In this document: positions 1-64,000 of the stretch, piece by piece
Layout of the letters: the number at the start of each line of letters is the position of its first letter
How positions within the stretch are numbered: the stretch's first letter is position 1
The notes under the pieces: model-generated
Seen by the model: only the letters and a program-made list of their open reading frames with translations
What the model was told of the DNA's origin: nothing
Databases searched by the model: none
Translations under genes and position numbers: made by a program
Source: an uncultured Alphaproteobacteria bacterium
GTDB lineage: Bacteria; Pseudomonadota; Alphaproteobacteria; CAAGCB01; CAG-977
Assembly: GCA_944393745.1 (NCBI GenBank)
Contig: CALYBD010000007.1
Location: 561-64,560 of the forward strand
Direction of reading: 5' to 3'
DNA length: 64,000 nt

Positions 1-277
1 GAAACATACCGATTGCATAGCCGGCATAACCGCCGAGAACGCTGGAAACCGTACAAACCGTAGCCAGCCAAAAAGCCTGTGTCGGACGCGCCAGCATCAT
101 GGGAATTAATAAAACATCGGGAGGAATCGGGAAAAAAGAGCTTTCCGCAAACGAAATCAATGCCAGCAGCCAGACGGCCTGCGGGTGTTCCGAACATTTC
201 AGCACCCAGTTATACATTTTTTTAAAAAAAGCTGTCCATTTTTGAGAAAAGCCTTTAATCGTTCCCATAATCGTCAC
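1..277 (-). CDS. YqaA/DedA (VTT) family membrane protein, 5' part (runs off window start)
   Basis: Not in the ORF track. Manual translation from GTG at 277 (AAGGA 7 nt upstream): ...MYNWVLKCSEHPQAVWLLALISFAESSFFPIPPDVLLIPMMLARP...SVLGGYAGYAIG. FAESSFFPIPPD is the YqaA signature. Confidence 0.85.
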   Translation of the reverse strand, partial: MTIMGTIKGFSQKWTAFFKKMYNWVLKCSEHPQAVWLLALISFAESSFFPIPPDVLLIPMMLARPTQAFWLATVCTVSSVLGGYAGYAIGMF

Positions 278-335
278 GGTATAGTCCTTTTTGTTTTGTG
301 ATTCCGAAACAGATACTATACACAAATATTTTACA

Positions 336-370
336 AAAAAAAGAGGCGGCTTTTTAACCGCCTTTTTCGT
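336..370. terminator. Intrinsic terminator after trpB (A/T tracts both sides)
   Basis: AAAAAAAA-GAGGCGG-ctttttaa-CCGCCT-TTTT hairpin directly past the trpB stop. Confidence 0.7.
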
Positions 371-1573
371 TTAAAAATTAATTGCCTGTTGAAGAATGTG
401 AACGTCTTTGTCTCCGCGGCCGGACAGACACATAACGATGATTTTTTCCTGATCCAGCGTTTTTGCCAGCTTCATCGTGTACGCCAAAGCATGAGACGAT
501 TCCAAAGCGGGAATAATGCCCTCTATCCGTGATAAGGCCAGACAGGCTTCTACGGCTTCCTGATCCGTCGCCGTTTCATAAACAGCTCTGCCCGTTTCTT
601 TCAACATACTGTGTTCCGCCCCGACACCCGGATAATCCAGTCCGGCGGAAATGCTGTGCGTTAATGCCGGATTGCCTTTGTCGTCCTGCAACAAGTAAGT
701 ATATGCCCCGTGTAAATAGCCGGGCTTTCCTTTTGTCATTGTCGCGCAATGTTCACCGGTATCCAGCCCTTTGCCCGCTGCTTCCACGCCGACAAGCCGA
801 ACAGACGGATCTTTGACGAATCCGGAAAACAGGCCGATGGCATTGCTGCCGCCGCCGACACAGGCAACGGCATAATCCGGTAATCTGTTTTCATGTTCCA
901 AAATCTGGCGGCGGGATTCTTTTCCGATTACCGATTGGAAATCACGAACAATCATCGGATACGGATGTGGTCCGACGGCCGATCCGACCAAATAAAAAGT
1001 ATCTTTATAATTTTGAATCAGATCCTCCAAAGCCGCATCAACCGCATCACTGAGGGTTCTTTGCCCTTTCATGACCGGAACGACTTCCGCCCCCAGCATT
1101 TTCATGCGAAAAACGTTCAATTCCTGTCGTTTTGTATCTTCTTCCCCCATATAAATACGGCATTTCATACCAAGCAAAGCCGCGCCCGTTGCCGTGGCAA
1201 CGCCGTGTTGTCCGGCGCCGGTTTCGGCAATAATCCGTTTCTTCCCCATGTGGCGGGCCAAAAGAATCTGCCCCATAACATTATTAATTTTATGGGCGCC
1301 CGTATGACAAAGGTCTTCCCGTTTTAAATATATTTTTGCGCCCCCCAGTTCTTTGCTGAGCCGTTCGGCAAAATACAGCGGAGTTTCACGGCCGACATAT
1401 TCTGTTAAATAATGAGCCAATTCCTGTTTAAATTTGGGCGTATCCTTAATTTCGGCATACGCAGCCGCAATTTCATGCATGACATTTTTCAGTTCTTCGG
1501 GCAGATACATTCCGCCGAAACCGTGAAAAAAGCCGTCTGTATCGGGAGTAGAAAATTCAGGCATATAAGTCAT
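371..1573 (-). CDS. trpB: Tryptophan synthase beta chain (TrpB1 type), stand-alone
   Basis: [15 protein letters not shown] (PLP lysine), [39 protein letters not shown]. Confidence 0.97.
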
Positions 1574-1653
1574 TGTTTTAAACCTTTCTTTGCTTCAAGT
1601 TAAACCGTAGCGTCTTTTCCGGGAAGCTGAGGTTATAAAACAATTTTTGTCAT

Positions 1654-1690
1654 AAAAAAACCGCCGTTCCCGTTTTGGGAAACCCGCGGT
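1654..1690 (-). terminator. Attenuator terminator (3:4 hairpin) of the trp leader
   Basis: Minus strand ACCGC-GGGTTTCCC-AAAAC-GGGAA-C-GGCGGT-TTTTTT between the leader peptide and trpB. Confidence 0.85.
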
Positions 1691-1721
1691 AACGATTTAA
1701 AAACACCCTGCGCGGCTTCCC

Positions 1722-1781
1722 CTAGGAAAGCCACCACCAGTTTTGCCCCGTCGGCAGAATGTTTTCTGTTCTTCTCATCAT
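1722..1781 (-). CDS. trpL: Trp operon leader peptide, MMRRTENILPTGQNWWWLS (19 aa)
   Basis: Three tandem TGG codons. 1:2 hairpin (GTGGCTTTCC/GGGAAGCCGC) overlaps the Trp codons, 2:3 antiterminator (CCGCG/CGCGG) and a terminator follow. Directly upstream of trpB. Confidence 0.9.
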   Translation of the reverse strand: MMRRTENILPTGQNWWWLS

Positions 1782-2012
1782 GAAAAGAATGCTATCGAAA
1801 CAAACAAGCTCTGTCAAATAAAAAATCATTCTTTTTGGTTTTAATTCTTTCTTTTTTATGAGGTTTTCGGATTTTAAAGAAATCTTTGAAAAAGCCGATC
1901 GAGCCGCGCAGCACAGTCAAAAAAAAGGCCAACATACAGACTTTCTGCCGTATTGACCGATCTTACAAAAAAATTCATGTTGAAAAAGGCTTAATTAACC
2001 AAGGAGAATTAA

Positions 2013-2429
2013 ATGAAAAAAAGCGTTTTAATGTTGATGGCTTTTTGCCTTATATCAACGCCGGTAATGGCAAAAGACGGGAAAATGAGCAAACTTGATC
2101 GAAAAATTGCCGAAATTGAACAGGAATACAAAGAAGACATTCAGAAAATAGAATCCAAGCATAAACTAAGCGAAGAAATGAAACAGCTGCGTTTGGATCA
2201 GGAAAAACAAACAAAAGAATTAAAAATCAAGCAGGCCAGAGAAATGTTTGAACTGAAAATGCTGCAAAAGGCCGAAAGAAAGGCGTTGAAATTGCAGGAA
2301 TATAAAAGCAGCCAAACGTCCGTATCAAATTCGGAATCAAACGAAAAGGCAGAAAATAAAAAAATGAAAAAAAAGCATAAAAAAAGCGGGCACGAAAAGA
2401 AATCAAAAAAAGAAATGCCCGATAATTGA
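2013..2429 (+). CDS. Hypothetical secreted Lys/Glu-rich protein
   Basis: AAGGAG RBS, signal peptide ending PVMA, helical charged body, Lys-rich tail. Confidence 0.75.
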   Translation: MKKSVLMLMAFCLISTPVMAKDGKMSKLDRKIAEIEQEYKEDIQKIESKHKLSEEMKQLRLDQEKQTKELKIKQAREMFELKMLQKAERKALKLQEYKSSQTSVSNSESNEKAENKKMKKKHKKSGHEKKSKKEMPDN

Positions 2430-2438
2430 TATGATGCC

Positions 2439-2471
2439 ACAGCCTCTGATCGTTTAGAGGCTGTTTTTTTA
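2439..2471 (+). terminator. Intrinsic terminator
   Basis: ACAGCCTCT-gatcgttt-AGAGGCTGT followed by a T run. Confidence 0.8.
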
Positions 2472-2517
2472 TATTTTTATGATATACTAAAAAAAACAAC
2501 GGATATGCGGAGCGTTC

Positions 2518-3549
2518 ATGACATTAAGCTTAAAAACACCGCCTTTGTTAAAAAAAGGAGACACCGTTGCCGCCGTATCTCCGTCATGGGGCGGCGCTTT
2601 TGTTTTTCGATATCGTTATGAAATCGGGAAAAAGCAGTTTGAAGAAACTTTCGGGTTAAAAGTCGTTGAAATGCCGCATACGCTTTGTTCGCCGGACGAA
2701 CTGGATCAAAATCCGCGTTGGCGAGCGGAAGATATCAACGCGGCCGTCAAAGATCCCGACATCAAAGCCATTATCACAACAATCGGCGGTGATGACAGTG
2801 TTCGGTTGCTGCCTTATCTGGATTACCGCGCCATATCGGAAAATCCGAAATTTTTTATCGGCTATTCTGATCCGACGGCGATACACTTCGCTTTTTTAAA
2901 AGCAGGCGTTTCTTCTGTTTACGGCCCGGCTTTTTTAACGACTTTTGCAGAAAACGGCGGCATTTTCGATTATGTCCGTGCCAGCTTTGAAAAAGTTCTG
3001 TTTAACGGAAAAATCAGCGGAAAGATCAAACCGTCCGATGCCTGGACAAACGAATTTCTCGACTGGGCCGATCCGGCCAACCAAAAACAAACAAGAAAAA
3101 GAATCCCGAATAAAGGATATCGGTTCATACAAGGGCGCTGCCCTGTTCAGGGACGTTTGATCGGCGGGTGTCTGGAAGTGTTGGAAATGATCAAAGGAAC
3201 GCCTGTCTGGCCGGACAAAAAAGTATGGAAAGACTGTATTTTATTTCTTGATTTGTCCGAAGAAGCCCCCAGTCCGACATACCTGATTCGCTGCCTGCGT
3301 AACTATGCGGCGGCGGGAATCTTAAAAAATCTGCGTGGTCTGATCATGGGACGGCCGCACAATGTGCCCGAAAAAGATTTTGATCTGTATGATAAGGCTC
3401 TGATCCGCGCTGTCCGAATGGAAGCCGGATTAAAAAATATGCCGATCGTTACCTGCATGGATTTCGGCCATACGGATCCGATTTGCTGTTTGCCCTACGG
3501 TGCTTTGATGCAGATTGATCCGACCGAAAAAACCGTCAGTCTGGTTTAA
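2518..3549 (+). CDS. S66 family peptidase (LD-carboxypeptidase / MccF-like)
   Basis: TIGGDDS, GYSDPT (Ser), LDLSEE (Glu), DFGHTDP (His) catalytic triad motifs. Confidence 0.9.
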   Translation: MTLSLKTPPLLKKGDTVAAVSPSWGGAFVFRYRYEIGKKQFEETFGLKVVEMPHTLCSPDELDQNPRWRAEDINAAVKDPDIKAIITTIGGDDSVRLLPYLDYRAISENPKFFIGYSDPTAIHFAFLKAGVSSVYGPAFLTTFAENGGIFDYVRASFEKVLFNGKISGKIKPSDAWTNEFLDWADPANQKQTRKRIPNKGYRFIQGRCPVQGRLIGGCLEVLEMIKGTPVWPDKKVWKDCILFLDLSEEAPSPTYLIRCLRNYAAAGILKNLRGLIMGRPHNVPEKDFDLYDKALIRAVRMEAGLKNMPIVTCMDFGHTDPICCLPYGALMQIDPTEKTVSLV

Positions 3550-4154
3550 TCCAAAACGACTCCTCTTGCCGACAGTTCTTCTTTTAATTTTTCGGGAGAA
3601 TTAAAATGGATCGTCTGGAATCCCAGCTGTTTTGCCGTCTCAATATTAGGAAAAGAATCGTCAATAAAAATCGTTTTTCCCGGAATCAGTCCGTAACGCT
3701 CAATTAAAATCTTAAACAAAGCGGGATCCGGTTTGCATTCTTTTTCAACACCGGAAACAACGATTCCTTTAAATAAGTTGAAAAAATCATGTTTCGGCAG
3801 GGTAATTCTGAATTTTTCGGCCGACCAGTTTGTTAAACCGTATACCGAATAACGCCGAGCAACAGCGCGCAGCAGACGGACACTGCCTTCAATTTCCTCG
3901 CCGCACATTTCTTCCCAGCGTGTATCATACATTTTGATTTCTTCGGCATATTCGGGATAAAGCGGCAATAGTTCTTTCACCCCTTGTTGAAACGGTTTTC
4001 CTTTATCCAAAGCGGCATTCCATTCCGGCGTACAGACATGGGATAAAAAATATTCCATTTTTTCTTCGTCCCGAAACACCTGCCGGTATAAATAGCGCGG
4101 GTTCCAATCAATCAGTACCCCGCCGAAATCAAAAACAATGCTTTCCACCGTCAT
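3546..4154 (-). CDS. HAD superfamily phosphatase (subfamily IA)
   Basis: VFDFGGVL motif I, LTNWS, KPDP, FIDD. Confidence 0.9.
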   Translation of the reverse strand: MTVESIVFDFGGVLIDWNPRYLYRQVFRDEEKMEYFLSHVCTPEWNAALDKGKPFQQGVKELLPLYPEYAEEIKMYDTRWEEMCGEEIEGSVRLLRAVARRYSVYGLTNWSAEKFRITLPKHDFFNLFKGIVVSGVEKECKPDPALFKILIERYGLIPGKTIFIDDSFPNIETAKQLGFQTIHFNSPEKLKEELSARGVVLD

Positions 4155-4241
4155 TTTTACCTGCCTGTCAAAAAAAATATTACACTTGGCACAAAAATGT
4201 ATAATATATAGCCAACATGATCAACAACAGATACCAATCCT

Positions 4242-5351
4242 ATGTTAGACCCCAGTAAACTGCCCCATTTACAGCCGCAGCAGCCACAGACGGAAACGCA
4301 GGACGATCTGTCCGAAGAAAGTCTCTGGGAACAAATTATTAACGTGTTTTCCGGCAAAAAGGGAGTTTTGTTGGCCAGCGGTCTGTCTTTGATGATGTAT
4401 ATCAGCGTCTGTTTTCAGGGCGAACGGCTTTTGCGCAGCGGCGTATACGATGTATTCAAAGAATTGGGGGAAGACGGTTTCGGCGTTTCATACAGCGCTC
4501 CGTCATCATATCTGGCATTTAAAAGCGGACTGAATCTGGACGATGTTGTTCTTACGGCTCCGGAAAAAATGGGGGGTTGGGAATTAAAAGCAGGCCGCAT
4601 CACCGTTACAAGCAATCCCTTTACACCGCGTACGATTAAAATCAGAGCTGCCGGAACGCATTCTTTGACGACAAAGATCATTGGCGATATACGCCTGATT
4701 GTCGGCGAAGGCGAAATTATCCTGCGTCTGCCGTCAAAAAAAGAAAATCTGGAACTTACCGCCGTATTTAAAAATGTTCAAACAGCCGCGCCGAAATCCA
4801 TGGAAGGATTTTCCGTTGCGGATCTTTCTTTGACCATGCAACGGGAAACGGGCGAAGAAAAGACCGTTCCCCCCGTTTCTTTTACGCTGCTTTCAAATCA
4901 TATCCGCCTGCCTGCTTATCTGGCACAGCATTTGCCTGCAGATGTTGACTATGTCCGTTTAAACGGCGTCATATCCGGATTAACCGCCGATGCGGAAAAA
5001 CCTTTGCTGACCAACTGGACACAAACAGGCGGAAGTACCGAAATTACGCAGGGCGAGATTATTTGGAAACCTTTTATGGCCAGTTTTTCCGGAACATTCG
5101 GATTTGATAATTCCTTTGAGATGGTCGGCGCAAGCGTTGCCAAGGTATACGGATTTTTTGATTTGCTGGATATGTTTGAAAAAGGCGAATATGTACGCCC
5201 CAGCCACGTTTCCGTTGCCAAAGTCGTTTTAGGGGAAAAATTAAAAAAAGAACCCGGAGAAGATCAGCCTTCCGTCACTTCTCCTTTTAGTTTTCAATCC
5301 GGCAAAATTTATGCGGGCCCGATTCTGTTGTACGATAAAAACGAGGAATAA
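4242..5351 (+). CDS. DUF2125-like membrane-anchored protein
   Basis: Single TM segment then beta-rich body; C-terminal pattern (W...GG..EI....I.W....SGT.GFD, ....LPFS.Q.G..Y.GPI.L); position convergent with hisC is typical of alphaproteobacteria. Confidence 0.6.
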   Translation: MLDPSKLPHLQPQQPQTETQDDLSEESLWEQIINVFSGKKGVLLASGLSLMMYISVCFQGERLLRSGVYDVFKELGEDGFGVSYSAPSSYLAFKSGLNLDDVVLTAPEKMGGWELKAGRITVTSNPFTPRTIKIRAAGTHSLTTKIIGDIRLIVGEGEIILRLPSKKENLELTAVFKNVQTAAPKSMEGFSVADLSLTMQRETGEEKTVPPVSFTLLSNHIRLPAYLAQHLPADVDYVRLNGVISGLTADAEKPLLTNWTQTGGSTEITQGEIIWKPFMASFSGTFGFDNSFEMVGASVAKVYGFFDLLDMFEKGEYVRPSHVSVAKVVLGEKLKKEPGEDQPSVTSPFSFQSGKIYAGPILLYDKNEE

Positions 5352-5392
5352 TCCCGCGTTGATCACTTAACCGGATCACACGCGGGTTAATA
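5351..5392. terminator. Hairpin between convergent DUF2125 and hisC
   Basis: CCCGCGT-TGATC...GATCA-CACGCGGG imperfect inverted repeat. Confidence 0.5.
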
Positions 5393-5412
5393 ATGTATTG
5401 ACAAAATATTGT

Positions 5413-6507
5413 TTATGATTCCATAAAATCTTTTAATGCGTTCAGCAATAACGTCATTTCTTCGTCATTTCCGATCGTCATGCGCAGCGCGTCCGGCAAG
5501 CCGTATGAAGCAACACGCCGAACGATAATACCGCGACTTTGCAGGAAAAGATCAGCCTTTTCCGCCGTTTTGTTTTCCGCAGGAAAATGCACCAGAACAA
5601 AATTCGTCACGGACGGGGTCATTTTCAGGCCGATTTTAGCCAATTCCTGCGGCAAAATATCCAGCCATTTACGATTATGTTCAAATGATTTTTGTACGAA
5701 ATCCCTGTCTTTGACGGCAGCAACACCGGCAATTTGAGCAACGGCATTAACGTTAAACGGACCGCGTACACGGTTTAAAATATCCGTAATTTCTTTGGAA
5801 GCATAGCTCCACCCCAAACGAAGGCCGCCCAACCCGTAAATTTTAGAAAAAGTGCGCAGCATAACAACATTTGGAAATTCGTCAACGATATCAATGCCGG
5901 CATCATAATCTTTTTTGGAAACAAATTCCGCATAAGCGGCATCAATAACAATCAAAATATTTTCAGGCAGGCGGCGGCATAAACCGATCAGTTCGTTTTT
6001 GGACAAATATGTCCCCGTCGGATTGCCCGGGTTGGTAATAAAGACCATTTTTGTTTTCGCAGTCACGGCCCGTAAAATCGCATCGGGATCAATTTTAAAA
6101 TCCTTTTCCGCAACGGTCACGGGACGGGCGCCGCAGCCGACGGCGTACAAACGATACATCAAAAAAGCATACTGGGTGACAATGACTTCGGAATCGGCCG
6201 GCAAATACGCATGGCACAACAGTCCGATCAATTCATCGGAACCGTTGCCGCAAACAATTCTATCCGCATCAATCCCGTGAGATTCGGCAATGGCGCTGCG
6301 CAGTGCAACAGATCCGCCGTCAGGATAACGAAACATATTTTCGGCAAAGTCCCGACAAGCCTGAACAGCCGCCGGATTTGTTCCGAAGGCTCCTTCGTTG
6401 GAAGACAGTTTAATGACTTTTTCAAAGCCCTGAACGCTGGAAGCACCGCCGACATACGGTTTTAAAGACAAAATACTTGAATGTGCCGCAACAGGATAGT
6501 TTTTCAT
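5413..6507 (-). CDS. hisC: Histidinol-phosphate aminotransferase
   Basis: KLSSNEG, RYPD, GNGSDELI, NPGNPTG, RTFSKIYGLGGLRLGW. Confidence 0.95.
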   Translation of the reverse strand: MKNYPVAAHSSILSLKPYVGGASSVQGFEKVIKLSSNEGAFGTNPAAVQACRDFAENMFRYPDGGSVALRSAIAESHGIDADRIVCGNGSDELIGLLCHAYLPADSEVIVTQYAFLMYRLYAVGCGARPVTVAEKDFKIDPDAILRAVTAKTKMVFITNPGNPTGTYLSKNELIGLCRRLPENILIVIDAAYAEFVSKKDYDAGIDIVDEFPNVVMLRTFSKIYGLGGLRLGWSYASKEITDILNRVRGPFNVNAVAQIAGVAAVKDRDFVQKSFEHNRKWLDILPQELAKIGLKMTPSVTNFVLVHFPAENKTAEKADLFLQSRGIIVRRVASYGLPDALRMTIGNDEEMTLLLNALKDFMES

Positions 6508-6519
6508 TGTTTTTTTACC

Positions 6520-7374
6520 TTAACAAAATTCGACCGGATATCCGCCGATAACGCGCAACATCGTAATTTTGCCGTTTTCTTTTTCGATCAAAGCCGTTAA
6601 TCGTTCGTCCTGATCCGACAGATATCCTTCCACCTCAAACAAATAAGCTTTATGCATCATATCCGGCGTATACGAATCGCAGATGGCATTCGTCGGAATA
6701 CCGCCGGCTTTGAGCAATAAATCCAAAGTACTCAGACTCAATGACCCGTCGGTTTCGGCAACCAGCAACGTCTTGTCTTCACCGGTTGATTCAAAGGGCA
6801 GCTTGCTTAACGCATAGGCAGAACGCCCGTCTCCGCGACCATGTCCCGGACCGGTCAGCGGCAACTTTAAAAACACGTTCACGGAACGTTTGTATTCCTG
6901 TGCCAAAGTATACCACCAACAGGTTTGTTTATCGTCATTCAAAGACAAAATGGCCACATTGGCCTCCCCCTGCGTTAATTCTTTCAGAACCAGACTGACG
7001 GACCGACAGGACAACATGGACGTATATGCGCCGAAATAATCGCGGGCAATTTCCAGATTCCCCATACCGCGTTCGGGCATAAAAACGGCCACCGTGACCG
7101 CTGATTGCAAATTCACGCCGGCACTGATAATTTCCCGCCAGATCCGGATCATGACATCTTTATCCAGATTTCCCTTATGGCGCTGCCACAAACGGCGCAT
7201 GATTTCTATTTCCCGTTTCGGGCGCAAGGCAAAAGAAGGAACAGAATCCGATTGTTGCGCCTTCAGCCGGCCGATTTGTTCCACCAATCCCATACGCTGC
7301 ATCAAAAGATCGTGCATTTGATCATCAACGGAATCAATCTGTGCGCGTAAATCCTGAATGGTAACATCTTGCAT
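6520..7374 (-). CDS. Chorismate mutase with C-terminal degenerate prephenate-dehydratase-like region (alphaproteobacterial type)
   Basis: LRAQIDSVDDQMHDLLMQR...RPKRE N-terminus; C-terminal RVIGGYP; upstream of hisC. Confidence 0.85.
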   Translation of the reverse strand: MQDVTIQDLRAQIDSVDDQMHDLLMQRMGLVEQIGRLKAQQSDSVPSFALRPKREIEIMRRLWQRHKGNLDKDVMIRIWREIISAGVNLQSAVTVAVFMPERGMGNLEIARDYFGAYTSMLSCRSVSLVLKELTQGEANVAILSLNDDKQTCWWYTLAQEYKRSVNVFLKLPLTGPGHGRGDGRSAYALSKLPFESTGEDKTLLVAETDGSLSLSTLDLLLKAGGIPTNAICDSYTPDMMHKAYLFEVEGYLSDQDERLTALIEKENGKITMLRVIGGYPVEFC

Positions 7375-7467
7375 TGGCCTGATATCCCTTGTCTTTAAAA
7401 ATAACTTCTTTTCTTTTACACCGTCTGCGGTTAAAAAGCTTTATATTTTTTTAAAAGGCAGAAAAAA

Positions 7468-7803
7468 ATGCAGAAAATCACACAAGAAGACTTTTTTCAA
7501 TCGGTTCGCTTCAATGCGGACGGACTGATTCCCGTTATTGCCCAACAGTACGATACGGGCGAAGTTTTAATGATGGCCTGGGCAAACGAAACGGCTTTAA
7601 AAGAAACCGTTCAAACACAGCGTATGTGTTATTTTTCCCGTTCTCGTCAACAATTATGGCGCAAAGGCGAAACATCGGGACACACGCAAAAACTGATCGA
7701 AATGCGAATCGATTGTGACGGCGATACGTTACTGGCTTTGATTGATCAAAACGGTGCGGCTTGTCACACCGGCAATCGATCCTGTTTTTACAGAAAGATC
7801 TAA
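7468..7803 (+). CDS. hisI: Phosphoribosyl-AMP cyclohydrolase
   Basis: [47 protein letters not shown]. Confidence 0.97.
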
Positions 7804-7808
7804 TAAAC

Positions 7809-7840
7809 AAAAAGCTCTGCCTGAAAAGCAGAGCTTTTTA
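7809..7840. terminator. Bidirectional intrinsic terminator
   Basis: AAAAGCTCTGC-ctgaaaa-GCAGAGCTTTTT between convergent genes. Confidence 0.85.
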
Positions 7841-7854
7841 TAAAGTATAACGTT

Positions 7855-8298
7855 TTACTTTGTTGTTTGTGTCTTTGACTTTGGCGAAACCGTAAAAGAA
7901 ACCACCGTTCCGTTCACCATGTCCGGTTCCAGTTGAATTGTTGCGACACGATCGGCGTTCGTAAAGGATAAAACACTGACTTTCGAACGTACGACCGTTA
8001 CTTCTTTCCAGCCGAATTTAGGCATTTCGGACATATAAAAATCAAACATACCGTTCAACGTATACGGCGCGGCAAAGACCAATCGCCCGATCCACGCACT
8101 TGACCCGCCCAGCAACAAAGTCGATTTCAAATCCATTGTCGCTTTTTCGGGAATGGGGATATCGTTAAACTGGGCAAAGCTTGGCGAAGTCCCGCCCGTA
8201 CCGTCCGTTTCCGAACGATACATCGATTCGTTATGAGCACAGCCGGACATTACGGCGGCAGAAACAAAAAAGATCAAAGAAAACAATACTTTTTTCAT
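7855..8298 (-). CDS. Hypothetical lipoprotein
   Basis: Lipobox VMSGC; FNDIPIP and GRLV motifs. Confidence 0.75.
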   Translation of the reverse strand: MKKVLFSLIFFVSAAVMSGCAHNESMYRSETDGTGGTSPSFAQFNDIPIPEKATMDLKSTLLLGGSSAWIGRLVFAAPYTLNGMFDFYMSEMPKFGWKEVTVVRSKVSVLSFTNADRVATIQLEPDMVNGTVVSFTVSPKSKTQTTK

Positions 8299-8430
8299 TA
8301 CTCGTCTTTCAATCAGTTCTTTTCTTTTTAACTTTATGCCCGGAATATTAAAAACACCTTAAAATCGCTTTACTTTATCGGACTTCTTTATATGATAGCC
8401 GAAACAAAGACCTGGTCGGGGGAAATGAAA

Positions 8431-10074
8431 ATGACAAAGTATATCTTTATTACGGGCGGTGTTGTTTCTTCATTGGGAAAGGGTATGGCTTCCGCTGCCA
8501 TCGGCGCTTTGCTTCAATCCAGAGGCTATAAAGTGCGTATGCGCAAAATGGATCCTTATCTGAACATTGATCCCGGTACAATGTCACCTTATCAGCACGG
8601 AGAAGTCTTTGTGACCGAAGACGGCGCCGAAACCGATCTGGATTTGGGGCATTATGAACGTTTTATCGGTGTTCCCTGCCATAAAACGGATTCGGTTTCC
8701 GGCGGAAAAATTTACTATAATGTTTTAATGAAAGAACGCCGCGGCGAATATCTGGGGGCAACCGTTCAGGCGATTCCGCACGTTACGGATGAAATCAAAC
8801 ATTTCATAGAATCGGATCTGAGCGATGAAGATTTTGTTTTATATGAAATCGGCGGCACGGTCGGCGATATTGAAGGGACTCTGTTTTTAGAGGCGATCCG
8901 TCAGTTTGCCATCACGGCCGGACGCGAAAATTGTTTGTTTCTGCATTTAACGCTGTTGCCTTATATTCCGACAGCCGGCGAATTAAAGACAAAGCCCACG
9001 CAGCATTCTGTCAAACAGTTATTGGAAACAGGGATTCAGCCCGATATTTTGTTGTGCCGTTCTCAGATGATGTTGTCGGACTCGGAACGCCGCAAAATCG
9101 GTTTATTCTGTAATATCGCGCCCGAAGACGTCATCATCGCGCTGGACGCCGACAGCATTTACAAAATCCCCTTGCAATATCACGAAGAAGGTCTGGACTG
9201 CCGGATTTTAAAGTATTTCGGCATGCTGGAAACGGCACCGGCACCGAATCTGAAAAAATGGGAATCGATCATTGACACGATCAGCGCCTGGGAACACGAA
9301 ACAACCATTGCCGTTGTCGGAAAATACTGCGGCCTGCCAGATGCTTATAAATCGTTAAACGAAGCTTTGTTTCATGCGGGGATCGCGCACAAAACAAAAG
9401 TCCGAATCAATTGGATCGAATCGGATACTTTGGAAACAATGACGCCCGAACAAATTGACCGGGCTTTTGCCGGAATACAGGGAATTTTGGTTCCCGGCGG
9501 ATTCGGCAGCCGCGGCGTTGAAGGTAAAATGATCGCCGAACGTTATGCACGGGAAAAGAAAATTCCTTTCTTTGGTATTTGTTTGGGCATGCAGACCGCC
9601 GTTATCGAAGCCGCCCGCAACCTGTTGGGCATTACGGACGCCAATTCCACGGAATTTACCAAAGACTGTACGCCCGTCGTCGCTTTGATGACCGAATGGG
9701 AACAGGACGGCAAAAAACAAATTCGCACGGAAAAAACAGATGTCGGCGGTACCATGCGGTTGGGCGCTTATCCCTGTCGGTTAAAAGCGGGCTCTCTGGC
9801 CTCAAAACTGTACGACGGTGCGCAAACAATTTATGAACGTCACCGTCACCGCTATGAGGTCAACATATCCGTTGCGCGGCAGTTGGAAGAAAAAGGACTG
9901 ATCATTTCCGGTCTGTCGCCTGACGGTGTGTTGCCTGAAATTGTCGAGTTAAAAGACCACCCGTTCTTTATCGCCGTTCAATTTCACCCCGAATTTAAAT
10001 CCCGTGCTTTTGAAGCACACCCGATTTTTAAAGGATTTATCGCCGCCGCATTAAAACAAACAACATTAATATAG
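8431..10074 (+). CDS. pyrG: CTP synthase
   Basis: [40 protein letters not shown]; start placed at ATG 8431. Confidence 0.98.
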
Positions 10075-10180
10075 CCCAAAAACGATACTGTCCGCACGGA
10101 ACTGTTTCGGCTTAACCGATAGTAATTTTGCCGATTATATATTATAATGCGGCTTTAAAGAGTATTTAACGAGGTATTTT

Positions 10181-11068
10181 ATGACGAAAATTCAACGGTT
10201 TAATTTTGTCTGCCGCAGTATTCTGCAAATCGTCTTTTTTTATATCCTGATGTTTTGGTGGTTCTATCAGCTTGATCTGTTGGTATTGGAATTATACGTC
10301 AACACGCCTTTTATACTGTTTGCCTGTACGATCTTTTTTCTGTTTTTGTTTTTATGCCGGACAATGGGCTGTCTGGTTTTTATGCCAAAGAACAAACTAA
10401 AAGCCATTCTGCGCGACGGACAAATTTCGCCGACCGCGTCTCAAATTGTCATCAGACTGTTTTCCTGGCCTTTTATTAAACGTATTTCTTTGTTTTTCCT
10501 TTTATTTGCAGCGGAATTTATTTTTCGCCTGATTTTTATCCTGCTGTTTTTAAAAACTGTCAGTCTGACAATTCCTTTCTGGGCCTGGCTCAGCACCGTT
10601 TCAATTATACTGACGAATACACTGCTGATTGCCCTGGGCTATATTATTTTGGAACTGCCGTTTTTCCTGTTGTTCTACAAACTGTCCGTGAAAGGTCATT
10701 CCAATCGTTCATATGAATATCGTTTCGGCTTAAAGCTGGCCGTATTCGTTTTAATGCTGCTGGGATTGCGCATGGTATTGTTGTCTTTGGAAATGCGTTT
10801 TCCGTTTAACAAAGTGGAAATCGTTTCTTTCGGCGTTCTGGCTGTTTTGGGAACAGGCCTGTGGTATCTGATGTACCGTAAAAACTGGTGCGCTTGTCCG
10901 GTTTGTTCTAAATTAAAAAACGTTTTCGGAATCTTTTGCCGCTGCCGCAGAGAAAAAGAACAGGCGGAACTGCAAAAATCCTATCAGGACGCCGAAAAAG
11001 TTGCCGAAATCATTATTGAGGCCGAAGTTCGTGAAGTCCCGCCGCCGGCAAATGAAAATAAAGAGTAA
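10181..11068 (+). CDS. Hypothetical polytopic membrane protein with a Cys-rich C-terminal segment
   Basis: GAGG RBS; multiple hydrophobic segments; WCACPVC...FCRC near the C-terminus. Confidence 0.7.
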   Translation: MTKIQRFNFVCRSILQIVFFYILMFWWFYQLDLLVLELYVNTPFILFACTIFFLFLFLCRTMGCLVFMPKNKLKAILRDGQISPTASQIVIRLFSWPFIKRISLFFLLFAAEFIFRLIFILLFLKTVSLTIPFWAWLSTVSIILTNTLLIALGYIILELPFFLLFYKLSVKGHSNRSYEYRFGLKLAVFVLMLLGLRMVLLSLEMRFPFNKVEIVSFGVLAVLGTGLWYLMYRKNWCACPVCSKLKNVFGIFCRCRREKEQAELQKSYQDAEKVAEIIIEAEVREVPPPANENKE

Positions 11069-11070
11069 TC

Positions 11071-11100
11071 ATGAAAAAACGGCTTTAACAGCCGTTTTTT
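11071..11100. terminator. Bidirectional terminator
   Basis: AAAAAACGGCT-ttaac-AGCCGTTTTTT. Confidence 0.8.
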
Positions 11101-11675
11101 TACCCTCTTATTTTTTTTAACGCCCAGGCTATATTTCTGCCCAGACAGCGCATTGTCCGCAGGGCTTCTTCATCTTGCATGACTTCTTCCGATTCACGGC
11201 CGTACCCGATATTCCAGTAACTGGATCCGACAATGATCATTTCCCGCAGCAAGAAAAAATCGTTTAACGTATGAAACGCGTGCATGGCTCCGCCGCGTCT
11301 GGCCGCAATGATGCCGGCGCCGATCTTGCGGCGAAAAGAATCCGCATTTGCTCCGGAAACCATTCCCGCCCGGTCAATCAGCATTTTGATCTGTCCCGTT
11401 ACATCGCCGAAATGAACCGAAGAGGCCAAAATAATGCCGTCTGCTTCTATCATTTTATCCACGCATTCATTAATGATATCGTCTTTAATCACGCAGCGTC
11501 TGTCCCGGTTGCGGTGACAATCGCCGCAGGCCGTGCATGGTCGGATCAGATGACCGCCCAATTGTACCATTTCGACATCAATTTCTTCTTCGGCCAATTC
11601 CCGAAAAACAGTCCAGATCAAAGACGCCGTATTGCCGTTTTTACGCGGGCTGCCGTTAAAAGCAACGACTTTCAT
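11100..11675 (-). CDS. Iron-sulfur flavoprotein / flavodoxin-like NADPH-dependent FMN reductase family
   Basis: GSPRKNGNT, CTACGDC-x7-C cluster motif, ARRGG, GSSYWNIGYG. Confidence 0.9.
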   Translation of the reverse strand: MKVVAFNGSPRKNGNTASLIWTVFRELAEEEIDVEMVQLGGHLIRPCTACGDCHRNRDRRCVIKDDIINECVDKMIEADGIILASSVHFGDVTGQIKMLIDRAGMVSGANADSFRRKIGAGIIAARRGGAMHAFHTLNDFFLLREMIIVGSSYWNIGYGRESEEVMQDEEALRTMRCLGRNIAWALKKIRG

Positions 11676-11836
11676 GATTTTGCTCCTTAAAAATTACATT
11701 TCAATTTAACAAAAACGACCGTGAAAAAAAACCGTACAAAAAATCAAAAGTCCGCAAAAAAAAAGGTGTAAATATCATGACAATAAGGATATAAAGAAAA
11801 ACGTAATTTAATTTTCTTATTGGAGTAAGCATTAAA

Positions 11837-12541
11837 ATGACTTGTTCTTATATGTGTTCGCACGAAGTGCAGGAGATGTGCCCCGTTACCAAAGGTGCAC
11901 GTCATGATCCGGCCCCTATTCCCGAAGAAGGAAAATGGGTCAAATCAAAAGAAATCAAGGACGTTTCCGGTTTAACCCACGGTGTCGGCGCCTGTGCCCC
12001 GCAACAAGGGACGTGCAAACTGACCTTAAACGTCAAAGAAGGTGTTATCCGCGAAGCTTTGGTTGAAACGATCGGCTGTTCCGGCATGACGCATTCTGCG
12101 GCGATGGCGGCCGAAGTCCTGCCCGGCAAAACAATTTTGGAAGCATTGAACACAGACTTGGTCTGCGATGCAATCAATGTTGCCATGCGCGAACTGTTTT
12201 TGCAGATCGTTTATGGCCGCACGCAGTCTGCTTTTTCCGATGACGGTCTGCCTGTCGGCGCCGGATTGGAAGATTTGGGCAAAGGTCTGCGCTCTCAGGT
12301 CGGGACGATGTATTCAACAGAACCCAAAGGCGTACGTTATTTGGAAATGGCCGAAGGTTATGTTTTGGCCGAAGGTCTGGACGACAACGGAGAAGTCATC
12401 GGCTATAAAACCGTTAACCTGGGCAAAATGATGGAAGCCATTAAAAAAGGCGTTGATCCGAAAGAAGCGTTCGAAAAGAACGTCGCGACCAAAGGCCGCT
12501 TCGACGAAGCCGTTAAAGTCATTGATCCGCGCAAAGAATAA
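11837..12541 (+). CDS. IscU/NifU-N-like scaffold protein (GGGtGRT-associated type)
   Basis: HGVGACAPQQG, TIGCSGMTHSAA, LNTDLVCDA; GGAG RBS. Confidence 0.85.
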   Translation: MTCSYMCSHEVQEMCPVTKGARHDPAPIPEEGKWVKSKEIKDVSGLTHGVGACAPQQGTCKLTLNVKEGVIREALVETIGCSGMTHSAAMAAEVLPGKTILEALNTDLVCDAINVAMRELFLQIVYGRTQSAFSDDGLPVGAGLEDLGKGLRSQVGTMYSTEPKGVRYLEMAEGYVLAEGLDDNGEVIGYKTVNLGKMMEAIKKGVDPKEAFEKNVATKGRFDEAVKVIDPRKE

Positions 12542-12552
12542 GGAGTTTGAAA

Positions 12553-13548
12553 ATGAGTCTTTTTGAAGGATATGAACGCCGCATTGCGCAGATTGAAAAA
12601 TGCTGCAAAGAATACGGTATTGCCAATATTGAAGAAGCCGACAAAATCTGCAAAGACAAGGGCATTGACGTTGCCGCCATTGTCAAAGGCATTCAGCCGA
12701 TTTGTTTTGAAAACGCTTGCTGGGCTTATACACTGGGCGCGGCAATCGCCATTAAATCCGGCGCGAAAAACGCAGCCGATGCGGCCGAAAAAATCGGTGT
12801 CGGTTTACAGGCTTTCTGCATTCCGGGATCTGTTGCCGATCAGCGTAAAGTCGGTCTGGGGCACGGTAACTTGGCGGCCATGTTACTGCGCGAAGAAACA
12901 AAGTGCTTTTGCTTTTTGGCCGGTCACGAATCTTTTGCCGCGGCCGAAGGCGCAATCGGTATCGCTTTGACGGCGAACAAAGTCCGTAAAGAACCTTTGC
13001 GCGTTATCTTGAACGGTTTGGGTAAAGACGCCGCTTATATCATTTCGCGCATCAACGGCTTTACTTCCGTTGAAACGGAATACGACTATAAAACGGGCGA
13101 ACTGAAAATCGTTTCCGAAAAGCCGTTTTCCAAAGGCGATCGCGCCAAAGTGAAATGCTATGGCGTCGATGACGTTTCCGAAGGCGTTGCCGTTATGATC
13201 AAAGAAGGCGTTGACGTTTCCATTACGGGGAACTCGACCAACCCGACCCGTTTCCAGCACCCTGTTGCCGGCACATACAAAAAATGGGCCATTGAAAACG
13301 GCAAGAAATACTTCTCGGTGGCTTCCGGTGGCGGTACGGGACGTACTTTACACCCCGATAACGTTGCAGCCGGTCCGGCTTCTTACGGCATGACGGACAC
13401 GATGGGACGTATGCACGGAGATGCGCAGTTTGCAGGATCTTCTTCCGTTCCGGCTCACGTTGAAATGATGGGCTTGATCGGTATGGGGAACAACCCGATG
13501 GTCGGCGCTTCCGTTGCGGTCGCCGTTGCTGTTTCTCAGGCGATGTAA
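12553..13548 (+). CDS. GGGtGRT family protein (function unknown)
   Basis: Contains SVASGGGTGRTLHPDN; AGHESFAAAEGAIG; AGGAG RBS before ATG 12553. Confidence 0.92.
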   Translation: MSLFEGYERRIAQIEKCCKEYGIANIEEADKICKDKGIDVAAIVKGIQPICFENACWAYTLGAAIAIKSGAKNAADAAEKIGVGLQAFCIPGSVADQRKVGLGHGNLAAMLLREETKCFCFLAGHESFAAAEGAIGIALTANKVRKEPLRVILNGLGKDAAYIISRINGFTSVETEYDYKTGELKIVSEKPFSKGDRAKVKCYGVDDVSEGVAVMIKEGVDVSITGNSTNPTRFQHPVAGTYKKWAIENGKKYFSVASGGGTGRTLHPDNVAAGPASYGMTDTMGRMHGDAQFAGSSSVPAHVEMMGLIGMGNNPMVGASVAVAVAVSQAM

Positions 13549-13566
13549 AAACTTAAACTTCATCAG

Positions 13567-13598
13567 AAAACCCCCGTAGTTTACGGGGGTTTTTATTT
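13567..13598. terminator. Intrinsic terminator
   Basis: AAAACCCCCGTA-gtt-TACGGGGGTTTTT. Confidence 0.9.
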
Positions 13599-14051
13599 AT
13601 TCACTTAACCAAACTTCAAAAGGAGTTTCCCGTTTTTTTCCACAAAAATTTTTCCATTTCGTTTTGGCGTATTCACGGGTTTGATCCGACGGTTCCTTTA
13701 GCGTCCAACCTTTTTTTGATAAAGAACGGGCAATGTAAAAATTACCCCAATAAGCCAACCAAGTGCCCACCACAGCATAAGCTGAACTCGGCGGCTTTAT
13801 ATTGAAATACAAGTAAACCGTATCCAATAAAAACAACAGAAAAAAACATAAAAAGAAGTCTTTTATAAAGCCTTGAAATAAAAAAGCGAAAATTCCAAAA
13901 AATAAAAAATCAAATCCCCATCCGATTTTGACTTTTTTCTTTTTTTTGCCTCAGGATCGATAAAAATAAGATATTTTTCAATATTTTCCTTTTTTTCTTT
14001 TCTGCCGGTATATTCGATCACATCATTATTTTGAAAATCTGCAGAAGGCAT
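13597..14051 (-). pseudogene. DUF2628-like membrane protein split by a -1 frameshift
   Basis: Two track ORFs join via -1 at an A8 run / A-AAA-AAG: ...LIFIDPEAKKRKK|VKIGWGFDFLFFGIFAFLFQGFIKDFFL...NFYIARSLSKKGWT... Confidence 0.6.
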
Positions 14052-14092
14052 TATAAATTCCTTTTATTATTCTTTTTAACACTTTTATAAAA

Positions 14093-14126
14093 AAACAATG
14101 CCGTTTTAACATATAAACGGCATTGA
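14093..14126. terminator. Hairpin terminator downstream of the DUF465 gene
   Basis: CAATGCCGTTT-taacatat-AAACGGCATTG. Confidence 0.7.
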
Positions 14127-14145
14127 AATTCATTCAAAAACAAAA

Positions 14146-14322
14146 TTACGAATCCGATTCGGATACAGCTTCAATCTCTTCTTTAATTTTCAGTTTTTGA
14201 CGTTTCAGATTGGAAAGGATCATTTCGTCAGGCAACGGACGAGCCATTTCTTGTGCGATTTCTTCGTCCAAAGCAGCATGTTTTGCTTTTAACGCCTGCA
14301 AATGAGCTGATTCTTCCTTCAT
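14146..14322 (-). CDS. DUF465/YdcH family small protein (58 aa)
   Basis: Not in the ORF track. GGAGG RBS; MKEESAHLQALKAKHAALDEEIAQEMARPLPDEMILSNLKRQKLKIKEEI... Confidence 0.85.
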   Translation of the reverse strand: MKEESAHLQALKAKHAALDEEIAQEMARPLPDEMILSNLKRQKLKIKEEIEAVSESDS

Positions 14323-14452
14323 GCAATACCTCCACAGAATAGAATTTTATAAGCACTGTATTTAGTATATCTCTTTTCAAAACCGTTTGAAAGAAAAATA
14401 AAAATCGGGGAAGAAGCAATCCCCTTCCCCGACAAAAAGAAACACGGTATTT

Positions 14453-15541
14453 TTATTCGCCGATATACATTCCCAGACCGCGAGCCGTTTTAACGACCAT
14501 GCCGTTCGGATCGACTTTTGCCGTTCCGATGGCAGCCACTTCGTCCAAGCCGACGTCTGTAATCGTTCCGCTTTTCCATACAACCATGCGATCCGTTTTA
14601 CCCTGCGCCAAAACATCAACGGCATGAACGCCGAAGCAAGACGCCGCCAAACGGTCATGAGCCGCCGGAACACCGCCGCGCTGAACATGGCCTAAAACAG
14701 TAACACGCGTAGAAAAGCGCGGATCGATTTCATTCAATCGGGCACTTAAGTACTGACCGATACCGCCGTAACGAACACCGTCAACCTGCGCGACAGAGAT
14801 ATTTTGGCCTTCGGGCGTTTTCACCCCTTCGGCAACGACGACCAACGCATGATCACGTCCCTGTTCACGTACCAGATGCAGCTTGCGGACAACACCTTCC
14901 AATGTATACGGGACTTCGGGGATCAGGCAAACATCGGCACCGCCCGCAATCGCCGAATGCAATGCGACATGGCCGGCATCACGCCCCATAACCTCGCAAA
15001 TCATCACCCGATGGTGAGAAGAAGCCGTCGAATCCAAGCGATCCAAAGCCTCGACGCAAACATCGCGTGCCGTTGAAAAACCGACAGAATGTTCGGTAAT
15101 CGGTGTATCGTTATCAATCGTTTTGGGAATGCCGACCATTGTAACGCCGGCACCGCGGCACAAACGGGATACAATTGCCATAGACCCGTCGCCGCCGATC
15201 ACGGCCAAAGCGTCCAATCCCAATTCGCGGCACCCTGCCCCGAAATCTTCGGTCAGGTCTTTGGTTGTGCCGTCCGGCATCGGGTGAGCAAAGGGGCTGC
15301 CTTTATTAATCGTTCCCAGCATTGTCCCGCCCAGACGAGCATACGGCGCATGGAAATCGGCAATTGACATTTTACGATAACGCAGCGGACGAAACGTTAA
15401 TCCGTCCGTCCCGTCCAGAATTCCGTAAACTTCCCACCCGTACGTCCAGATTGCACGATGAACAACGGCGCGAATGACGGCGTTCAGGCCGGCACAGTCG
15501 CCGCCGCTGGTTAAAACACCAATTCTTTTGATTTGCGGCAT
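14453..15541 (-). CDS. pfkA: 6-phosphofructokinase, probably ATP-dependent
   Basis: LTSGGDCAGLN, IGGDGS (Gly at the ATP/PPi discriminating site), IPKTIDND, EVMGRDAG, LGHVQRGG. Confidence 0.93.
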   Translation of the reverse strand: MPQIKRIGVLTSGGDCAGLNAVIRAVVHRAIWTYGWEVYGILDGTDGLTFRPLRYRKMSIADFHAPYARLGGTMLGTINKGSPFAHPMPDGTTKDLTEDFGAGCRELGLDALAVIGGDGSMAIVSRLCRGAGVTMVGIPKTIDNDTPITEHSVGFSTARDVCVEALDRLDSTASSHHRVMICEVMGRDAGHVALHSAIAGGADVCLIPEVPYTLEGVVRKLHLVREQGRDHALVVVAEGVKTPEGQNISVAQVDGVRYGGIGQYLSARLNEIDPRFSTRVTVLGHVQRGGVPAAHDRLAASCFGVHAVDVLAQGKTDRMVVWKSGTITDVGLDEVAAIGTAKVDPNGMVVKTARGLGMYIGE

Positions 15542-15667
15542 TTCTAAAACTCCTAAAAATGAACCCTGTGATTCTTTTTCACTGAAATCAATACCTTTTT
15601 TCTTGGTTTTCTGCTAGTCTAAAATTATCGTTTTAAAGATTTTTTTATTAACAAGCCTCATAACGCT

Positions 15668-15874
15668 ATGGAATCCCTTACTCAAGACCAAATCAAACAA
15701 TTGCTGATTACGTTAAAAACCGAACATGACGATCTGGATTTTTTGATCGGAAATGTTATCGAACAGCCGGGAATCGATCAGATTCGCATTCAACGACTGA
15801 AAAAACGCAAATTGGCACTGAAAGATGAAATCGCGCGTTTGGAAAATATGCTGCTGCCTGACATTATTGCTTAA
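15668..15874 (+). CDS. DUF465/YdcH family small protein
   Basis: EHDDLD...IQRLKKRKLALKDEI...L.PDIIA. Confidence 0.88.
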   Translation: MESLTQDQIKQLLITLKTEHDDLDFLIGNVIEQPGIDQIRIQRLKKRKLALKDEIARLENMLLPDIIA

Positions 15875-15887
15875 ATAAAGGAAAAAC

Positions 15888-16793
15888 ATGACTTTACGAT
15901 TCGGAATCGATTTAGGCGGAACAAAAACGGAAATTGCCGTTCTCAGACAAAATAATTCCGAAATAATTTACAAACAGCGAATACCGACACCGCGAACGTA
16001 TGACGGCATAATCCGCAATATTTGTTCTTTGATTGCTGCTACCGAAAAAAAATTAAATGAATCGGGATCCGTCGGCATCGGACTGCCGGGGGCTTTGTCT
16101 CCGGCCAGCGGACTGATTAAAAACGCCAATCTTACCTGTTTGAACGGTAAACCGTTCGACAAAGATTTGAATACTGCTTTGGGACGTCCGATTCGTCTGG
16201 CCAATGATGCCGACTGTCTGGCTTTATCCGAAGCAACGGACGGCGCCGGCACGGGATACGGTATTGTTTGGGGCGTTATTTTGGGAACCGGCATCGGATC
16301 CGGCATTGTCGTCAACGGACGTCTGATGCAGGGGGCAAACGCTATTTGCGGAGAATGGGGACATAATCCGCAACCGGGACTGAAACCGTCGGAAATAAAA
16401 CGACTGCCCTGTTACTGCGGGCGCAACGGGTGCATAGAAACCGTATTATCGGGACCGGCTTTGGCCAAAGAATATTTCCGCATCACCGGTAAAGAAAAAA
16501 CAACGCCGGAAATTATCAAAGCAATGACCGACGGTGAAAAAGATGCGGAAAAAGTATTTCGGATCTATGAAGATCGCCTTGCAAAAGCAACCGCAGCCGT
16601 CATCAATATCATTGATCCGCACGTTATCGTTTTGGGCGGCGGCCTGTCAAACGTCGATCGGCTTTACACGACCATTCCCCGTTTATGGCCGAAATACGTC
16701 TTTTCGGATACGGTATTAACAAAAATAAAAAAGGCCGCTTACGGAGATTCCAGCGGTGTCAGAGGTGCCGCCTGGCTGTGGAACAACGGATAA
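15888..16793 (+). CDS. mak: ROK family sugar kinase (fructokinase Mak-like)
   Basis: GIDLGGTK, NDADCLALSEA, GEWGH, CYCGRNGCIE, IVLGGGLSN, GDSSGVRGAAWLW. Confidence 0.88.
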   Translation: MTLRFGIDLGGTKTEIAVLRQNNSEIIYKQRIPTPRTYDGIIRNICSLIAATEKKLNESGSVGIGLPGALSPASGLIKNANLTCLNGKPFDKDLNTALGRPIRLANDADCLALSEATDGAGTGYGIVWGVILGTGIGSGIVVNGRLMQGANAICGEWGHNPQPGLKPSEIKRLPCYCGRNGCIETVLSGPALAKEYFRITGKEKTTPEIIKAMTDGEKDAEKVFRIYEDRLAKATAAVINIIDPHVIVLGGGLSNVDRLYTTIPRLWPKYVFSDTVLTKIKKAAYGDSSGVRGAAWLWNNG

Positions 16794-16798
16794 TACCG

Positions 16799-18583
16799 TT
16801 ACTGATTTTCTTCATGCCTTTTTGCTTTAAACTGCGCTTCATACAAACCGGCGTACTCGCCGTTTAAAGCCAGCAGTTCTTCATGCGTTCCCTGTTCGAC
16901 AATCCGTCCGTGATTAACCACGACGATCATATCCGCATTCTGCACTGTTGACAAACGATGCGCGATCACCAAAACCGTTCGATCCATCATCAGATTATCA
17001 ATGGCTTTTTGAACAATCGCTTCGGATTTGTTATCCAAAGCGGAGGTTGCTTCGTCCAAGATAACAATCGGTGCGTTTTTTAAAAAAGCCCGGGCAATGG
17101 CAACGCGTTGTTTTTGCCCGCCCGACAATAAAATACCGCGTTCGCCGATATCTGTCATCAACCCCTTGTCCAATCCGGAAATAAATTCGTCCAGACAGGC
17201 ATTCTGAACGGCCTGTTGCAGCTGATCCTGCGTATAATCCGTCATGCCCAACGTAATATTGTCCAAAATTGTTCCCGAAAATAAAAAATTATCCTGAAAG
17301 ACAACAGCGATATTATCACGCAAAGAATGCAGATCAATTTGTCTGATATCATGTCCGTCTATTAAAATCGATCCGGCGTCAATATCGTAAAAACGCGGCA
17401 ACAGATTGACAAAAGTCGTTTTTCCGCCGCCGGAATTGCCGACAAAAGCAACCATTTGCCCGACGTTTATTTTTAAGTTTATTTCTTTTAAAACAGGTTT
17501 TCCGGGTAAATAAGAAAAAGAAACGTTTTTATATTCAATCCCTTGATGCACGCCGTTTAACATAACGGGATTTTCCGGATTATGTATTTTCGGCTGTTCG
17601 TTTAAAATATCAAAAACACGATCCATTGCCAAAAAAGACATCTGCACCGCCGTATAATTCGTACCCAATCCTTTAATCGGCGTATACAGCATCAGCAAAG
17701 CCGCAACGAATGAAACAAAATTACCGCTTGAAATCTGTCCGTGCACGATTAAATAGCTGCCCAGCCAGATCACGCCGGCAATTCCCAATGAAACAATAAA
17801 GTGAATCAAAGGAGACAGCAACCCTGTTTTCTGCACCATTTTCATACTGATTTTAAAAATGGCGCGCAGATTTTCCTGAAATTTTTTTGTTTGATAATCA
17901 TGCAGGTTATACGAAGCGATGACTCTGTTTCCGCCGAAAGTTTCTATATAATGCGTTGCGATCAGCCCGCCGGCCGAAACCTGACGTGACATCAGCTGTT
18001 TGATTTTTTTACGCACGCGCGTCAACGGCAGCAGCGCTCCAAACAAAAAGAACAATGCAACAATCGCCAGCTGCCATGAGTTATAAATCAGAACGCCGAT
18101 CAAAGAAATCGATGAAAACACGCGCGTCGTAAACAGCTTTAAGTTTGCCAGCAATCCGCTGCACGCCATATCCGCATCATTATTGAAACGCATCTGGATC
18201 AGGCCGGAAGACGATCTGTCGAAAAAAGCCGTATCTTCCTGCATTAATTTTTTATACATATCCGTCTTCAGATCGTTTGTAATTTTCTGTCCGACCCAGG
18301 TATTCAGATAAACGGCCGAATAATTGCACAAGCTTTGAAACGCGCTGGCAATAACGATCAATAACGGCATAAAGGAAACGGCCTGAACGTTCTTTTCAAC
18401 CAGAACAACATCCATGTAAGGCTTTAAAATCCACGCGGTCAACGCGTCAAAAGACCCGATGGGAATGGTAATTAAAACGGCCATCAGTGCCCTGCCCCAA
18501 TAAGGACGGACATAAGGGTAAATTTTCAAATAATTCTTAACAATCGTTAAGGATAAAAACTTACTTTTTACTTTCCGAAACAT
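16799..18583 (-). CDS. msbA: MsbA-like ABC exporter (TM + ATPase)
   Basis: GNSGGGKT, LSGGQKQR, ILDEATSALD; 6-TM N-terminal domain. Confidence 0.8.
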   Translation of the reverse strand: MFRKVKSKFLSLTIVKNYLKIYPYVRPYWGRALMAVLITIPIGSFDALTAWILKPYMDVVLVEKNVQAVSFMPLLIVIASAFQSLCNYSAVYLNTWVGQKITNDLKTDMYKKLMQEDTAFFDRSSSGLIQMRFNNDADMACSGLLANLKLFTTRVFSSISLIGVLIYNSWQLAIVALFFLFGALLPLTRVRKKIKQLMSRQVSAGGLIATHYIETFGGNRVIASYNLHDYQTKKFQENLRAIFKISMKMVQKTGLLSPLIHFIVSLGIAGVIWLGSYLIVHGQISSGNFVSFVAALLMLYTPIKGLGTNYTAVQMSFLAMDRVFDILNEQPKIHNPENPVMLNGVHQGIEYKNVSFSYLPGKPVLKEINLKINVGQMVAFVGNSGGGKTTFVNLLPRFYDIDAGSILIDGHDIRQIDLHSLRDNIAVVFQDNFLFSGTILDNITLGMTDYTQDQLQQAVQNACLDEFISGLDKGLMTDIGERGILLSGGQKQRVAIARAFLKNAPIVILDEATSALDNKSEAIVQKAIDNLMMDRTVLVIAHRLSTVQNADMIVVVNHGRIVEQGTHEELLALNGEYAGLYEAQFKAKRHEENQ

Positions 18584-18664
18584 ACCCGATTTACCGATGT
18601 TGACCTATCAGACGGCAGGCACTATACGATATCCGGTCATTGCTTGCAAACACAAATAACGACA

Positions 18665-20062
18665 CTAGCCTTTTTTATCCCCGGCAAAACGCAAAAGCAC
18701 GTGATTGATCAAAATATTCAGTATTGTTCCGACAACAACGGCCAAAACAATGCTGTTTGACAGCAGCAACCGAACAAACATCGGCAAACTTTCGATAAAG
18801 TAAGCATGTTCCGGCGCATTAAAATACATCGGTGTCCCCAAAGCAAACAACAGCGTCAGGCCGATTACCATTTTATTTCCGTCGGTCTGCGGCACCGTAT
18901 GCAGCAGTTCCAGCCCGGCAATCGTAATGGAACAACACACCAACACGAAAACACCACCCTGCACCGCCTGAGGTATTATCGCCAGCAATGCGGCAAATTT
19001 CGGACACAAGCCGTATAAAATAATAAAACAGGCGCCGATTTGTATCACAAAACGGCTGGCAATGCGCGTATTGGCAATCAGTCCCGAATTCTGGCTGTAG
19101 CTGGTAACACTGACAGATCCGAGCAAAGGTGCAATCATATTACAGATACCGATTGTCCTGACGCCTTTATTCATATGGGAAACCCGGTACGGTATGCCGC
19201 AAACGGCTGATGTTGCCGCAAAGTCACCCAGCATTTCGACAACGGATCCCAAAATAGCAACCAGCAGCCCCAATATTGCCCCGTGAACAAAAGTCCAACC
19301 TTCAAACGGGTGGCCGAACGGAAAAAACTCCGGCAAAGCGAACCAGGGACGGACAGCGACTTCATGCCAGTTCATTTCCCTGACAAACGGCGCAATGCCC
19401 AAACCGACAATTAAAATAGAAAATAAAATTGCGCCGCGGGACAATACCCCCCTTAAGACATTGGCCAGTAAAAACCGGAAAATGCAGGTCACCAAAATAA
19501 CGGCTGCCCCTAAAAATAAATTAATCGTATCGGCTCCTTCAACAACCCAGCTGACCCCCATTGTTCCCAGATTCAGACCGATACAGGTAATCACCAATCC
19601 GGCAACCGTCATCGGAAACAGCACCCGAATATACTTCAGCAAACCCAAAGCGCCGACCAAAAATTCTATAAATCCGCAAAAAAAGATCGCCCCCCAAATT
19701 GCCGAAGCCGGGAAAAGCGTTGTCATGGATATAATCGTTGCGCCCGTTGTACTGCAAGGGCCCTGAATAACCGGCAGACGGTTACCGAACGTTGATTGCA
19801 GCAAAGTGCTGATCCCCATAACAAACAATGTTGCGCTGATCATTGCAATACTTTGTTCGGCGGACAGCTGCAGCGCGGCAGCAACGGCAATCGGCAGAAC
19901 CAAAGGCGTTCCCATATCTATCAATGTATGCTGCCAGCCGTACAACAGAGATTCCCACAATTTATCCGGACGTTCGTCTACTTTGTAGATCGGTTCGATC
20001 AAATGCGGCACCTCGTTCCATACCAGCTCATCACGGCATTCGGCCTTTGTTTTGTCAGCCAT
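18665..20062 (-). CDS. NCS2 nucleobase:cation symporter (uracil/xanthine permease family)
   Basis: YGWQHTL, SYSQNSGLIANTRIASR signature. Confidence 0.9.
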   Translation of the reverse strand: MADKTKAECRDELVWNEVPHLIEPIYKVDERPDKLWESLLYGWQHTLIDMGTPLVLPIAVAAALQLSAEQSIAMISATLFVMGISTLLQSTFGNRLPVIQGPCSTTGATIISMTTLFPASAIWGAIFFCGFIEFLVGALGLLKYIRVLFPMTVAGLVITCIGLNLGTMGVSWVVEGADTINLFLGAAVILVTCIFRFLLANVLRGVLSRGAILFSILIVGLGIAPFVREMNWHEVAVRPWFALPEFFPFGHPFEGWTFVHGAILGLLVAILGSVVEMLGDFAATSAVCGIPYRVSHMNKGVRTIGICNMIAPLLGSVSVTSYSQNSGLIANTRIASRFVIQIGACFIILYGLCPKFAALLAIIPQAVQGGVFVLVCCSITIAGLELLHTVPQTDGNKMVIGLTLLFALGTPMYFNAPEHAYFIESLPMFVRLLLSNSIVLAVVVGTILNILINHVLLRFAGDKKG

Positions 20063-20238
20063 ATTTCCTCCCGGTCAATCAGTTGATCCCGTAAAAGTGT
20101 AACGTTTTTTTGAACGATTGAAAATACCGATTCGGCCAGTTGCCGGATAAAAATCCGTTTTCTTTGCCTTTCTGCAATAAAAAAGTTCTTGAACCAACCC
20201 GTTTAACGCATAAAAAAATAACAGAAAAAACAAAGAGA

Positions 20239-20670
20239 TCAATCGGTTTTTTCTGTATCGGATTTTAAAATTTTCAGCGTTGCCGGGTCTTTTATTCCGC
20301 CGAAAAACTTATCCAAGACCGATTTAAAAACGAAAATGTCCGGCGCCGCACATAAAAACAAAGTCATGGAAGAATGCAATTTTAAATCATCGGGATAATC
20401 AAAAACATCGGCAATGTTATCGGTCTTTAACGCCAGCAATGCCGAAGAAATTTCTATTAAACGTTTTCCCAATATCGGGTGGCGGATAAAATCCGCAGCC
20501 TCCTGCAAATCAAGAATGGCATATTTTTGCGCCGTCGCACTGTAACCCAACCCGCGGATCTGCGGAAAAATATACCACATCCAGTGACTTTTCTTGCGTC
20601 CTCGGCGGATTTCGGACAAAGCCGTCGCATAACTTTGTTCCTGAGCCATCATAAAACGATCCAAAGACAA
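20239..20670 (-). CDS. DUF1810 family protein
   Basis: GRKKSHWMWYIFPQIRGLG, HPILGKRL, DDLKLHSSMTLF. Confidence 0.92.
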   Translation of the reverse strand: MSLDRFMMAQEQSYATALSEIRRGRKKSHWMWYIFPQIRGLGYSATAQKYAILDLQEAADFIRHPILGKRLIEISSALLALKTDNIADVFDYPDDLKLHSSMTLFLCAAPDIFVFKSVLDKFFGGIKDPATLKILKSDTEKTD

Positions 20671-20744
20671 ACTGCCCCCTTATCTTCTGTATCCGACTGT
20701 TTTATTTTTACGGATATGCCCATTCATTATCGGTGAAAAAATCT

Positions 20745-22466
20745 TTACCCGCTACAGGCTTTAAAACTTAAATGAAAAACCGTTCCCTTTCCGACAACGC
20801 TTTCCACATGAACTGACCCGCCGCAGTTTTCTATGATCGTTTTAACAATGGACAATCCCAACCCTGTCCCCGTATTAAAAGAATCCGACAAACCCTTTGA
20901 AAAAAACGGTTCAAAAATACGCGACAGATTTTCCGGTTCTATTCCGACGCCCGTATCGGCAAAATCAACTTTAATCCGATCTTTGTCGGCAAACAGCTGA
21001 ATTGTCATTTTTCCGCCGTTCGGCATGGCATGAAAAGCGTTTTGCATCAAATTAACCGTCATCATGCGCATCTCCGCATCTGCTGCCAAAATAAGCGCCG
21101 GTTTGTCAGATTCCCTGATTTGAACTTCAATGCCTGTTTTTTTAGCTTCATATTCCAACAAACACGCCGTTTCGGTAATGACTTCGTTTAAATCAACCGG
21201 CTGATATTCTTTTTCGGGCTTTCTGGATAATTTCAGCAAACGCGATGTCACATTAATACAAAAGCTGATTTGTTCGTTGACCAACTCCAAATAACGCTTC
21301 AGTTCCTCTTCTTTCAGGGGTTTTTTTTCAATTTTATCTAAAATATTTTCCAAAACCAAGCGCACCGACCCTAACGGATTGCGCATTTCATGAGCAACCG
21401 AACTGGCCAGCATTCCGACAGCAGACAGTTTTTGCTGATGAGAAAATAAAATTGCTTTATCCAGCGGACGGATCAGCTCTATAACCCACAACACCTGCCC
21501 GTTTTCGGTTTGGTGGTAAGAGGCGGCGGCCGAAACTTCCATAAACCGTTCCCGCCCGTCTTTATCGATATAACGCTGAATTAAATTAACCGGACGGTCC
21601 GGAGATTCTTTTAACAGCAACAACGGACACGGATTTTGTTCGTTGCGACACGGTTCGGAATATCCGCAGACGTTGAAGCACTTTTTTCCGGTAAAATCGG
21701 AAATCTGTTCGTTCATTTTTTCATAGGATAAATTGGTCAGAATAATATTGTAATTTTCATCCAACACGCGTATTCCGTCCGGAATCGTATTGATTAAATT
21801 TTGCAAAAATTCTTTGTTTTCTTCAATATCCTGAATGGATTTCTGGATATTTTCAGCCATTTGGTTAAAATCGCGAGCCAGCAAATCCAGTTCGTCCTGT
21901 TTGGAAAAACGAGGCAAAACCGGCACACGAAAAGTAAAATCGCCCGAAGAAATATGATGCGTTGCTTCCAACAGGTTTTCAACGGGCCTTAGCACCCAGC
22001 GTCGAACGATCAGCCATAACAGTTCCAAAATGACAAAGACAAATAAAAATCCCAAAAAAATGAAAAAGCCCAATTGTTTGACTTTGTTATTGCGTTCGTT
22101 TGCGCCTTTCATATCGCGCAACAGCTCCTGACGAATAACAAAATGGCGGTCGTCCAGAGGTTTTAAATGAAACGCATCGTTCTGATCATTCCATAATTTT
22201 GATATTGTATCCGTTTCGGGCGTATTAAGCTGATTGTACATTTCGGCAACGGCCCGGCGCAAACGCATATTTTCATCGAATAATTCATACAAAGCCTCTG
22301 CTTTTTTTCTGCTGATTTCGGATTCTCGATCCAGCTGCCTGACGTAACTGAGCATAAACGTTGACAACAGCACGGAACAAATGCCGGCGACACTTAAAAA
22401 CAAAAACAGAAAAATCTTTGCATTCAAACTGAAAAAAATTTTATTTTTTTTCGAATCGTTCGCCAT
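20745..22466 (-). CDS. Sensor histidine kinase (2 TM, HAMP, PAS, HisKA, HATPase)
   Basis: H-box VAHEMRNPL, N-box NLMQNAFHA, DTGVGI, FEPFFS, GTGLGL; DELDLLARDFNQM HAMP. Confidence 0.92.
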   Translation of the reverse strand: MANDSKKNKIFFSLNAKIFLFLFLSVAGICSVLLSTFMLSYVRQLDRESEISRKKAEALYELFDENMRLRRAVAEMYNQLNTPETDTISKLWNDQNDAFHLKPLDDRHFVIRQELLRDMKGANERNNKVKQLGFFIFLGFLFVFVILELLWLIVRRWVLRPVENLLEATHHISSGDFTFRVPVLPRFSKQDELDLLARDFNQMAENIQKSIQDIEENKEFLQNLINTIPDGIRVLDENYNIILTNLSYEKMNEQISDFTGKKCFNVCGYSEPCRNEQNPCPLLLLKESPDRPVNLIQRYIDKDGRERFMEVSAAASYHQTENGQVLWVIELIRPLDKAILFSHQQKLSAVGMLASSVAHEMRNPLGSVRLVLENILDKIEKKPLKEEELKRYLELVNEQISFCINVTSRLLKLSRKPEKEYQPVDLNEVITETACLLEYEAKKTGIEVQIRESDKPALILAADAEMRMMTVNLMQNAFHAMPNGGKMTIQLFADKDRIKVDFADTGVGIEPENLSRIFEPFFSKGLSDSFNTGTGLGLSIVKTIIENCGGSVHVESVVGKGTVFHLSFKACSG

Positions 22467-22495
22467 AAGAAAAACCCTTTACAGAAAACAATTTT

Positions 22496-23050
22496 TTAAA
22501 AGATATCATTTTTTTGCACTTTTTTCCATTGTCCGGGATTTAATCCGTCCAAAGTCAACCGGCCGATTGCAGTACGCACCAGACGCAACGTCGGAAACCC
22601 GACGGCCGCGGTCATGCGACGTACCTGCCTGTTTTTTCCTTCGGTCAACGTCAAACGGATCCAAGACGTCGGAATATTTTTCCGAAAGCGAATGGGAGGA
22701 TTTCGTTCGGGCAGATCCGGCGAATCCTGTAAAATTTCCGCCTGACACGGCTTTGTTTTATATCCGCGGATAACAACGCCCCGACATAAAGTTTCCAATG
22801 CTGCCGGCGTTATTGTCCCGTCCAGCTGAGCCAAATAAGAACGCGGATGAGCAAAAACAGGATCAAGCAATTTTTTAATCAGCCTGCCGTCATCGGTCAA
22901 CAACAACAGTCCTTCGCTGTCATGATCCAGTCGTCCGGCGGCATAAATACCCGACGGCAAATGAAATCCGGCCAGACCTTTATGACCCGATTCGGCGCTA
23001 AACTGACTGAGATATCCGTACGGTTTATAAAAAGCAACGTATTGAAACAT
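22496..23050 (-). CDS. rluE: RsuA-family pseudouridine synthase (RluE-like)
   Basis: AGRLDHDSEGLLLLT, EGKNRQVRRM, GFPTLRLVR. Confidence 0.85.
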   Translation of the reverse strand: MFQYVAFYKPYGYLSQFSAESGHKGLAGFHLPSGIYAAGRLDHDSEGLLLLTDDGRLIKKLLDPVFAHPRSYLAQLDGTITPAALETLCRGVVIRGYKTKPCQAEILQDSPDLPERNPPIRFRKNIPTSWIRLTLTEGKNRQVRRMTAAVGFPTLRLVRTAIGRLTLDGLNPGQWKKVQKNDIF

Positions 23051-23107
23051 TCCTTAATCCCTTATAGACTCTTTTGTTCAGATTAGAAATTTTCGGATTG
23101 AAAAGCA

Positions 23108-23623
23108 ATGCGGCGTTTATCTCTTTCTTTTTTTAACCGTCCGACCGTTACGGTGGCGCAGGAACTGTTGGGAAAAGAAATCTTTTTTAAAGGACAACGG
23201 GCTCTTATTACCGAAACGGAAGCCTATGTCGGGGAAGACGATCCCGCCTGTCACGCCGCGCGCGGGAAAACGAAGCGAACGGCGGTTATGTACGGACGGG
23301 CCGGATTTTCTTACGTTTATCTGATTTATGGTATGTATTACTGTTTGAATTTCGTCACCCAGAAAGAAGGCTTTCCTGCCGCCGTGCTGATCAGAGCCGT
23401 CCGCATAAACGGTATTCCCGATAAAAAGCTGAACGGCCCCGGCAAACTTTGTCGTTTTTTGGGGATTACAACGGAGCATAACAACATTGATCTGTTAAGT
23501 TCTGACGAATTTTTTGTTTCAGACACGGGGTTATCCCTGCCTTTTATTGCAACGCCGCGGATCGGCATTTCATCGGGACAGGAAAAAGAATGGCGGTTTC
23601 TGGCTCAGTTTTCCAAAGAATAA
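23108..23623 (+). CDS. mpg: DNA-3-methyladenine glycosylase (MPG/AAG family)
   Basis: [36 protein letters not shown]. Confidence 0.93.
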
Positions 23624-23961
23624 AGGTCGGGAACATTTTCCCGGGGCAAAGAAACGTATTGGCAAAACTGTCCCATTGCGTCGCAAGGGGCGGTATAAAA
23701 AAACGTGTTGTCATTTTCAATACCGGGCGCCTGAATGTAATATTCGGCGTATCCTAAATTCATAACATTTTCTCGGGCAACATTTACGGACGCTTCGATT
23801 CCCGAAGAACAAGTAAACGGCATCGTCCAGATGTCTGCGTTTAACGACCACTGTCCGTAGCTTTGAACAAATTCATACGGTTCGTTGCATTCCGGCGGAC
23901 GATCTTGCGCCATTGCCGAGCAAACGAACAAAAACGACAGAATAAAAACGATTCCTTTCAT
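23605..23961 (-). CDS. Hypothetical secreted protein with 4 Cys in the mature part
   Basis: Signal peptide [18 protein letters not shown]; no family recognised. Confidence 0.6.
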
Positions 23962-24039
23962 GACTTTTCCTTTTCTTTTCACCCGTTCCTATTTTAAAAT
24001 ACCTCTTGATTTTGAACAGCTGTTTAAAAGGATAGCGTT

Positions 24040-24813
24040 ATGATTGACGCTCATATTCATTTGCAGGACGAACGTTTTGACGCCGACCGCGACGATCTGA
24101 TCAGACAAGCAAAAAATAAAGGCGTAACGGCTTTTTTCTGCGCCTCGACATGCCCGCGGGACGCCCGAAACGTCATCGAACTGGCACAAAAACATGCCCG
24201 CATTATTCCTTTTATCGGTACGCATCCGTGGTTTTCCGACGAATACGATCCGCAGGATTTTGAAACGTTGCTGAAAAACTATTCTCATGCCGGCATCGGA
24301 GAAATCGGCCTGGACGGCCTGCGCGGACAATCAAATCAAGAATTTGTTTTTCAGGATCAGCTGAACATTGCCGCCCGTCTGAACCGTCCCTGTGTCATTC
24401 ACTGCGTCAAATCGTTTGATCCTGTCGCCCGAATCATCAAACAAACAAAAAAACTGCCGCCCGCTTTATTGCTGCACGGCTTTTCGGGAACAAAACAGCA
24501 GGCGGATTTCTTTTTACGCTGCAATGCGTACTTTTCCTTTTCGGGATCGGCTTTATTTGATCGGCACACAAAAATACAAACGTTAATTTCCGTTTTGCCC
24601 GCAGACAGAATTTTAATCGAAACTGATGCGCCGGACATGCGTCCGCCCGATCAATTTTGCATTAACCGCGAAGAAAAACGCAACGTCCCCGAAAATCTGG
24701 CCTTGATTATTCAGGGAATTGCCGCCATAAAAAACATCGACGTTTCTTCATTCACGGCGATTTTGGATCAAAATGCGCAACGTTTTTTGTCGGGGTTAAA
24801 CTATGGTCAGTGA
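24040..24813 (+). CDS. tatD: TatD family nuclease
   Basis: IDAHIHL, GEIGLD, IHC, LIETDAP. Confidence 0.92.
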   Translation: MIDAHIHLQDERFDADRDDLIRQAKNKGVTAFFCASTCPRDARNVIELAQKHARIIPFIGTHPWFSDEYDPQDFETLLKNYSHAGIGEIGLDGLRGQSNQEFVFQDQLNIAARLNRPCVIHCVKSFDPVARIIKQTKKLPPALLLHGFSGTKQQADFFLRCNAYFSFSGSALFDRHTKIQTLISVLPADRILIETDAPDMRPPDQFCINREEKRNVPENLALIIQGIAAIKNIDVSSFTAILDQNAQRFLSGLNYGQ

Positions 24814-25546
24814 TCAATTTACGCGTCTGCGTCTGCTGATCGGCGACGAAGGCATACAAAAACTGCAGAATGCTTTTGTTATTGTTGCCGGACTGGGCGC
24901 TGTCGGCAGCTATGCCGTCGAAGCATTGGCGCGCGCGGGAATCGGCCGGTTGCGCCTGATTGACAGCGATACCGTCAGCCTCAGCAATTTAAACAGACAG
25001 CTGTTTGCTTTGCATTCCACGATCGGACGACCCAAAACGGAAATTGCTGCCCTGCGCGTCCGCGATATCAATCCCGCCTGTCAAACGGAACTGCATCAAA
25101 AATTCATCAAGGCCGATTCAATTCCCGGACTGTTTTCGGGAAAGCCCGATTTCGTTATTGACGCTATCGATTCTTTGAATCCCAAAACGGATTTGATCGC
25201 TTATCTGTACGAAAACAAGATTCCTTTTATCTCTTCAATGGGGGCGGCGTTAAGAACCGATCCCCGTTTTATCGCCGTTGACAAAATGGCCAAAGTCACG
25301 CATTGCCGTCTGGCCTATATGCTGCGCAAACGCCTGCGCCGCAGAGGAATTGCCTTAGATTTTCCTTGCGTGTATTCTTCTCAGCCGCGCGACGGCATTC
25401 CCGCGCCGCAATACAGCGAAGAAAACGAACAGATCCCCGGACCGGGACGTGACAGAGTTGTCATGGGCAGTCTGCCGACCATTACGGGCATTTTCGGTTT
25501 AACGCTGGCGAATTATGTGATTTGCCGCCTTTATCAGGCTAATTAA
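24803..25546 (+). CDS. tcdA: tRNA threonylcarbamoyladenosine dehydratase (ThiF/E1 family)
   Basis: GLGAVGS, SNLNRQ, IDAIDS, ISSMGA, CVYSSQ. Confidence 0.9.
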   Translation: MVSDQFTRLRLLIGDEGIQKLQNAFVIVAGLGAVGSYAVEALARAGIGRLRLIDSDTVSLSNLNRQLFALHSTIGRPKTEIAALRVRDINPACQTELHQKFIKADSIPGLFSGKPDFVIDAIDSLNPKTDLIAYLYENKIPFISSMGAALRTDPRFIAVDKMAKVTHCRLAYMLRKRLRRRGIALDFPCVYSSQPRDGIPAPQYSEENEQIPGPGRDRVVMGSLPTITGIFGLTLANYVICRLYQAN

Positions 25547-26315
25547 CCAGTCTGGGCCAGATATTGACCCACCCTTTGTTATGTGACGCATTCGGCACGA
25601 TAATAATCTCTGCCTGACTGTTTGATCCCAAAGAATAAACAAAGTTTTCCGTTAAAGAAGAAGGAACCGTTTTATCGGCACCGCCGGAATAGTGCACCTG
25701 CTTGATCCGGGCTAATTTTTGTTTGTAATCCGCAGGATTCAAAGATCCTTTTAAAGGCGAATCTTTATGAAAAGACGTCCAAGCCTTATGATCCAGTACG
25801 CCGGCGACCGTCATGACTTTGGATACGGTCGGCATGCGAATTGCGACCAACAAAGCAACGGCAGCGCCGCCCGAATAACCGACCAGTTCTGCCGACGGTG
25901 CCTGATATTGCTTCATCAGTTTGCGCACGGCCTCTTCGACAGAGGTAATCACTTTCGGATCAAAACGGCCGTTCGTCCAATAATACGGCCGACATTCGCG
26001 CGAAGAAACATACTGACACGGCCGTCCTAAATAAATGACATTGGCGAACGGATCTTTCTGCGCCAGATTTAAGCCTGTCGTTTCGGACGGGGTCGGATCG
26101 GCAGACGGCGTATACGGATTAACCCAGGCAAAACCGTCGCCTTCGATATAAATGCGAATCAAGCGACCTTTTTGCTTCACACGTGCCCAGGAAGCCAAAG
26201 AAAAATTTTCCGTTTTAATTTCCTGATACGAAAAACCTTCGGGACGAGGCAAAGAAGAACATCCGCCAATCCCGATTATCAGAAATATGAAAAAAAACAA
26301 TTGCCTTAACATCAC
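25539..26315 (-). CDS. Alpha/beta hydrolase lipoprotein
   Basis: Lipobox IGGC, IYIEGDG, GYSGG nucleophile elbow, AGVLDH. Confidence 0.85.
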   Translation of the reverse strand: MMLRQLFFFIFLIIGIGGCSSLPRPEGFSYQEIKTENFSLASWARVKQKGRLIRIYIEGDGFAWVNPYTPSADPTPSETTGLNLAQKDPFANVIYLGRPCQYVSSRECRPYYWTNGRFDPKVITSVEEAVRKLMKQYQAPSAELVGYSGGAAVALLVAIRMPTVSKVMTVAGVLDHKAWTSFHKDSPLKGSLNPADYKQKLARIKQVHYSGGADKTVPSSLTENFVYSLGSNSQAEIIIVPNASHNKGWVNIWPRLVN

Positions 26316-26398
26316 TTTTTAACCGTTTTTTTGTAAAAAGAAGAGATATTTTATTAAACTTATTATACATATAAATTACTTTTGTCACAGGAGAAACC

Positions 26399-27091
26399 GT
26401 GAAAAATTATCTTTCGGAATTTATTGGTACTTTCGGATTTGTTTTTATCGGCTGCGGCGCCGTTGTTTTTGCCGCGCCGTTTATCGGTTATCTGGGCATT
26501 GCCATGGCTTTCGGCTTGGCGTACGGCGCAATGGGATTGGCGTTCAAAGACGGCCATTTTAATCCGGCCGTTACGATTGCCGCCGCTTTATCCAAACAAT
26601 TTTACGCTAAAAACATTTGGTTTACTTTAATTAAAACAGCCGGGTATGTTTTTGTGCAAACAGCCGGTGCCTGTGCTGCCGTCTATCTGATTTATTATAT
26701 TTATTCGGGCAAAACGGGATATGTATATCAGGGATCTCCGGACGCCAATATCATTGAACGTTACAGTATTTCCGCCGCCTTTTGTCTGGAAGTCATTTTA
26801 AACTTTTTATTTTTATGCGTTTTTTTGGGAAACACGGCCTGTTCCGGCAAACGAGCCGTTGCCTGCGGGTTGTTTATCACCGCGGCATTTCTGTTGTCCT
26901 ATCCGGTAACCAAAGGTGCCATAAATCCGGCCCGGACAACGGCATCGGCGCTGTTCGGCGGCGAAAAGGCTTTGGCGCAACTGCCTGTTTATTGGGCAGC
27001 CTCGTTAACGGCCGCCCTGATTGCCGGCATGGCTTACCGCCCGTTTTCTAAACGCGACAAAACCTCTTCACAAGACATCAGTGCGTCATAA
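26399..27091 (+). CDS. aqpZ: Aquaporin (MIP family)
   Basis: Two NPA boxes: HFNPAVT and INPART; SEFIGTF. Confidence 0.85.
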   Translation: MKNYLSEFIGTFGFVFIGCGAVVFAAPFIGYLGIAMAFGLAYGAMGLAFKDGHFNPAVTIAAALSKQFYAKNIWFTLIKTAGYVFVQTAGACAAVYLIYYIYSGKTGYVYQGSPDANIIERYSISAAFCLEVILNFLFLCVFLGNTACSGKRAVACGLFITAAFLLSYPVTKGAINPARTTASALFGGEKALAQLPVYWAASLTAALIAGMAYRPFSKRDKTSSQDISAS

Positions 27092-27965
27092 ACAACGCAA
27101 TATCCGCATTATCAATCAGATATTTTGTCATGCTGCCTAAAATCCAGCGGCGCATGGTACTTTGCGTAAAAGCCCCTGTCACCAACAAATCAAAACGCCC
27201 GCAGGCCTGCCGGACAATTTCGGCTCCTTTGGCCGAAACAGAGGCTGTTTCGGGGATTTTGACAATTTCTGCCTGAACGCCGTGCCAGGCCAAACGACGC
27301 GCCAAAGCTTTTGCATCTGCCCATATTTCATTAGGCTGATCCGTTTCCAGAACAACAACTTCTTCGGCCCGGGTCAAAAACGGCATTGCTAACGTAACGG
27401 CTTTAGCGGCCTCTTCGGTAGCGTCCCAGACAATAATCACCCGCTTACCGATCGTCTGCGGAACCTGACGCGGCGCAATTAGAATTGCCGACCCGCTTTC
27501 CATCAGCGCCGCATTTAAAACGGCCAGAGAATCTCTGGCAGAAGGCGATTCCGTTTCCGGACGCGCCAACACCGTTAAGTCCGATACGCGCGAACACCAG
27601 GCAATGACTTCGTCTTCACAACCGAATATTTCACGAAACTGCGCCGTAATTTCTTTTAAACCCGTCTGCGGTTCCGTTTTCGGCAGCAAACCGTGTTCTT
27701 CCACAAACTTTTCAAAAATAACGCGCATTTCATCGGCATTTTCGGCAAAAGCTTTTTCTTCCGCCCGGACGACATCGTTGACGACAAAGCCGGCCATATC
27801 CGCACTGACGACTGGAACGGGCAAAATACACGACGGTTCCAGATGAACATGAAAAACGTCCAGATGAGCATTGAATTTTTTTGCAATCAACAATGCCGTT
27901 TGCAAAACGGATTCTGACATCTGAACACTGTCAAGCTGAACCAAAATATCTTTAAAAGCGTTCAT
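27078..27965 (-). CDS. Universal stress protein (tandem USP domains)
   Basis: ILVQLD, VIIVWDATEEA, LLVTGAF...ILGSMT. Confidence 0.9.
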   Translation of the reverse strand: MNAFKDILVQLDSVQMSESVLQTALLIAKKFNAHLDVFHVHLEPSCILPVPVVSADMAGFVVNDVVRAEEKAFAENADEMRVIFEKFVEEHGLLPKTEPQTGLKEITAQFREIFGCEDEVIAWCSRVSDLTVLARPETESPSARDSLAVLNAALMESGSAILIAPRQVPQTIGKRVIIVWDATEEAAKAVTLAMPFLTRAEEVVVLETDQPNEIWADAKALARRLAWHGVQAEIVKIPETASVSAKGAEIVRQACGRFDLLVTGAFTQSTMRRWILGSMTKYLIDNADIALFMTH

Positions 27966-27983
27966 TTTATTTCCCCCGAACAG

Positions 27984-29549
27984 CTAGGTTTTATCGGCCA
28001 AAAGCGTACGTACGCGCGTTAATGTTGCCATACGATCGCCGGACGTATCGATTTTTTCCCACGTAATCGGTCCGACATCAATATCCAGCTGACGTTTTAA
28101 TTCATCGGCTGTTGTTACGTCTGACGGATTGCGCTTGCGTGAAGCCACGCGCTGTATTCTGATTTCCAGCGGCGCATCAACCCACAACCCTTGAAAATCG
28201 ACATTCATTTCCCGCGCCAGTTCTTCAATTGCGCGGCGGCGGCTTTCTTCGTGAAACAAAGCATCTGCCACAACAGACTGTCCGGCGCTTAAAACCCGGC
28301 GACATTCGGCACACAGCAGATCAAATACTTTATCTTCCAATTCCGGCGTATATCCCGACGGATCAAGATGTTCTTCCAATTCCGTATTTAACAGATTTTT
28401 GCGTAAAACATCATCGCGCAGAATAACCGCACCGGGCGGATTACCGATAAAGGGCGCGGACTCACGGGCTATTCGCGATTTTCCGCTGCCCGACAAACCG
28501 CCGCAAGCAACCAAAATCGGTTTCGGCTGTTCCAAAAAACGTTTGGCAATAACCAGTTGTTCATAGGCTCTGTTTGCCATCAAGGCAGCTTCGTGTTTGT
28601 CCTTTATTTCCGCAGAACGCTGAGCAAACACATACGCATTGACCGCCGCACGGCATGATAAAAACAACGGCAGGACGGGAATACCTTCCCAGTCTGCCGA
28701 CAGAGCCATATAATGATTGAACAAAATACTGGCCAGACGGCGCTGCCCCTTGCTTTCCATTTCAACCAGCAGAAACGAAAAGTCATACAACGTATCGATC
28801 TGTGTTAAGTCATCATAAAATTCAATCGGATTGAACGGGACGACACGTCCGTTCCACATGGCCAGATTGCGCAAAGTCAAATCCCCGTGACACCAGCGGA
28901 TTTTGCCGTCCGCCTGTCTTTTCAACAGCAGATCCCTGTTTTTTTCCAGAGCGTCCAGCTGCGCTTTTTCCAAAGCGTCAACGTCTTCGCCGTCAAAAAT
29001 ATCGGGCACAAAACAGCGGATCATCGCATTGTTTTCATAAATACGCCCCCTGATAATGTCCACCGGATTGCGGGTCATAATGACTTCGGCGTTTCGATGC
29101 AGATCAAAAATCTTTTCGGCCGTATCCATCATTTCAAAACGATCCAAATCGCCGCGTTCCACCATATTTTCGAACAGCATGCTTTCTTCAAATTCCTGCA
29201 TGACCAGCAGGTAATCAATGACTTCCGCATTTTTGTCCGAACACGCCGAACGAATAAAAATTCGGCCTTTTTTATCCGTCACGACTTCTTCAACGCCGAA
29301 ACACAGCCCCGGCGCGAAACGATTGCAGATTTCCAGTTCTTTTTGGCAGGCAGCCAGACGTTTTTGCGGCGTTGAATAATCGACATACGGATATTTTACG
29401 CCGCGTTTAAGTTTATAAGCCTTTTCCCCCGTCAAAAAAACGTCCGAAATATTCGTTTCTTTCACCGTGATTTTCTGAGACGATTTCAAACCGAACGCTT
29501 CCGGTGAAGACAAAGCCTCAATCAAGGCGGACTGATCGTCAATCAGCAT
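27984..29549 (-). CDS. Bifunctional APH-like kinase / AAA_33 P-loop kinase (Rv2004c-like)
   Basis: ETNISDVFL..AYKLKR, HGDLTLRN, IEF..D, GLSGSGKS, LRDDVLRK. Confidence 0.88.
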   Translation of the reverse strand: MLIDDQSALIEALSSPEAFGLKSSQKITVKETNISDVFLTGEKAYKLKRGVKYPYVDYSTPQKRLAACQKELEICNRFAPGLCFGVEEVVTDKKGRIFIRSACSDKNAEVIDYLLVMQEFEESMLFENMVERGDLDRFEMMDTAEKIFDLHRNAEVIMTRNPVDIIRGRIYENNAMIRCFVPDIFDGEDVDALEKAQLDALEKNRDLLLKRQADGKIRWCHGDLTLRNLAMWNGRVVPFNPIEFYDDLTQIDTLYDFSFLLVEMESKGQRRLASILFNHYMALSADWEGIPVLPLFLSCRAAVNAYVFAQRSAEIKDKHEAALMANRAYEQLVIAKRFLEQPKPILVACGGLSGSGKSRIARESAPFIGNPPGAVILRDDVLRKNLLNTELEEHLDPSGYTPELEDKVFDLLCAECRRVLSAGQSVVADALFHEESRRRAIEELAREMNVDFQGLWVDAPLEIRIQRVASRKRNPSDVTTADELKRQLDIDVGPITWEKIDTSGDRMATLTRVRTLLADKT

Positions 29550-29567
29550 CGGGCAATACTCCTTTTA

Positions 29568-30659
29568 TTAATCCGGTTTATGCGACGGGTTGACATTACG
29601 CAGGTTCTGCGGCTGGCTGGCCAAAGAAGAATTAAACTGCTGTGTCACACGAACAAAAGTCGTGCGTTTGCTTAATTCTTTCAGCGTTACGGCGCCGACA
29701 TAAGTGCACGTCGAACGCACGCCGCCCAGAATTTCTTTGACCGTGTTTTCCAAAGCGCCTTTGTATTCCACCAAAACGGTGCGGCCTTCGCTGGCACGAT
29801 AATCGGCAACGCCGCCGGAATACTTTTCCATGGCGGTATCAGAGCTCATGCCGTAAAAGCGGCGGTATTTTTTACCCGTGTCTTCGTCAATAACCAGATC
29901 GCCGCCGGATTCGTCATGACCGGCAAACATACCGCCCAGCATAACAAAATCCGCCCCGGCGCCGAAAGCTTTGGACACATCGCCCGGACACGTACAGCCG
30001 CCGTCGCCGATAATCAATCCGCCCAATCCGTGCGCCGCATCGGCACATTCGATAATCGCGGACAACTGCGGATAACCGACGCCCGTCTGAATACGCGTCG
30101 TGCAGACTGATCCCGGACCGATGCCGACCTTAACGATATCTGCCCCCGACAGAATTAATTCTTCGGTCATTTCGCCCGTTACAACATTGCCGGCAATGAT
30201 TGTCATTTCCGGGAAATTTTCGCGGACTTTGCGGACATATTCAACAAAGTGCTGGGAATATCCGTTTGCCACGTCAATGCAGATAAACTGAATGGCCGGA
30301 TTTTCCTTGCAGATTCGGAACAGACGTTCATAGTCCTTGTCCGACGTGCCCGAAGTAATTGCCAGATAATTATAATCTTCCGGCGGGCAATTGGTGTTAA
30401 AGTCATGCCATTCTTCCTTTGTATAATGTTTTTGAATACACGTAAACATATGGAATCGCTTTAAAACATTAAACACCTCGAACCGGCCGACCGTATCCAT
30501 ATTTGCCGCCATGATCGGAACGCCCGTCCATGTTTTTTTCGAATTTCTGAATACAAACGTTCTGTTCAGATCGACTTCGGAACGCGAACGCAGCGTGCTG
30601 CGTTTCGGACGGAACAGCACATCTTTGAAATCCAGTTTTATATCTTCTTCAATTCTCAT
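29568..30659 (-). CDS. guaC: GMP reductase (type 1)
   Basis: [39 protein letters not shown]. Confidence 0.96.
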
Positions 30660-30686
30660 TTTATTCTCCTTAAAACGGATACGGGA

Positions 30687-31601
30687 TCAAGGTTTTTCAT
30701 AGCACCACTGCGGGTGATTTTCATACAGTCCGGCAGGATCCTGATGAATAATGACTTCGGCATTCGGAAAAGCTTTTAACAGGCGTTCTTCCACACGATC
30801 GGCAATTTCATGCGCTTTGTTCAAAGTAAACGAAGGATCCAGTTCCAGATGCAGTTGAATAAACCACTGCGTGCCCGAAGCACGGGTCCGCAGATCGTGC
30901 AGCCCGGAAACGTCCGGGGATTTCAGAACGATATCGGCGATTTTTTGTTTTTCTTCCGCCGGCAGTTCGGCATCAATCAGCTGGGCCAATGATTTTTTCA
31001 AAATCCGGCTGACGCTGACAATCAGATACAAAGCAATCAGCAGCGCAAAAATCGGATCGGCATAACGGAAATTGAAATAAGAACCGATCAACAAAGAAAG
31101 AATAACGCTGAGATTCATCATCACATCACCGGCATAATGCGTATAATCGGCGGTAATGGCAACGGATTTTGTTTTTTTAACGACGTAACGCTGGAAAGAA
31201 ACCAGCAGCAAGGTTAAAACAATCGATATTCCCATGGCACCGATTCCGATATCGACATGATTGATGACCCTGGGGTGCAGGATATACTGAATGCTTTGGA
31301 AAACCAGCAGAACGGCGGATCCGGCAATAAAAGCCGCCTGTCCCAAAGAAGCCAAGGATTCTATTTTCCCGTGTCCGAAGCGATGTCCGCTGTCCGCCGG
31401 AGCCAAAGAATGCCGCACCGCCCACAAATTTAAAAAAGAAGCGGCAGCGTCCAATGTTGAATCGATCAGACTGGACAACAGTGCCACGGAATCCGTCATC
31501 AGCAAAGCAAACAGCTTTACCCCGATCAGAACCAAAGCCGTGCCGACCGAAACGGCCGCTGCGGTTTTCATCAGAAACGCCGAAGATTTTTCTTCAGACA
31601 C
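30687..31601 (-). CDS. fieF: Cation diffusion facilitator (FieF/YiiP-like)
   Basis: DSTLD, HRFGHGKIE, ADYTHYAGD, HDLRTR, IIHQDP. Confidence 0.9.
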   Translation of the reverse strand: MSEEKSSAFLMKTAAAVSVGTALVLIGVKLFALLMTDSVALLSSLIDSTLDAAASFLNLWAVRHSLAPADSGHRFGHGKIESLASLGQAAFIAGSAVLLVFQSIQYILHPRVINHVDIGIGAMGISIVLTLLLVSFQRYVVKKTKSVAITADYTHYAGDVMMNLSVILSLLIGSYFNFRYADPIFALLIALYLIVSVSRILKKSLAQLIDAELPAEEKQKIADIVLKSPDVSGLHDLRTRASGTQWFIQLHLELDPSFTLNKAHEIADRVEERLLKAFPNAEVIIHQDPAGLYENHPQWCYEKP

Positions 31602-31782
31602 AGCGCGGAAGTCCCTTTGTTAAAAAAACGTTAAAAGCGACTTACTATAGCAAACATATTTGTTTTAGGGAAACAATAAATCCGAAAAAAAGTTAAAAAA
31701 AGTCTTTTTAATAGCTTGCCTGAACGGCTTGGGCACTTTATTTTATACAACGGACAGGTTTAGAACTAACGGCGGAAAGACA

Positions 31783-32745
31783 ATGGCTAATCCATATACT
31801 CTTTTAGGTGTTTCAAAAAGTGCTTCTCAGGAAGAGATAAAACAGGCTTACCGGAAACTGGCGCGCAAAATGCACCCGGATTTAAATCCGAACGATCCGA
31901 AAGCAGAGGATAAATTTAAGGAAATATCCGGCGCTTATGATATTCTTTCCGATCCTGAAAAAAGAAAACGTTATGATGCCGGTGAAATTGACGATAACGG
32001 CAAAGAACGTCCCGGATTCGGGTTCGGATACGGCGGCGGCAATCCTTATCAACGCCAAAGCAGCGGATTTGAAGGGTTTAATTTTGATTTCGGCACGGCA
32101 GGCGCCGGGAAAAAACGTTCCGGATTTGACTTTTTCAGCGAAATGTTCGGCGGCGGTTCGGCTGAAAACAGTGAAGATATTTTTTCCAATTTACGGCGTC
32201 GGCAACGCAAAATGCCGGGAGAAAACGTCAATTATGATCTGTCTGTTTCATTTTTGGACGCCGCCATGGGGAAAGAAAAGGAAATTTCTTTGCCGAACGG
32301 AAAAGTACTGAACGTTAAAATTCCCGCCGGAACGGCCGATAAAGCGATTTTAAGATTAAAAGGTCAGGGCAATCCCGGGATCGGCGGCGGACCGAACGGA
32401 GATGCCTTGATTCGCATTTTGGTACAACCCCACCCTTATTTTACGCGCGCCGATTACGACATTTTATTGGATGTGCCGATTACGCTTAAAGAAGCCGTTT
32501 TGGGCGGCAAAGTAACCATTCCGACTTTGGAAGGCAAAGTTGCCCTGACTGTCCCGCCTTATTCAAACACGGGATCCGTTCTGCGCCTGCGCGGCAAGGG
32601 AATAAAAACAAAAAACAAAACCGGAGACCTGTTGGTCAAGCTGCAAATCGTTTTGCCCGAAAAACCGGACGACGAATTAATAAAATTCATGCGGGAATGG
32701 ACGCCGCCGGCGGCTGATCCGCGTGCAAAGGCCGGTTTAAACTAA
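31783..32745 (+). CDS. DnaJ-class (CbpA-like) co-chaperone without zinc finger
   Basis: J-domain with HPD, G/F-rich region, DnaJ_C (LRLKGQG...GDALI). Confidence 0.9.
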
Positions 32746-32749
32746 AAAA

Positions 32750-32765
32750 AATCAATCGATTGATT
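32750..32765. promoter_or_regulatory. Perfect 16-bp palindrome upstream of fabI
   Basis: AATCAATCGATTGATT equals its reverse complement; about 84 bp before the fabI ATG. Confidence 0.45.
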
Positions 32766-32848
32766 AAACAGCGAAAAAGCTTTGAAATCTCTTTTTTTTT
32801 ATGTTATCCCTCATCATAAAAATATTTTAAACTTTCAGAGAGGTTTTC

Positions 32849-33688
32849 ATGACGACAGGTTTGATGGAAGGTAAAAAAGGACTGATTCTGGGATTGGCAA
32901 ACGACAAATCAATTGCCTGGGGGATAGCTTCCGAACTGCACAAACACGGTGCGAAACTGGCTTTTACATATCAGGGGGAAGCTTTGGAAAAACGTGTTCG
33001 TCCGCTGGCCGCCTCTTTGGGAGAAGACCTGATTCTGCCCTGCGATGTGACCAAAGAAGAAACGCTGGACGCTTTATTTGATTCTTTGGAAAAAGAATGG
33101 GGAACGCTTGATTTTGTCGTTCACGCCGTTGCTTTTTCGGATAAAAACGAATTAAAAGGCCGCTATTGCGACACAACGCTGGCCAACTTTTTAAATACCA
33201 TGCACATTTCGTGCTATTCCTTTACGGATATTTGCCGGCGCGCGGCAAAAATTACGAATCCGGGCGGCAGCTTTGTCACCATGACATATTACGGCGCGGA
33301 AAAAGTACTGCCGAATTATAATGTCATGGGGGTTGCCAAAGCCGCTTTGGAAGCTTCCGTCCGTTATCTGGCACGTGACCTGGGACCGCAGGGAATCCGC
33401 GTCAACGCCGTTTCCGCAGGTCCGATCAAAACGCTGGCGGCTTCCGGTGTCGGGGATTTCCGGTTGATTTTAAATTGGAATGAATACTGTTCTCCGCTGC
33501 ATCGCAACGTCACGCAGGACGAAGTCGGCAAAAGCACGGTTTACCTGCTCAGCGATCTGGCCAGCGGCGTTACCGGAGAAGTCATGCATGTTGATTCGGG
33601 ATACAATACGGTCGGCATGATGAATCCCGAATATGCGCATGAAATAGCGGAACTGTTGTCTTCTTTCCCGAAAAAAAGCGTTGGTTAA
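32849..33688 (+). CDS. fabI: Enoyl-ACP reductase
   Basis: [36 protein letters not shown]. Confidence 0.96.
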
Positions 33689-33690
33689 AA

Positions 33691-34779
33691 ATGACTGGGA
33701 ACAGTTTCGGTACACTCTTCCGATTTACAAGCTTTGGCGAAAGTCACGGAAAGGCAATCGGTTGCGTTGTTGAAGGCGTTCCCGCACAAATTCCTTTGGA
33801 TGTTTCGGAAATTCAAACGGCTTTAGACCGCAGAAAGCCGGGACAATCCAGATTTACGACGCAGCGCAACGAATCGGATACGGTGCAGATTTTATCCGGC
33901 GTGTTTAACGGTTTAACCACGGGAACGCCGATCGGGTTGCTGATTGAAAATCAGGATGCCCGTTCGTCCGATTATACCGAAATTGCGCAAAAATTCCGTC
34001 CGGCTCATGCGGATCTTCCTTATTTTCTGAAATACGGCAACCGCGATTACCGCGGCGGCGGCAGAGCTTCGGCCAGAGAAACGGCATTGCGCGTTGCCGC
34101 CGGCGCCATTGCGTATAAAGTCCTAAGGCATTTTTTAAAAACACCGTTTGAAATTACGGCAGGCTTGATTCGGCTGGGAAACGAAAAAATCTCCGCTTGG
34201 GAAAGCGATGAAATCAACCGCAACGCCTTTTTTTGTCCGGATGCGGCCGCCCTGCCGCGTTTTGAACGTCTGCTGGAACAAACCCTTAAAAACGGGGATT
34301 CCGTCGGTGCCGTCATTGAAATCCGTGCCAACGGCTTCCCCCCCGGACTGGGAGAACCGGTCTATGACAAACTGGACGCCGATCTGGCCAAAGCTCTGAT
34401 GAGCATCAATGCCGTCAAAGGCGTTGAAATCGGAGACGGCTTTTCCGCCGCCGCGTTGACCGGTCGTCAAAACGCCGATGAAATATTTGCCGATCCGTCA
34501 TCTGCAAACGGGATTCGTTTTAACAGCAATCATGCGGGCGGTATTCTGGGCGGATTATCGACGGGACAGCCGATTATCGCGCGTATCGCCGTTAAACCGA
34601 CACCGTCAATAGCGGCTCCTTTGCATACCCTTACGACCGACAAGACAGAAACGATCATTCAAACAAAAGGACGCCATGATCCCTGCGTCGGGATCCGCGC
34701 CGTCCCCGTTGCCGAAGCAATGACTGCGTGCGTCCTGGCCGATCATTTGCTGCGGCTGCGGGCTCAATACCATCTTTAA
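33691..34779 (+). CDS. aroC: Chorismate synthase
   Basis: [29 protein letters not shown]. Confidence 0.97.
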
Positions 34780-34791
34780 ACGAGGAAACAA

Positions 34792-36615
34792 ATGCCTTTA
34801 TTTCCAGAATTTCCGCCTGTTTCCGGCAATGTAAAAACCTCTGTTTTTCAAAAAAACATTTTCAAACGCATCGGACGCTTTTTTCTTTTCTTTTTCTGTT
34901 TTATCGGTCTTTTGTTTTCTTTGGCCGTCGGATTTCGTTTTTATTCGCTGCTGCGGGAATCGTCTTCTTTCAGCGTTCCTGCGGGAACTGTTTTACGCTT
35001 TAGTCTGGAAGACGATTTATTTGAATCCCGTCCGGACGATTTTATCGGTTCGTTGACGTTCGGCAATCCTCCGACCCTGGCCGATGTCGTTTTGGGATTA
35101 AACAAAGCCGCGGCCGATCCGAATATTTCGGGATTGGTTGCTTATATGACAAAAATGTCTTTGTCTTTAACGCAGATTCAAGAAATTCGTTCTGCTGTCA
35201 AGGCGTTTAAAAAGGCCGGAAAAAAGACCGTTTTTTACGCACCGACAATCGGAGAACTGGGCGGCGGACTGGGAATGTATTATTTGGCGACGGCCTTTGA
35301 CGAAATCCGCATTCAGCCGGGCGGAGAAGTCGGCCTGGCCGGCATTGCCGTTGAAATGCCGTATTTCAAAAAAGCTCTGCTGAAATTGGGAATCAAGCCT
35401 TCCTTTAACGCCAGATATGAATATAAAACGGGAGCCGATACTTTAAGCGCCGAAAAAATGTCCGCCCCGGAAAAAGAAAACCTGACTCAAATATTTAACA
35501 GCTTTTTAAACGTGATGGCGGCTGATATCGCTTCGGATCGTCCGATGCTTGATAAAACAAAAGTTCGACAGATTTTGCAGGACGGACCGTACTTTGCGGA
35601 TCAGGCGCTGAAAATGAAACTGGTCGATAAAGTCGAATACGCCGATGTGCTGGAAACGCAATTAAAAGATCAACACAAAAACATCATTGATATGCTGGAT
35701 TATGTTTCCGCCGTCAACCGTATTTCCGATCACGAAACGCCGGGAATTGCCTATATTCCGGCCGTCGGTATTATTCAGTTCGGCGATTCCCTGTTCGGCG
35801 GAGATGCCTACCGTTCCATATTAGGGTTTTCTTCTTTCGGCGGGGTTTTGCGCGAAGCCGCCGACAACGAATCCGTCAAAGCCATCGTTATTCGTTTGGA
35901 CTCTCCGGGCGGCGGTTATACGTCTTCCGATGCCATGCGCCGTGAAATAGAGTATGTCAAAAATGTTTCGAAAAAACCGATTATCTGCAGTATGGGATCC
36001 ACGGCGGCTTCCGGCGGGTATTTTGTTTCACTGGCCTGCGACAAAGTATTTGCTTCTGCGTCCACGTTGACCGGTTCAATCGGCGTGTTCGGCGGAAAGC
36101 TTGTGTTAAAAGATATGTTGAAAAAATTAAACATTACGGTTGATACCCTGAAAATGGGAAAGAATGCCGGTCTGTTTTCAACGACACAGGATTTCAGCGC
36201 GGAACAACAACAATTTTTCAATGCTTCTTTGGATCGTGTTTATCAGGATTTTACAACAAAAGTCGCTTCCCGGCGCGGGTTTTCCCCCCGGCAAATCGAT
36301 GCCGTAGCCCGCGGCAGAGTTTTTACCGGCGAACAGGCGAAAAACAACGGCTTAATCGATGAGGTCGGCGGCCTGTCCGAAGCATTAAAAGCAGCCGCCG
36401 AAACGGCCGGTCTGCCGGAATCAGCGCCGGTTATTGAATTCCCGGTCAATCCGACCAGAATAGAAATGCTGATCAGCCTTTTAAATTCGGATACGGCCGT
36501 TTATCTGAAAAAAAGCATCGCCCAAAAAGGAATAGTCCCGCAGATAAAACTGTGGTTGCAGCGCTTGTCTTCGGGAGATTTCAGGCTGTTTTACAACGGA
36601 TTTGGCGCTTTTTAA
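34792..36615 (+). CDS. sppA: Signal peptide peptidase SppA (67K type)
   Basis: YEYKTG, RLDSPGG, MGSTAASGGY, TGSIGV, ARGRVFTG. Confidence 0.93.
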   Translation: MPLFPEFPPVSGNVKTSVFQKNIFKRIGRFFLFFFCFIGLLFSLAVGFRFYSLLRESSSFSVPAGTVLRFSLEDDLFESRPDDFIGSLTFGNPPTLADVVLGLNKAAADPNISGLVAYMTKMSLSLTQIQEIRSAVKAFKKAGKKTVFYAPTIGELGGGLGMYYLATAFDEIRIQPGGEVGLAGIAVEMPYFKKALLKLGIKPSFNARYEYKTGADTLSAEKMSAPEKENLTQIFNSFLNVMAADIASDRPMLDKTKVRQILQDGPYFADQALKMKLVDKVEYADVLETQLKDQHKNIIDMLDYVSAVNRISDHETPGIAYIPAVGIIQFGDSLFGGDAYRSILGFSSFGGVLREAADNESVKAIVIRLDSPGGGYTSSDAMRREIEYVKNVSKKPIICSMGSTAASGGYFVSLACDKVFASASTLTGSIGVFGGKLVLKDMLKKLNITVDTLKMGKNAGLFSTTQDFSAEQQQFFNASLDRVYQDFTTKVASRRGFSPRQIDAVARGRVFTGEQAKNNGLIDEVGGLSEALKAAAETAGLPESAPVIEFPVNPTRIEMLISLLNSDTAVYLKKSIAQKGIVPQIKLWLQRLSSGDFRLFYNGFGAF

Positions 36616-36702
36616 AAAAAATTGACTTCAGGTGTTTTTTTCATCACGCTTTTAAAAATAATCGGGTATGATGAAAAAAGCTGTTATTTTTAGGAGTCGG
36701 TT

Positions 36703-37260
36703 ATGAAGCGTTTGCTTTTGTTGTTTCTGGGGGTCGTTTTAACGGCGTGTTCATCTGCACCTGTCGAAAAAAAAGAAACGATTCAAACGCCGCCGCCCGT
36801 TGTCCGAACCATCAAAAAAAGCACGCAAAAAACAACGGCGGCCTATATGACGGATCAGGAAAACGAACTGAAACACCTCCTAAACGGAACGGCTTTTTTT
36901 ATAACGCGGCAGAATAATATTCTGACAATAACGCTTTCAGGCGATGCTATCTTTGCTGCAAACAGCTATCACCCGACGGCCCGGGCAGAAACATTGTTAA
37001 AAGAAATTGCTTCGGTTTTATCCGTTTATGATAAAACGCGCATCAGCATTATCGGCTATACGGACGGCATGGGAAAACCGGCAACCAACCAGTTAATAAG
37101 CGAGAAAAGAGCCCAAAGCGTTGCCGATATTTTAAAAAAAGCGGCAAAAATAAATTCCGTTCGCCTCTGGATTGAAGGGCGCGGCAATGAAAAAACGAAC
37201 GAATCTTTGCCGAGAAGTAACGGCGTTGAAATTATTCTGACACCGACATTTATCAGATGA
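36703..37260 (+). CDS. OmpA-domain lipoprotein (YiaD-like)
   Basis: Lipobox LTAC; YMTDQE; GYTD; ISEKRAQSV. Confidence 0.85.
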   Translation: MKRLLLLFLGVVLTACSSAPVEKKETIQTPPPVVRTIKKSTQKTTAAYMTDQENELKHLLNGTAFFITRQNNILTITLSGDAIFAANSYHPTARAETLLKEIASVLSVYDKTRISIIGYTDGMGKPATNQLISEKRAQSVADILKKAAKINSVRLWIEGRGNEKTNESLPRSNGVEIILTPTFIR

Positions 37261-38102
37261 GAAAATCGTTTTTCTTTTTCTTTTTATTTTTGACGACCGG
37301 GTGTTCCAATTTATTGTTTCACCCGGAAAAAGAATTCGTTTTGGAACCCTCCCGATTGGAATTGCCTTATGAAAACCTGTCTTTGCAGACCCCTGACGGC
37401 ATCAAAGTGCACGCTTGGTTTATCCCGGCCTACTGCAGCGGAGAAACACCCTGCCCGCCAAAAGCCAACATTTTGTATTTACACGGTAATGCGGAAAACA
37501 TTTCGTCCCATACATTCAGCGTGCTGTGGCTGATTTTATACGGGTATAACTTAACCGCACTGGATTATCGGGGATTCGGTCGATCAGAGGGCTCTGTCAG
37601 CTTGTCGGGATCGGAAACGGATATCCGCACGGCAATTAATTATCTGCTGGAAAAATATCCGGATCTGCCTTTGTTCGTCTTTGGCCAAAGCATGGGGGCT
37701 TCTTTGGCGGTCTCGGCCGTTGCCCGGTCTGAAAATCAAGATAAAATCGCCGGCATTATTATTGACAGCGCCTTTTCCAAAGCACGTCGGATCGCCCGGG
37801 AAAAAGTCGCACAATTTTGGCTGTTGTGGCCGTTTCAATATCCCTTGTCCTTTTTGGTCGGCGAAAATGATCCCGAAGGAAACATTTCAAAAATCAATGC
37901 CCCGAAATTATTCCTGACAACAGAAGACGACAAAACCGTTCTGCCGCATCATACGCGCCGACTGTATGCCAAAGCTTCCGCCCCCAAAGAACTGGAAATT
38001 GTCCCGACGGGCGGTCATATCCGGGCATTGAATAATGAGCACGCCAAGGACGTCTTGTTGAAATTTCTGGAAAAGAACAGCCGGACAAAACAGCGGAATT
38101 AA
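37257..38102 (+). CDS. Alpha/beta hydrolase lipoprotein
   Basis: LTTGC lipobox, LHGNAEN, DYRGFG, GQSMG, D...H. Confidence 0.9.
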   Translation: MRKSFFFFFLFLTTGCSNLLFHPEKEFVLEPSRLELPYENLSLQTPDGIKVHAWFIPAYCSGETPCPPKANILYLHGNAENISSHTFSVLWLILYGYNLTALDYRGFGRSEGSVSLSGSETDIRTAINYLLEKYPDLPLFVFGQSMGASLAVSAVARSENQDKIAGIIIDSAFSKARRIAREKVAQFWLLWPFQYPLSFLVGENDPEGNISKINAPKLFLTTEDDKTVLPHHTRRLYAKASAPKELEIVPTGGHIRALNNEHAKDVLLKFLEKNSRTKQRN

Positions 38103-39547
38103 GGCCGTTTGTTTTTTGAACGAGATGTCCGGGCTTTGTTCTCGTAAGGGTTTTTGGCTTTGCGCATCAGAATCCGAATCGGCACGCCTTCTATCTTTAA
38201 ATCCTGAGCCAGCCCTTTTATTAAATAACGCAAATATGATTCCGGCAGCTTTTCCGGATTACTGGAAAACAAAGCAAACGTTGGCGGACGAGTTTTCGCC
38301 TGCGTTATATATTTTAACGGAATCGGCCTTTTTGTCGCCGATAACGGCGGCGGCGTCTGTTCTGTCATTTTCATCAGCCAACGGTTCAGCCGGCCGGTCG
38401 AAATGCGGCTGTTCCAAACAGCATACACATCAAAAACAGCCTGCATTAATTTATCCAGCCCTTCCCCCGTTCTGGCGGAAATAACAATGGTTTTTAATCC
38501 CTTGACCTGCGTCAGCGAAGTGCCGATTCTGTCATTTAATCTGTCCAAAGCCTGTTTTTTATCACGTACCGTATCCCATTTGTTTACGGCAACAATCAAA
38601 GCCCGCCCTTCGTCCAACACTTGTCGGGCAATGGTTAAATCCTGCTTGTCCAAAATGGCATCAGCATCCAGAACCAAAACAACGACCTGTGCCAGAAAAG
38701 CGGCGCGTTTCGTATCTGCGGCGGATAATTTTTCCAAATCGTCTTCCACTTTGGCCCGTCGGCGCAATCCGGCCGTATCCGTTAAACGCAAAGAACGCCC
38801 TTTATATGTCCAATTGATCGAAATCGAATCCCGCGTTAAACCGGCCATCGGCCCCGTCAGCATTCTGTCTTCGCCGATCAGACGGTTAACCAAAGTCGAC
38901 TTGCCGACATTCGGCCGGCCGACAATTGCCAGATCAATCACACGATCTGTCAGATCGTTTTGTTCAACCGTTTCGTCATTCAAATCAATTTCTTTTTCGT
39001 TTTTTTTCCGGCGTCGAGCCCGTTTTTCCCGGATTGTTTCTTCTTCCTGTTCCGGCAGATCTGTTTGAATATACGGCAATAACGCGTCAAACAAATCACT
39101 CATGCCCAGCCCGTGTTCCGCCGAAATCAAAACGGGTTCGCCAAAACCCAAGGAATACAAATCCTGCACAAATTGTTCTTTTCCTTCGGCTTTATTGGCC
39201 GCAAGGACGACAGGCTTTCCGACTTTGCGCAGTATTTGCGCCGTTTTTTTATCCAAAGGCGTCACTCCGGCCCGTATATCAACCATAAAAACAATGACGG
39301 CAGAAACCTGCAAAGCCTTCTGCGTTTGTTTCCACATTGATTCGGCCAGTTCTCCCGCGCCGATTTCCAGTCCTGCCGTATCAACTACGGTAAACGGACA
39401 GCCGAACAACACCGCGTTTCCTTCGCGTCTGTCGCGCGTCACCCCCGGACGGTCATGAACCAGCGCCTTTTTGCGGCCGGTCAAACGGTTAAATAATGTA
39501 GATTTGCCGACATTCGTCCTGCCGACCAAAGAAACAAGAGCTGTCAT
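38099..39547 (-). CDS. der: Ribosome biogenesis GTPase Der/EngA
   Basis: Two GTPase domains: GRTNVGKS / DTAG / NKAE and GRPNVGKS / DTAG / NKWD. Confidence 0.97.
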   Translation of the reverse strand: MTALVSLVGRTNVGKSTLFNRLTGRKKALVHDRPGVTRDRREGNAVLFGCPFTVVDTAGLEIGAGELAESMWKQTQKALQVSAVIVFMVDIRAGVTPLDKKTAQILRKVGKPVVLAANKAEGKEQFVQDLYSLGFGEPVLISAEHGLGMSDLFDALLPYIQTDLPEQEEETIREKRARRRKKNEKEIDLNDETVEQNDLTDRVIDLAIVGRPNVGKSTLVNRLIGEDRMLTGPMAGLTRDSISINWTYKGRSLRLTDTAGLRRRAKVEDDLEKLSAADTKRAAFLAQVVVLVLDADAILDKQDLTIARQVLDEGRALIVAVNKWDTVRDKKQALDRLNDRIGTSLTQVKGLKTIVISARTGEGLDKLMQAVFDVYAVWNSRISTGRLNRWLMKMTEQTPPPLSATKRPIPLKYITQAKTRPPTFALFSSNPEKLPESYLRYLIKGLAQDLKIEGVPIRILMRKAKNPYENKARTSRSKNKRP

Positions 39548-40863
39548 TATCTGTACGCTATTAAATTTCCGTTTTCCGTAATAAAGAACAATGTATCATT
39601 CAGAACAATCGGAGGCAAAGAACCTTTATCATCAATATCGTCCCAACCGATAATTGTTCCCGTCTGCGGCGCCACGGCAATGGCTTTTCCGTCCGAATTT
39701 GTCAGAATTAAACGATTTCCGGCCATGACGGGACCTGTCCAGATCAGGCGTCCTTTTTTCTTTTCGGGATTTTGCCACTGTGTTAAATGATTGACCCATA
39801 AAATCTTTCCGGAAGAAGCCTCCAGCGCCGTTAATTCGGCATAAGAAGAAACAATATACAATACATCGCCGGCCAGCCACGGCTGATTAGTCCCGCCGAT
39901 TTCGCGTTCCCAGATCACGCCGCCGGTTTTTAAATCCAAAGCCGACAACAATCCGCCGCTGGAAACGACAAAGACTCTGTCTGCGTCTATTACCGGTCTG
40001 GCGCGAATATCGTTTATTTCCGTTCCGGCGTCATTGATGCGTGTACCGCTTAAAGATTCCGTCCATAAAATACTGCCGTTTTCCGGACGAAAAGCAATCA
40101 CGTCACCGGAGGCAAAAGCCGCAACCCCCGTTCCGTTATCGATTGCGGGTGCCGCTCTGCCCAACAAAGAAACGCTTTCCATAAAAGCATAATGCTGCCA
40201 CAGCGTCCGCCCGTCGTCCTGCGCCAAAGCCGTCAGCCTGTTATCTGCCGTAACCACAAACAGCCGGCCGCCGTAAACCGTCGGTGCGGACCGAACCGGC
40301 GAATGCAGATCCACACGCCACAATTCCGTCCCGTTATTGGCGTCCAGCCCGACAACCTGCCCCGTTCCCAAAGAAACAAACAAACGTCCGTCTGCCAAAG
40401 CCAGACCGGATCCGATTGTTCCGACCTTTCGCGATGTTCCTTTTTCAGGCAACAGAACGCCCCATATCTTTTTACCGTTAAGCGCGGACACTGCCTGAAC
40501 ATATCCGGCTGAATCCACCGTATAGACGATTCCCTTTTGTCCGACAGGTTCGGCCAGCAGAACACTTTTTTTGCTGCCGCCCTTTCCGATAGAAACTTTC
40601 CAGGCCTGCATAATTTTCGGTGCCAAAGCCGGATTTTGCATCACGTGATGAGACAGCCCGCCTGCCTGTGTCCAGGCCGATACGGATTCGGGTTCGGGCA
40701 GCAGATACGTTTTTTTCAGATCGGCGTCCGGCATCAGTTCCCGGCCGTACGTCAGCACGGAAATTTTACGTCCCGTCAAAACCGGTTCGTCCGAAGCGCA
40801 GGCAGACATTCCCGCGACCGCGGACAGAATAAAAAGTATCCGAAAAAAAACGTACCGTCTCAT
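39547..40863 (-). CDS. bamB: PQQ-like beta-propeller lipoprotein (BamB-like)
   Basis: Lipobox MSAC, repeated ALD..TG..W motifs, position yfgM-bamB-der. Confidence 0.8.
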   Translation of the reverse strand: MRRYVFFRILFILSAVAGMSACASDEPVLTGRKISVLTYGRELMPDADLKKTYLLPEPESVSAWTQAGGLSHHVMQNPALAPKIMQAWKVSIGKGGSKKSVLLAEPVGQKGIVYTVDSAGYVQAVSALNGKKIWGVLLPEKGTSRKVGTIGSGLALADGRLFVSLGTGQVVGLDANNGTELWRVDLHSPVRSAPTVYGGRLFVVTADNRLTALAQDDGRTLWQHYAFMESVSLLGRAAPAIDNGTGVAAFASGDVIAFRPENGSILWTESLSGTRINDAGTEINDIRARPVIDADRVFVVSSGGLLSALDLKTGGVIWEREIGGTNQPWLAGDVLYIVSSYAELTALEASSGKILWVNHLTQWQNPEKKKGRLIWTGPVMAGNRLILTNSDGKAIAVAPQTGTIIGWDDIDDKGSLPPIVLNDTLFFITENGNLIAYR

Positions 40864-40865
40864 AT

Positions 40866-41612
40866 TTATTTTTCCGTTTTCTGATCTTTTTTCAGATCAT
40901 TGGTCTGTTTTGTTTGGGGCATCGTTTCATCGACAAACGAGATGTATTCCGACACCTGCAGGCGTTTTGCTTCCGAAACGCTCGGCATTCCCAGGATTTG
41001 CTGCCAGCGGGATTTTGCTTTTTCGACATCGCCCCGGCGCAAAGCCAGTTCGGCGGCAATTTCCAGCGCCAGCGGAGTCCAAGCATTGCTTTTTGCGGCC
41101 AGCTGATCCAGTTCGGCTTCCATACCGGCGAAATCCTGATCCCCGCTTTCTATGCGCAAAATGATTTTATCAAACAGCGCCATATTTCTGAACGGCTGAG
41201 GAGCCCGATCGTCTTCAATAACGGTATTCAGCGTTTCGACGGCCTGCGGATATTTGTCTTTTCCCTGTCCTATCAGATAATCCGCATATTGAAAAGCTGC
41301 CAAATAGCGGTACCCCTGTGTAGACGTTTCGCTAAGCGTTTTCAGCATTTCCGCGCCGTTTTCGGCATCGCCCGATTCAATCAAAGTCAACGCCGTTTGC
41401 AATTGTTCGGATTCGGCCAAAGCGCGTTGTTCCTGACGATAGCGATAAAATTCGATTCCGCCCGTAACAAGCAAAGCCGCGGCAATCAATCCCGTAACGA
41501 CGGGACCGATTTTTTTCCACAGCGCTTTTAGCTGTTCTTCTTTCATTTCTTCTGCGACTTCACGCAGGATTTCGGCTTCCAAAGGCGTTTTTTCATCTTT
41601 TTGATCGGCCAC
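40866..41612 (-). CDS. yfgM: YfgM/TPR_21 family ancillary SecYEG subunit
   Basis: ILREVAEEMKEEQL..LWKK, single TM, TPR-like helices; GTG start. Confidence 0.8.
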   Translation of the reverse strand: MADQKDEKTPLEAEILREVAEEMKEEQLKALWKKIGPVVTGLIAAALLVTGGIEFYRYRQEQRALAESEQLQTALTLIESGDAENGAEMLKTLSETSTQGYRYLAAFQYADYLIGQGKDKYPQAVETLNTVIEDDRAPQPFRNMALFDKIILRIESGDQDFAGMEAELDQLAAKSNAWTPLALEIAAELALRRGDVEKAKSRWQQILGMPSVSEAKRLQVSEYISFVDETMPQTKQTNDLKKDQKTEK

Positions 41613-41742
41613 GGGACATACTCCTTAAACAAATAAAAACTTTTTCTACGCTACATTTAAAAAACGTAAAGGACAAGTCGTTTTAATCTCTTTTTTTCAT
41701 AAGATAAAGTATGTTACAATAAAAAAAATCAAACGAGGAAAC

Positions 41743-42150
41743 ATGAAACGTCTGGGAACGCTTTTTTTTGTTTTTGTTTTATCGGGCTGCTGGCTGACGG
41801 TTCCGAATTCTTCCATGCCTTTCGGGGCGGCGCCGCTGACCGTCTGGGGTGCCGGTGAAGCCGTTTCCTATTTGGCAACCGGGAAAATTATGGAAGACAA
41901 CATTGCCTCTGCTTTTACGGGCAAAGATTGTTCTTTGGGACGCAAACTCAGCGGCGAAGGCAAATATTGCATGACCGAACTGGAAATCGAACGCGCCAAT
42001 CGTCCGATATGGAGCATTCAAAAAATATATTGTTACCAGACATTGGCGGCGCCAAGCTGCTATACACAACCCAGCCCGCACCCCTCGGACAGGTTGATCG
42101 GTATTTATGAAAGACCTGTTTTCCCGGTTTCGGCGCCGGCTTACGATTGA
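41743..42150 (+). CDS. Hypothetical lipoprotein with Cys pairs
   Basis: Lipobox LSGC; KDCS...KYC; YCYQTLAAPSCY. Confidence 0.75.
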   Translation: MKRLGTLFFVFVLSGCWLTVPNSSMPFGAAPLTVWGAGEAVSYLATGKIMEDNIASAFTGKDCSLGRKLSGEGKYCMTELEIERANRPIWSIQKIYCYQTLAAPSCYTQPSPHPSDRLIGIYERPVFPVSAPAYD

Positions 42151-42335
42151 TTTTTTATTTTAATAAAACGATACAGCTTTTGTTTTGATTCACCTGCTTT
42201 TTTATATTCGGCAGAGGGTTCTTTCATGGCGATGTATAAAAAAGGAACTTGTTTTTCACAAACCGAATGAAGTACGCTGTCGCCTTGAACAAAAGAACGT
42301 TTGCTGTTATTTTTTTGTTGTGGTGTTTTTTTCAT
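42141..42335 (-). CDS. Possible small hypothetical protein (64 aa)
   Basis: GGAG RBS before MKKTPQQKNNSKRSFVQGDSVLHSVCEK...; fills an otherwise empty gap. Confidence 0.35.
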   Translation of the reverse strand: MKKTPQQKNNSKRSFVQGDSVLHSVCEKQVPFLYIAMKEPSAEYKKAGESKQKLYRFIKIKNQS

Positions 42336-42385
42336 GAAATAAAACTCCGTCAACGTTACGATTCGGATCACAGGTTTAACACAAA

Positions 42386-42799
42386 ATGCTAAAAAAGCTA
42401 TTTGATTCTTTTTTTCTTTTATTTTCTTCGGGAATTTTGATGCACCGTTCAACGGTTATCGGCGTTTTATGCGGTCTTTGGGTTTTTTTCGGCATTGCCC
42501 CCGACGAAAGCGTGTTGAAACGGACTTTAACACTTGATTTGTATTTATTTATGGCTTCTTTCCTGATTTTTTACAGACTCTTATTCAAAAAAATAGAAAA
42601 ACCCAACGGGGATCTTGATCTTCACGCCATGTCTGTTTGCTTTTTGGGGGATTTTGCCTGGGCCGTTGCGGCAATGTTCTGTTCAATCCCGTTTTTTATG
42701 TTTTTCAGCTATTCCGAAGGAACGGATTATTCCGAACAGGCACGCGCCGCTATTAACCCCCGCGGCCTGATGAAAAAATACCACATTCCCGTCAGGTGA
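42386..42799 (+). CDS. Hypothetical membrane protein
   Basis: Several hydrophobic segments; abuts rlmN. Confidence 0.65.
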   Translation: MLKKLFDSFFLLFSSGILMHRSTVIGVLCGLWVFFGIAPDESVLKRTLTLDLYLFMASFLIFYRLLFKKIEKPNGDLDLHAMSVCFLGDFAWAVAAMFCSIPFFMFFSYSEGTDYSEQARAAINPRGLMKKYHIPVR

Positions 42800-42806
42800 G
42801 CTTCCT

Positions 42807-43862
42807 ATGAATCTGATCGGACTTTCACGCGCCGAACTGCAGGCGGAACTGGAAAAACTGGGCGAAAAACCTTTTCGCGCAAAACAACTGTGGCACTGGA
42901 TTTACTGGCAGGGTAAAACGAATTTCGATGAAATGACCAGTTTGGGCAAACCGCTGCGTCAAAAACTGCAGGAAAGCAGCTATACCCTGAAACGCCCCGA
43001 AATCATACGCGAACAAAACGCCGCCGACCGCACACGCAAATGGCTGTTTCAATTTGATGACGGTCAAAGCGTTGAAACCGTTTATATCCCGGAAGAAGAT
43101 CGCGGCGCCGTCTGCCTGTCGACGCAGGTCGGCTGCCCGAACGGCTGTCTGTTTTGCCATACGGGTTCCCAAAAACTGACGCGAAACCTGACTGCCGGCG
43201 AAATTGTCGCCCAGTTTATGGCCGCGCGTGACAGCTACGGCGAATGGCCTTCGCCGGCACAAGAGACCAGATACCTTTCAAATATCGTTGTGATGGGAAT
43301 GGGCGAACCTTTGCTGAATTATGAAAATGTCAAAAAAGCTTTGCTGATCATCATGGACGCGGAAGGCATTTCCATTTCCCGGCGGCGTATTACGCTGTCT
43401 ACCTGCGGCATTGTTCCGGTTATTCCCCGGGTGGCGCAGGATCTGGGGGTCAAACTGGCCGTCAGTCTGCACGCGCCGACAAACGAGATTCGCGACCGGA
43501 TTATGCCGATCAACCGAAAATATCCGCTGGAAGAATTGATGAAAGCCTGCAAACAGTTTCAGGAAATCGGCGGAACACGACAATATATCACCATGGAATA
43601 CGTGATGCTGGACGGCATTAACGATTCTGATGCCGACGCCAGGGAATTAATGCGGCTGGTCAAAGGGTTGGCCGTCAAATTCAATTTAATTCCGTTTAAC
43701 GAATGGCAAGGGTGTCCGTTTAAATCCTCTGATGAAAAGCGGATTAAACGTTTTTCGGCTTTATTGGAAGAACACAATTACGCGGCGCCCGTACGTCAGT
43801 CGCGCGGCCAGGAAATCATGGCCGCCTGCGGACAGTTAAAATCGACACGGCCGAGCGCATAA
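42807..43862 (+). CDS. rlmN: Dual-specificity RNA methyltransferase RlmN
   Basis: [32 protein letters not shown]. Confidence 0.97.
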
Positions 43863-43929
43863 AACGTCTTTATTTCAAAAGCGCAGCCTGCTAAAATGTT
43901 TCGGGAAAGCCATTTTGCAGGAGCTTAAC

Positions 43930-44634
43930 GTGGGAAATAAAATCGCTTTAATTGATGATGACCAAAATATACTGACTTCCGTTTCCATGATCCTGGAAGA
44001 AGAAGGATATGAAGTCTTTACCTATACCGACGGTCTTTCCGGACTGGAAGGCGTGTTAAAAGAACAGGTTTCCTTAGTCGTTCTGGATATCAAAATGCCG
44101 CGTATGGACGGTATGGAAACACTGCAGGAACTGCGAAAAAAATCAAACGTTCCCGTTATTTTCCTGACCAGTAAAGAAGACGAAATCGATGAACTGTGCG
44201 GTTTGCGCATGGGGGCAGACGATTATATCAGAAAACCGTTTTCACCTAATTTGCTGATTGCCCGAATTAAAACGTTGATCCGGCGTACGGATCCCGTTTT
44301 GACGAAAGGTGCCGACGGCGAGGAAGAAGACGTCATTATAAAACGCGGTGCACTGGAAATGAATAAAACACGTCATCTGTGTTTATGGAAAAACCAGCCG
44401 GTTGATCTGACCATCACCGAATTTTTAATGTTGTATGCTCTGGTTGAAAAAACAGGAATGGTAAAGACGCGCGATCAACTGATCGACAGCGCTTACGGTT
44501 CAAACGTCTACATTGACGACCGCACGGTTGACAGCCACATCAAACGGCTGCGCAAAAAATTTAAAGACATCGACAAAGATTTTGCCTGTATTGAAACACT
44601 TTACGGTGTCGGATATCGTTATCGGGAAGGATAA
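43930..44634 (+). CDS. chvI: OmpR-family response regulator ChvI
   Basis: [49 protein letters not shown]; GTG start after GGAG. Confidence 0.93.
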
Positions 44635-44640
44635 TTTTCT

Positions 44641-46407
44641 GTGTCCTGCATCAGCAGTCCATTTAAAAACATCTGTTGGTATTTCAGACAAAAATGGGCA
44701 GATTTAAAAAACTTTCCCGTCATCAGCTCTCCTTTGTCATGGCGATTGCTGCTGTTAAATTTATTGGCGCCGGCTTTGTTGGTTGCCGGGTTGTTGTACA
44801 TGGATCATTATCAAAAAGGATTGATCGAGGCTGAAATCAAGATCTTGAAAATCCAGGCCGAGCTAATGGCCGTCGCCGTCAGCGAAGGCGCCGTCAATTC
44901 CGAATTTATTTCTTCGCTGCTGCCGGCGGAAGAAGAACGAAAAGAAGAAGACGGCTATGTTTTTGATTCCCAAAAAACAAAATCATATTTTTCAAACTTC
45001 GGATCTTCCGGAAATCTTCGAACGCGTATGCCGCGGGAATTTTTCCGCTTGCTGCCCGATGCGGCCCGCCGCATACTACTGCGTTTGCCGTCGCTGGACA
45101 CAGTTCGCGTCCGACTGTTTGACCATAACGGCGTTTTAACGGCCGATAGTCGGTTGAGCGGAGAAAACCTGCTGCCGCAAGTAACAATCGAAGACAGCGA
45201 TTCTTTTTGGAAAAATTTATTCGGTACAAACAACCTGCCGCGTTACGATGAACCGCAAAATCAGACGGCTTTTGATTATCAGGAAGTCGGCGCCGCCCTC
45301 GGAGACGGTGTTTTTTCATTTGAAATCAGATATTTAGAAGGGTACGGCCGTATTCTAAGCGTTGCCGTCCCCGTCGTTTTCGAAGACCAGATCGTCGGCG
45401 CCATTATGGTTACGGGCGGCATTGAAAACGTGTTAAAAAATTTAATTGCTTTCCGTCTGGCGGTTTTCAGGTTATTCGGCTTGGCGCTTGTTGTTACAAT
45501 TTTGCTGTCTTATTTCATGATGCGTACGATTGTCATGCCTTTGAATCGGTTATCAACGGCGGCTGTGAATATCCGTGTCAGCGGCGGCAGACGCCAAATG
45601 ATCCCCGATGAAACCAAACGGCATGATGAAATCGGCGTTTTATCGGGCGCTTTGATCAAAATGACGGATACGTTATGGGAACGTCTGGATGCGACCGAAC
45701 GTTTTGCCGCCGATGTATCGCACGAAATTAAAAATCCGTTGTCGTCAATGCGCAGCGCCATTGAAACGATTGACCATATTTCAAATGAAGAAAAGAAAAA
45801 ACGTCTGATTTCCATCGTACATGAAGACGTTTTGCGCCTGGATCGTTTAATTACGGATATATCCAACCTGTCGCGTCTGGACGCCGAATTGTCCCGTGAA
45901 GTATTTGAAGTCATTAATATTTACAAGCTTTTGTCTTCCGTCATAGAGGTTTACAACTTGGGCGAAGCGGCAACAAAAAGAAATATCAAATTCGTTTTGC
46001 TTTGGGAATCGAGCCTGCCCAAAAACATTATGATCTTGGGTATGGAAACCCGTTTGGCGCAGGTGTTTTATAATTTAATCAGTAACGCCATTTCTTTTTC
46101 GCCCGACAATTCAACAATCAGCGTTTCCGCCTGTATGAAAAACAACCTGCTGGAACTGCGTTTTAACGATGAAGGCCCGGGAATACCGCCCGGCGATGAA
46201 AAAAAATTATTTCAACGTTTTTATTGTGAACGCCCGACGGAAGAACAGTTCGGTCATCATTCCGGTTTAGGATTGTCCATTTCCGAAAAAATCATTTCGG
46301 GATTGAACGGCACAATCTATGCGGAGAATCGAATCGATGACGGCGGGCGGATTTTAGGGGCTTCTTTTGTTATTTTGCTGCCGCCCTTTAAAGGAAAAGC
46401 GGAATGA
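44641..46407 (+). CDS. chvG: Sensor histidine kinase ChvG
   Basis: SPLSWRLLLLNLL N-terminus, ADVSHEIKNPLSSMRSA, HSGLGLSIS; downstream of chvI. Confidence 0.9.
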   Translation: MSCISSPFKNICWYFRQKWADLKNFPVISSPLSWRLLLLNLLAPALLVAGLLYMDHYQKGLIEAEIKILKIQAELMAVAVSEGAVNSEFISSLLPAEEERKEEDGYVFDSQKTKSYFSNFGSSGNLRTRMPREFFRLLPDAARRILLRLPSLDTVRVRLFDHNGVLTADSRLSGENLLPQVTIEDSDSFWKNLFGTNNLPRYDEPQNQTAFDYQEVGAALGDGVFSFEIRYLEGYGRILSVAVPVVFEDQIVGAIMVTGGIENVLKNLIAFRLAVFRLFGLALVVTILLSYFMMRTIVMPLNRLSTAAVNIRVSGGRRQMIPDETKRHDEIGVLSGALIKMTDTLWERLDATERFAADVSHEIKNPLSSMRSAIETIDHISNEEKKKRLISIVHEDVLRLDRLITDISNLSRLDAELSREVFEVINIYKLLSSVIEVYNLGEAATKRNIKFVLLWESSLPKNIMILGMETRLAQVFYNLISNAISFSPDNSTISVSACMKNNLLELRFNDEGPGIPPGDEKKLFQRFYCERPTEEQFGHHSGLGLSISEKIISGLNGTIYAENRIDDGGRILGASFVILLPPFKGKAE

Positions 46408-46838
46408 CATTAATGTATGCTTCCTGCGTTGAATTTATGAAAGCCGGCCTGCTGATCTGCGGGCCGACAGGATCCGGAAAATCGGATTTATGCCTGCGTT
46501 TGATTGATGCGGGAGCCAAGCTCGTGTCCGATGATCAGACCATTGTTGAAAACCGCAACGGAAAACTGATCGCCGGCGCCCCCGATTCTATCAAGGGAAT
46601 GTTGGAAATCAGAGAAATAGGAATTGTTGAAACGCCTTTTATTGACAAAACGGAAATTCGATTAAAGTTAGACTTGCAGTCTTTTGTTAAAATCGACAGA
46701 ATGCCTGAAATGCGTACGGAGTCAATCGAAAATGTCGCAATTCCTGTTTTTTGCCTGGACGCTTTTTCGGTTTCCGCCGTGATTAAGATCAAAACGTTTT
46801 TATCAATTCAGGAACAAAAAAGGAAAATCATCACATGA
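46404..46838 (+). CDS. hprK: Short alphaproteobacterial HPr kinase/phosphorylase
   Basis: GPTGSGKSDL, LVSDD, LEIREIGI. Confidence 0.88.
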   Translation: MTLMYASCVEFMKAGLLICGPTGSGKSDLCLRLIDAGAKLVSDDQTIVENRNGKLIAGAPDSIKGMLEIREIGIVETPFIDKTEIRLKLDLQSFVKIDRMPEMRTESIENVAIPVFCLDAFSVSAVIKIKTFLSIQEQKRKIIT

Positions 46839-47701
46839 AACGGATTGTCATCGTCAGCGGTTTATCGGGTGCCGGAAAGACCAGCGTTTTAAAAATTCTG
46901 GAAGATTTGGGATTCGAAGTTATTGACAATCTGCCTTTATCCGTTTTGCGTCAGGTAATTTCCGGGACAAAGCCCGATTCTTCCGTTGCTTTGGGTGTTG
47001 ATGCCAGAACGCGCGACTTTGACTGTGAAACGCTTTGCGCCATCTGCACGGAAATAAAAAAAGACAACGACATTGCCGAAAAAATTATTTTCCTGGATTG
47101 CGATGACGAAAAACTGCTGCGCCGGTTTACGGAAACCAGACGATCCCATCCGTTGGCTAAAAATAAAAAACTGAGCGACGGAATTGCACTGGAACGCCGG
47201 CTTATGTCTTCTTTGCGGGAAAAATCAGACATTATCATCGATACGACGGACATGAAAATTTCTCAGCTGCGGTCTGCCGTTCAATCGGAATTTAATACGG
47301 AAGAGTCCGGAAAAATCACCGTTTCCGTTATTTCTTTTTCATACCGGGAAGGCCTGCCGCGCGAAGCCGATCTGGTCTTTGACGTACGATTTTTGCGCAA
47401 CCCTTATTATGATCCCGAACTGCGCCCTTTGACCGGAAAAACTGACGAAGTCGGCGCCTATATTGAACAAGACCCCGATTATTCGTCTTTTTTTAACCGG
47501 TTAAAAGATCTTATTTCTTTGCTGTTGCCCCGTTTTCAACAGGAAGGAAAAACCCATCTGACAATTGCGGTCGGGTGTACGGGCGGAAAACATCGCTCTG
47601 TTTATACGGCGGAACAACTTTATAAATGGCTTTTGGATCAAAAAAAGTGTATTGTAACTTTAACCCATCGGGAATTAGATAAAAACAAACAGGAAAAATA
47701 A
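46835..47701 (+). CDS. rapZ: RapZ/YvcJ-family P-loop protein
   Basis: GLSGAGKT, IDNLP, DVRFLRNP, GCTGGKHRSV. Confidence 0.93.
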   Translation: MKRIVIVSGLSGAGKTSVLKILEDLGFEVIDNLPLSVLRQVISGTKPDSSVALGVDARTRDFDCETLCAICTEIKKDNDIAEKIIFLDCDDEKLLRRFTETRRSHPLAKNKKLSDGIALERRLMSSLREKSDIIIDTTDMKISQLRSAVQSEFNTEESGKITVSVISFSYREGLPREADLVFDVRFLRNPYYDPELRPLTGKTDEVGAYIEQDPDYSSFFNRLKDLISLLLPRFQQEGKTHLTIAVGCTGGKHRSVYTAEQLYKWLLDQKKCIVTLTHRELDKNKQEK

Positions 47702-47702
47702 C

Positions 47703-48104
47703 ATGATAGGCTTGATTTTAGTTTCTCACAGACATTTGGCCGAAGAGATGAAGGCCGTAATGGAACACGTTGTCGGACCACAGGAAAATGTTGAAACCGT
47801 CAGTATTTTTCCGACAGACGATATGGAACAGCGCCGCACGGAAATCCAGGAAAAAATCGCGAAAGTCGACAGCGGTGACGGCGTTATCGTTTTAACCGAT
47901 ATGTTTGGCGGAACCCCTTCGAATCTGGCGATATCCATGATGACGCAGGATAATGTCGAGGTTCTGGCCGGCATGAATTTACCGATGCTGATCAAGCTGG
48001 CGCAGGTTCGTTCGAATCAAAAATTAAAGGAAGCAACTTTAAGCGCTCAGGAAGCCGGCAAAAAATATATTAACGTTGCCTCGGCTTTGCTCAATCACGG
48101 TTAA
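47703..48104 (+). CDS. PTS EIIA component, mannose/fructose family (ManX-like)
   Basis: MIGLILVSH, LTDMFGGTPSN, AGMNLPML. Confidence 0.92.
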   Translation: MIGLILVSHRHLAEEMKAVMEHVVGPQENVETVSIFPTDDMEQRRTEIQEKIAKVDSGDGVIVLTDMFGGTPSNLAISMMTQDNVEVLAGMNLPMLIKLAQVRSNQKLKEATLSAQEAGKKYINVASALLNHG

Positions 48105-48115
48105 GGAACGTTTAA

Positions 48116-48394
48116 ATGACGGCAGCCGGGGTTTCCAAAACACTGAAAATCATCAATGAGAAAGGACTGCACGCCCGCGCGGCGGCAGCGTTCGTCAGAA
48201 CGGCGGATTCCTTTGATGCGGAAGTCTGCGTCGAAAAAGACGAACAGGAAGTCTCCGGCCATTCTATCATGGGATTAATGATGCTGGGGGCAGCGTGTGA
48301 TTCGGAAATAAAGGTCGTCTGTTCCGGAAAAGAAGCTCAAAAGGCACTTAACGCATTGGAAAAACTGGTCAATGACAAATTCAACGAAAATTAA
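48116..48394 (+). CDS. ptsH: Phosphocarrier protein HPr/NPr
   Basis: GLHARAA (His15), SIMGLMML (Ser46). Confidence 0.95.
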   Translation: MTAAGVSKTLKIINEKGLHARAAAAFVRTADSFDAEVCVEKDEQEVSGHSIMGLMMLGAACDSEIKVVCSGKEAQKALNALEKLVNDKFNEN

Positions 48395-50198
48395 AAAGCT
48401 GCCGGCTTTTTCCAAACGCCGCAGAACCGGTCAAAGCATTTGTCCTCTGGACGGGGTGGAAATCGTCCGAGAAGGCACGGGCGTATCGCCGGGCATCGTG
48501 ATCGGCAGAGTTTTCATCTATGATACTTTGCTGAAAACCGTTCCTCAGTATAAAATCTGCGAAGAAGAAGTGCCGGCAGAACAACAGCGTTTTTTAAATG
48601 CGGTTCAGGACACATTGCATCAGTTTGATGTTATTTTGGACAAAGCCAAAGACATCTTTGAAGGCGATCCGCTCAGCTCTTTGTTTGACGTTTACCGTCA
48701 TATGCTGAAAGGTTCCCGTTTAATCCGCGGCGTATGCAACCGTATTAAAAACGCCCAGATCAATGCCGAAGCTGCCGTTCAAACGGAAATTGCCGCCATT
48801 GCAGATGTTTTTGCGACAATGAACGATTCTTATATTTCAGCCAGAATAGAAGATATTCGCAGTGTCGGCGCCAAAATCATAAGAAATTTGCAATCCGAAG
48901 CCAAAGAAAAAAAGATTCATCTGCCAGAAAACGCCGTTATTATTGCCAATGACCTCAGCGCGGCGGATACGGCGCTGTTGAATTTGAAAAAAATATCTGC
49001 TTTTGTTATTACCGGCGGATCGGCGCAAAGTCATACGGCGTTGTTGGCGCGATCTTTGGGAATGCCCGCCATTGTAGGTATTCCCGATTTGATGCGAATT
49101 GCCCAAACCGGCGATATTATTATTATTGACGGCACATACGGCAAAGTTATTCTGTGCCCGACACAGGAAAATATAGATCTTTACCGAAAATACCGGTCGG
49201 ATTTTTTACGTTGGAAACGGTCGTTAAAACGCCTCAGAAGCCAGCCGTCCGTTACCTCGGATCAAGTTTTTATTCGCCTGAAGGGAAATATTGACCTGCC
49301 GCATGAAGTTGATTTCCTGTTACAAACCGGCGTTGACGGCATCGGGTTAATACGCAGCGAATATATGTTTTTAAACCGCCGGGATATGCCCGGAGAAGAT
49401 GAACAGTTTGAAATTCTGCGCACGATTGCTTCGCGCATGGAAGGCAAACCGATTACCTTCAGAACTTTTGATGTCGGCGGGGACAAAAGTCCCGATATTT
49501 TGCATACGCCGAAAACAGAAAATCCCGCTTTGGGGTTGCGCGGTATTCGCTTTGCCCTGAAAACGCAAGGACTGTTAAAAATGCAGTTTCGCGCCGTGCT
49601 CAGGGCCTGTTGTTTCGGCGACATACAAATTCTGCTGCCGATGGTGACTTCCGTTGAAGAAATTACCACGGCAAAAAAGCTGCTGGCGGAATGCGCCGAA
49701 GAGCTTAGGGAAAAAAACATTCCCCTGCCCGATCAGATGCCGCGTTTAGGGGTTATGATCGAAACGCCCGCAGCGGCGCTGGAAGTTGAAACTTTAGCAG
49801 GAAATTGCGATTTTTTATCAATCGGAACGAACGACCTGATTCAATATACACTGGCCGTTGACAGAACGGATTCATCGGTTGCACCTTTGTTTAATCCGTT
49901 GCATCCCTCAATCCTGAAATTATTAAAAAGAACCGCCGACGCGGCAAATACAGCGCATATTCCCGTCAGCATCTGTGGTGAAATGGCATCAAATCACCGT
50001 TATGCCGCCGTGTTGATCGGATTGGGTATTCATGAATTATCAATGCCTGCAATTAATATCCCGATGGTCAAAGAAAGAATCAGATCTTTAAGCCTGGCCG
50101 AAACGGAACATTTTGCAAATCGCCTCTTGTCGCTTTGCATGCCGTCAGATATTGTCAAAACATTCAATGATTTTGAAGAAGGAGCCAGATTTTATTAA
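48372..50198 (+). CDS. ptsI: PEP-protein phosphotransferase (Enzyme I, no GAF domain)
   Basis: SHTALLAR phospho-His, GLIRSEYMF, ENPALGLRGIR, SIGTNDLIQY, SICGEMA. Confidence 0.95.
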   Translation: MTNSTKIKKLPAFSKRRRTGQSICPLDGVEIVREGTGVSPGIVIGRVFIYDTLLKTVPQYKICEEEVPAEQQRFLNAVQDTLHQFDVILDKAKDIFEGDPLSSLFDVYRHMLKGSRLIRGVCNRIKNAQINAEAAVQTEIAAIADVFATMNDSYISARIEDIRSVGAKIIRNLQSEAKEKKIHLPENAVIIANDLSAADTALLNLKKISAFVITGGSAQSHTALLARSLGMPAIVGIPDLMRIAQTGDIIIIDGTYGKVILCPTQENIDLYRKYRSDFLRWKRSLKRLRSQPSVTSDQVFIRLKGNIDLPHEVDFLLQTGVDGIGLIRSEYMFLNRRDMPGEDEQFEILRTIASRMEGKPITFRTFDVGGDKSPDILHTPKTENPALGLRGIRFALKTQGLLKMQFRAVLRACCFGDIQILLPMVTSVEEITTAKKLLAECAEELREKNIPLPDQMPRLGVMIETPAAALEVETLAGNCDFLSIGTNDLIQYTLAVDRTDSSVAPLFNPLHPSILKLLKRTADAANTAHIPVSICGEMASNHRYAAVLIGLGIHELSMPAINIPMVKERIRSLSLAETEHFANRLLSLCMPSDIVKTFNDFEEGARFY

Positions 50199-50199
50199 A

Positions 50200-51087
50200 A
50201 TGCAGGATCTGAATATTGGTTTAATTTGTATTGTTTGTTCTGCGGTTTTACTGATTGTTATTGCATTAATTATCTTTTTCCGCCGTGAAATGCCGCCGTT
50301 TCAAACGGTTTTGATCAGCGGCTCACCGGCACAGGTATGGGCTTATCTGAAAAACGGTGCCGATCCGAACGGGCGTGATGAATACGGCATTACGCCATTA
50401 ATGGTTGCCGCAGCCTATAATAAAAACGCAAAAGTAACCGATATTCTTTTAAAAGCCGGCGGATCCGTTTCGGCAAAAGACGCCGAAGGGCTGACCGCCT
50501 TATTTCATGCCATCAAAAATAATGCACCTCAGAAGACATTGGATTTATTGGTAAAACGCGGCAGCAATCTGTATGATAAAACAAATAACGGGCAATCGGC
50601 TTTTACCGTTGCCTTATCAAACAAGCCGTCTGCTTCTCTTTTGGTTTGGCTGAAAAATCGCGGTATGGATATTAATGAGCGCGACAGAAACGGTTTAACG
50701 CCATTAATGCACGCCATCACGCAAAATGTTTCCGTTAATATTGTCAAGACTTTGTTGTCATTGGGGGCTCATGTATCCGATCGTGCCGAATTCGGCGTTA
50801 CACCGCTGATGCTGGCTGCCGGAAAAAATTTAAATCCCAACATCTTAACGGTTTTATTGGAAAACGGCGCCGGCATTGACGACCGCAGCGCCGAAGGATT
50901 AACCCCGTTAATGTATGCCGCGGCATTTAATCCGAATCCGGAAACCGTTGACGTTTTGATTGACTGCGGTGCCAGAATTCCTTTGGAAGATAAAGACGGC
51001 AATACGGCTTTGGATTATGCCAAAAACAATCCGAAATTATATGAAACGGAAACCTACTGGCGGTTAAACAACCTCAGTTACGAATAA
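50200..51087 (+). CDS. Membrane-anchored ankyrin repeat protein
   Basis: N-terminal TM then repeated G.TPLM.AA..N / D..G.T.L ankyrin units; ATG 1 nt after the ptsI stop. Confidence 0.88.
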   Translation: MQDLNIGLICIVCSAVLLIVIALIIFFRREMPPFQTVLISGSPAQVWAYLKNGADPNGRDEYGITPLMVAAAYNKNAKVTDILLKAGGSVSAKDAEGLTALFHAIKNNAPQKTLDLLVKRGSNLYDKTNNGQSAFTVALSNKPSASLLVWLKNRGMDINERDRNGLTPLMHAITQNVSVNIVKTLLSLGAHVSDRAEFGVTPLMLAAGKNLNPNILTVLLENGAGIDDRSAEGLTPLMYAAAFNPNPETVDVLIDCGARIPLEDKDGNTALDYAKNNPKLYETETYWRLNNLSYE

Positions 51088-51240
51088 CTAACGCACGTCC
51101 TTGGGAACATAATTTCCTTCAAAAACAGAACCATAAGAATCCGTTGTCCTGTATGTCGGAATATCGTACAAGTTCCGGCAGGCCGAAGTTCCCAAAAAAA
51201 GTCCCAACATCATCAACAGAAAAAAAAGTTTCTTTTTCAT
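51088..51240 (-). CDS. Small hypothetical lipoprotein (50 aa)
   Basis: MKKKLFFLLMMLGLFLGTSAC lipobox; directly downstream of lnt. Confidence 0.65.
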   Translation of the reverse strand: MKKKLFFLLMMLGLFLGTSACRNLYDIPTYRTTDSYGSVFEGNYVPKDVR

Positions 51241-51241
51241 C

Positions 51242-52774
51242 TTAATTCCTTTGTCTTTTATAAGGTATTGCGGCAACCACCAATAAAATCAGGCAAAACA
51301 GCAACGGTATTTTATTACCGTATTTGGCATAAAGCGTCGGTTTATTCGTCCGCCGGGGCAGCCCGGCATCAACAATTCCCTGTCGCCCCAATTCCAGAAC
51401 AGCCGTCACGCGACCGTACGCATCTATCATTCCGCTGATACCGGTGTTGGCCGCCCTGGCCAGCGGCAGGCCTTCTTCCACTGCCCGCATTTGCGCGGCG
51501 GCAAAATGCTGATGCGGGCCGGCGCTGATACCGTACCAGCCGTCATTTGTCACGTTTAACAGCCAGTACGGCCGCGTTTGTTTTTCCGCCACCTGGCCCG
51601 GAAAAATGACCTCATAACACACCAGCATACCGACGGGCAGTGTTCGCGGAATCACAGTCGTTTTAACCCCGCTGCCGGTACTGAAATCCATGGCGACCGG
51701 CGTTAATTTACGAATAAACGGAAAGATTTCCGACAACGGGACATATTCTCCGAACGGGACCAGATGAGATTTATCGTAACTGCCTAAAAAAACGCCCAAA
51801 TCATTTAAAGCAACAATACTGTTAAACAGTTTAACATCGCTTTCTTTTTGTTCCCGACGCAAAGAGCCCGCCAACAAAATAGATCCCGGCGTCAGCGCAC
51901 TGGTCACCATGGCACGTGCAAACGCGTCATCAATCAACAAAAACTGCGTTGCCGTTTCCGGCCAGATCACATGAGTTACCTTTTCGGCTCCGGCTGTCCG
52001 GCTGAGATGAACGTGCTTCATTAGATTTTGTTCAGCTTCGTCCGCGCTCCATTTTTTTCCCTGAGGAATATTTGCCTGGACCAGACGAATTAAGACACCG
52101 TTGATCGTATCGTCCTGTGCCGGCGCCGTTCCAAGCCGCCAGGAACCAAACCCCAGCAGACCAAAAAAGATCAGGATCATTGACAAAATAACTTTAACGC
52201 TTTCTTTTTTGCTGTGAATCAACGCCGGCAATCCGGCAACAAAGACACTGAGAACACTTAACCCGAAGCTGCCCCATATTGCCGCGGTTTGCATCATCTC
52301 CGGCCAGTTTGTCCAGACCGAGGCAATCAAGTTCCACGGGAATCCGGTAAACAGCCAGGCGCGCACCCATTCCAGTATTCCCCAAACCGCACTGAAGGCG
52401 ATCAAACGGCGCAGACCTTTTTTAAAAAACCATGCAATCAGGCCGGCCACGGCGACAAACATACCGCCCCACAGGCCGAATCCCAACGGCGGCAAAGGGG
52501 CTAAAGCCTCGAATCCCATGCCCTCAATCAGCAAGGCGTTGGATACCCATGACAGCCCCAAAGAAAAAAAGCCGAATCCGAACCAAAAACCCGTTAAAGC
52601 CGCCTGAGTTTTACTTTCCGCACGATCCAGCAAAAAAACTATTCCCGAAAAAGCAATAACCAAGCAGGGAATGATATAAAACGGCGGCAGCGCCCCTACG
52701 GCCGAAAATCCCGAAAGCAATGCCCAAAGATATTTTTTTTGATAAAATATGCGTGCGGCTTTTCTAATTATCAT
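51242..52774 (-). CDS. lnt: Apolipoprotein N-acyltransferase
   Basis: FTGFPWN, IWPETA, YDKSHLVPFGEY, VCYEVIF, TNDGWY, RAANTGIS; start placed at ATG 52774. Confidence 0.96.
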   Translation of the reverse strand: MIIRKAARIFYQKKYLWALLSGFSAVGALPPFYIIPCLVIAFSGIVFLLDRAESKTQAALTGFWFGFGFFSLGLSWVSNALLIEGMGFEALAPLPPLGFGLWGGMFVAVAGLIAWFFKKGLRRLIAFSAVWGILEWVRAWLFTGFPWNLIASVWTNWPEMMQTAAIWGSFGLSVLSVFVAGLPALIHSKKESVKVILSMILIFFGLLGFGSWRLGTAPAQDDTINGVLIRLVQANIPQGKKWSADEAEQNLMKHVHLSRTAGAEKVTHVIWPETATQFLLIDDAFARAMVTSALTPGSILLAGSLRREQKESDVKLFNSIVALNDLGVFLGSYDKSHLVPFGEYVPLSEIFPFIRKLTPVAMDFSTGSGVKTTVIPRTLPVGMLVCYEVIFPGQVAEKQTRPYWLLNVTNDGWYGISAGPHQHFAAAQMRAVEEGLPLARAANTGISGMIDAYGRVTAVLELGRQGIVDAGLPRRTNKPTLYAKYGNKIPLLFCLILLVVAAIPYKRQRN

Positions 52775-53258
52775 AAGGATTTTCCATTCCGTTTTGTGCC
52801 AGGATTTCAATTTCCAACGATTCCATAATCGCCGCATCGTCTTCGGTCATGTGGTCATATCCGATTAAATGCAGCACGCCGTGAACGATCAAATGGAACA
52901 AATGATCTTTCGGCGGTATGTTTTGTTCTTCCGCCTCATGTTTCATTGTTTCAAACGCAACGACAATATCCCCCAGCAGCATCGGATCAACGACCGGTTC
53001 GTCTTTATCGTCCAAAGCGGCAAAAGACAAAACGTTCGTCGGCCTGTCAATGCCGCGATAAGTTTTGTTTAAAACACGAACGGCCTCATCATTGGTCAAA
53101 AGGACGCTGACTTCGGCAGATATAACCGGCAGTTTAAAATCACCTGTATTGCCGGCTTTCCAGGCGGCTTTGGCCGCTGTATTTACCAGCTTTTCGATTC
53201 CGGGCAGTTCTTTTTTCCAGACGGCATCGTCAATGCGCAGCGCAACGTGCAGCGACAT
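52764..53258 (-). CDS. ybeY: rRNA maturation endoribonuclease YbeY
   Basis: PTNVLSF, LGDIV, HGVLHLIGYDH. Confidence 0.97.
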   Translation of the reverse strand: MSLHVALRIDDAVWKKELPGIEKLVNTAAKAAWKAGNTGDFKLPVISAEVSVLLTNDEAVRVLNKTYRGIDRPTNVLSFAALDDKDEPVVDPMLLGDIVVAFETMKHEAEEQNIPPKDHLFHLIVHGVLHLIGYDHMTEDDAAIMESLEIEILAQNGMENPYDN

Positions 53259-53260
53259 AA

Positions 53261-54256
53261 TTAACCGGCCAGCCCTTTACGTGAAGCATAACGCCTGTCG
53301 TATGCTCGGACAATTGCGGAAACCAGACCGTGACGCACAACGTCCTTTTCCGTAAAAGTCACAACGGCGATATCCTTGACATTACGCAGCACGTCCAAAG
53401 CATCGGCCAAACCGGACTGAACGCCGCGCGGCAGATCGGTCTGGCTTAAATCGCCGTTAATGACCATGCGAGAATTTTCGCCCATACGAGTTAAAAACAT
53501 TTTCATCTGCATCGGCGTTGTATTTTGCGCTTCGTCCAAAATCACCATGGCATTTGTCAGCGTACGGCCGCGCATAAAAGCCAGCGGCGCAACTTCTATT
53601 TCCCCCAATTCCAGCTTTTTATCCACGACATCATGCGGCAGCATATCATACAGCGCATCATATAAAGGACGCAGGTACGGATCGATTTTTTCTTTTAAAT
53701 CACCGGGCAGGAATCCCAGATTTTCACCGGCTTCCACAGCGGGACGGGACAAAATGATTTTATCGATCTGCCCTTCGATCATCAGAGAAACCGCTTTGGC
53801 CACGGCCAGAAAAGTCTTTCCCGTACCGGCAGGCCCCAACCCGAAAACCATTTCATAATCGCGCATTGCCCGAACATATTCCGCCTGTGTTTGAGAACGA
53901 GGCTGAATATGACGTTTACGCGTTCTTAAAGTTAAATCTTCTTCATTATCGGAAATTTGTTTTTCTTTTGAAATCATTTTTCTTTCTTCACTTACATGCA
54001 AAGCGTTGTCTATATCGGAATTATCAATATCACCTTTTTTCTTGGCGGCGGCATAAATTTTATCCATTGCCGAAAAAGCGTGTTCCACCGCTTCTTCTTC
54101 GCCTTGAATTGTAATTTGATTACCGCGTGTTTTAATGTCCACGCCCAGTTTTTTTTCCAATCGTTTTAAGTTATCGTTATGTGCTCCCAGTGCAACCAAA
54201 AGCACCTGATTATCAGCATACTCTTTAACACGTTGCAGTCCTTTTTTCTTTCCCAC
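53261..54256 (-). CDS. phoH: PhoH-like ATPase
   Basis: GPAGTGKT, RPAVEAGE, LAFMRGRTL, DEAQN, VVRH. Confidence 0.95.
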   Translation of the reverse strand: MGKKKGLQRVKEYADNQVLLVALGAHNDNLKRLEKKLGVDIKTRGNQITIQGEEEAVEHAFSAMDKIYAAAKKKGDIDNSDIDNALHVSEERKMISKEKQISDNEEDLTLRTRKRHIQPRSQTQAEYVRAMRDYEMVFGLGPAGTGKTFLAVAKAVSLMIEGQIDKIILSRPAVEAGENLGFLPGDLKEKIDPYLRPLYDALYDMLPHDVVDKKLELGEIEVAPLAFMRGRTLTNAMVILDEAQNTTPMQMKMFLTRMGENSRMVINGDLSQTDLPRGVQSGLADALDVLRNVKDIAVVTFTEKDVVRHGLVSAIVRAYDRRYASRKGLAG

Positions 54257-54289
54257 GGAAAATCCTTTCTTTACAAGACAATTTTATCA

Positions 54290-54319
54290 ACTATACCGCT
54301 TTTTCGGATTTAATTGCAA
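54290..54319 (-). promoter_or_regulatory. Putative sigma70 promoter for phoH-ybeY-lnt
   Basis: Minus strand TTGCAA-N18-TATAGT. Confidence 0.45.
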
Positions 54320-54330
54320 GTATCGAGATA

Positions 54331-54359
54331 TAGACTTTTTACAAATAAGCTGGTATAAT
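54331..54359 (+). promoter_or_regulatory. Putative sigma70 promoter for the M16-like gene
   Basis: TAGACT-N17-TATAAT with extended -10 TG. Confidence 0.6.
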
Positions 54360-54395
54360 TTTTTAATTCTCATGACTTTCTGAAAGGCTGTTTTG

Positions 54396-55646
54396 ATGTC
54401 CGATCAAATTGATCAACATTCCATTGTCCTGAAAAACGGGTTAAAGATCGTTTATAATGAAGATCCGGCAGCGCAAAACACTTCTTTTAATCTGCGTGTC
54501 GGCAGCAAAGAAAAACCCGAAAATCGCGAAGTGACTTTTGCAATGAATCATTTAATCGAACATTGCCTGCGTATTCGCAACCCGCAAACGGCAAAAATGG
54601 CCGAAACGGAAAATCTTCGTCCCAAAGATTGCCAAACATATTACGACCGTATAGAATTTCGTCATCGTATTCAGGAAAACGACAAAGTCGGAAAAGTCTT
54701 GGATTGTTACGGTGAAATGTTTTCGGATTGGGCAATGCCTCATCTGAACGCCGAAAGAAATGTTATTTTTGAAGAATGGAATCACATTTTCAATCAACAG
54801 GATAAATGGTGTTTTTTATCGAATTTTTTTGATGATCAAAAAAATACCTATGAATTCAAACCGGGCATGAAATTGCTGAAAGATGACTATTTAAAAAGTC
54901 ATCATGACAAAATTACGAACTGGTTTAACGATCAAATCAATTATACTTTTGATTTTCCGGATCAAACGGTGAAAGACTGCGCCCGCCATCTTTACGGTGC
55001 CGACAATATGACGCTGTATGTTTCCGGGCCGATGCCTCAGTCGGATTTTTTCGCTTTGGCGCAGGCTTCCAAATGCCAAAACATTCCCCGCTGTTGCGTT
55101 CAAAATCCTTTAGAACATATAACGGATCAATCCGCCCGTCACACTTTGTCTTCTCATGAAGATATGCGCAATCACCCATCATCCGATATCAAACTGAACA
55201 CAAATTTATCCGATGAAAAAGATCAAAAAATCGCGCAGGCTTTTATGAAAGCGTTTATGTCAAAAGGTTTACAAAAAGAAGAACCCAATGCCTATATTCT
55301 GGATTTTGAAAAATCCGGCCTTCATGCGAAAATATCGTCTGCAAAAACCGATCTGATGCTGAAAAAAATCACACGTCTGATCAAAGACAGTCAAAATCCC
55401 GATAATATCTCGCTTGAGCATTTGCAAAGCGTCTGCAAAAAATTAAAAGATCCTTCCATTACCAAGGCGAACTTAGTTTCCGTGATGAATAAAATTGCAA
55501 AAAACGGCAATTTTGTTGTCAACGGCACGGAAAAACCGCTGTCAAACCTTGAAAAAAACTCTTTACAAGCCAAATTGACAACGGTTGCTTCCAAGCGTTT
55601 GCAAACAACAGCCGTTCGACAATTAAAAACGGCAAACAGAGAATAA
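54396..55646 (+). CDS. Divergent M16 (insulinase-like) metallopeptidase
   Basis: LKNGLKIV, VGS..E, inverted zinc motif HLIEH, ERNVIFEE, Y...NMTLYVSG; C-terminal half not recognisable. Confidence 0.75.
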   Translation: MSDQIDQHSIVLKNGLKIVYNEDPAAQNTSFNLRVGSKEKPENREVTFAMNHLIEHCLRIRNPQTAKMAETENLRPKDCQTYYDRIEFRHRIQENDKVGKVLDCYGEMFSDWAMPHLNAERNVIFEEWNHIFNQQDKWCFLSNFFDDQKNTYEFKPGMKLLKDDYLKSHHDKITNWFNDQINYTFDFPDQTVKDCARHLYGADNMTLYVSGPMPQSDFFALAQASKCQNIPRCCVQNPLEHITDQSARHTLSSHEDMRNHPSSDIKLNTNLSDEKDQKIAQAFMKAFMSKGLQKEEPNAYILDFEKSGLHAKISSAKTDLMLKKITRLIKDSQNPDNISLEHLQSVCKKLKDPSITKANLVSVMNKIAKNGNFVVNGTEKPLSNLEKNSLQAKLTTVASKRLQTTAVRQLKTANRE

Positions 55647-55648
55647 AA

Positions 55649-56980
55649 CTAACTCAACTCCCCGTCTAAGGTCGTCGCTGCGGTTTTTGTAATACGAACC
55701 GGAACGATTTGCCCTAAAAATTCTTCGGACGCTTTCACGACAACATTTTGCATCTGCGGCGTATGCCCCAGTAAATATCCTGCTTTTTTAGCCTTATCTT
55801 CCAACAAAACATGCATTGTCTTGCCCAAAAATCCGGCATTATACGCGGCATGCTGTTCAATCAACAAAGCTTGCAGCTTTTCCAAACGTTCGGTCTTGAT
55901 TTCTTCGGGGATTTGATCTTTCATCGCAGCCGCCGGCGTCCCCGGACGAGCGCTGTATTTAAATGAATATGACTGTGCAAACGTTACACGGCGCACCAGA
56001 TCCATCGTTTGTTCAAAATCATCGTCCGTTTCTTCGGGAAAACCGACAATAAAATCTGAAGACAACGCGATTTCGGGACAAGCCTCACGCAGACAGGCCA
56101 CAATTTCTTCATATTCGGCGCAGGTATAACGTCGATTCATTTTCTTTAAAATTCTGTCCGATCCCGACTGAATCGGCAAATGCAGATACGGCATTACTTT
56201 GGGAATATCGCGATGCATGGCAATCATTTCCTTTGTAAAATCGGACGGATATGATGTCACGTACCGAATCCGTTCAATACCGTCAATTTCCGCCACGGCC
56301 TTGACCAGTCGGCTTAAATCCGACGGAGTACCGTCCTTCCCTTCCCCGTGCCAGGCATTAACATTTTGCCCCAATAACATTAAATCTTTTGTTCCCGTTT
56401 CGGCAAGTTGCCTTGCTTCTTCAACAATTTCATTTAACGGACGCGAATATTCCGCCCCGCGCGTATACGGAACGACACAATAAGAACAAAAACGGTCGCA
56501 GCCTTCCTGTATGGCCAGAAAAGACGATACGCCGTTTGATTTGGCGGCCGGCAGAAAATCAAATTTCGCAACCGCCGGAAATTCCACGTCAATAATGCGC
56601 TGTTTTCTTTTTTGTTCCAGTCGGCGCAACAATTCCGGCAAACGGTGATACGTCTGCGGTCCCAAAGCAATATCGACAAATCCGGCACGATTCATAAATT
56701 CCGCGGATTCAGCCTGCACGACACAACCCGCGACGACTAAAATCAGATCCTTGCCCTGTTTTTTTCTTTGTTCTTTCAAAGGTTTAAAGCGCCCTAATTC
56801 GGAAAATATTTTTTCCGAAGCCTTTTCGCGTATATGACACGTATTAAAAATAATCATATCGGCATCGTCAGGCGTATCCGTTTGTTCAAATCCCAACGTA
56901 CGCATTAAATCAACCATACGCAGAGAATCGTAAACATTCATCTGGCAGCCGAAAGTTTTTACAAAAAGCTTTTTTTTCAC
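55649..56980 (-). CDS. miaB: tRNA-2-methylthio-N6-dimethylallyladenosine synthase
   Basis: TFGCQMNVYDS, NTCHIRE, IQEGCDRFCSYC, HLPIQSGS, TRAM domain. Confidence 0.97.
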   Translation of the reverse strand: MKKKLFVKTFGCQMNVYDSLRMVDLMRTLGFEQTDTPDDADMIIFNTCHIREKASEKIFSELGRFKPLKEQRKKQGKDLILVVAGCVVQAESAEFMNRAGFVDIALGPQTYHRLPELLRRLEQKRKQRIIDVEFPAVAKFDFLPAAKSNGVSSFLAIQEGCDRFCSYCVVPYTRGAEYSRPLNEIVEEARQLAETGTKDLMLLGQNVNAWHGEGKDGTPSDLSRLVKAVAEIDGIERIRYVTSYPSDFTKEMIAMHRDIPKVMPYLHLPIQSGSDRILKKMNRRYTCAEYEEIVACLREACPEIALSSDFIVGFPEETDDDFEQTMDLVRRVTFAQSYSFKYSARPGTPAAAMKDQIPEEIKTERLEKLQALLIEQHAAYNAGFLGKTMHVLLEDKAKKAGYLLGHTPQMQNVVVKASEEFLGQIVPVRITKTAATTLDGELS

Positions 56981-56998
56981 GATTAACTCAAAACAAAT

Positions 56999-57808
56999 TT
57001 ATTCAACGGGCATTTCGATTTCCCGTTTTAACTTTTCCAGTACGGGAACCTTTGCGGGATCAAAATTCTGCGCCGTCAGCATCACCGGTTTAAACCAATT
57101 TAAGATCATCTGCATTATGCGTTGTTTTTCCACATCGGACAGATTGCCGGGCAGCTGAGGATTAATACCCGCAGACAGATTATTTAAATACTTTCGCAAA
57201 TCCGCCTGAGAAGAAGCGTCCAACAATTCTTCTCCGGCTCGGATCAGGTTTTCATGTTGAAATTCCGCGACTTCTTTATAAGAAGGAATAACGTTTTCCC
57301 CCAAAGAGCTTAAAGGAACCGTTGAGGAAAACGGCAAAGAATCGGCCACTTCCCTGGACGTTTTAATGACATTGTTCAGTTGCGCATAAACCGAAGCCGC
57401 CGTTTTATCCGAAGACGGCCCGACATAATAAAACCAGCGCATGTTTTCCGGTTCCTGCGCCAGATACAGCCACTTATGCGCCATTTTCAGATTTTTTGCA
57501 ATTCCTTCGCCGCGCCAGTACAACAACCCCAGTTTAACCTGTGCCGGCGCATAACCGTTATTGGCCGCCCTGGAAAAGAAAGCAACGGCGCGTCTGAAAT
57601 CCGGCCGCGGCAAACCGACCCCCTGATAATACATCGCCCCCAGTTTATACTGAGCCTCCGGATCGTTTTCTTCTTCCGCACAATAGATGTACTGCATAAA
57701 GGCAATATCGATTTTACCCGATTTTTCCGCCTGTTCGGCAAACGTACAGGCAGCCTTTGCCCCTGCGGACGTAAACAATAAAACAACAATTGCCAGACGA
57801 AACAGCAT
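56999..57808 (-). CDS. Secreted Sel1-like repeat protein
   Basis: Signal peptide; AQYKLGAMYYQGVG and AQVKLGLLYWRGEG repeats. Confidence 0.85.
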   Translation of the reverse strand: MLFRLAIVVLLFTSAGAKAACTFAEQAEKSGKIDIAFMQYIYCAEEENDPEAQYKLGAMYYQGVGLPRPDFRRAVAFFSRAANNGYAPAQVKLGLLYWRGEGIAKNLKMAHKWLYLAQEPENMRWFYYVGPSSDKTAASVYAQLNNVIKTSREVADSLPFSSTVPLSSLGENVIPSYKEVAEFQHENLIRAGEELLDASSQADLRKYLNNLSAGINPQLPGNLSDVEKQRIMQMILNWFKPVMLTAQNFDPAKVPVLEKLKREIEMPVE

Positions 57809-57902
57809 TTTCTATCCGCTTTCTTTTAAAGAAACCTGCCCTATCCTAAAAGGGTAACATCTGATTTCTTTAATTTCCAGTTCTAATTCGGAAAAGAAAA
57901 AA

Positions 57903-58235
57903 TTATTCTTCGCCTTTTTCAACGTTATCCATGACTTCTGCCATGTCATGATGATCATCGCCCAAATCGGAAGCATCTTCGATCAATTCCAGATCATCAT
58001 CGGCCGTTTCTTCGAAAACGGTTTCTTCTTCGGCAATATTTTCCAGTTCTTCGTGGATTTTTCCTTTGGCGCCGCGTTTGGATTTGCCGGCCATCATTGC
58101 CTGCAGGCGCAAAAATTCCTCTACGGACAAAGTGTCGCCGCAATGCGGACATTTAATCGGATCTTTGCCCAAATCGTAAAAACGTTCGCCGCACTGCAGA
58201 CAAATACGCTTGGTTCCCCATTCAGGTTTTGACAT
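57903..58235 (-). CDS. TIGR02300 / FYDLN-acid domain protein
   Basis: MSKPEWGTKRICLQCGERFYDL..DPIKCPHCG, acidic tail; divergent from aroA. Confidence 0.92.
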   Translation of the reverse strand: MSKPEWGTKRICLQCGERFYDLGKDPIKCPHCGDTLSVEEFLRLQAMMAGKSKRGAKGKIHEELENIAEEETVFEETADDDLELIEDASDLGDDHHDMAEVMDNVEKGEE

Positions 58236-58333
58236 ATCAAAATATCTCCTTTTTTAAAAAATATTTATTTAAAGGGTTTGACATGTTAGCGTTATCCGTG
58301 TCAAACAAAAAAACAGCAAAAAAGTGATTTTTC

Positions 58334-59659
58334 ATGCATAAAGTCATATCCGAAAAAACAAACGGCCTTGTCGGCACACTTAAAATACCGGGGGATAAAT
58401 CGATTTCCCACCGGGCTTTGATTTTGGGATCCGTTGCCCGCGGAACGACAGAAATCAAAGGCCTGTTGGAAAGCGAAGACGTCCTGAATACGGCCAAAGC
58501 CTTGCAAAAACTGGGAACGCTTATCCGCAAAACCGATGAAGGTTTGTGGATCGTACAAAGCAACGGACCTTTTAAACAGCCGGATTCGGTCATTGATATG
58601 GGCAATTCGGGAACAGGTGTTCGATTGTTAATGGGAGTCTTGGCCGCTTATCCGATCCGCGTTGAATTAACGGGCGATGCCAGCCTGCGATCCCGTCCCA
58701 TGAAAAGAATCACCGATCCTTTATCCGAAACCGGCGCCGTTTTTGAAACAACGAACGGCAAACTGCCGATTGTTATGCAGGGATATGCGGACGACAGGGC
58801 GTTCAGTTATACTATGCCGGTTGCTTCGGCACAGTTAAAATCCGCTTTGTTGCTGGCCGGGTTGCGTAAAAAACAAACGACAACCGTTTACGAACCCGTT
58901 GCCTGTCGCGATCATACGGAACGAATGCTCAAAGCTTTCGGCGCGGATATCACAGTCGAAAAAAACAAAGACAACGTTAATGTCATCACGCTGCGCGGCG
59001 GAAATACGCTGAAAGCCTGTTCTGTTTTTGTCCCGGCGGATATTTCTTCGGCGGCTTTTGCGATTGTCGCCGCCCTGATTACGGGCAATTCCGACATTAC
59101 CGTCGAAAATGTCGGATTAAATCCGCTGCGCACGGGAATATTAGATGTCCTTTTAAAAATGGGCGCCGATATCCGTTTTGAAAACAAACGTGAAATCGCC
59201 GGAGAACCCGTTGCGGATCTGCGGGTGCGATCTTCAAGCCTAAAAGGGATTGATGTACCGGCAGAAACGGCGCCGTCCATGATTGACGAATACCCGATTC
59301 TGGCAATAGCGGCGGCTTTTGCCGACGGAGAAACGATTTTGCGCGGCCTGTCCGAATTGAAAGTCAAAGAAAGCGACCGTTTTCGGGCCATTATAGACGG
59401 GCTGAACAAAAACGGCATTGAATGCGGCGAAATCGGCGATGATTCTTTGCAAATCCGGGGAATTGGAAAAAAACCTTGCGGCGGCGGACTGATTGAGTCA
59501 AAACTGGATCATCGTATAGCCATGTCATTCATGGTCATGGGCATGGCCAGTGAAAACCCTGTTTGCATTGACGATATTTCATCGGTTGCAACCAGTTTTC
59601 CGGAATTTATTTCTTTGATGAACAAAGCAGGAGCAAACATTCATGATTATTGCGATTGA
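58334..59659 (+). CDS. aroA: 3-phosphoshikimate 1-carboxyvinyltransferase (class II)
   Basis: PGDKSISHR, GNSGTG, SAQLKS, RDHTE, ELKVKESDR, DHRIAM. Confidence 0.97.
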   Translation: MHKVISEKTNGLVGTLKIPGDKSISHRALILGSVARGTTEIKGLLESEDVLNTAKALQKLGTLIRKTDEGLWIVQSNGPFKQPDSVIDMGNSGTGVRLLMGVLAAYPIRVELTGDASLRSRPMKRITDPLSETGAVFETTNGKLPIVMQGYADDRAFSYTMPVASAQLKSALLLAGLRKKQTTTVYEPVACRDHTERMLKAFGADITVEKNKDNVNVITLRGGNTLKACSVFVPADISSAAFAIVAALITGNSDITVENVGLNPLRTGILDVLLKMGADIRFENKREIAGEPVADLRVRSSSLKGIDVPAETAPSMIDEYPILAIAAAFADGETILRGLSELKVKESDRFRAIIDGLNKNGIECGEIGDDSLQIRGIGKKPCGGGLIESKLDHRIAMSFMVMGMASENPVCIDDISSVATSFPEFISLMNKAGANIHDYCD

Positions 59660-60302
59660 CGGCCCTGCGGCCGCGGGAAAAGGCACTTTGGCGCAGAATC
59701 TGGCAAAACATTTTCATTATGCTTTTTTGGACACGGGGCGTTTATATCGTGCTGTCGGGTATGCGGTTTTGCAGGCCGGAAAAGATCCTTCAGATGAATC
59801 TGCCGCAACGCGCGAAGCCAAATCTTTTGATCCGAAAAGCATCAACAAAATCCTGTCCAACCCCGCCCTGCGCGATGAGGCCACGGGCAATGCCGCGTCC
59901 AAAGTCGCTGTAATTCCGGCGGTTCGTTCGGCTTTGCTTGACCTGCAGAGAAACTTTGCCAAAGAACCTTTTTTCGAAGACGGCACACCGGCCAAAGGCG
60001 CAGTACTGGACGGCCGTGATATCGGAACGGTTGTCTGCCCCGATGCCGATGTGAAATTTTTTGTCACCGCTTCGGCCGAAGTGCGCGCGGATCGCCGTTT
60101 CAAAGAATTGCAAGAAGCCAATAAGCCCGCCGATTACGACACGATTTTAAAAGACATCAAAGAACGTGACGAACGCGATTCGAACCGTGCGACGGCACCG
60201 CTGAAGCCTGCCGAAGACGCTTATGTTCTGGATACGTCGCACTTAAACGCCGTACAGGTTTTTCAGGCCGCGCTGGATCACATTGCCGTCAATCACGAAT
60301 AA
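59643..60302 (+). CDS. cmk: Cytidylate kinase
   Basis: IAIDGPAAAGKGT, LDTGRLYR, DGRDIGT, RDERD. Confidence 0.97.
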   Translation: MIIAIDGPAAAGKGTLAQNLAKHFHYAFLDTGRLYRAVGYAVLQAGKDPSDESAATREAKSFDPKSINKILSNPALRDEATGNAASKVAVIPAVRSALLDLQRNFAKEPFFEDGTPAKGAVLDGRDIGTVVCPDADVKFFVTASAEVRADRRFKELQEANKPADYDTILKDIKERDERDSNRATAPLKPAEDAYVLDTSHLNAVQVFQAALDHIAVNHE

Positions 60303-60320
60303 AGCTTTTCTTTTTCACAT

Positions 60321-60354
60321 AATCCGTCGTTGCGATCGCTCCGGCGGATTTTTT
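60321..60354 (+). terminator. Intrinsic terminator after cmk
   Basis: AATCCGTCG...CGGCGGATT followed by a T run. Confidence 0.7.
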
Positions 60355-60425
60355 ATATTGTTCCGGAATTAAAAAATATCATTCCGATATATTGATATTA
60401 TTCCGAAAATCCGGTATATTTTCCA
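60355..60425 (+). repeat. Four direct repeats ATATnnTTCC(G/A) with ~20 bp period upstream of HTH-Fic
   Basis: TTCC cores start at 60361, 60382, 60401 and 60421. Confidence 0.6.
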
Positions 60426-60446
60426 AAAAACAAGGAGTGCCGTTCA

Positions 60447-61340
60447 ATGTATTTGTCCGCGCGGGAAACCGCCGAAAAATGGAGCATATCGGAAAAGCGC
60501 GTGCGCGTCTTGTGCCGCGAAAACCGCATTGCGGGGGCGGTTCAATCGGGGCGCGGCTGGCTGATCCCCTCCGACGCGGTCAAACCCGCCGACGCCCGTT
60601 TAAAAAAAGCGGAAAGCCTCCTTTCCTTGATTGACGATAAGAAAGCCGACTTGGACGCGTGCCGACCGCTGACCGAGGGCGAAGCCGAACGGCTGGCGCA
60701 GGAGTTTGTCGTTGAATACACTTACAACTCCAACGCGATAGAGGGCAACACGCTGACCTTACGCGAAACGGATCTGGTGTTACGCGGCTTGACCATCGGC
60801 GAAAAACCGCTGAAAGACCACTTGGAAGTTGTCGGACACAAGGAAGCTTTTGACTATATCCGCGAACTGGTGCGGGAAAAGCAGCCGCTGACCGAAACCG
60901 TCATTAAGCAGATTCACTACCTTGTTTTGGCGGACAAAAAGGACGATCGGGGCATTTACCGCCGCATTCCCGTTTATATCGCGGGGGCGAAAACCGCACC
61001 TGCCCAACCGTACTTGATTGCGCCTAAAACGGAGCAGCTGCTTGCCGCTTATCAAAACGACAAAGGGCATATCGTTTCCCGCTTGGCGCGGTTACATCTG
61101 GAATTTGAATCGATCCACCCGTTCATTGACGGCAACGGCCGGACGGGACGACTGATCGTCAATCTGGAATTGATGAAAGCGGGCTTTCCGCCGATCGACA
61201 TCAAATTCACCGACCGCAAAGCGTATTATAACGCCTTTGACACTTATGCCGGAAAACAGTCCGTTTCGGCGATGGAAAACCTGTTCGCCCGTTATTTGAA
61301 CGAACGGCTGGACGTTTATTTAAATATGCTGAAAGGTTGA
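60447..61340 (+). CDS. Fic family protein with N-terminal excisionase-like HTH
   Basis: MYLSARETAEKWSISEKRVRVLCRE..I.GA...GRGWLIP HTH; SNAIEGN inhibitory motif; HPFIDGNGRTGR Fic motif. Confidence 0.93.
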   Translation: MYLSARETAEKWSISEKRVRVLCRENRIAGAVQSGRGWLIPSDAVKPADARLKKAESLLSLIDDKKADLDACRPLTEGEAERLAQEFVVEYTYNSNAIEGNTLTLRETDLVLRGLTIGEKPLKDHLEVVGHKEAFDYIRELVREKQPLTETVIKQIHYLVLADKKDDRGIYRRIPVYIAGAKTAPAQPYLIAPKTEQLLAAYQNDKGHIVSRLARLHLEFESIHPFIDGNGRTGRLIVNLELMKAGFPPIDIKFTDRKAYYNAFDTYAGKQSVSAMENLFARYLNERLDVYLNMLKG

Positions 61341-61831
61341 AAAAAATGCCCGAATGTTTCGCCCCGTCCGTCGATTCGACCTGCTCCAAATTGATTTTGG
61401 GGTCGATGCCGGGGGTAAAATCGCTGGAACAAGCGCAGTATTACGCCCACCCGCAAAACGCGTTCTGGCGGATTATGGCAAAGCTGTTCGGCGCGCCCTA
61501 CCCGTTCGCTTCGTATGACGACAAGCTGAATTTGCTCTTGTCGCACCATATTGCCTTGTGGGACGTGATTTCGACCTGCGCCCGCAACGGCAGCTTGGAT
61601 TCCGATATCCGCAACGCCGTCCCGAACGATTTTGAACGCTTTTTCAAACAATATCCGCAGATAAAGACCGTGTTTTTCAACGGGCAAAAAGCGCACGACA
61701 GCTTTATAAAAGCGTTCAAAACCGCACCGTTTGCCACCACGCTGACGCTTGTTCCCCTGCCGTCCACCTCGCCCGCTAACGCGCACTTGTCGTTCGACGA
61801 CAAGTTAAAGGCGTGGAGCGTGTTGTTGTAA
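61337..61831 (+). CDS. DNA-deoxyinosine glycosylase (UDG superfamily, family 6 HDG-like)
   Basis: LILGSMPG..SL..QYYAHPQNAFW, IALWDV, FFNG, LPSTSPAN. Confidence 0.88.
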   Translation: MKKMPECFAPSVDSTCSKLILGSMPGVKSLEQAQYYAHPQNAFWRIMAKLFGAPYPFASYDDKLNLLLSHHIALWDVISTCARNGSLDSDIRNAVPNDFERFFKQYPQIKTVFFNGQKAHDSFIKAFKTAPFATTLTLVPLPSTSPANAHLSFDDKLKAWSVLL

Positions 61832-61832
61832 C

Positions 61833-61860
61833 GGGAGAAAATGACCTTCATTTTTCCCTT
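61833..61860. terminator. Hairpin between the convergent Fic-HDG and darTG units
   Basis: GGGAGAAAATGA-cct-TCATTTTTCCC. Confidence 0.6.
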
Positions 61861-61886
61861 ACAGCTTTGCGCCTTGAAATAAGTTT

Positions 61887-62579
61887 TTAGAGTAAATCTC
61901 TCTGCTTTCTTAATTCTCTTTCTTTTCGGATATATTCGTCTTTGACGATTTCTTTAAAGTTTTCTTTGCTGTCAAGCGCTTTTTCCAACATCCCGTTTTT
62001 CACAAGTGATACATACAACGCCACCGAATAGGCTTGACAATTCCATGACTTTTCAGGATTAAACTCTATATCTGTAAACGCTTCATAGTTCAAAACGAAT
62101 TGCCGTAAGCCATTATTTTTATTCAAAGCATTTATGTACAACCAATCGTAAAAAGACGTTGGGGGATTCAGTTCAAATCTGTCATTAAAAAATTGAAAGC
62201 AAACCAACTTTCCCGATTTTCTCAACCGCTCATCTTTTTTAGCTTCTATCGGTTTTTTGTCATATAGATCCACAAACGGACCAGCAAGCTCAAACGTTTT
62301 GCTTCCTTGAAAAGCCGTTTCAATCGTCAAAATTCGCCCTTTATTGGTTGTAAATGACAAATTAAACGCACTAAGCGCAATACCTTCCTCCGTCAAAGAT
62401 TTCGAGGACACTTCCAAAATCGACTTAATCTTCCTTTGCTCCCAAGCCGCTTCATGTAATGCCTGAATGTTTTTTTGTTTTTGGGATACTGCGAAACCGG
62501 CAGCCCATTTAAACTCTATCTCAATTTCCGAAACACCGACTTTTTTAGTCATAGGAACATATATTTTTCGTTCAGCCAT
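61887..62579 (-). CDS. darG: DarT1-associated NADAR antitoxin (DarG1)
   Basis: EFKW..GF..SQKQK.I..LH, ILEVSSKS, LSAFNL, E.AFQGSK.F, FYDWLYINAL, FTDIEFNP.KS.NCQA. Confidence 0.85.
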   Translation of the reverse strand: MAERKIYVPMTKKVGVSEIEIEFKWAAGFAVSQKQKNIQALHEAAWEQRKIKSILEVSSKSLTEEGIALSAFNLSFTTNKGRILTIETAFQGSKTFELAGPFVDLYDKKPIEAKKDERLRKSGKLVCFQFFNDRFELNPPTSFYDWLYINALNKNNGLRQFVLNYEAFTDIEFNPEKSWNCQAYSVALYVSLVKNGMLEKALDSKENFKEIVKDEYIRKERELRKQRDLL

Positions 62580-62595
62580 AACCCCTTAACCCTCT

Positions 62596-63681
62596 TTAAA
62601 AAGGAATATCATCAAATGAGGATGTTGTATCCTGATGAACTTCCATTTGCACGCTTTTTGTGTTTTCCCAAAAATCTTTTTCCGGCTTTTTGCAACGCCG
62701 CATAAAATCGTTCTCCGGACATCTTTTCCACTCTATATTTTGATATTTTTCCCAAACCTTTTTTATTTCAGAACTCCAATCATTTTCAAACACATATACA
62801 CCGGTAATATATTCCGGTTCAATTTTTCCCATTACAAGAACTTCGGCTTGGTTATGCGTCGGAATATTCTGTTTGATAAATCCGTCCGCATACAGTTTTT
62901 CCAAATCCGCTCTTGTATGCATTTTATCATAATCGCCGAACATTTGCTCAAAAGCTTCCACTGCGCGTCTGAAATGGTTCCAAGCAACTTTTCCCGAAGC
63001 GGCGTTTTCTTTACAAAACAAACACTCTTTTTCCCACAGCACGTCCGGCTTTATTTTTAAAATCACATAATTCCTATCAAGATTGCTACTTTTAAACTTA
63101 TACAGCAACGGCGCATTAGGAAGTGTAATTGAACAACTGATACCGTTCAAACAAAAATCCAAACGTTCTTCATCATTTACAGATGCCTTTATCATCTGTT
63201 TTTCCATTTCATCGCGCGAAAGTATTCCGTTTTTCAGAATGCTTCCCAAATTATCAACCGACGTAAAGTGAAGAAGCTCTTTAATATTTCTCAAATTAAC
63301 GATATTCTTTATTTTTTCTCGTCCTTGTCTTAACTCTTCTGCCTTTTCTCGCTCAATTCGTTCAATTCTCTCTTGTTCAAGTTTTACTCTTTCCGCTTCC
63401 TGTAATTTGTAGCGCTCCCACTTTTCTTTTTCCTCCCTCTCTTTTTCTTTTTTCAGTTTTTGCATATCTTTTTCACGCTTTTCAAGCTGCTCTTGCTGCA
63501 ACCTTTTAAATTCAACAGAATCCGATGAAAAAAGTTCCGGAATATCCGACAAAGCAAAACGCGCATCTTTACCACTGTCAAAGTGCATTACTATGTAAGT
63601 TCCGTATTGTTTTTCCTCTATATTAACAACACTTCCACTTCCCAAAGTTTCGTGAAAAACCGTTGCCCCTATAATCCCCAT
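62596..63681 (-). CDS. darT: DarT (DUF4433) ssDNA ADP-ribosyltransferase toxin, DarT1 type, with N- and C-terminal extensions
   Basis: LLHFTSVDNLGSILKNGILSR, D..RLD, NAAS, QAEVLV catalytic Glu; immediately upstream of the NADAR gene. Confidence 0.85.
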   Translation of the reverse strand: MGIIGATVFHETLGSGSVVNIEEKQYGTYIVMHFDSGKDARFALSDIPELFSSDSVEFKRLQQEQLEKREKDMQKLKKEKEREEKEKWERYKLQEAERVKLEQERIERIEREKAEELRQGREKIKNIVNLRNIKELLHFTSVDNLGSILKNGILSRDEMEKQMIKASVNDEERLDFCLNGISCSITLPNAPLLYKFKSSNLDRNYVILKIKPDVLWEKECLFCKENAASGKVAWNHFRRAVEAFEQMFGDYDKMHTRADLEKLYADGFIKQNIPTHNQAEVLVMGKIEPEYITGVYVFENDWSSEIKKVWEKYQNIEWKRCPENDFMRRCKKPEKDFWENTKSVQMEVHQDTTSSFDDIPF

Positions 63682-63693
63682 CTTATCCCCCTT

Positions 63694-64000
63694 TTATCCT
63701 TTGTTATTTGCATCGAGCAGTTCTTTTACGGAATCGCACAACTGCTTGGCTGAAAAAGCCCCTTTATTAAAATCGTTTAACAGTTTTTCTATTTTTCCGT
63801 TCAGTGCGCGCAATTTTTCCCCTTGTTTTTCCACCGCTTCGACGGACGGGACTTTTTCCAACGCTTTTGTTATTTCCGCTGTGGTTTGTTCATATTTCTG
63901 CTTCTTTGAATACGATCCGAACGTCATCGTTGCGGGGATTGCAACTACCGCAAAAATTCCGCCAAGCGCACATACACCGCCCAGCATCCCCAACCCGCCG
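63694..64000 (-). CDS. 3' end of an unknown protein: Gly-rich hydrophobic segment followed by a coiled coil (truncated by window end)
   Basis: Frame open to the window end: GGLGMLGGVCALGGIFAVVAIPA then KKQKYEQTTAEITKALEK...; stop 12 nt before darT with a GGGGGA RBS in the gap. Confidence 0.7.
   Translation of the reverse strand, partial: GGLGMLGGVCALGGIFAVVAIPATMTFGSYSKKQKYEQTTAEITKALEKVPSVEAVEKQGEKLRALNGKIEKLLNDFNKGAFSAKQLCDSVKELLDANNKG

Follow-up and report, generated by a model that had tools for sequence, protein, structure and literature searches.

[quoted passage not shown] The gene lies at 62596..63681 on the minus strand of the window, the stretch of 64,000 nt of contig CALYBD010000007.1 (uncultured Alphaproteobacteria bacterium, assembly GCA_944393745.1) that was examined. 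Its product ends in ...TTSSFDDIPF-stop (TCA TTT GAT GAT ATT CCT TTT TAA), and the Pro-Phe carboxylate is free because the TAA codon comes directly after the terminal Phe. In SSB such a C-terminus (SSB-Ct) is the docking peptide for the SSB-interacting proteins. The first-pass annotation had recognized FDDIPF as an SSB-tail mimic; the sequence is confirmed, and the tip matches those of the host's own SSBs. It had also regarded such an end as new for a DarT, and none is described in the literature searched (the solved DarT1 of E. coli C7 is tail-less). The SSB-type tail suggests that a DarT1 toxin may be steered or controlled in a manner not described so far.

The reading frame starts with ATG behind a GGGGGA ribosome-binding site and encodes 361 amino acids (Table 1). 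Residues 138–313 match PF14487 (DarT; Pfam, E 1.9e-24), phmmer against the PDB gives E 1.2e-27, and the best Foldseek match is 8BAQ, the E. coli C7 DarT1 (E 2e-16, TM 0.79 on the target, 32% identity). H138 (LLHFT), N226-A227-A228 (NAAS), and E280 (QAEV) occupy invariant or nearly invariant alignment columns, with the catalytic-type motifs intact. On these sequence and fold comparisons the product is a DarT1 ADP-ribosyltransferase, as first annotated, and both PF14487 and the NADAR partner gene downstream bear this out. Two other readings were rejected: that of an SSB, because DarT1 has no PF00436 match and no OB fold in the model, and that of the DarT2 of a DarTG2 system, because the partner is NADAR and not a macrodomain DarG.

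Table 1. Positions of darT1, its parts, and its neighbors in the window (numbering of the 64,000-nt stretch)
Feature	Positions	Strand	Basis or remark
NADAR antitoxin gene downstream of darT1 (230 aa; gap of 16 nt)	61887..62579	(-)	PF22397 (NADAR-DarT1), E 4.8e-87
TAA stop codon of darT1	62596..62598	(-)	directly after terminal Phe
SSB-type tip F356-D-D-I-P-F361 (TTT GAT GAT ATT CCT TTT)	62599..62616	(-)	sequence; host SSB tips; 89-protein consensus
Disordered linker E347-S355 (EVHQDTTSS)	62617..62643	(-)	pLDDT <50; variable among homologs
DarT1 ADP-ribosyltransferase domain, residues ~131-345, with C-terminal helices and W338	62647..63291	(-)	PF14487, Foldseek, phmmer, invariant columns
Motifs LLHFTS, NAAS, PTHNQAEV, catalytic-type	inside 62647..63291	(-)	conserved columns
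One long helix rich in K/E/R, 75 residues (56-130); spacer or coiled coil	63292..63516	(-)	AlphaFold, pLDDT >90
N-terminal small beta domain, residues 1-55, Tudor-like	63517..63681	(-)	Foldseek and sub-threshold Pfam
Upstream gene, 247 aa, conserved, hydrophobic segment and coiled coil; 3' part in window	63694..64000	(-)	runs beyond window to 64437

The ART fold and the gene order, with a PF22397 NADAR directly downstream, are those of the DarT1-NADAR pairs (DarTG1) of E. coli C7 and Geobacter lovleyi (Schuller et al. 2023, PMC11543638; 8BAQ, 8BAR, 8BAS). By analogy with these systems, the present DarT1 is predicted to act as a DarTG1 toxin, with ADP-ribosylation (presumably of guanine) in ssDNA, rescue by NADAR, and a role in phage defense. 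The characterized DarT1 differs in being 208 aa long, without Tudor-like N-domain, long helix, or C-terminal tail. The N-terminal domain resembles the RNA-polymerase-binding domains of UvrD/PcrA, Mfd, and CarD (Foldseek: 7EGS_B, 5DMA, 9DQS, 6ACA, 4KBM), and the corresponding Pfam matches stay below threshold (PcrA_UvrD_tudor, E 0.019; CarD_TRCF_RID, E 0.051).

In two AlphaFold runs, pLDDT falls below 50 at residues ~347–361 (onset at 344 or 347), and residues 347–361 remain disordered with an alignment of 98 sequences, 40 of them tailed. Residues 313–345 are structured and conserved, forming one strand and two to three helices with a near-invariant R329 and W338. The free linker is therefore ~10 residues, followed by a tip of 6–7 residues; the flexible linker of ~35 aa that the first-pass annotation had placed past the ART domain was an overestimate. 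As modeled, the disorder would look like that of a trans-acting short linear motif. The end of E. coli SSB (...DFDDDIPF-COOH) follows the same consensus: position −7 is aromatic or acidic, an acidic run is present, and Ile-Pro-Phe with its free carboxylate is terminal. In both proteins the tip closes a disordered segment. On the other hand, DarT1 is an enzyme, without OB fold and without evidence of tetramerization; its tether is ~10 residues long against ~60 in SSB, and its docking is putative.

The same acidic tail could instead act in cis: imitating ssDNA, it would fold back and occupy the basic DNA groove of DarT1 (or of NADAR), with the enzyme silent until abundant ssDNA displaces it. The tails of SSB, T7 gp2.5, and T4 gp32 do fold back on their own DNA-binding folds. 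For the SSB tip, binding to its own OB fold is established. The composition would suit such a role, with a mean of ~4 acidic against 1.2 basic residues at −25 to −8 in addition to the DDD tip. A published inhibition of DarT also proceeds by ssDNA mimicry, the C-terminal domain of the DarG of DarTG2 holding DarT2 inactive (Deep et al. 2023, as cited in PMC11825919). The DarG domain is likewise an acidic element associated with the control of a DarT enzyme; it is, however, folded, antitoxin-borne, and acting in trans, without SSB-tip sequence, and the present partner is NADAR and not a macrodomain DarG. The second AlphaFold run, with 98 sequences (40 tailed), leaves the tail undocked, which neither supports nor disproves autoinhibition. 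Charge mimicry would require neither the exact Ile-Pro-Phe-COOH nor the match with SSB at −7, and loss of an inhibitor should make the toxin more dangerous, yet knock-outs of the tail alone recur next to an intact enzyme (see below). We consider autoinhibition quite unlikely.

The host encodes two SSBs, ending in AFDDEIPF and LNDEIPF, to which the tip of DarT1 is nearly identical. Among the 8,555 ORFs of the 2.25-Mb genome (stop-to-stop, at least 80 aa), [DE][ILVMFY]PF is the terminus of only three, namely DarT1 and both SSBs. Likewise, 14 of the 1,517 ORFs of 79 related loci end in the motif (12 DarT1, one SSB, and one chance match). The terminal motif of DarT1 is far beyond chance. Alphaproteobacterial hosts have the SSB tip DDEIPF, with DEIPF, YEIPF, or SEIPF on their DarT1; in Poribacteria, the SSB tip is [DE]DDIPF and the DarT1 tips are DDDIPF, EDDIPF, or GDIPF. 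In an Eisenbacteria genome, the DarT1 and SSB tips are mismatched, Ile versus Val. A host-specific tracking of the SSB tip by the DarT1 tip is only weakly shown, from sequence comparison in two host clades. The contigs with the ...LPF variant (P0040, P0118, P0024, P0151, P0165) are only 1.7–6.3 kb long and carry no host markers.

The first-pass annotation had made its case depend in part on conservation of the tail among long DarT1 homologs, and there it is found conserved. The tip, as [DE]x[IFY]PF, is kept in 12 of 16 close homologs, whereas the preceding linker differs between them in both length and sequence (QDTTSS, SGI, VIA, CGV, QDIYVP) and the I-P-F codons differ synonymously between loci (ATT CCT TTT, ATT CCC TTT, ATC CCC TTC, ATA CCA TTT); this combination argues for selection on the tip. 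In the whole collection, 89 of 272 DarT1 proteins from several phyla (about a third) are tailed; the tip is present in 22 of 148 distant representatives and in 55 of 105 homologs of a second query. The consensus of the 89 is [F/D]DDDIPF, equal to the SSB tip, with Ile at −3 in 80 and, as in DFDDDIPF, F or D at −7 (terminal Pro and Phe, present in 89/89, define the class). Some homologs have two or more tips, and the duplication has occurred in several lineages.

In the DarT1 tree, 31 of 34 tailed rows fall inside one subtree of 71 rows, a clustering equaled in 0 of 500 shuffles. Within the family the tail is patchy, and the well-supported branches of the tree require at least 10 events of gain or loss; being patchy and repeatedly lost, it is therefore not essential. 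By partner, 12 of 59 NADAR-linked genome loci are tailed against 0 of 20 loci without NADAR, and in all 12 tailed genome loci the NADAR gene is directly downstream of darT1. A scan of 401 Bacillota genomes yielded four DarT1-NADAR pairs, none of them tailed. In plasmids, tblastn gave 31 DarT matches, all in the ART region and none reaching the N-terminal module or the tail of the query; in phages, it gave no DarT match.

These data also bear on the reading that the tail has no function and either resembles the SSB tip by chance or was left behind, as a neutral relic, when darT1 had once been fused to the 3' end of an ssb gene. The tail is indeed dispensable in some natural alleles, and the single locus with ssb directly upstream of darT1 makes fusions conceivable. 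But the tip is conserved across phyla through synonymous codon changes, it occurs at the frequency given above in DarT1 whereas the background among ORFs is about 1 in 1,500 or lower, and it has been duplicated in several lineages. On this sequence conservation the absence of function appears already disfavored, and we regard it as highly improbable.

In relatives, two independent recent mutations remove only the tail and retain an intact enzyme domain. One is a nonsense codon (GAA>TAA at E347, 62641-62643; present in L003 and L143) and the other a 1-nt deletion. Such alleles fit a modular add-on for potency or targeting. In sister proteins, DarT1 is joined to other modules: an SSB OB-fold in P0260 and P0265, RNase HII together with the tip in P0198, and Tudor-like and CSD-like domains elsewhere. 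To judge from their sequences, these modules would all address nucleic-acid transactions. The tail itself combines with many N-termini, among them numerous WD40 domains, and is also present on short DarT1 forms of ~250 aa. A tight coupling to the Tudor-like N-domain was considered and rejected, the association being only moderate (5/23 tailed vs. 5/129 untailed, p 0.008).

We favor, tentatively and at somewhat less than even chance, a genuine mimic of the SSB tip that would dock DarT1 on SSB-partner proteins at exposed ssDNA. Such hitch-hiking on SSB-interacting proteins was one of the two functions proposed in the first-pass annotation, the other being a bait (see below). The tip would enter the pockets with which genome-maintenance proteins of the host (possibly also of the phage) hold SSB. 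Candidate receptors are PriA, RecO, and, in the clamp loader, the chi subunit; all three are encoded by the host and count as classical SSB-tip receptors. Once docked, DarT1 would ADP-ribosylate bases, presumably guanine as in characterized DarT1, and replication would be blocked unless NADAR reverses the modification. The tail would then be one of several interchangeable "address" modules of long DarT1 proteins, and the N-terminal Tudor-like domain may provide an RNA-polymerase address. The binding to SSB partners, the localization, and the effect on toxicity or defense are all inferred. One difficulty is that the majority of SSB partners offer only one pocket for the tip, so that a partner occupied by the DarT1 tip would not be held by SSB at the same time; recruitment would therefore need partners that bind DNA or the replisome in another way, for instance PriA, RecG, or the clamp-loader subunit chi.

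A precedent for docking exists in phage T7, where gp2.5 (SSB) and gp4 (helicase-primase) have acidic, Phe-terminated tails for the same sites on T7 DNA polymerase. The gp4 tail is thus an SSB-type tail on a non-SSB protein that shares the partners of SSB; the T7 case, however, is a cooperative replisome and not a toxin, and the sequence class of the tail and the receptor differ from those of DarT1. Against docking speak also the short tether (~10 residues vs. ~60 in SSB), the weakness of the host-specific tracking, the patchiness and repeated loss of the tail, and the fact that characterized DarT1 enzymes defend without a tail.

Alternatively, the exposed tip could serve as a decoy, seized by phage proteins whose normal target is the SSB tip of the host (such as RecT/Red-beta-type annealases, helicases, or polymerases). 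Its capture, either by itself or because the acidic tail is drawn away from the enzyme, would activate DarT1 or bring it into the phage replication factory. DarTG1 would then have the trigger of which the literature searched contains no description. Many defense systems sense phage SSBs or recombinases, and some phage SSB-like proteins with the host-type FDDDIPF tip trigger DRT10 or DRT4 (bioRxiv 10.64898/2026.04.29.721553, 10.64898/2026.10.27.754916). There, too, the host SSB tip is copied in a phage–host conflict, and its biology intersects with defense, but the tip is on a phage SSB and here it is on a defense toxin. The WD40 N-termini of many tailed DarT1 are typical sensor modules, and the patchy gain and loss with recent tail-ablating alleles looks like the dynamics of an arms race. 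However, the cell never lacks host proteins with a pocket for the tip, and these would keep the bait occupied all the time. In the literature searched, NADAR neutralizes DarT1 enzymatically, by reversing the modification, which leaves no obvious complex from which the toxin could be released. Moreover, a phage partner is not known, and the OB-fold and RNase HII fusions of sister proteins look like localization rather than sensor modules. For the stable complex of DarT1 with its antitoxin presupposed by the earlier idea of a "release from DarG1," no evidence was found in the sequences. A decoy for phage proteins seems to us fairly unlikely. A stronger proposal, which is unlikely, makes the tip the sensor by which a large subfamily of DarTG1 would perceive infection, its capture by phage replication or recombination proteins both activating DarT1 and delivering it onto phage ssDNA. 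If true, what triggers defense would be the copy of a conserved hub motif of the host, one whose recognition phages cannot easily give up, and an arms race would have left its mark in the tip's repeated gain, duplication, and loss.

The tip might also titrate SSB partners such as RecO and leave DarT1 lesions unrepaired or unbypassed near the site of action. RecF-pathway recombination and nucleotide excision repair are reported to reverse DarT lesions, and RecO docks on the SSB tip; the RecO gene is present in the host, and homologs with two or more tips would suit titration. A low-level toxin could nevertheless hardly out-compete the abundant SSB, with four tails per tetramer, and nothing points to a high expression of DarT1. 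This blocking of repair is very unlikely.

The tip offers a concrete and cheaply testable hypothesis for two questions, the way in which DarT finds ssDNA in a cell where SSB coats it and the way in which infection switches on DarTG1. It would extend the SSB-tip "interactome" from housekeeping enzymes to a toxin–antitoxin or defense effector. The tail in about one-third of the collected DarT1, combined with further modules of an address-like kind (SSB OB-fold, RNase HII, Tudor-like, WD40), suggests that DNA-modifying toxins may be targeted in modular fashion as a general principle. E. coli SSB ends in the same tip, DDDIPF in K-12, and natural tail-less alleles are available for comparison.

An ssb gene is directly upstream of darT1 in L013 only (1/79 loci), about the level expected by chance, and a linkage of the two genes was accordingly set aside as anecdotal. 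The 247-aa upstream gene of the window, without a significant Pfam family, is probably cotranscribed with darT1, and the same gene (245–247 aa) precedes darT1 together with a gene of 113–114 aa in L143, L144, and L145.

The last codons of darT1 (TCA TTT GAT GAT ATT CCT TTT TAA) give SFDDIPF-stop, and the SSB-type end that the first-pass annotation had read there is borne out as written. The host genome (2.25 Mb, 46% GC, 60 contigs) has 8,555 ORFs, counted from stop to stop, with a length of 80 aa or more; exactly three have an end of the type [DE][ILVMFY]PF: the two SSB paralogues, which differ slightly in their tips and also in their linkers, and DarT1. In 79 related loci of other genomes, a looser motif, [DE]x0-2[ILVMFYW]PF, closes 14 of 1,517 ORFs (12 DarT1, one true SSB, and one apparent chance case). 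A tail present by chance or as a neutral remnant, with no role for SSB-tip receptors, is very unlikely.

In the close family (16 homologues with 51–84% identity, the named ones from alphaproteobacterial metagenome-assembled genomes, MAGs), 12 members end in [FLSVY]-D-[DEY]-[DE]-[IFY]-P-F and one further member in DDENPF. The linker before the tip varies in sequence and length (QDTTSS, SGI, VIA, CGV, QDIYVP). The Ile-Pro-Phe codons differ synonymously between loci (ATT CCT TTT, ATT CCC TTT, ATC CCC TTC, ATA CCA TTT), which argues for selection on the peptide. Three "tail-less" clusters trace to two recent mutations, each deleting the tail alone. In homologues P0006 (locus L003) and P0004 (L143), on two allelic backgrounds, the codon equivalent to E347 is changed from GAA to TAA, at the start of disorder in the AlphaFold model, and the 45 nt past it still read as VHQDTTSSFDDIPF-stop, the same as in the window. 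In P0011 (L144 and L145; seven contigs), an independent 1-nt deletion has hit an ATATAT tract that lies eight codons upstream of the stop, and the +1 frame still gives YVPYDEIPF-stop. The reading frame of the enzyme domain is intact in all these alleles. A purely cis-autoinhibitory acidic tail, independent of SSB-tip receptors, fits poorly with such recurrent natural loss, leaves the exact IPF-COOH unexplained and is without AlphaFold support; we regard it as distinctly unlikely.

HMMER, run in full against 1.84 billion representatives, gives 2,532 matches, and the tip (DDIPF, DEIPF, DDDLPF, EDELPF, etc.) closes 22 of the 148 matches listed outside the close family. With the distant, tailed P0024 as seed, a second search adds 105 new proteins, 55 of them tailed, with many Poribacteria. 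The conservation and terminal enrichment that the first-pass annotation had proposed to check are both found, the tail being kept in close relatives and recurring in the wider family (89 of 272 collected DarT1 proteins). In these 89, where Pro and Phe are terminal by class definition, 80 have Ile and 6 have Leu at position −3, D or E fills position −4 in 82, −5 in 80, and −6 in 72, and F and D are each found at position −7 in 21; the consensus is that of SSB, D-F-D-D-D-I-P-F. In the ART-domain tree, one 71-row subtree, on a branch of only moderate support (SH-aLRT 83), holds 31 of the 34 tailed rows; the other 3 are among the 96 rows elsewhere. The tail label requires 23 changes versus a shuffled mean of 31.3 (0 of 500 shuffles as low), and well-supported branches force at least 10 gains or losses, a distribution that is clade-enriched yet patchy. 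Several proteins bear two or more tips, and the tip is also found on short DarT1 forms of ~250 aa. The multi-tip proteins of Poribacteria type often have WD40 N-termini in front.

In a survey of 79 loci from species-representative genomes, NADAR adjoins the DarT gene, or in a few cases is fused to it, in 59 loci; DarT1 is tailed in 12 of the 59, and the 20 loci lacking NADAR have no tailed DarT. For tailed genes on short metagenome contigs, NADAR lies downstream wherever the contig reaches far enough. The 12 hosts are two alphaproteobacterial MAGs, Roseovarius, an Eisenbacteria MAG, an Anaerolineaceae MAG, and seven Poribacteria. The DarT1 tip thus recurs in several phyla, is confined to NADAR-linked loci, and behaves as a module that has been gained, duplicated, and lost. 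DarT and NADAR are fused in single ORFs at L009:21-1703 and L030:3998-5365 and in P0217 and P0263.

The SSB tips in genomes encoding tailed DarT1 are of the same type. In the alphaproteobacterial hosts, SSB ends in DDEIPF and DarT1 in DEIPF, YEIPF, or SEIPF (mostly DDEIPF in the close family); in Poribacteria, SSB ends in [DE]DDIPF and DarT1 in DDDIPF, EDDIPF, GDIPF, or DYIPF. In the Anaerolineaceae genome, one of two SSBs has DDDIPF and DarT1 EDDIPF, and in Eisenbacteria the ends are EDVPF (SSB) and DDIPF (DarT1). The residue at position −4 (E or D) is concordant in 10 of 12 pairs; since these are essentially two host clades, a tracking of the host SSB tip by DarT1 is suggestive only. In hosts of untailed DarT1, the SSB tips vary by phylum (DDDLPF, EDDLPF, DGELPF, DEFPF). 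In a Zoogloeaceae MAG (L013), a true ssb (3242-3694, + strand; 150 aa, ...EWAKDIPF) lies 49 nt upstream of the darT1 (3743-4816) of an untailed DarT1–NADAR pair; this adjacency occurs in 1 of 79 loci and may be a coincidence.

Two AlphaFold2 runs, with alignments of 19 sequences (mean pLDDT 80.6) and 98 sequences (mean pLDDT 90.3), agree on the layout of DarT1. The ~35-aa flexible linker proposed in the first-pass annotation does not hold: the segment is mostly structured (strand 317–321, helices 323–330 and 334–345/351) and conserved (PDDFMRRCKxPEKxFW, W338 nearly invariant), and the free part is ~10 residues plus the tip. The DarT1 end is a selected, disordered, C-terminal SSB-tip sequence. 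Pfam places DarT (PF14487) at residues 138–313 (E 1.9e-24), and the closest Foldseek match of the ART domain in the PDB is E. coli C7 DarT1 (8BAQ; E 2e-16, 32% identity, TM 0.79 on target). That solved DarT1 has 208 aa, aligns to residues 124–310, and lacks both the N-terminal module and the tail present here. In Foldseek against the PDB, the N-terminal domain matches Tudor-like domains that bind RNA polymerase, those of UvrD/PcrA (7EGS_B, a complex with the RNAP lobe), Mfd, and CarD; Pfam hits to the UvrD/PcrA Tudor and CarD-type families stay below threshold. This N-terminal part may serve as a second "address" that directs DarT1 to RNA polymerase or transcription bubbles.

Coordinates of the DarT1–NADAR locus, DarT1 domains, and related features
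Feature	Position	Strand	Description
darT1 ORF	62596..63681	-	361 aa; tail at its 3′ end
NADAR gene	61887..62579	-	PF22397, DarT1-associated NADAR antitoxin, E 4.8e-87; begins 16 nt downstream of darT1
247-aa protein gene	63694-64000, continuing to 64437 (contig C7)	-	hydrophobic segment and coiled coil; precedes darT1
Lipoprotein-like small ORF	64505-64798, partly past window (contig C7)	-	upstream of 247-aa gene
HTH-Fic, UDG-superfamily glycosylase, DarTG1 cassette	60447-63681 and beyond		between cmk and rpsA
Tudor-like beta domain	63517-63681	-	residues 1-55; superposes on UvrD/PcrA (7EGS_B), Mfd, CarD domains
Charged helix, 75 residues	63292-63516	-	residues 56-130, after Tudor-like domain
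Small beta domain	residues 7-53		AlphaFold2, both runs
Single unbroken helix	residues 56-130		AlphaFold2, both runs
ART domain	residues 136-345		AlphaFold2, both runs
Terminal segment, pLDDT below 50	residues 344-361 (19-sequence run), 347-361 (98-sequence run)		AlphaFold2
Host SSB paralogues	C41:2528-3013, C60:40609-41088		host contigs C41 and C60; tips AFDDEIPF and LNDEIPF
Tandem/repeated tips, Poribacteria-type DarT1	L054:2534-4762, L056:2534-4732; P0178, P0204, P0215		DDDDIPFGDNDIPF; GIPLSY...DDIPL...DDIPF
Tail-ablating alleles	L003:4970-5017, L143:2530-2577, L144:2460-2500		

Other members of the DarT1 family carry other modules. An N-terminal SSB OB-fold without the tail is present in three metagenomic proteins: P0260 (33.3 bits) and P0265 (29.8 bits) exceed the PF00436 cut-off of 26, and P0266 scores 24.9, below it; in these three, the toxin has acquired the other half of SSB. 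In P0198, RNase HII precedes DarT1 in one chain that closes with ...DIDNDIPF. Further add-ons in the same subfamily are WD40 propellers, a CSD-like domain, and a Tudor-like domain, the last in 5 of 23 tailed versus 5 of 129 untailed proteins (Fisher p 0.008). Long DarT1s look like an enzyme core with exchangeable modules, several pointing to ssDNA, replication, or transcription.

The host genome carries genes for chi (HolC), PriA, and RecO, which are classical SSB-tip receptors. The DarT1 tip would fit into the pockets otherwise taken by the tip of SSB, and the tail probably acts through such receptors. In the best-supported version, which we put forward tentatively, the tail would direct DarT1 to forks and hubs of ssDNA by way of chi, PriA, RecO, or similar partners; the OB-fold and RNase HII fusions of sister proteins also look like addresses, and tail-only knock-outs are tolerated, as a potency module would predict. 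A bait or sensor, also acting through proteins that bind the SSB tip, is attractive as a candidate trigger of DarTG1 and given the arms-race-like evolution of the tail, but a bait would be constantly occupied by host receptors, and we consider it unlikely. Competitive blocking of repair by the tail (for example, RecO-dependent repair), again through SSB-tip receptors, is highly improbable. In the interpretation offered by the first-pass annotation, the part on SSB-tip mimicry is supported by sequence, conservation, and recurrence. As read from sequence, this is a DarT1–NADAR system whose toxin bears an SSB docking peptide.

Neither the DarT1–NADAR structural paper (PMC11543638) nor the DarTG1 counter-defence paper (PMC11825919) mentions SSB or a C-terminal tail of DarT1, and full-text search of a limited library finds no SSB tip described on DarT or any toxin–antitoxin toxin. 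Within that library, the SSB tip on DarT1 appears undescribed so far, in line with the first-pass annotation. Two 2026 preprints describe SSB-like proteins of phages that bear a host-type FDDDIPF tip and trigger DRT10 or DRT4 (bioRxiv 10.64898/2026.04.29.721553, 10.64898/2026.10.27.754916); in those cases the tip belongs to the phage, whereas here it is on DarT1.

Because a DarT (PF14487) ORF is followed on the same strand by a PF22397 NADAR, the pair is assigned to the DarTG1 type (DarT1–NADAR). On host contig C7, which carries the window, the order is a 97-aa ORF (in a slot held in relatives by a conserved 113–114-aa gene), the gene of the 247-aa protein (no significant Pfam family), darT1, and NADAR. 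The gene order is identical in L143, L144, and L145, and the four genes, DarTG1 included, may make up one cassette. The cassette sits between rpsA and a UDG–Fic pair adjoining cmk, and its low GC (~37% versus ~50% in the flanks) suggests horizontal acquisition of the DarTG1 part. UDG and Fic are likewise neighbours in L144 and L145.
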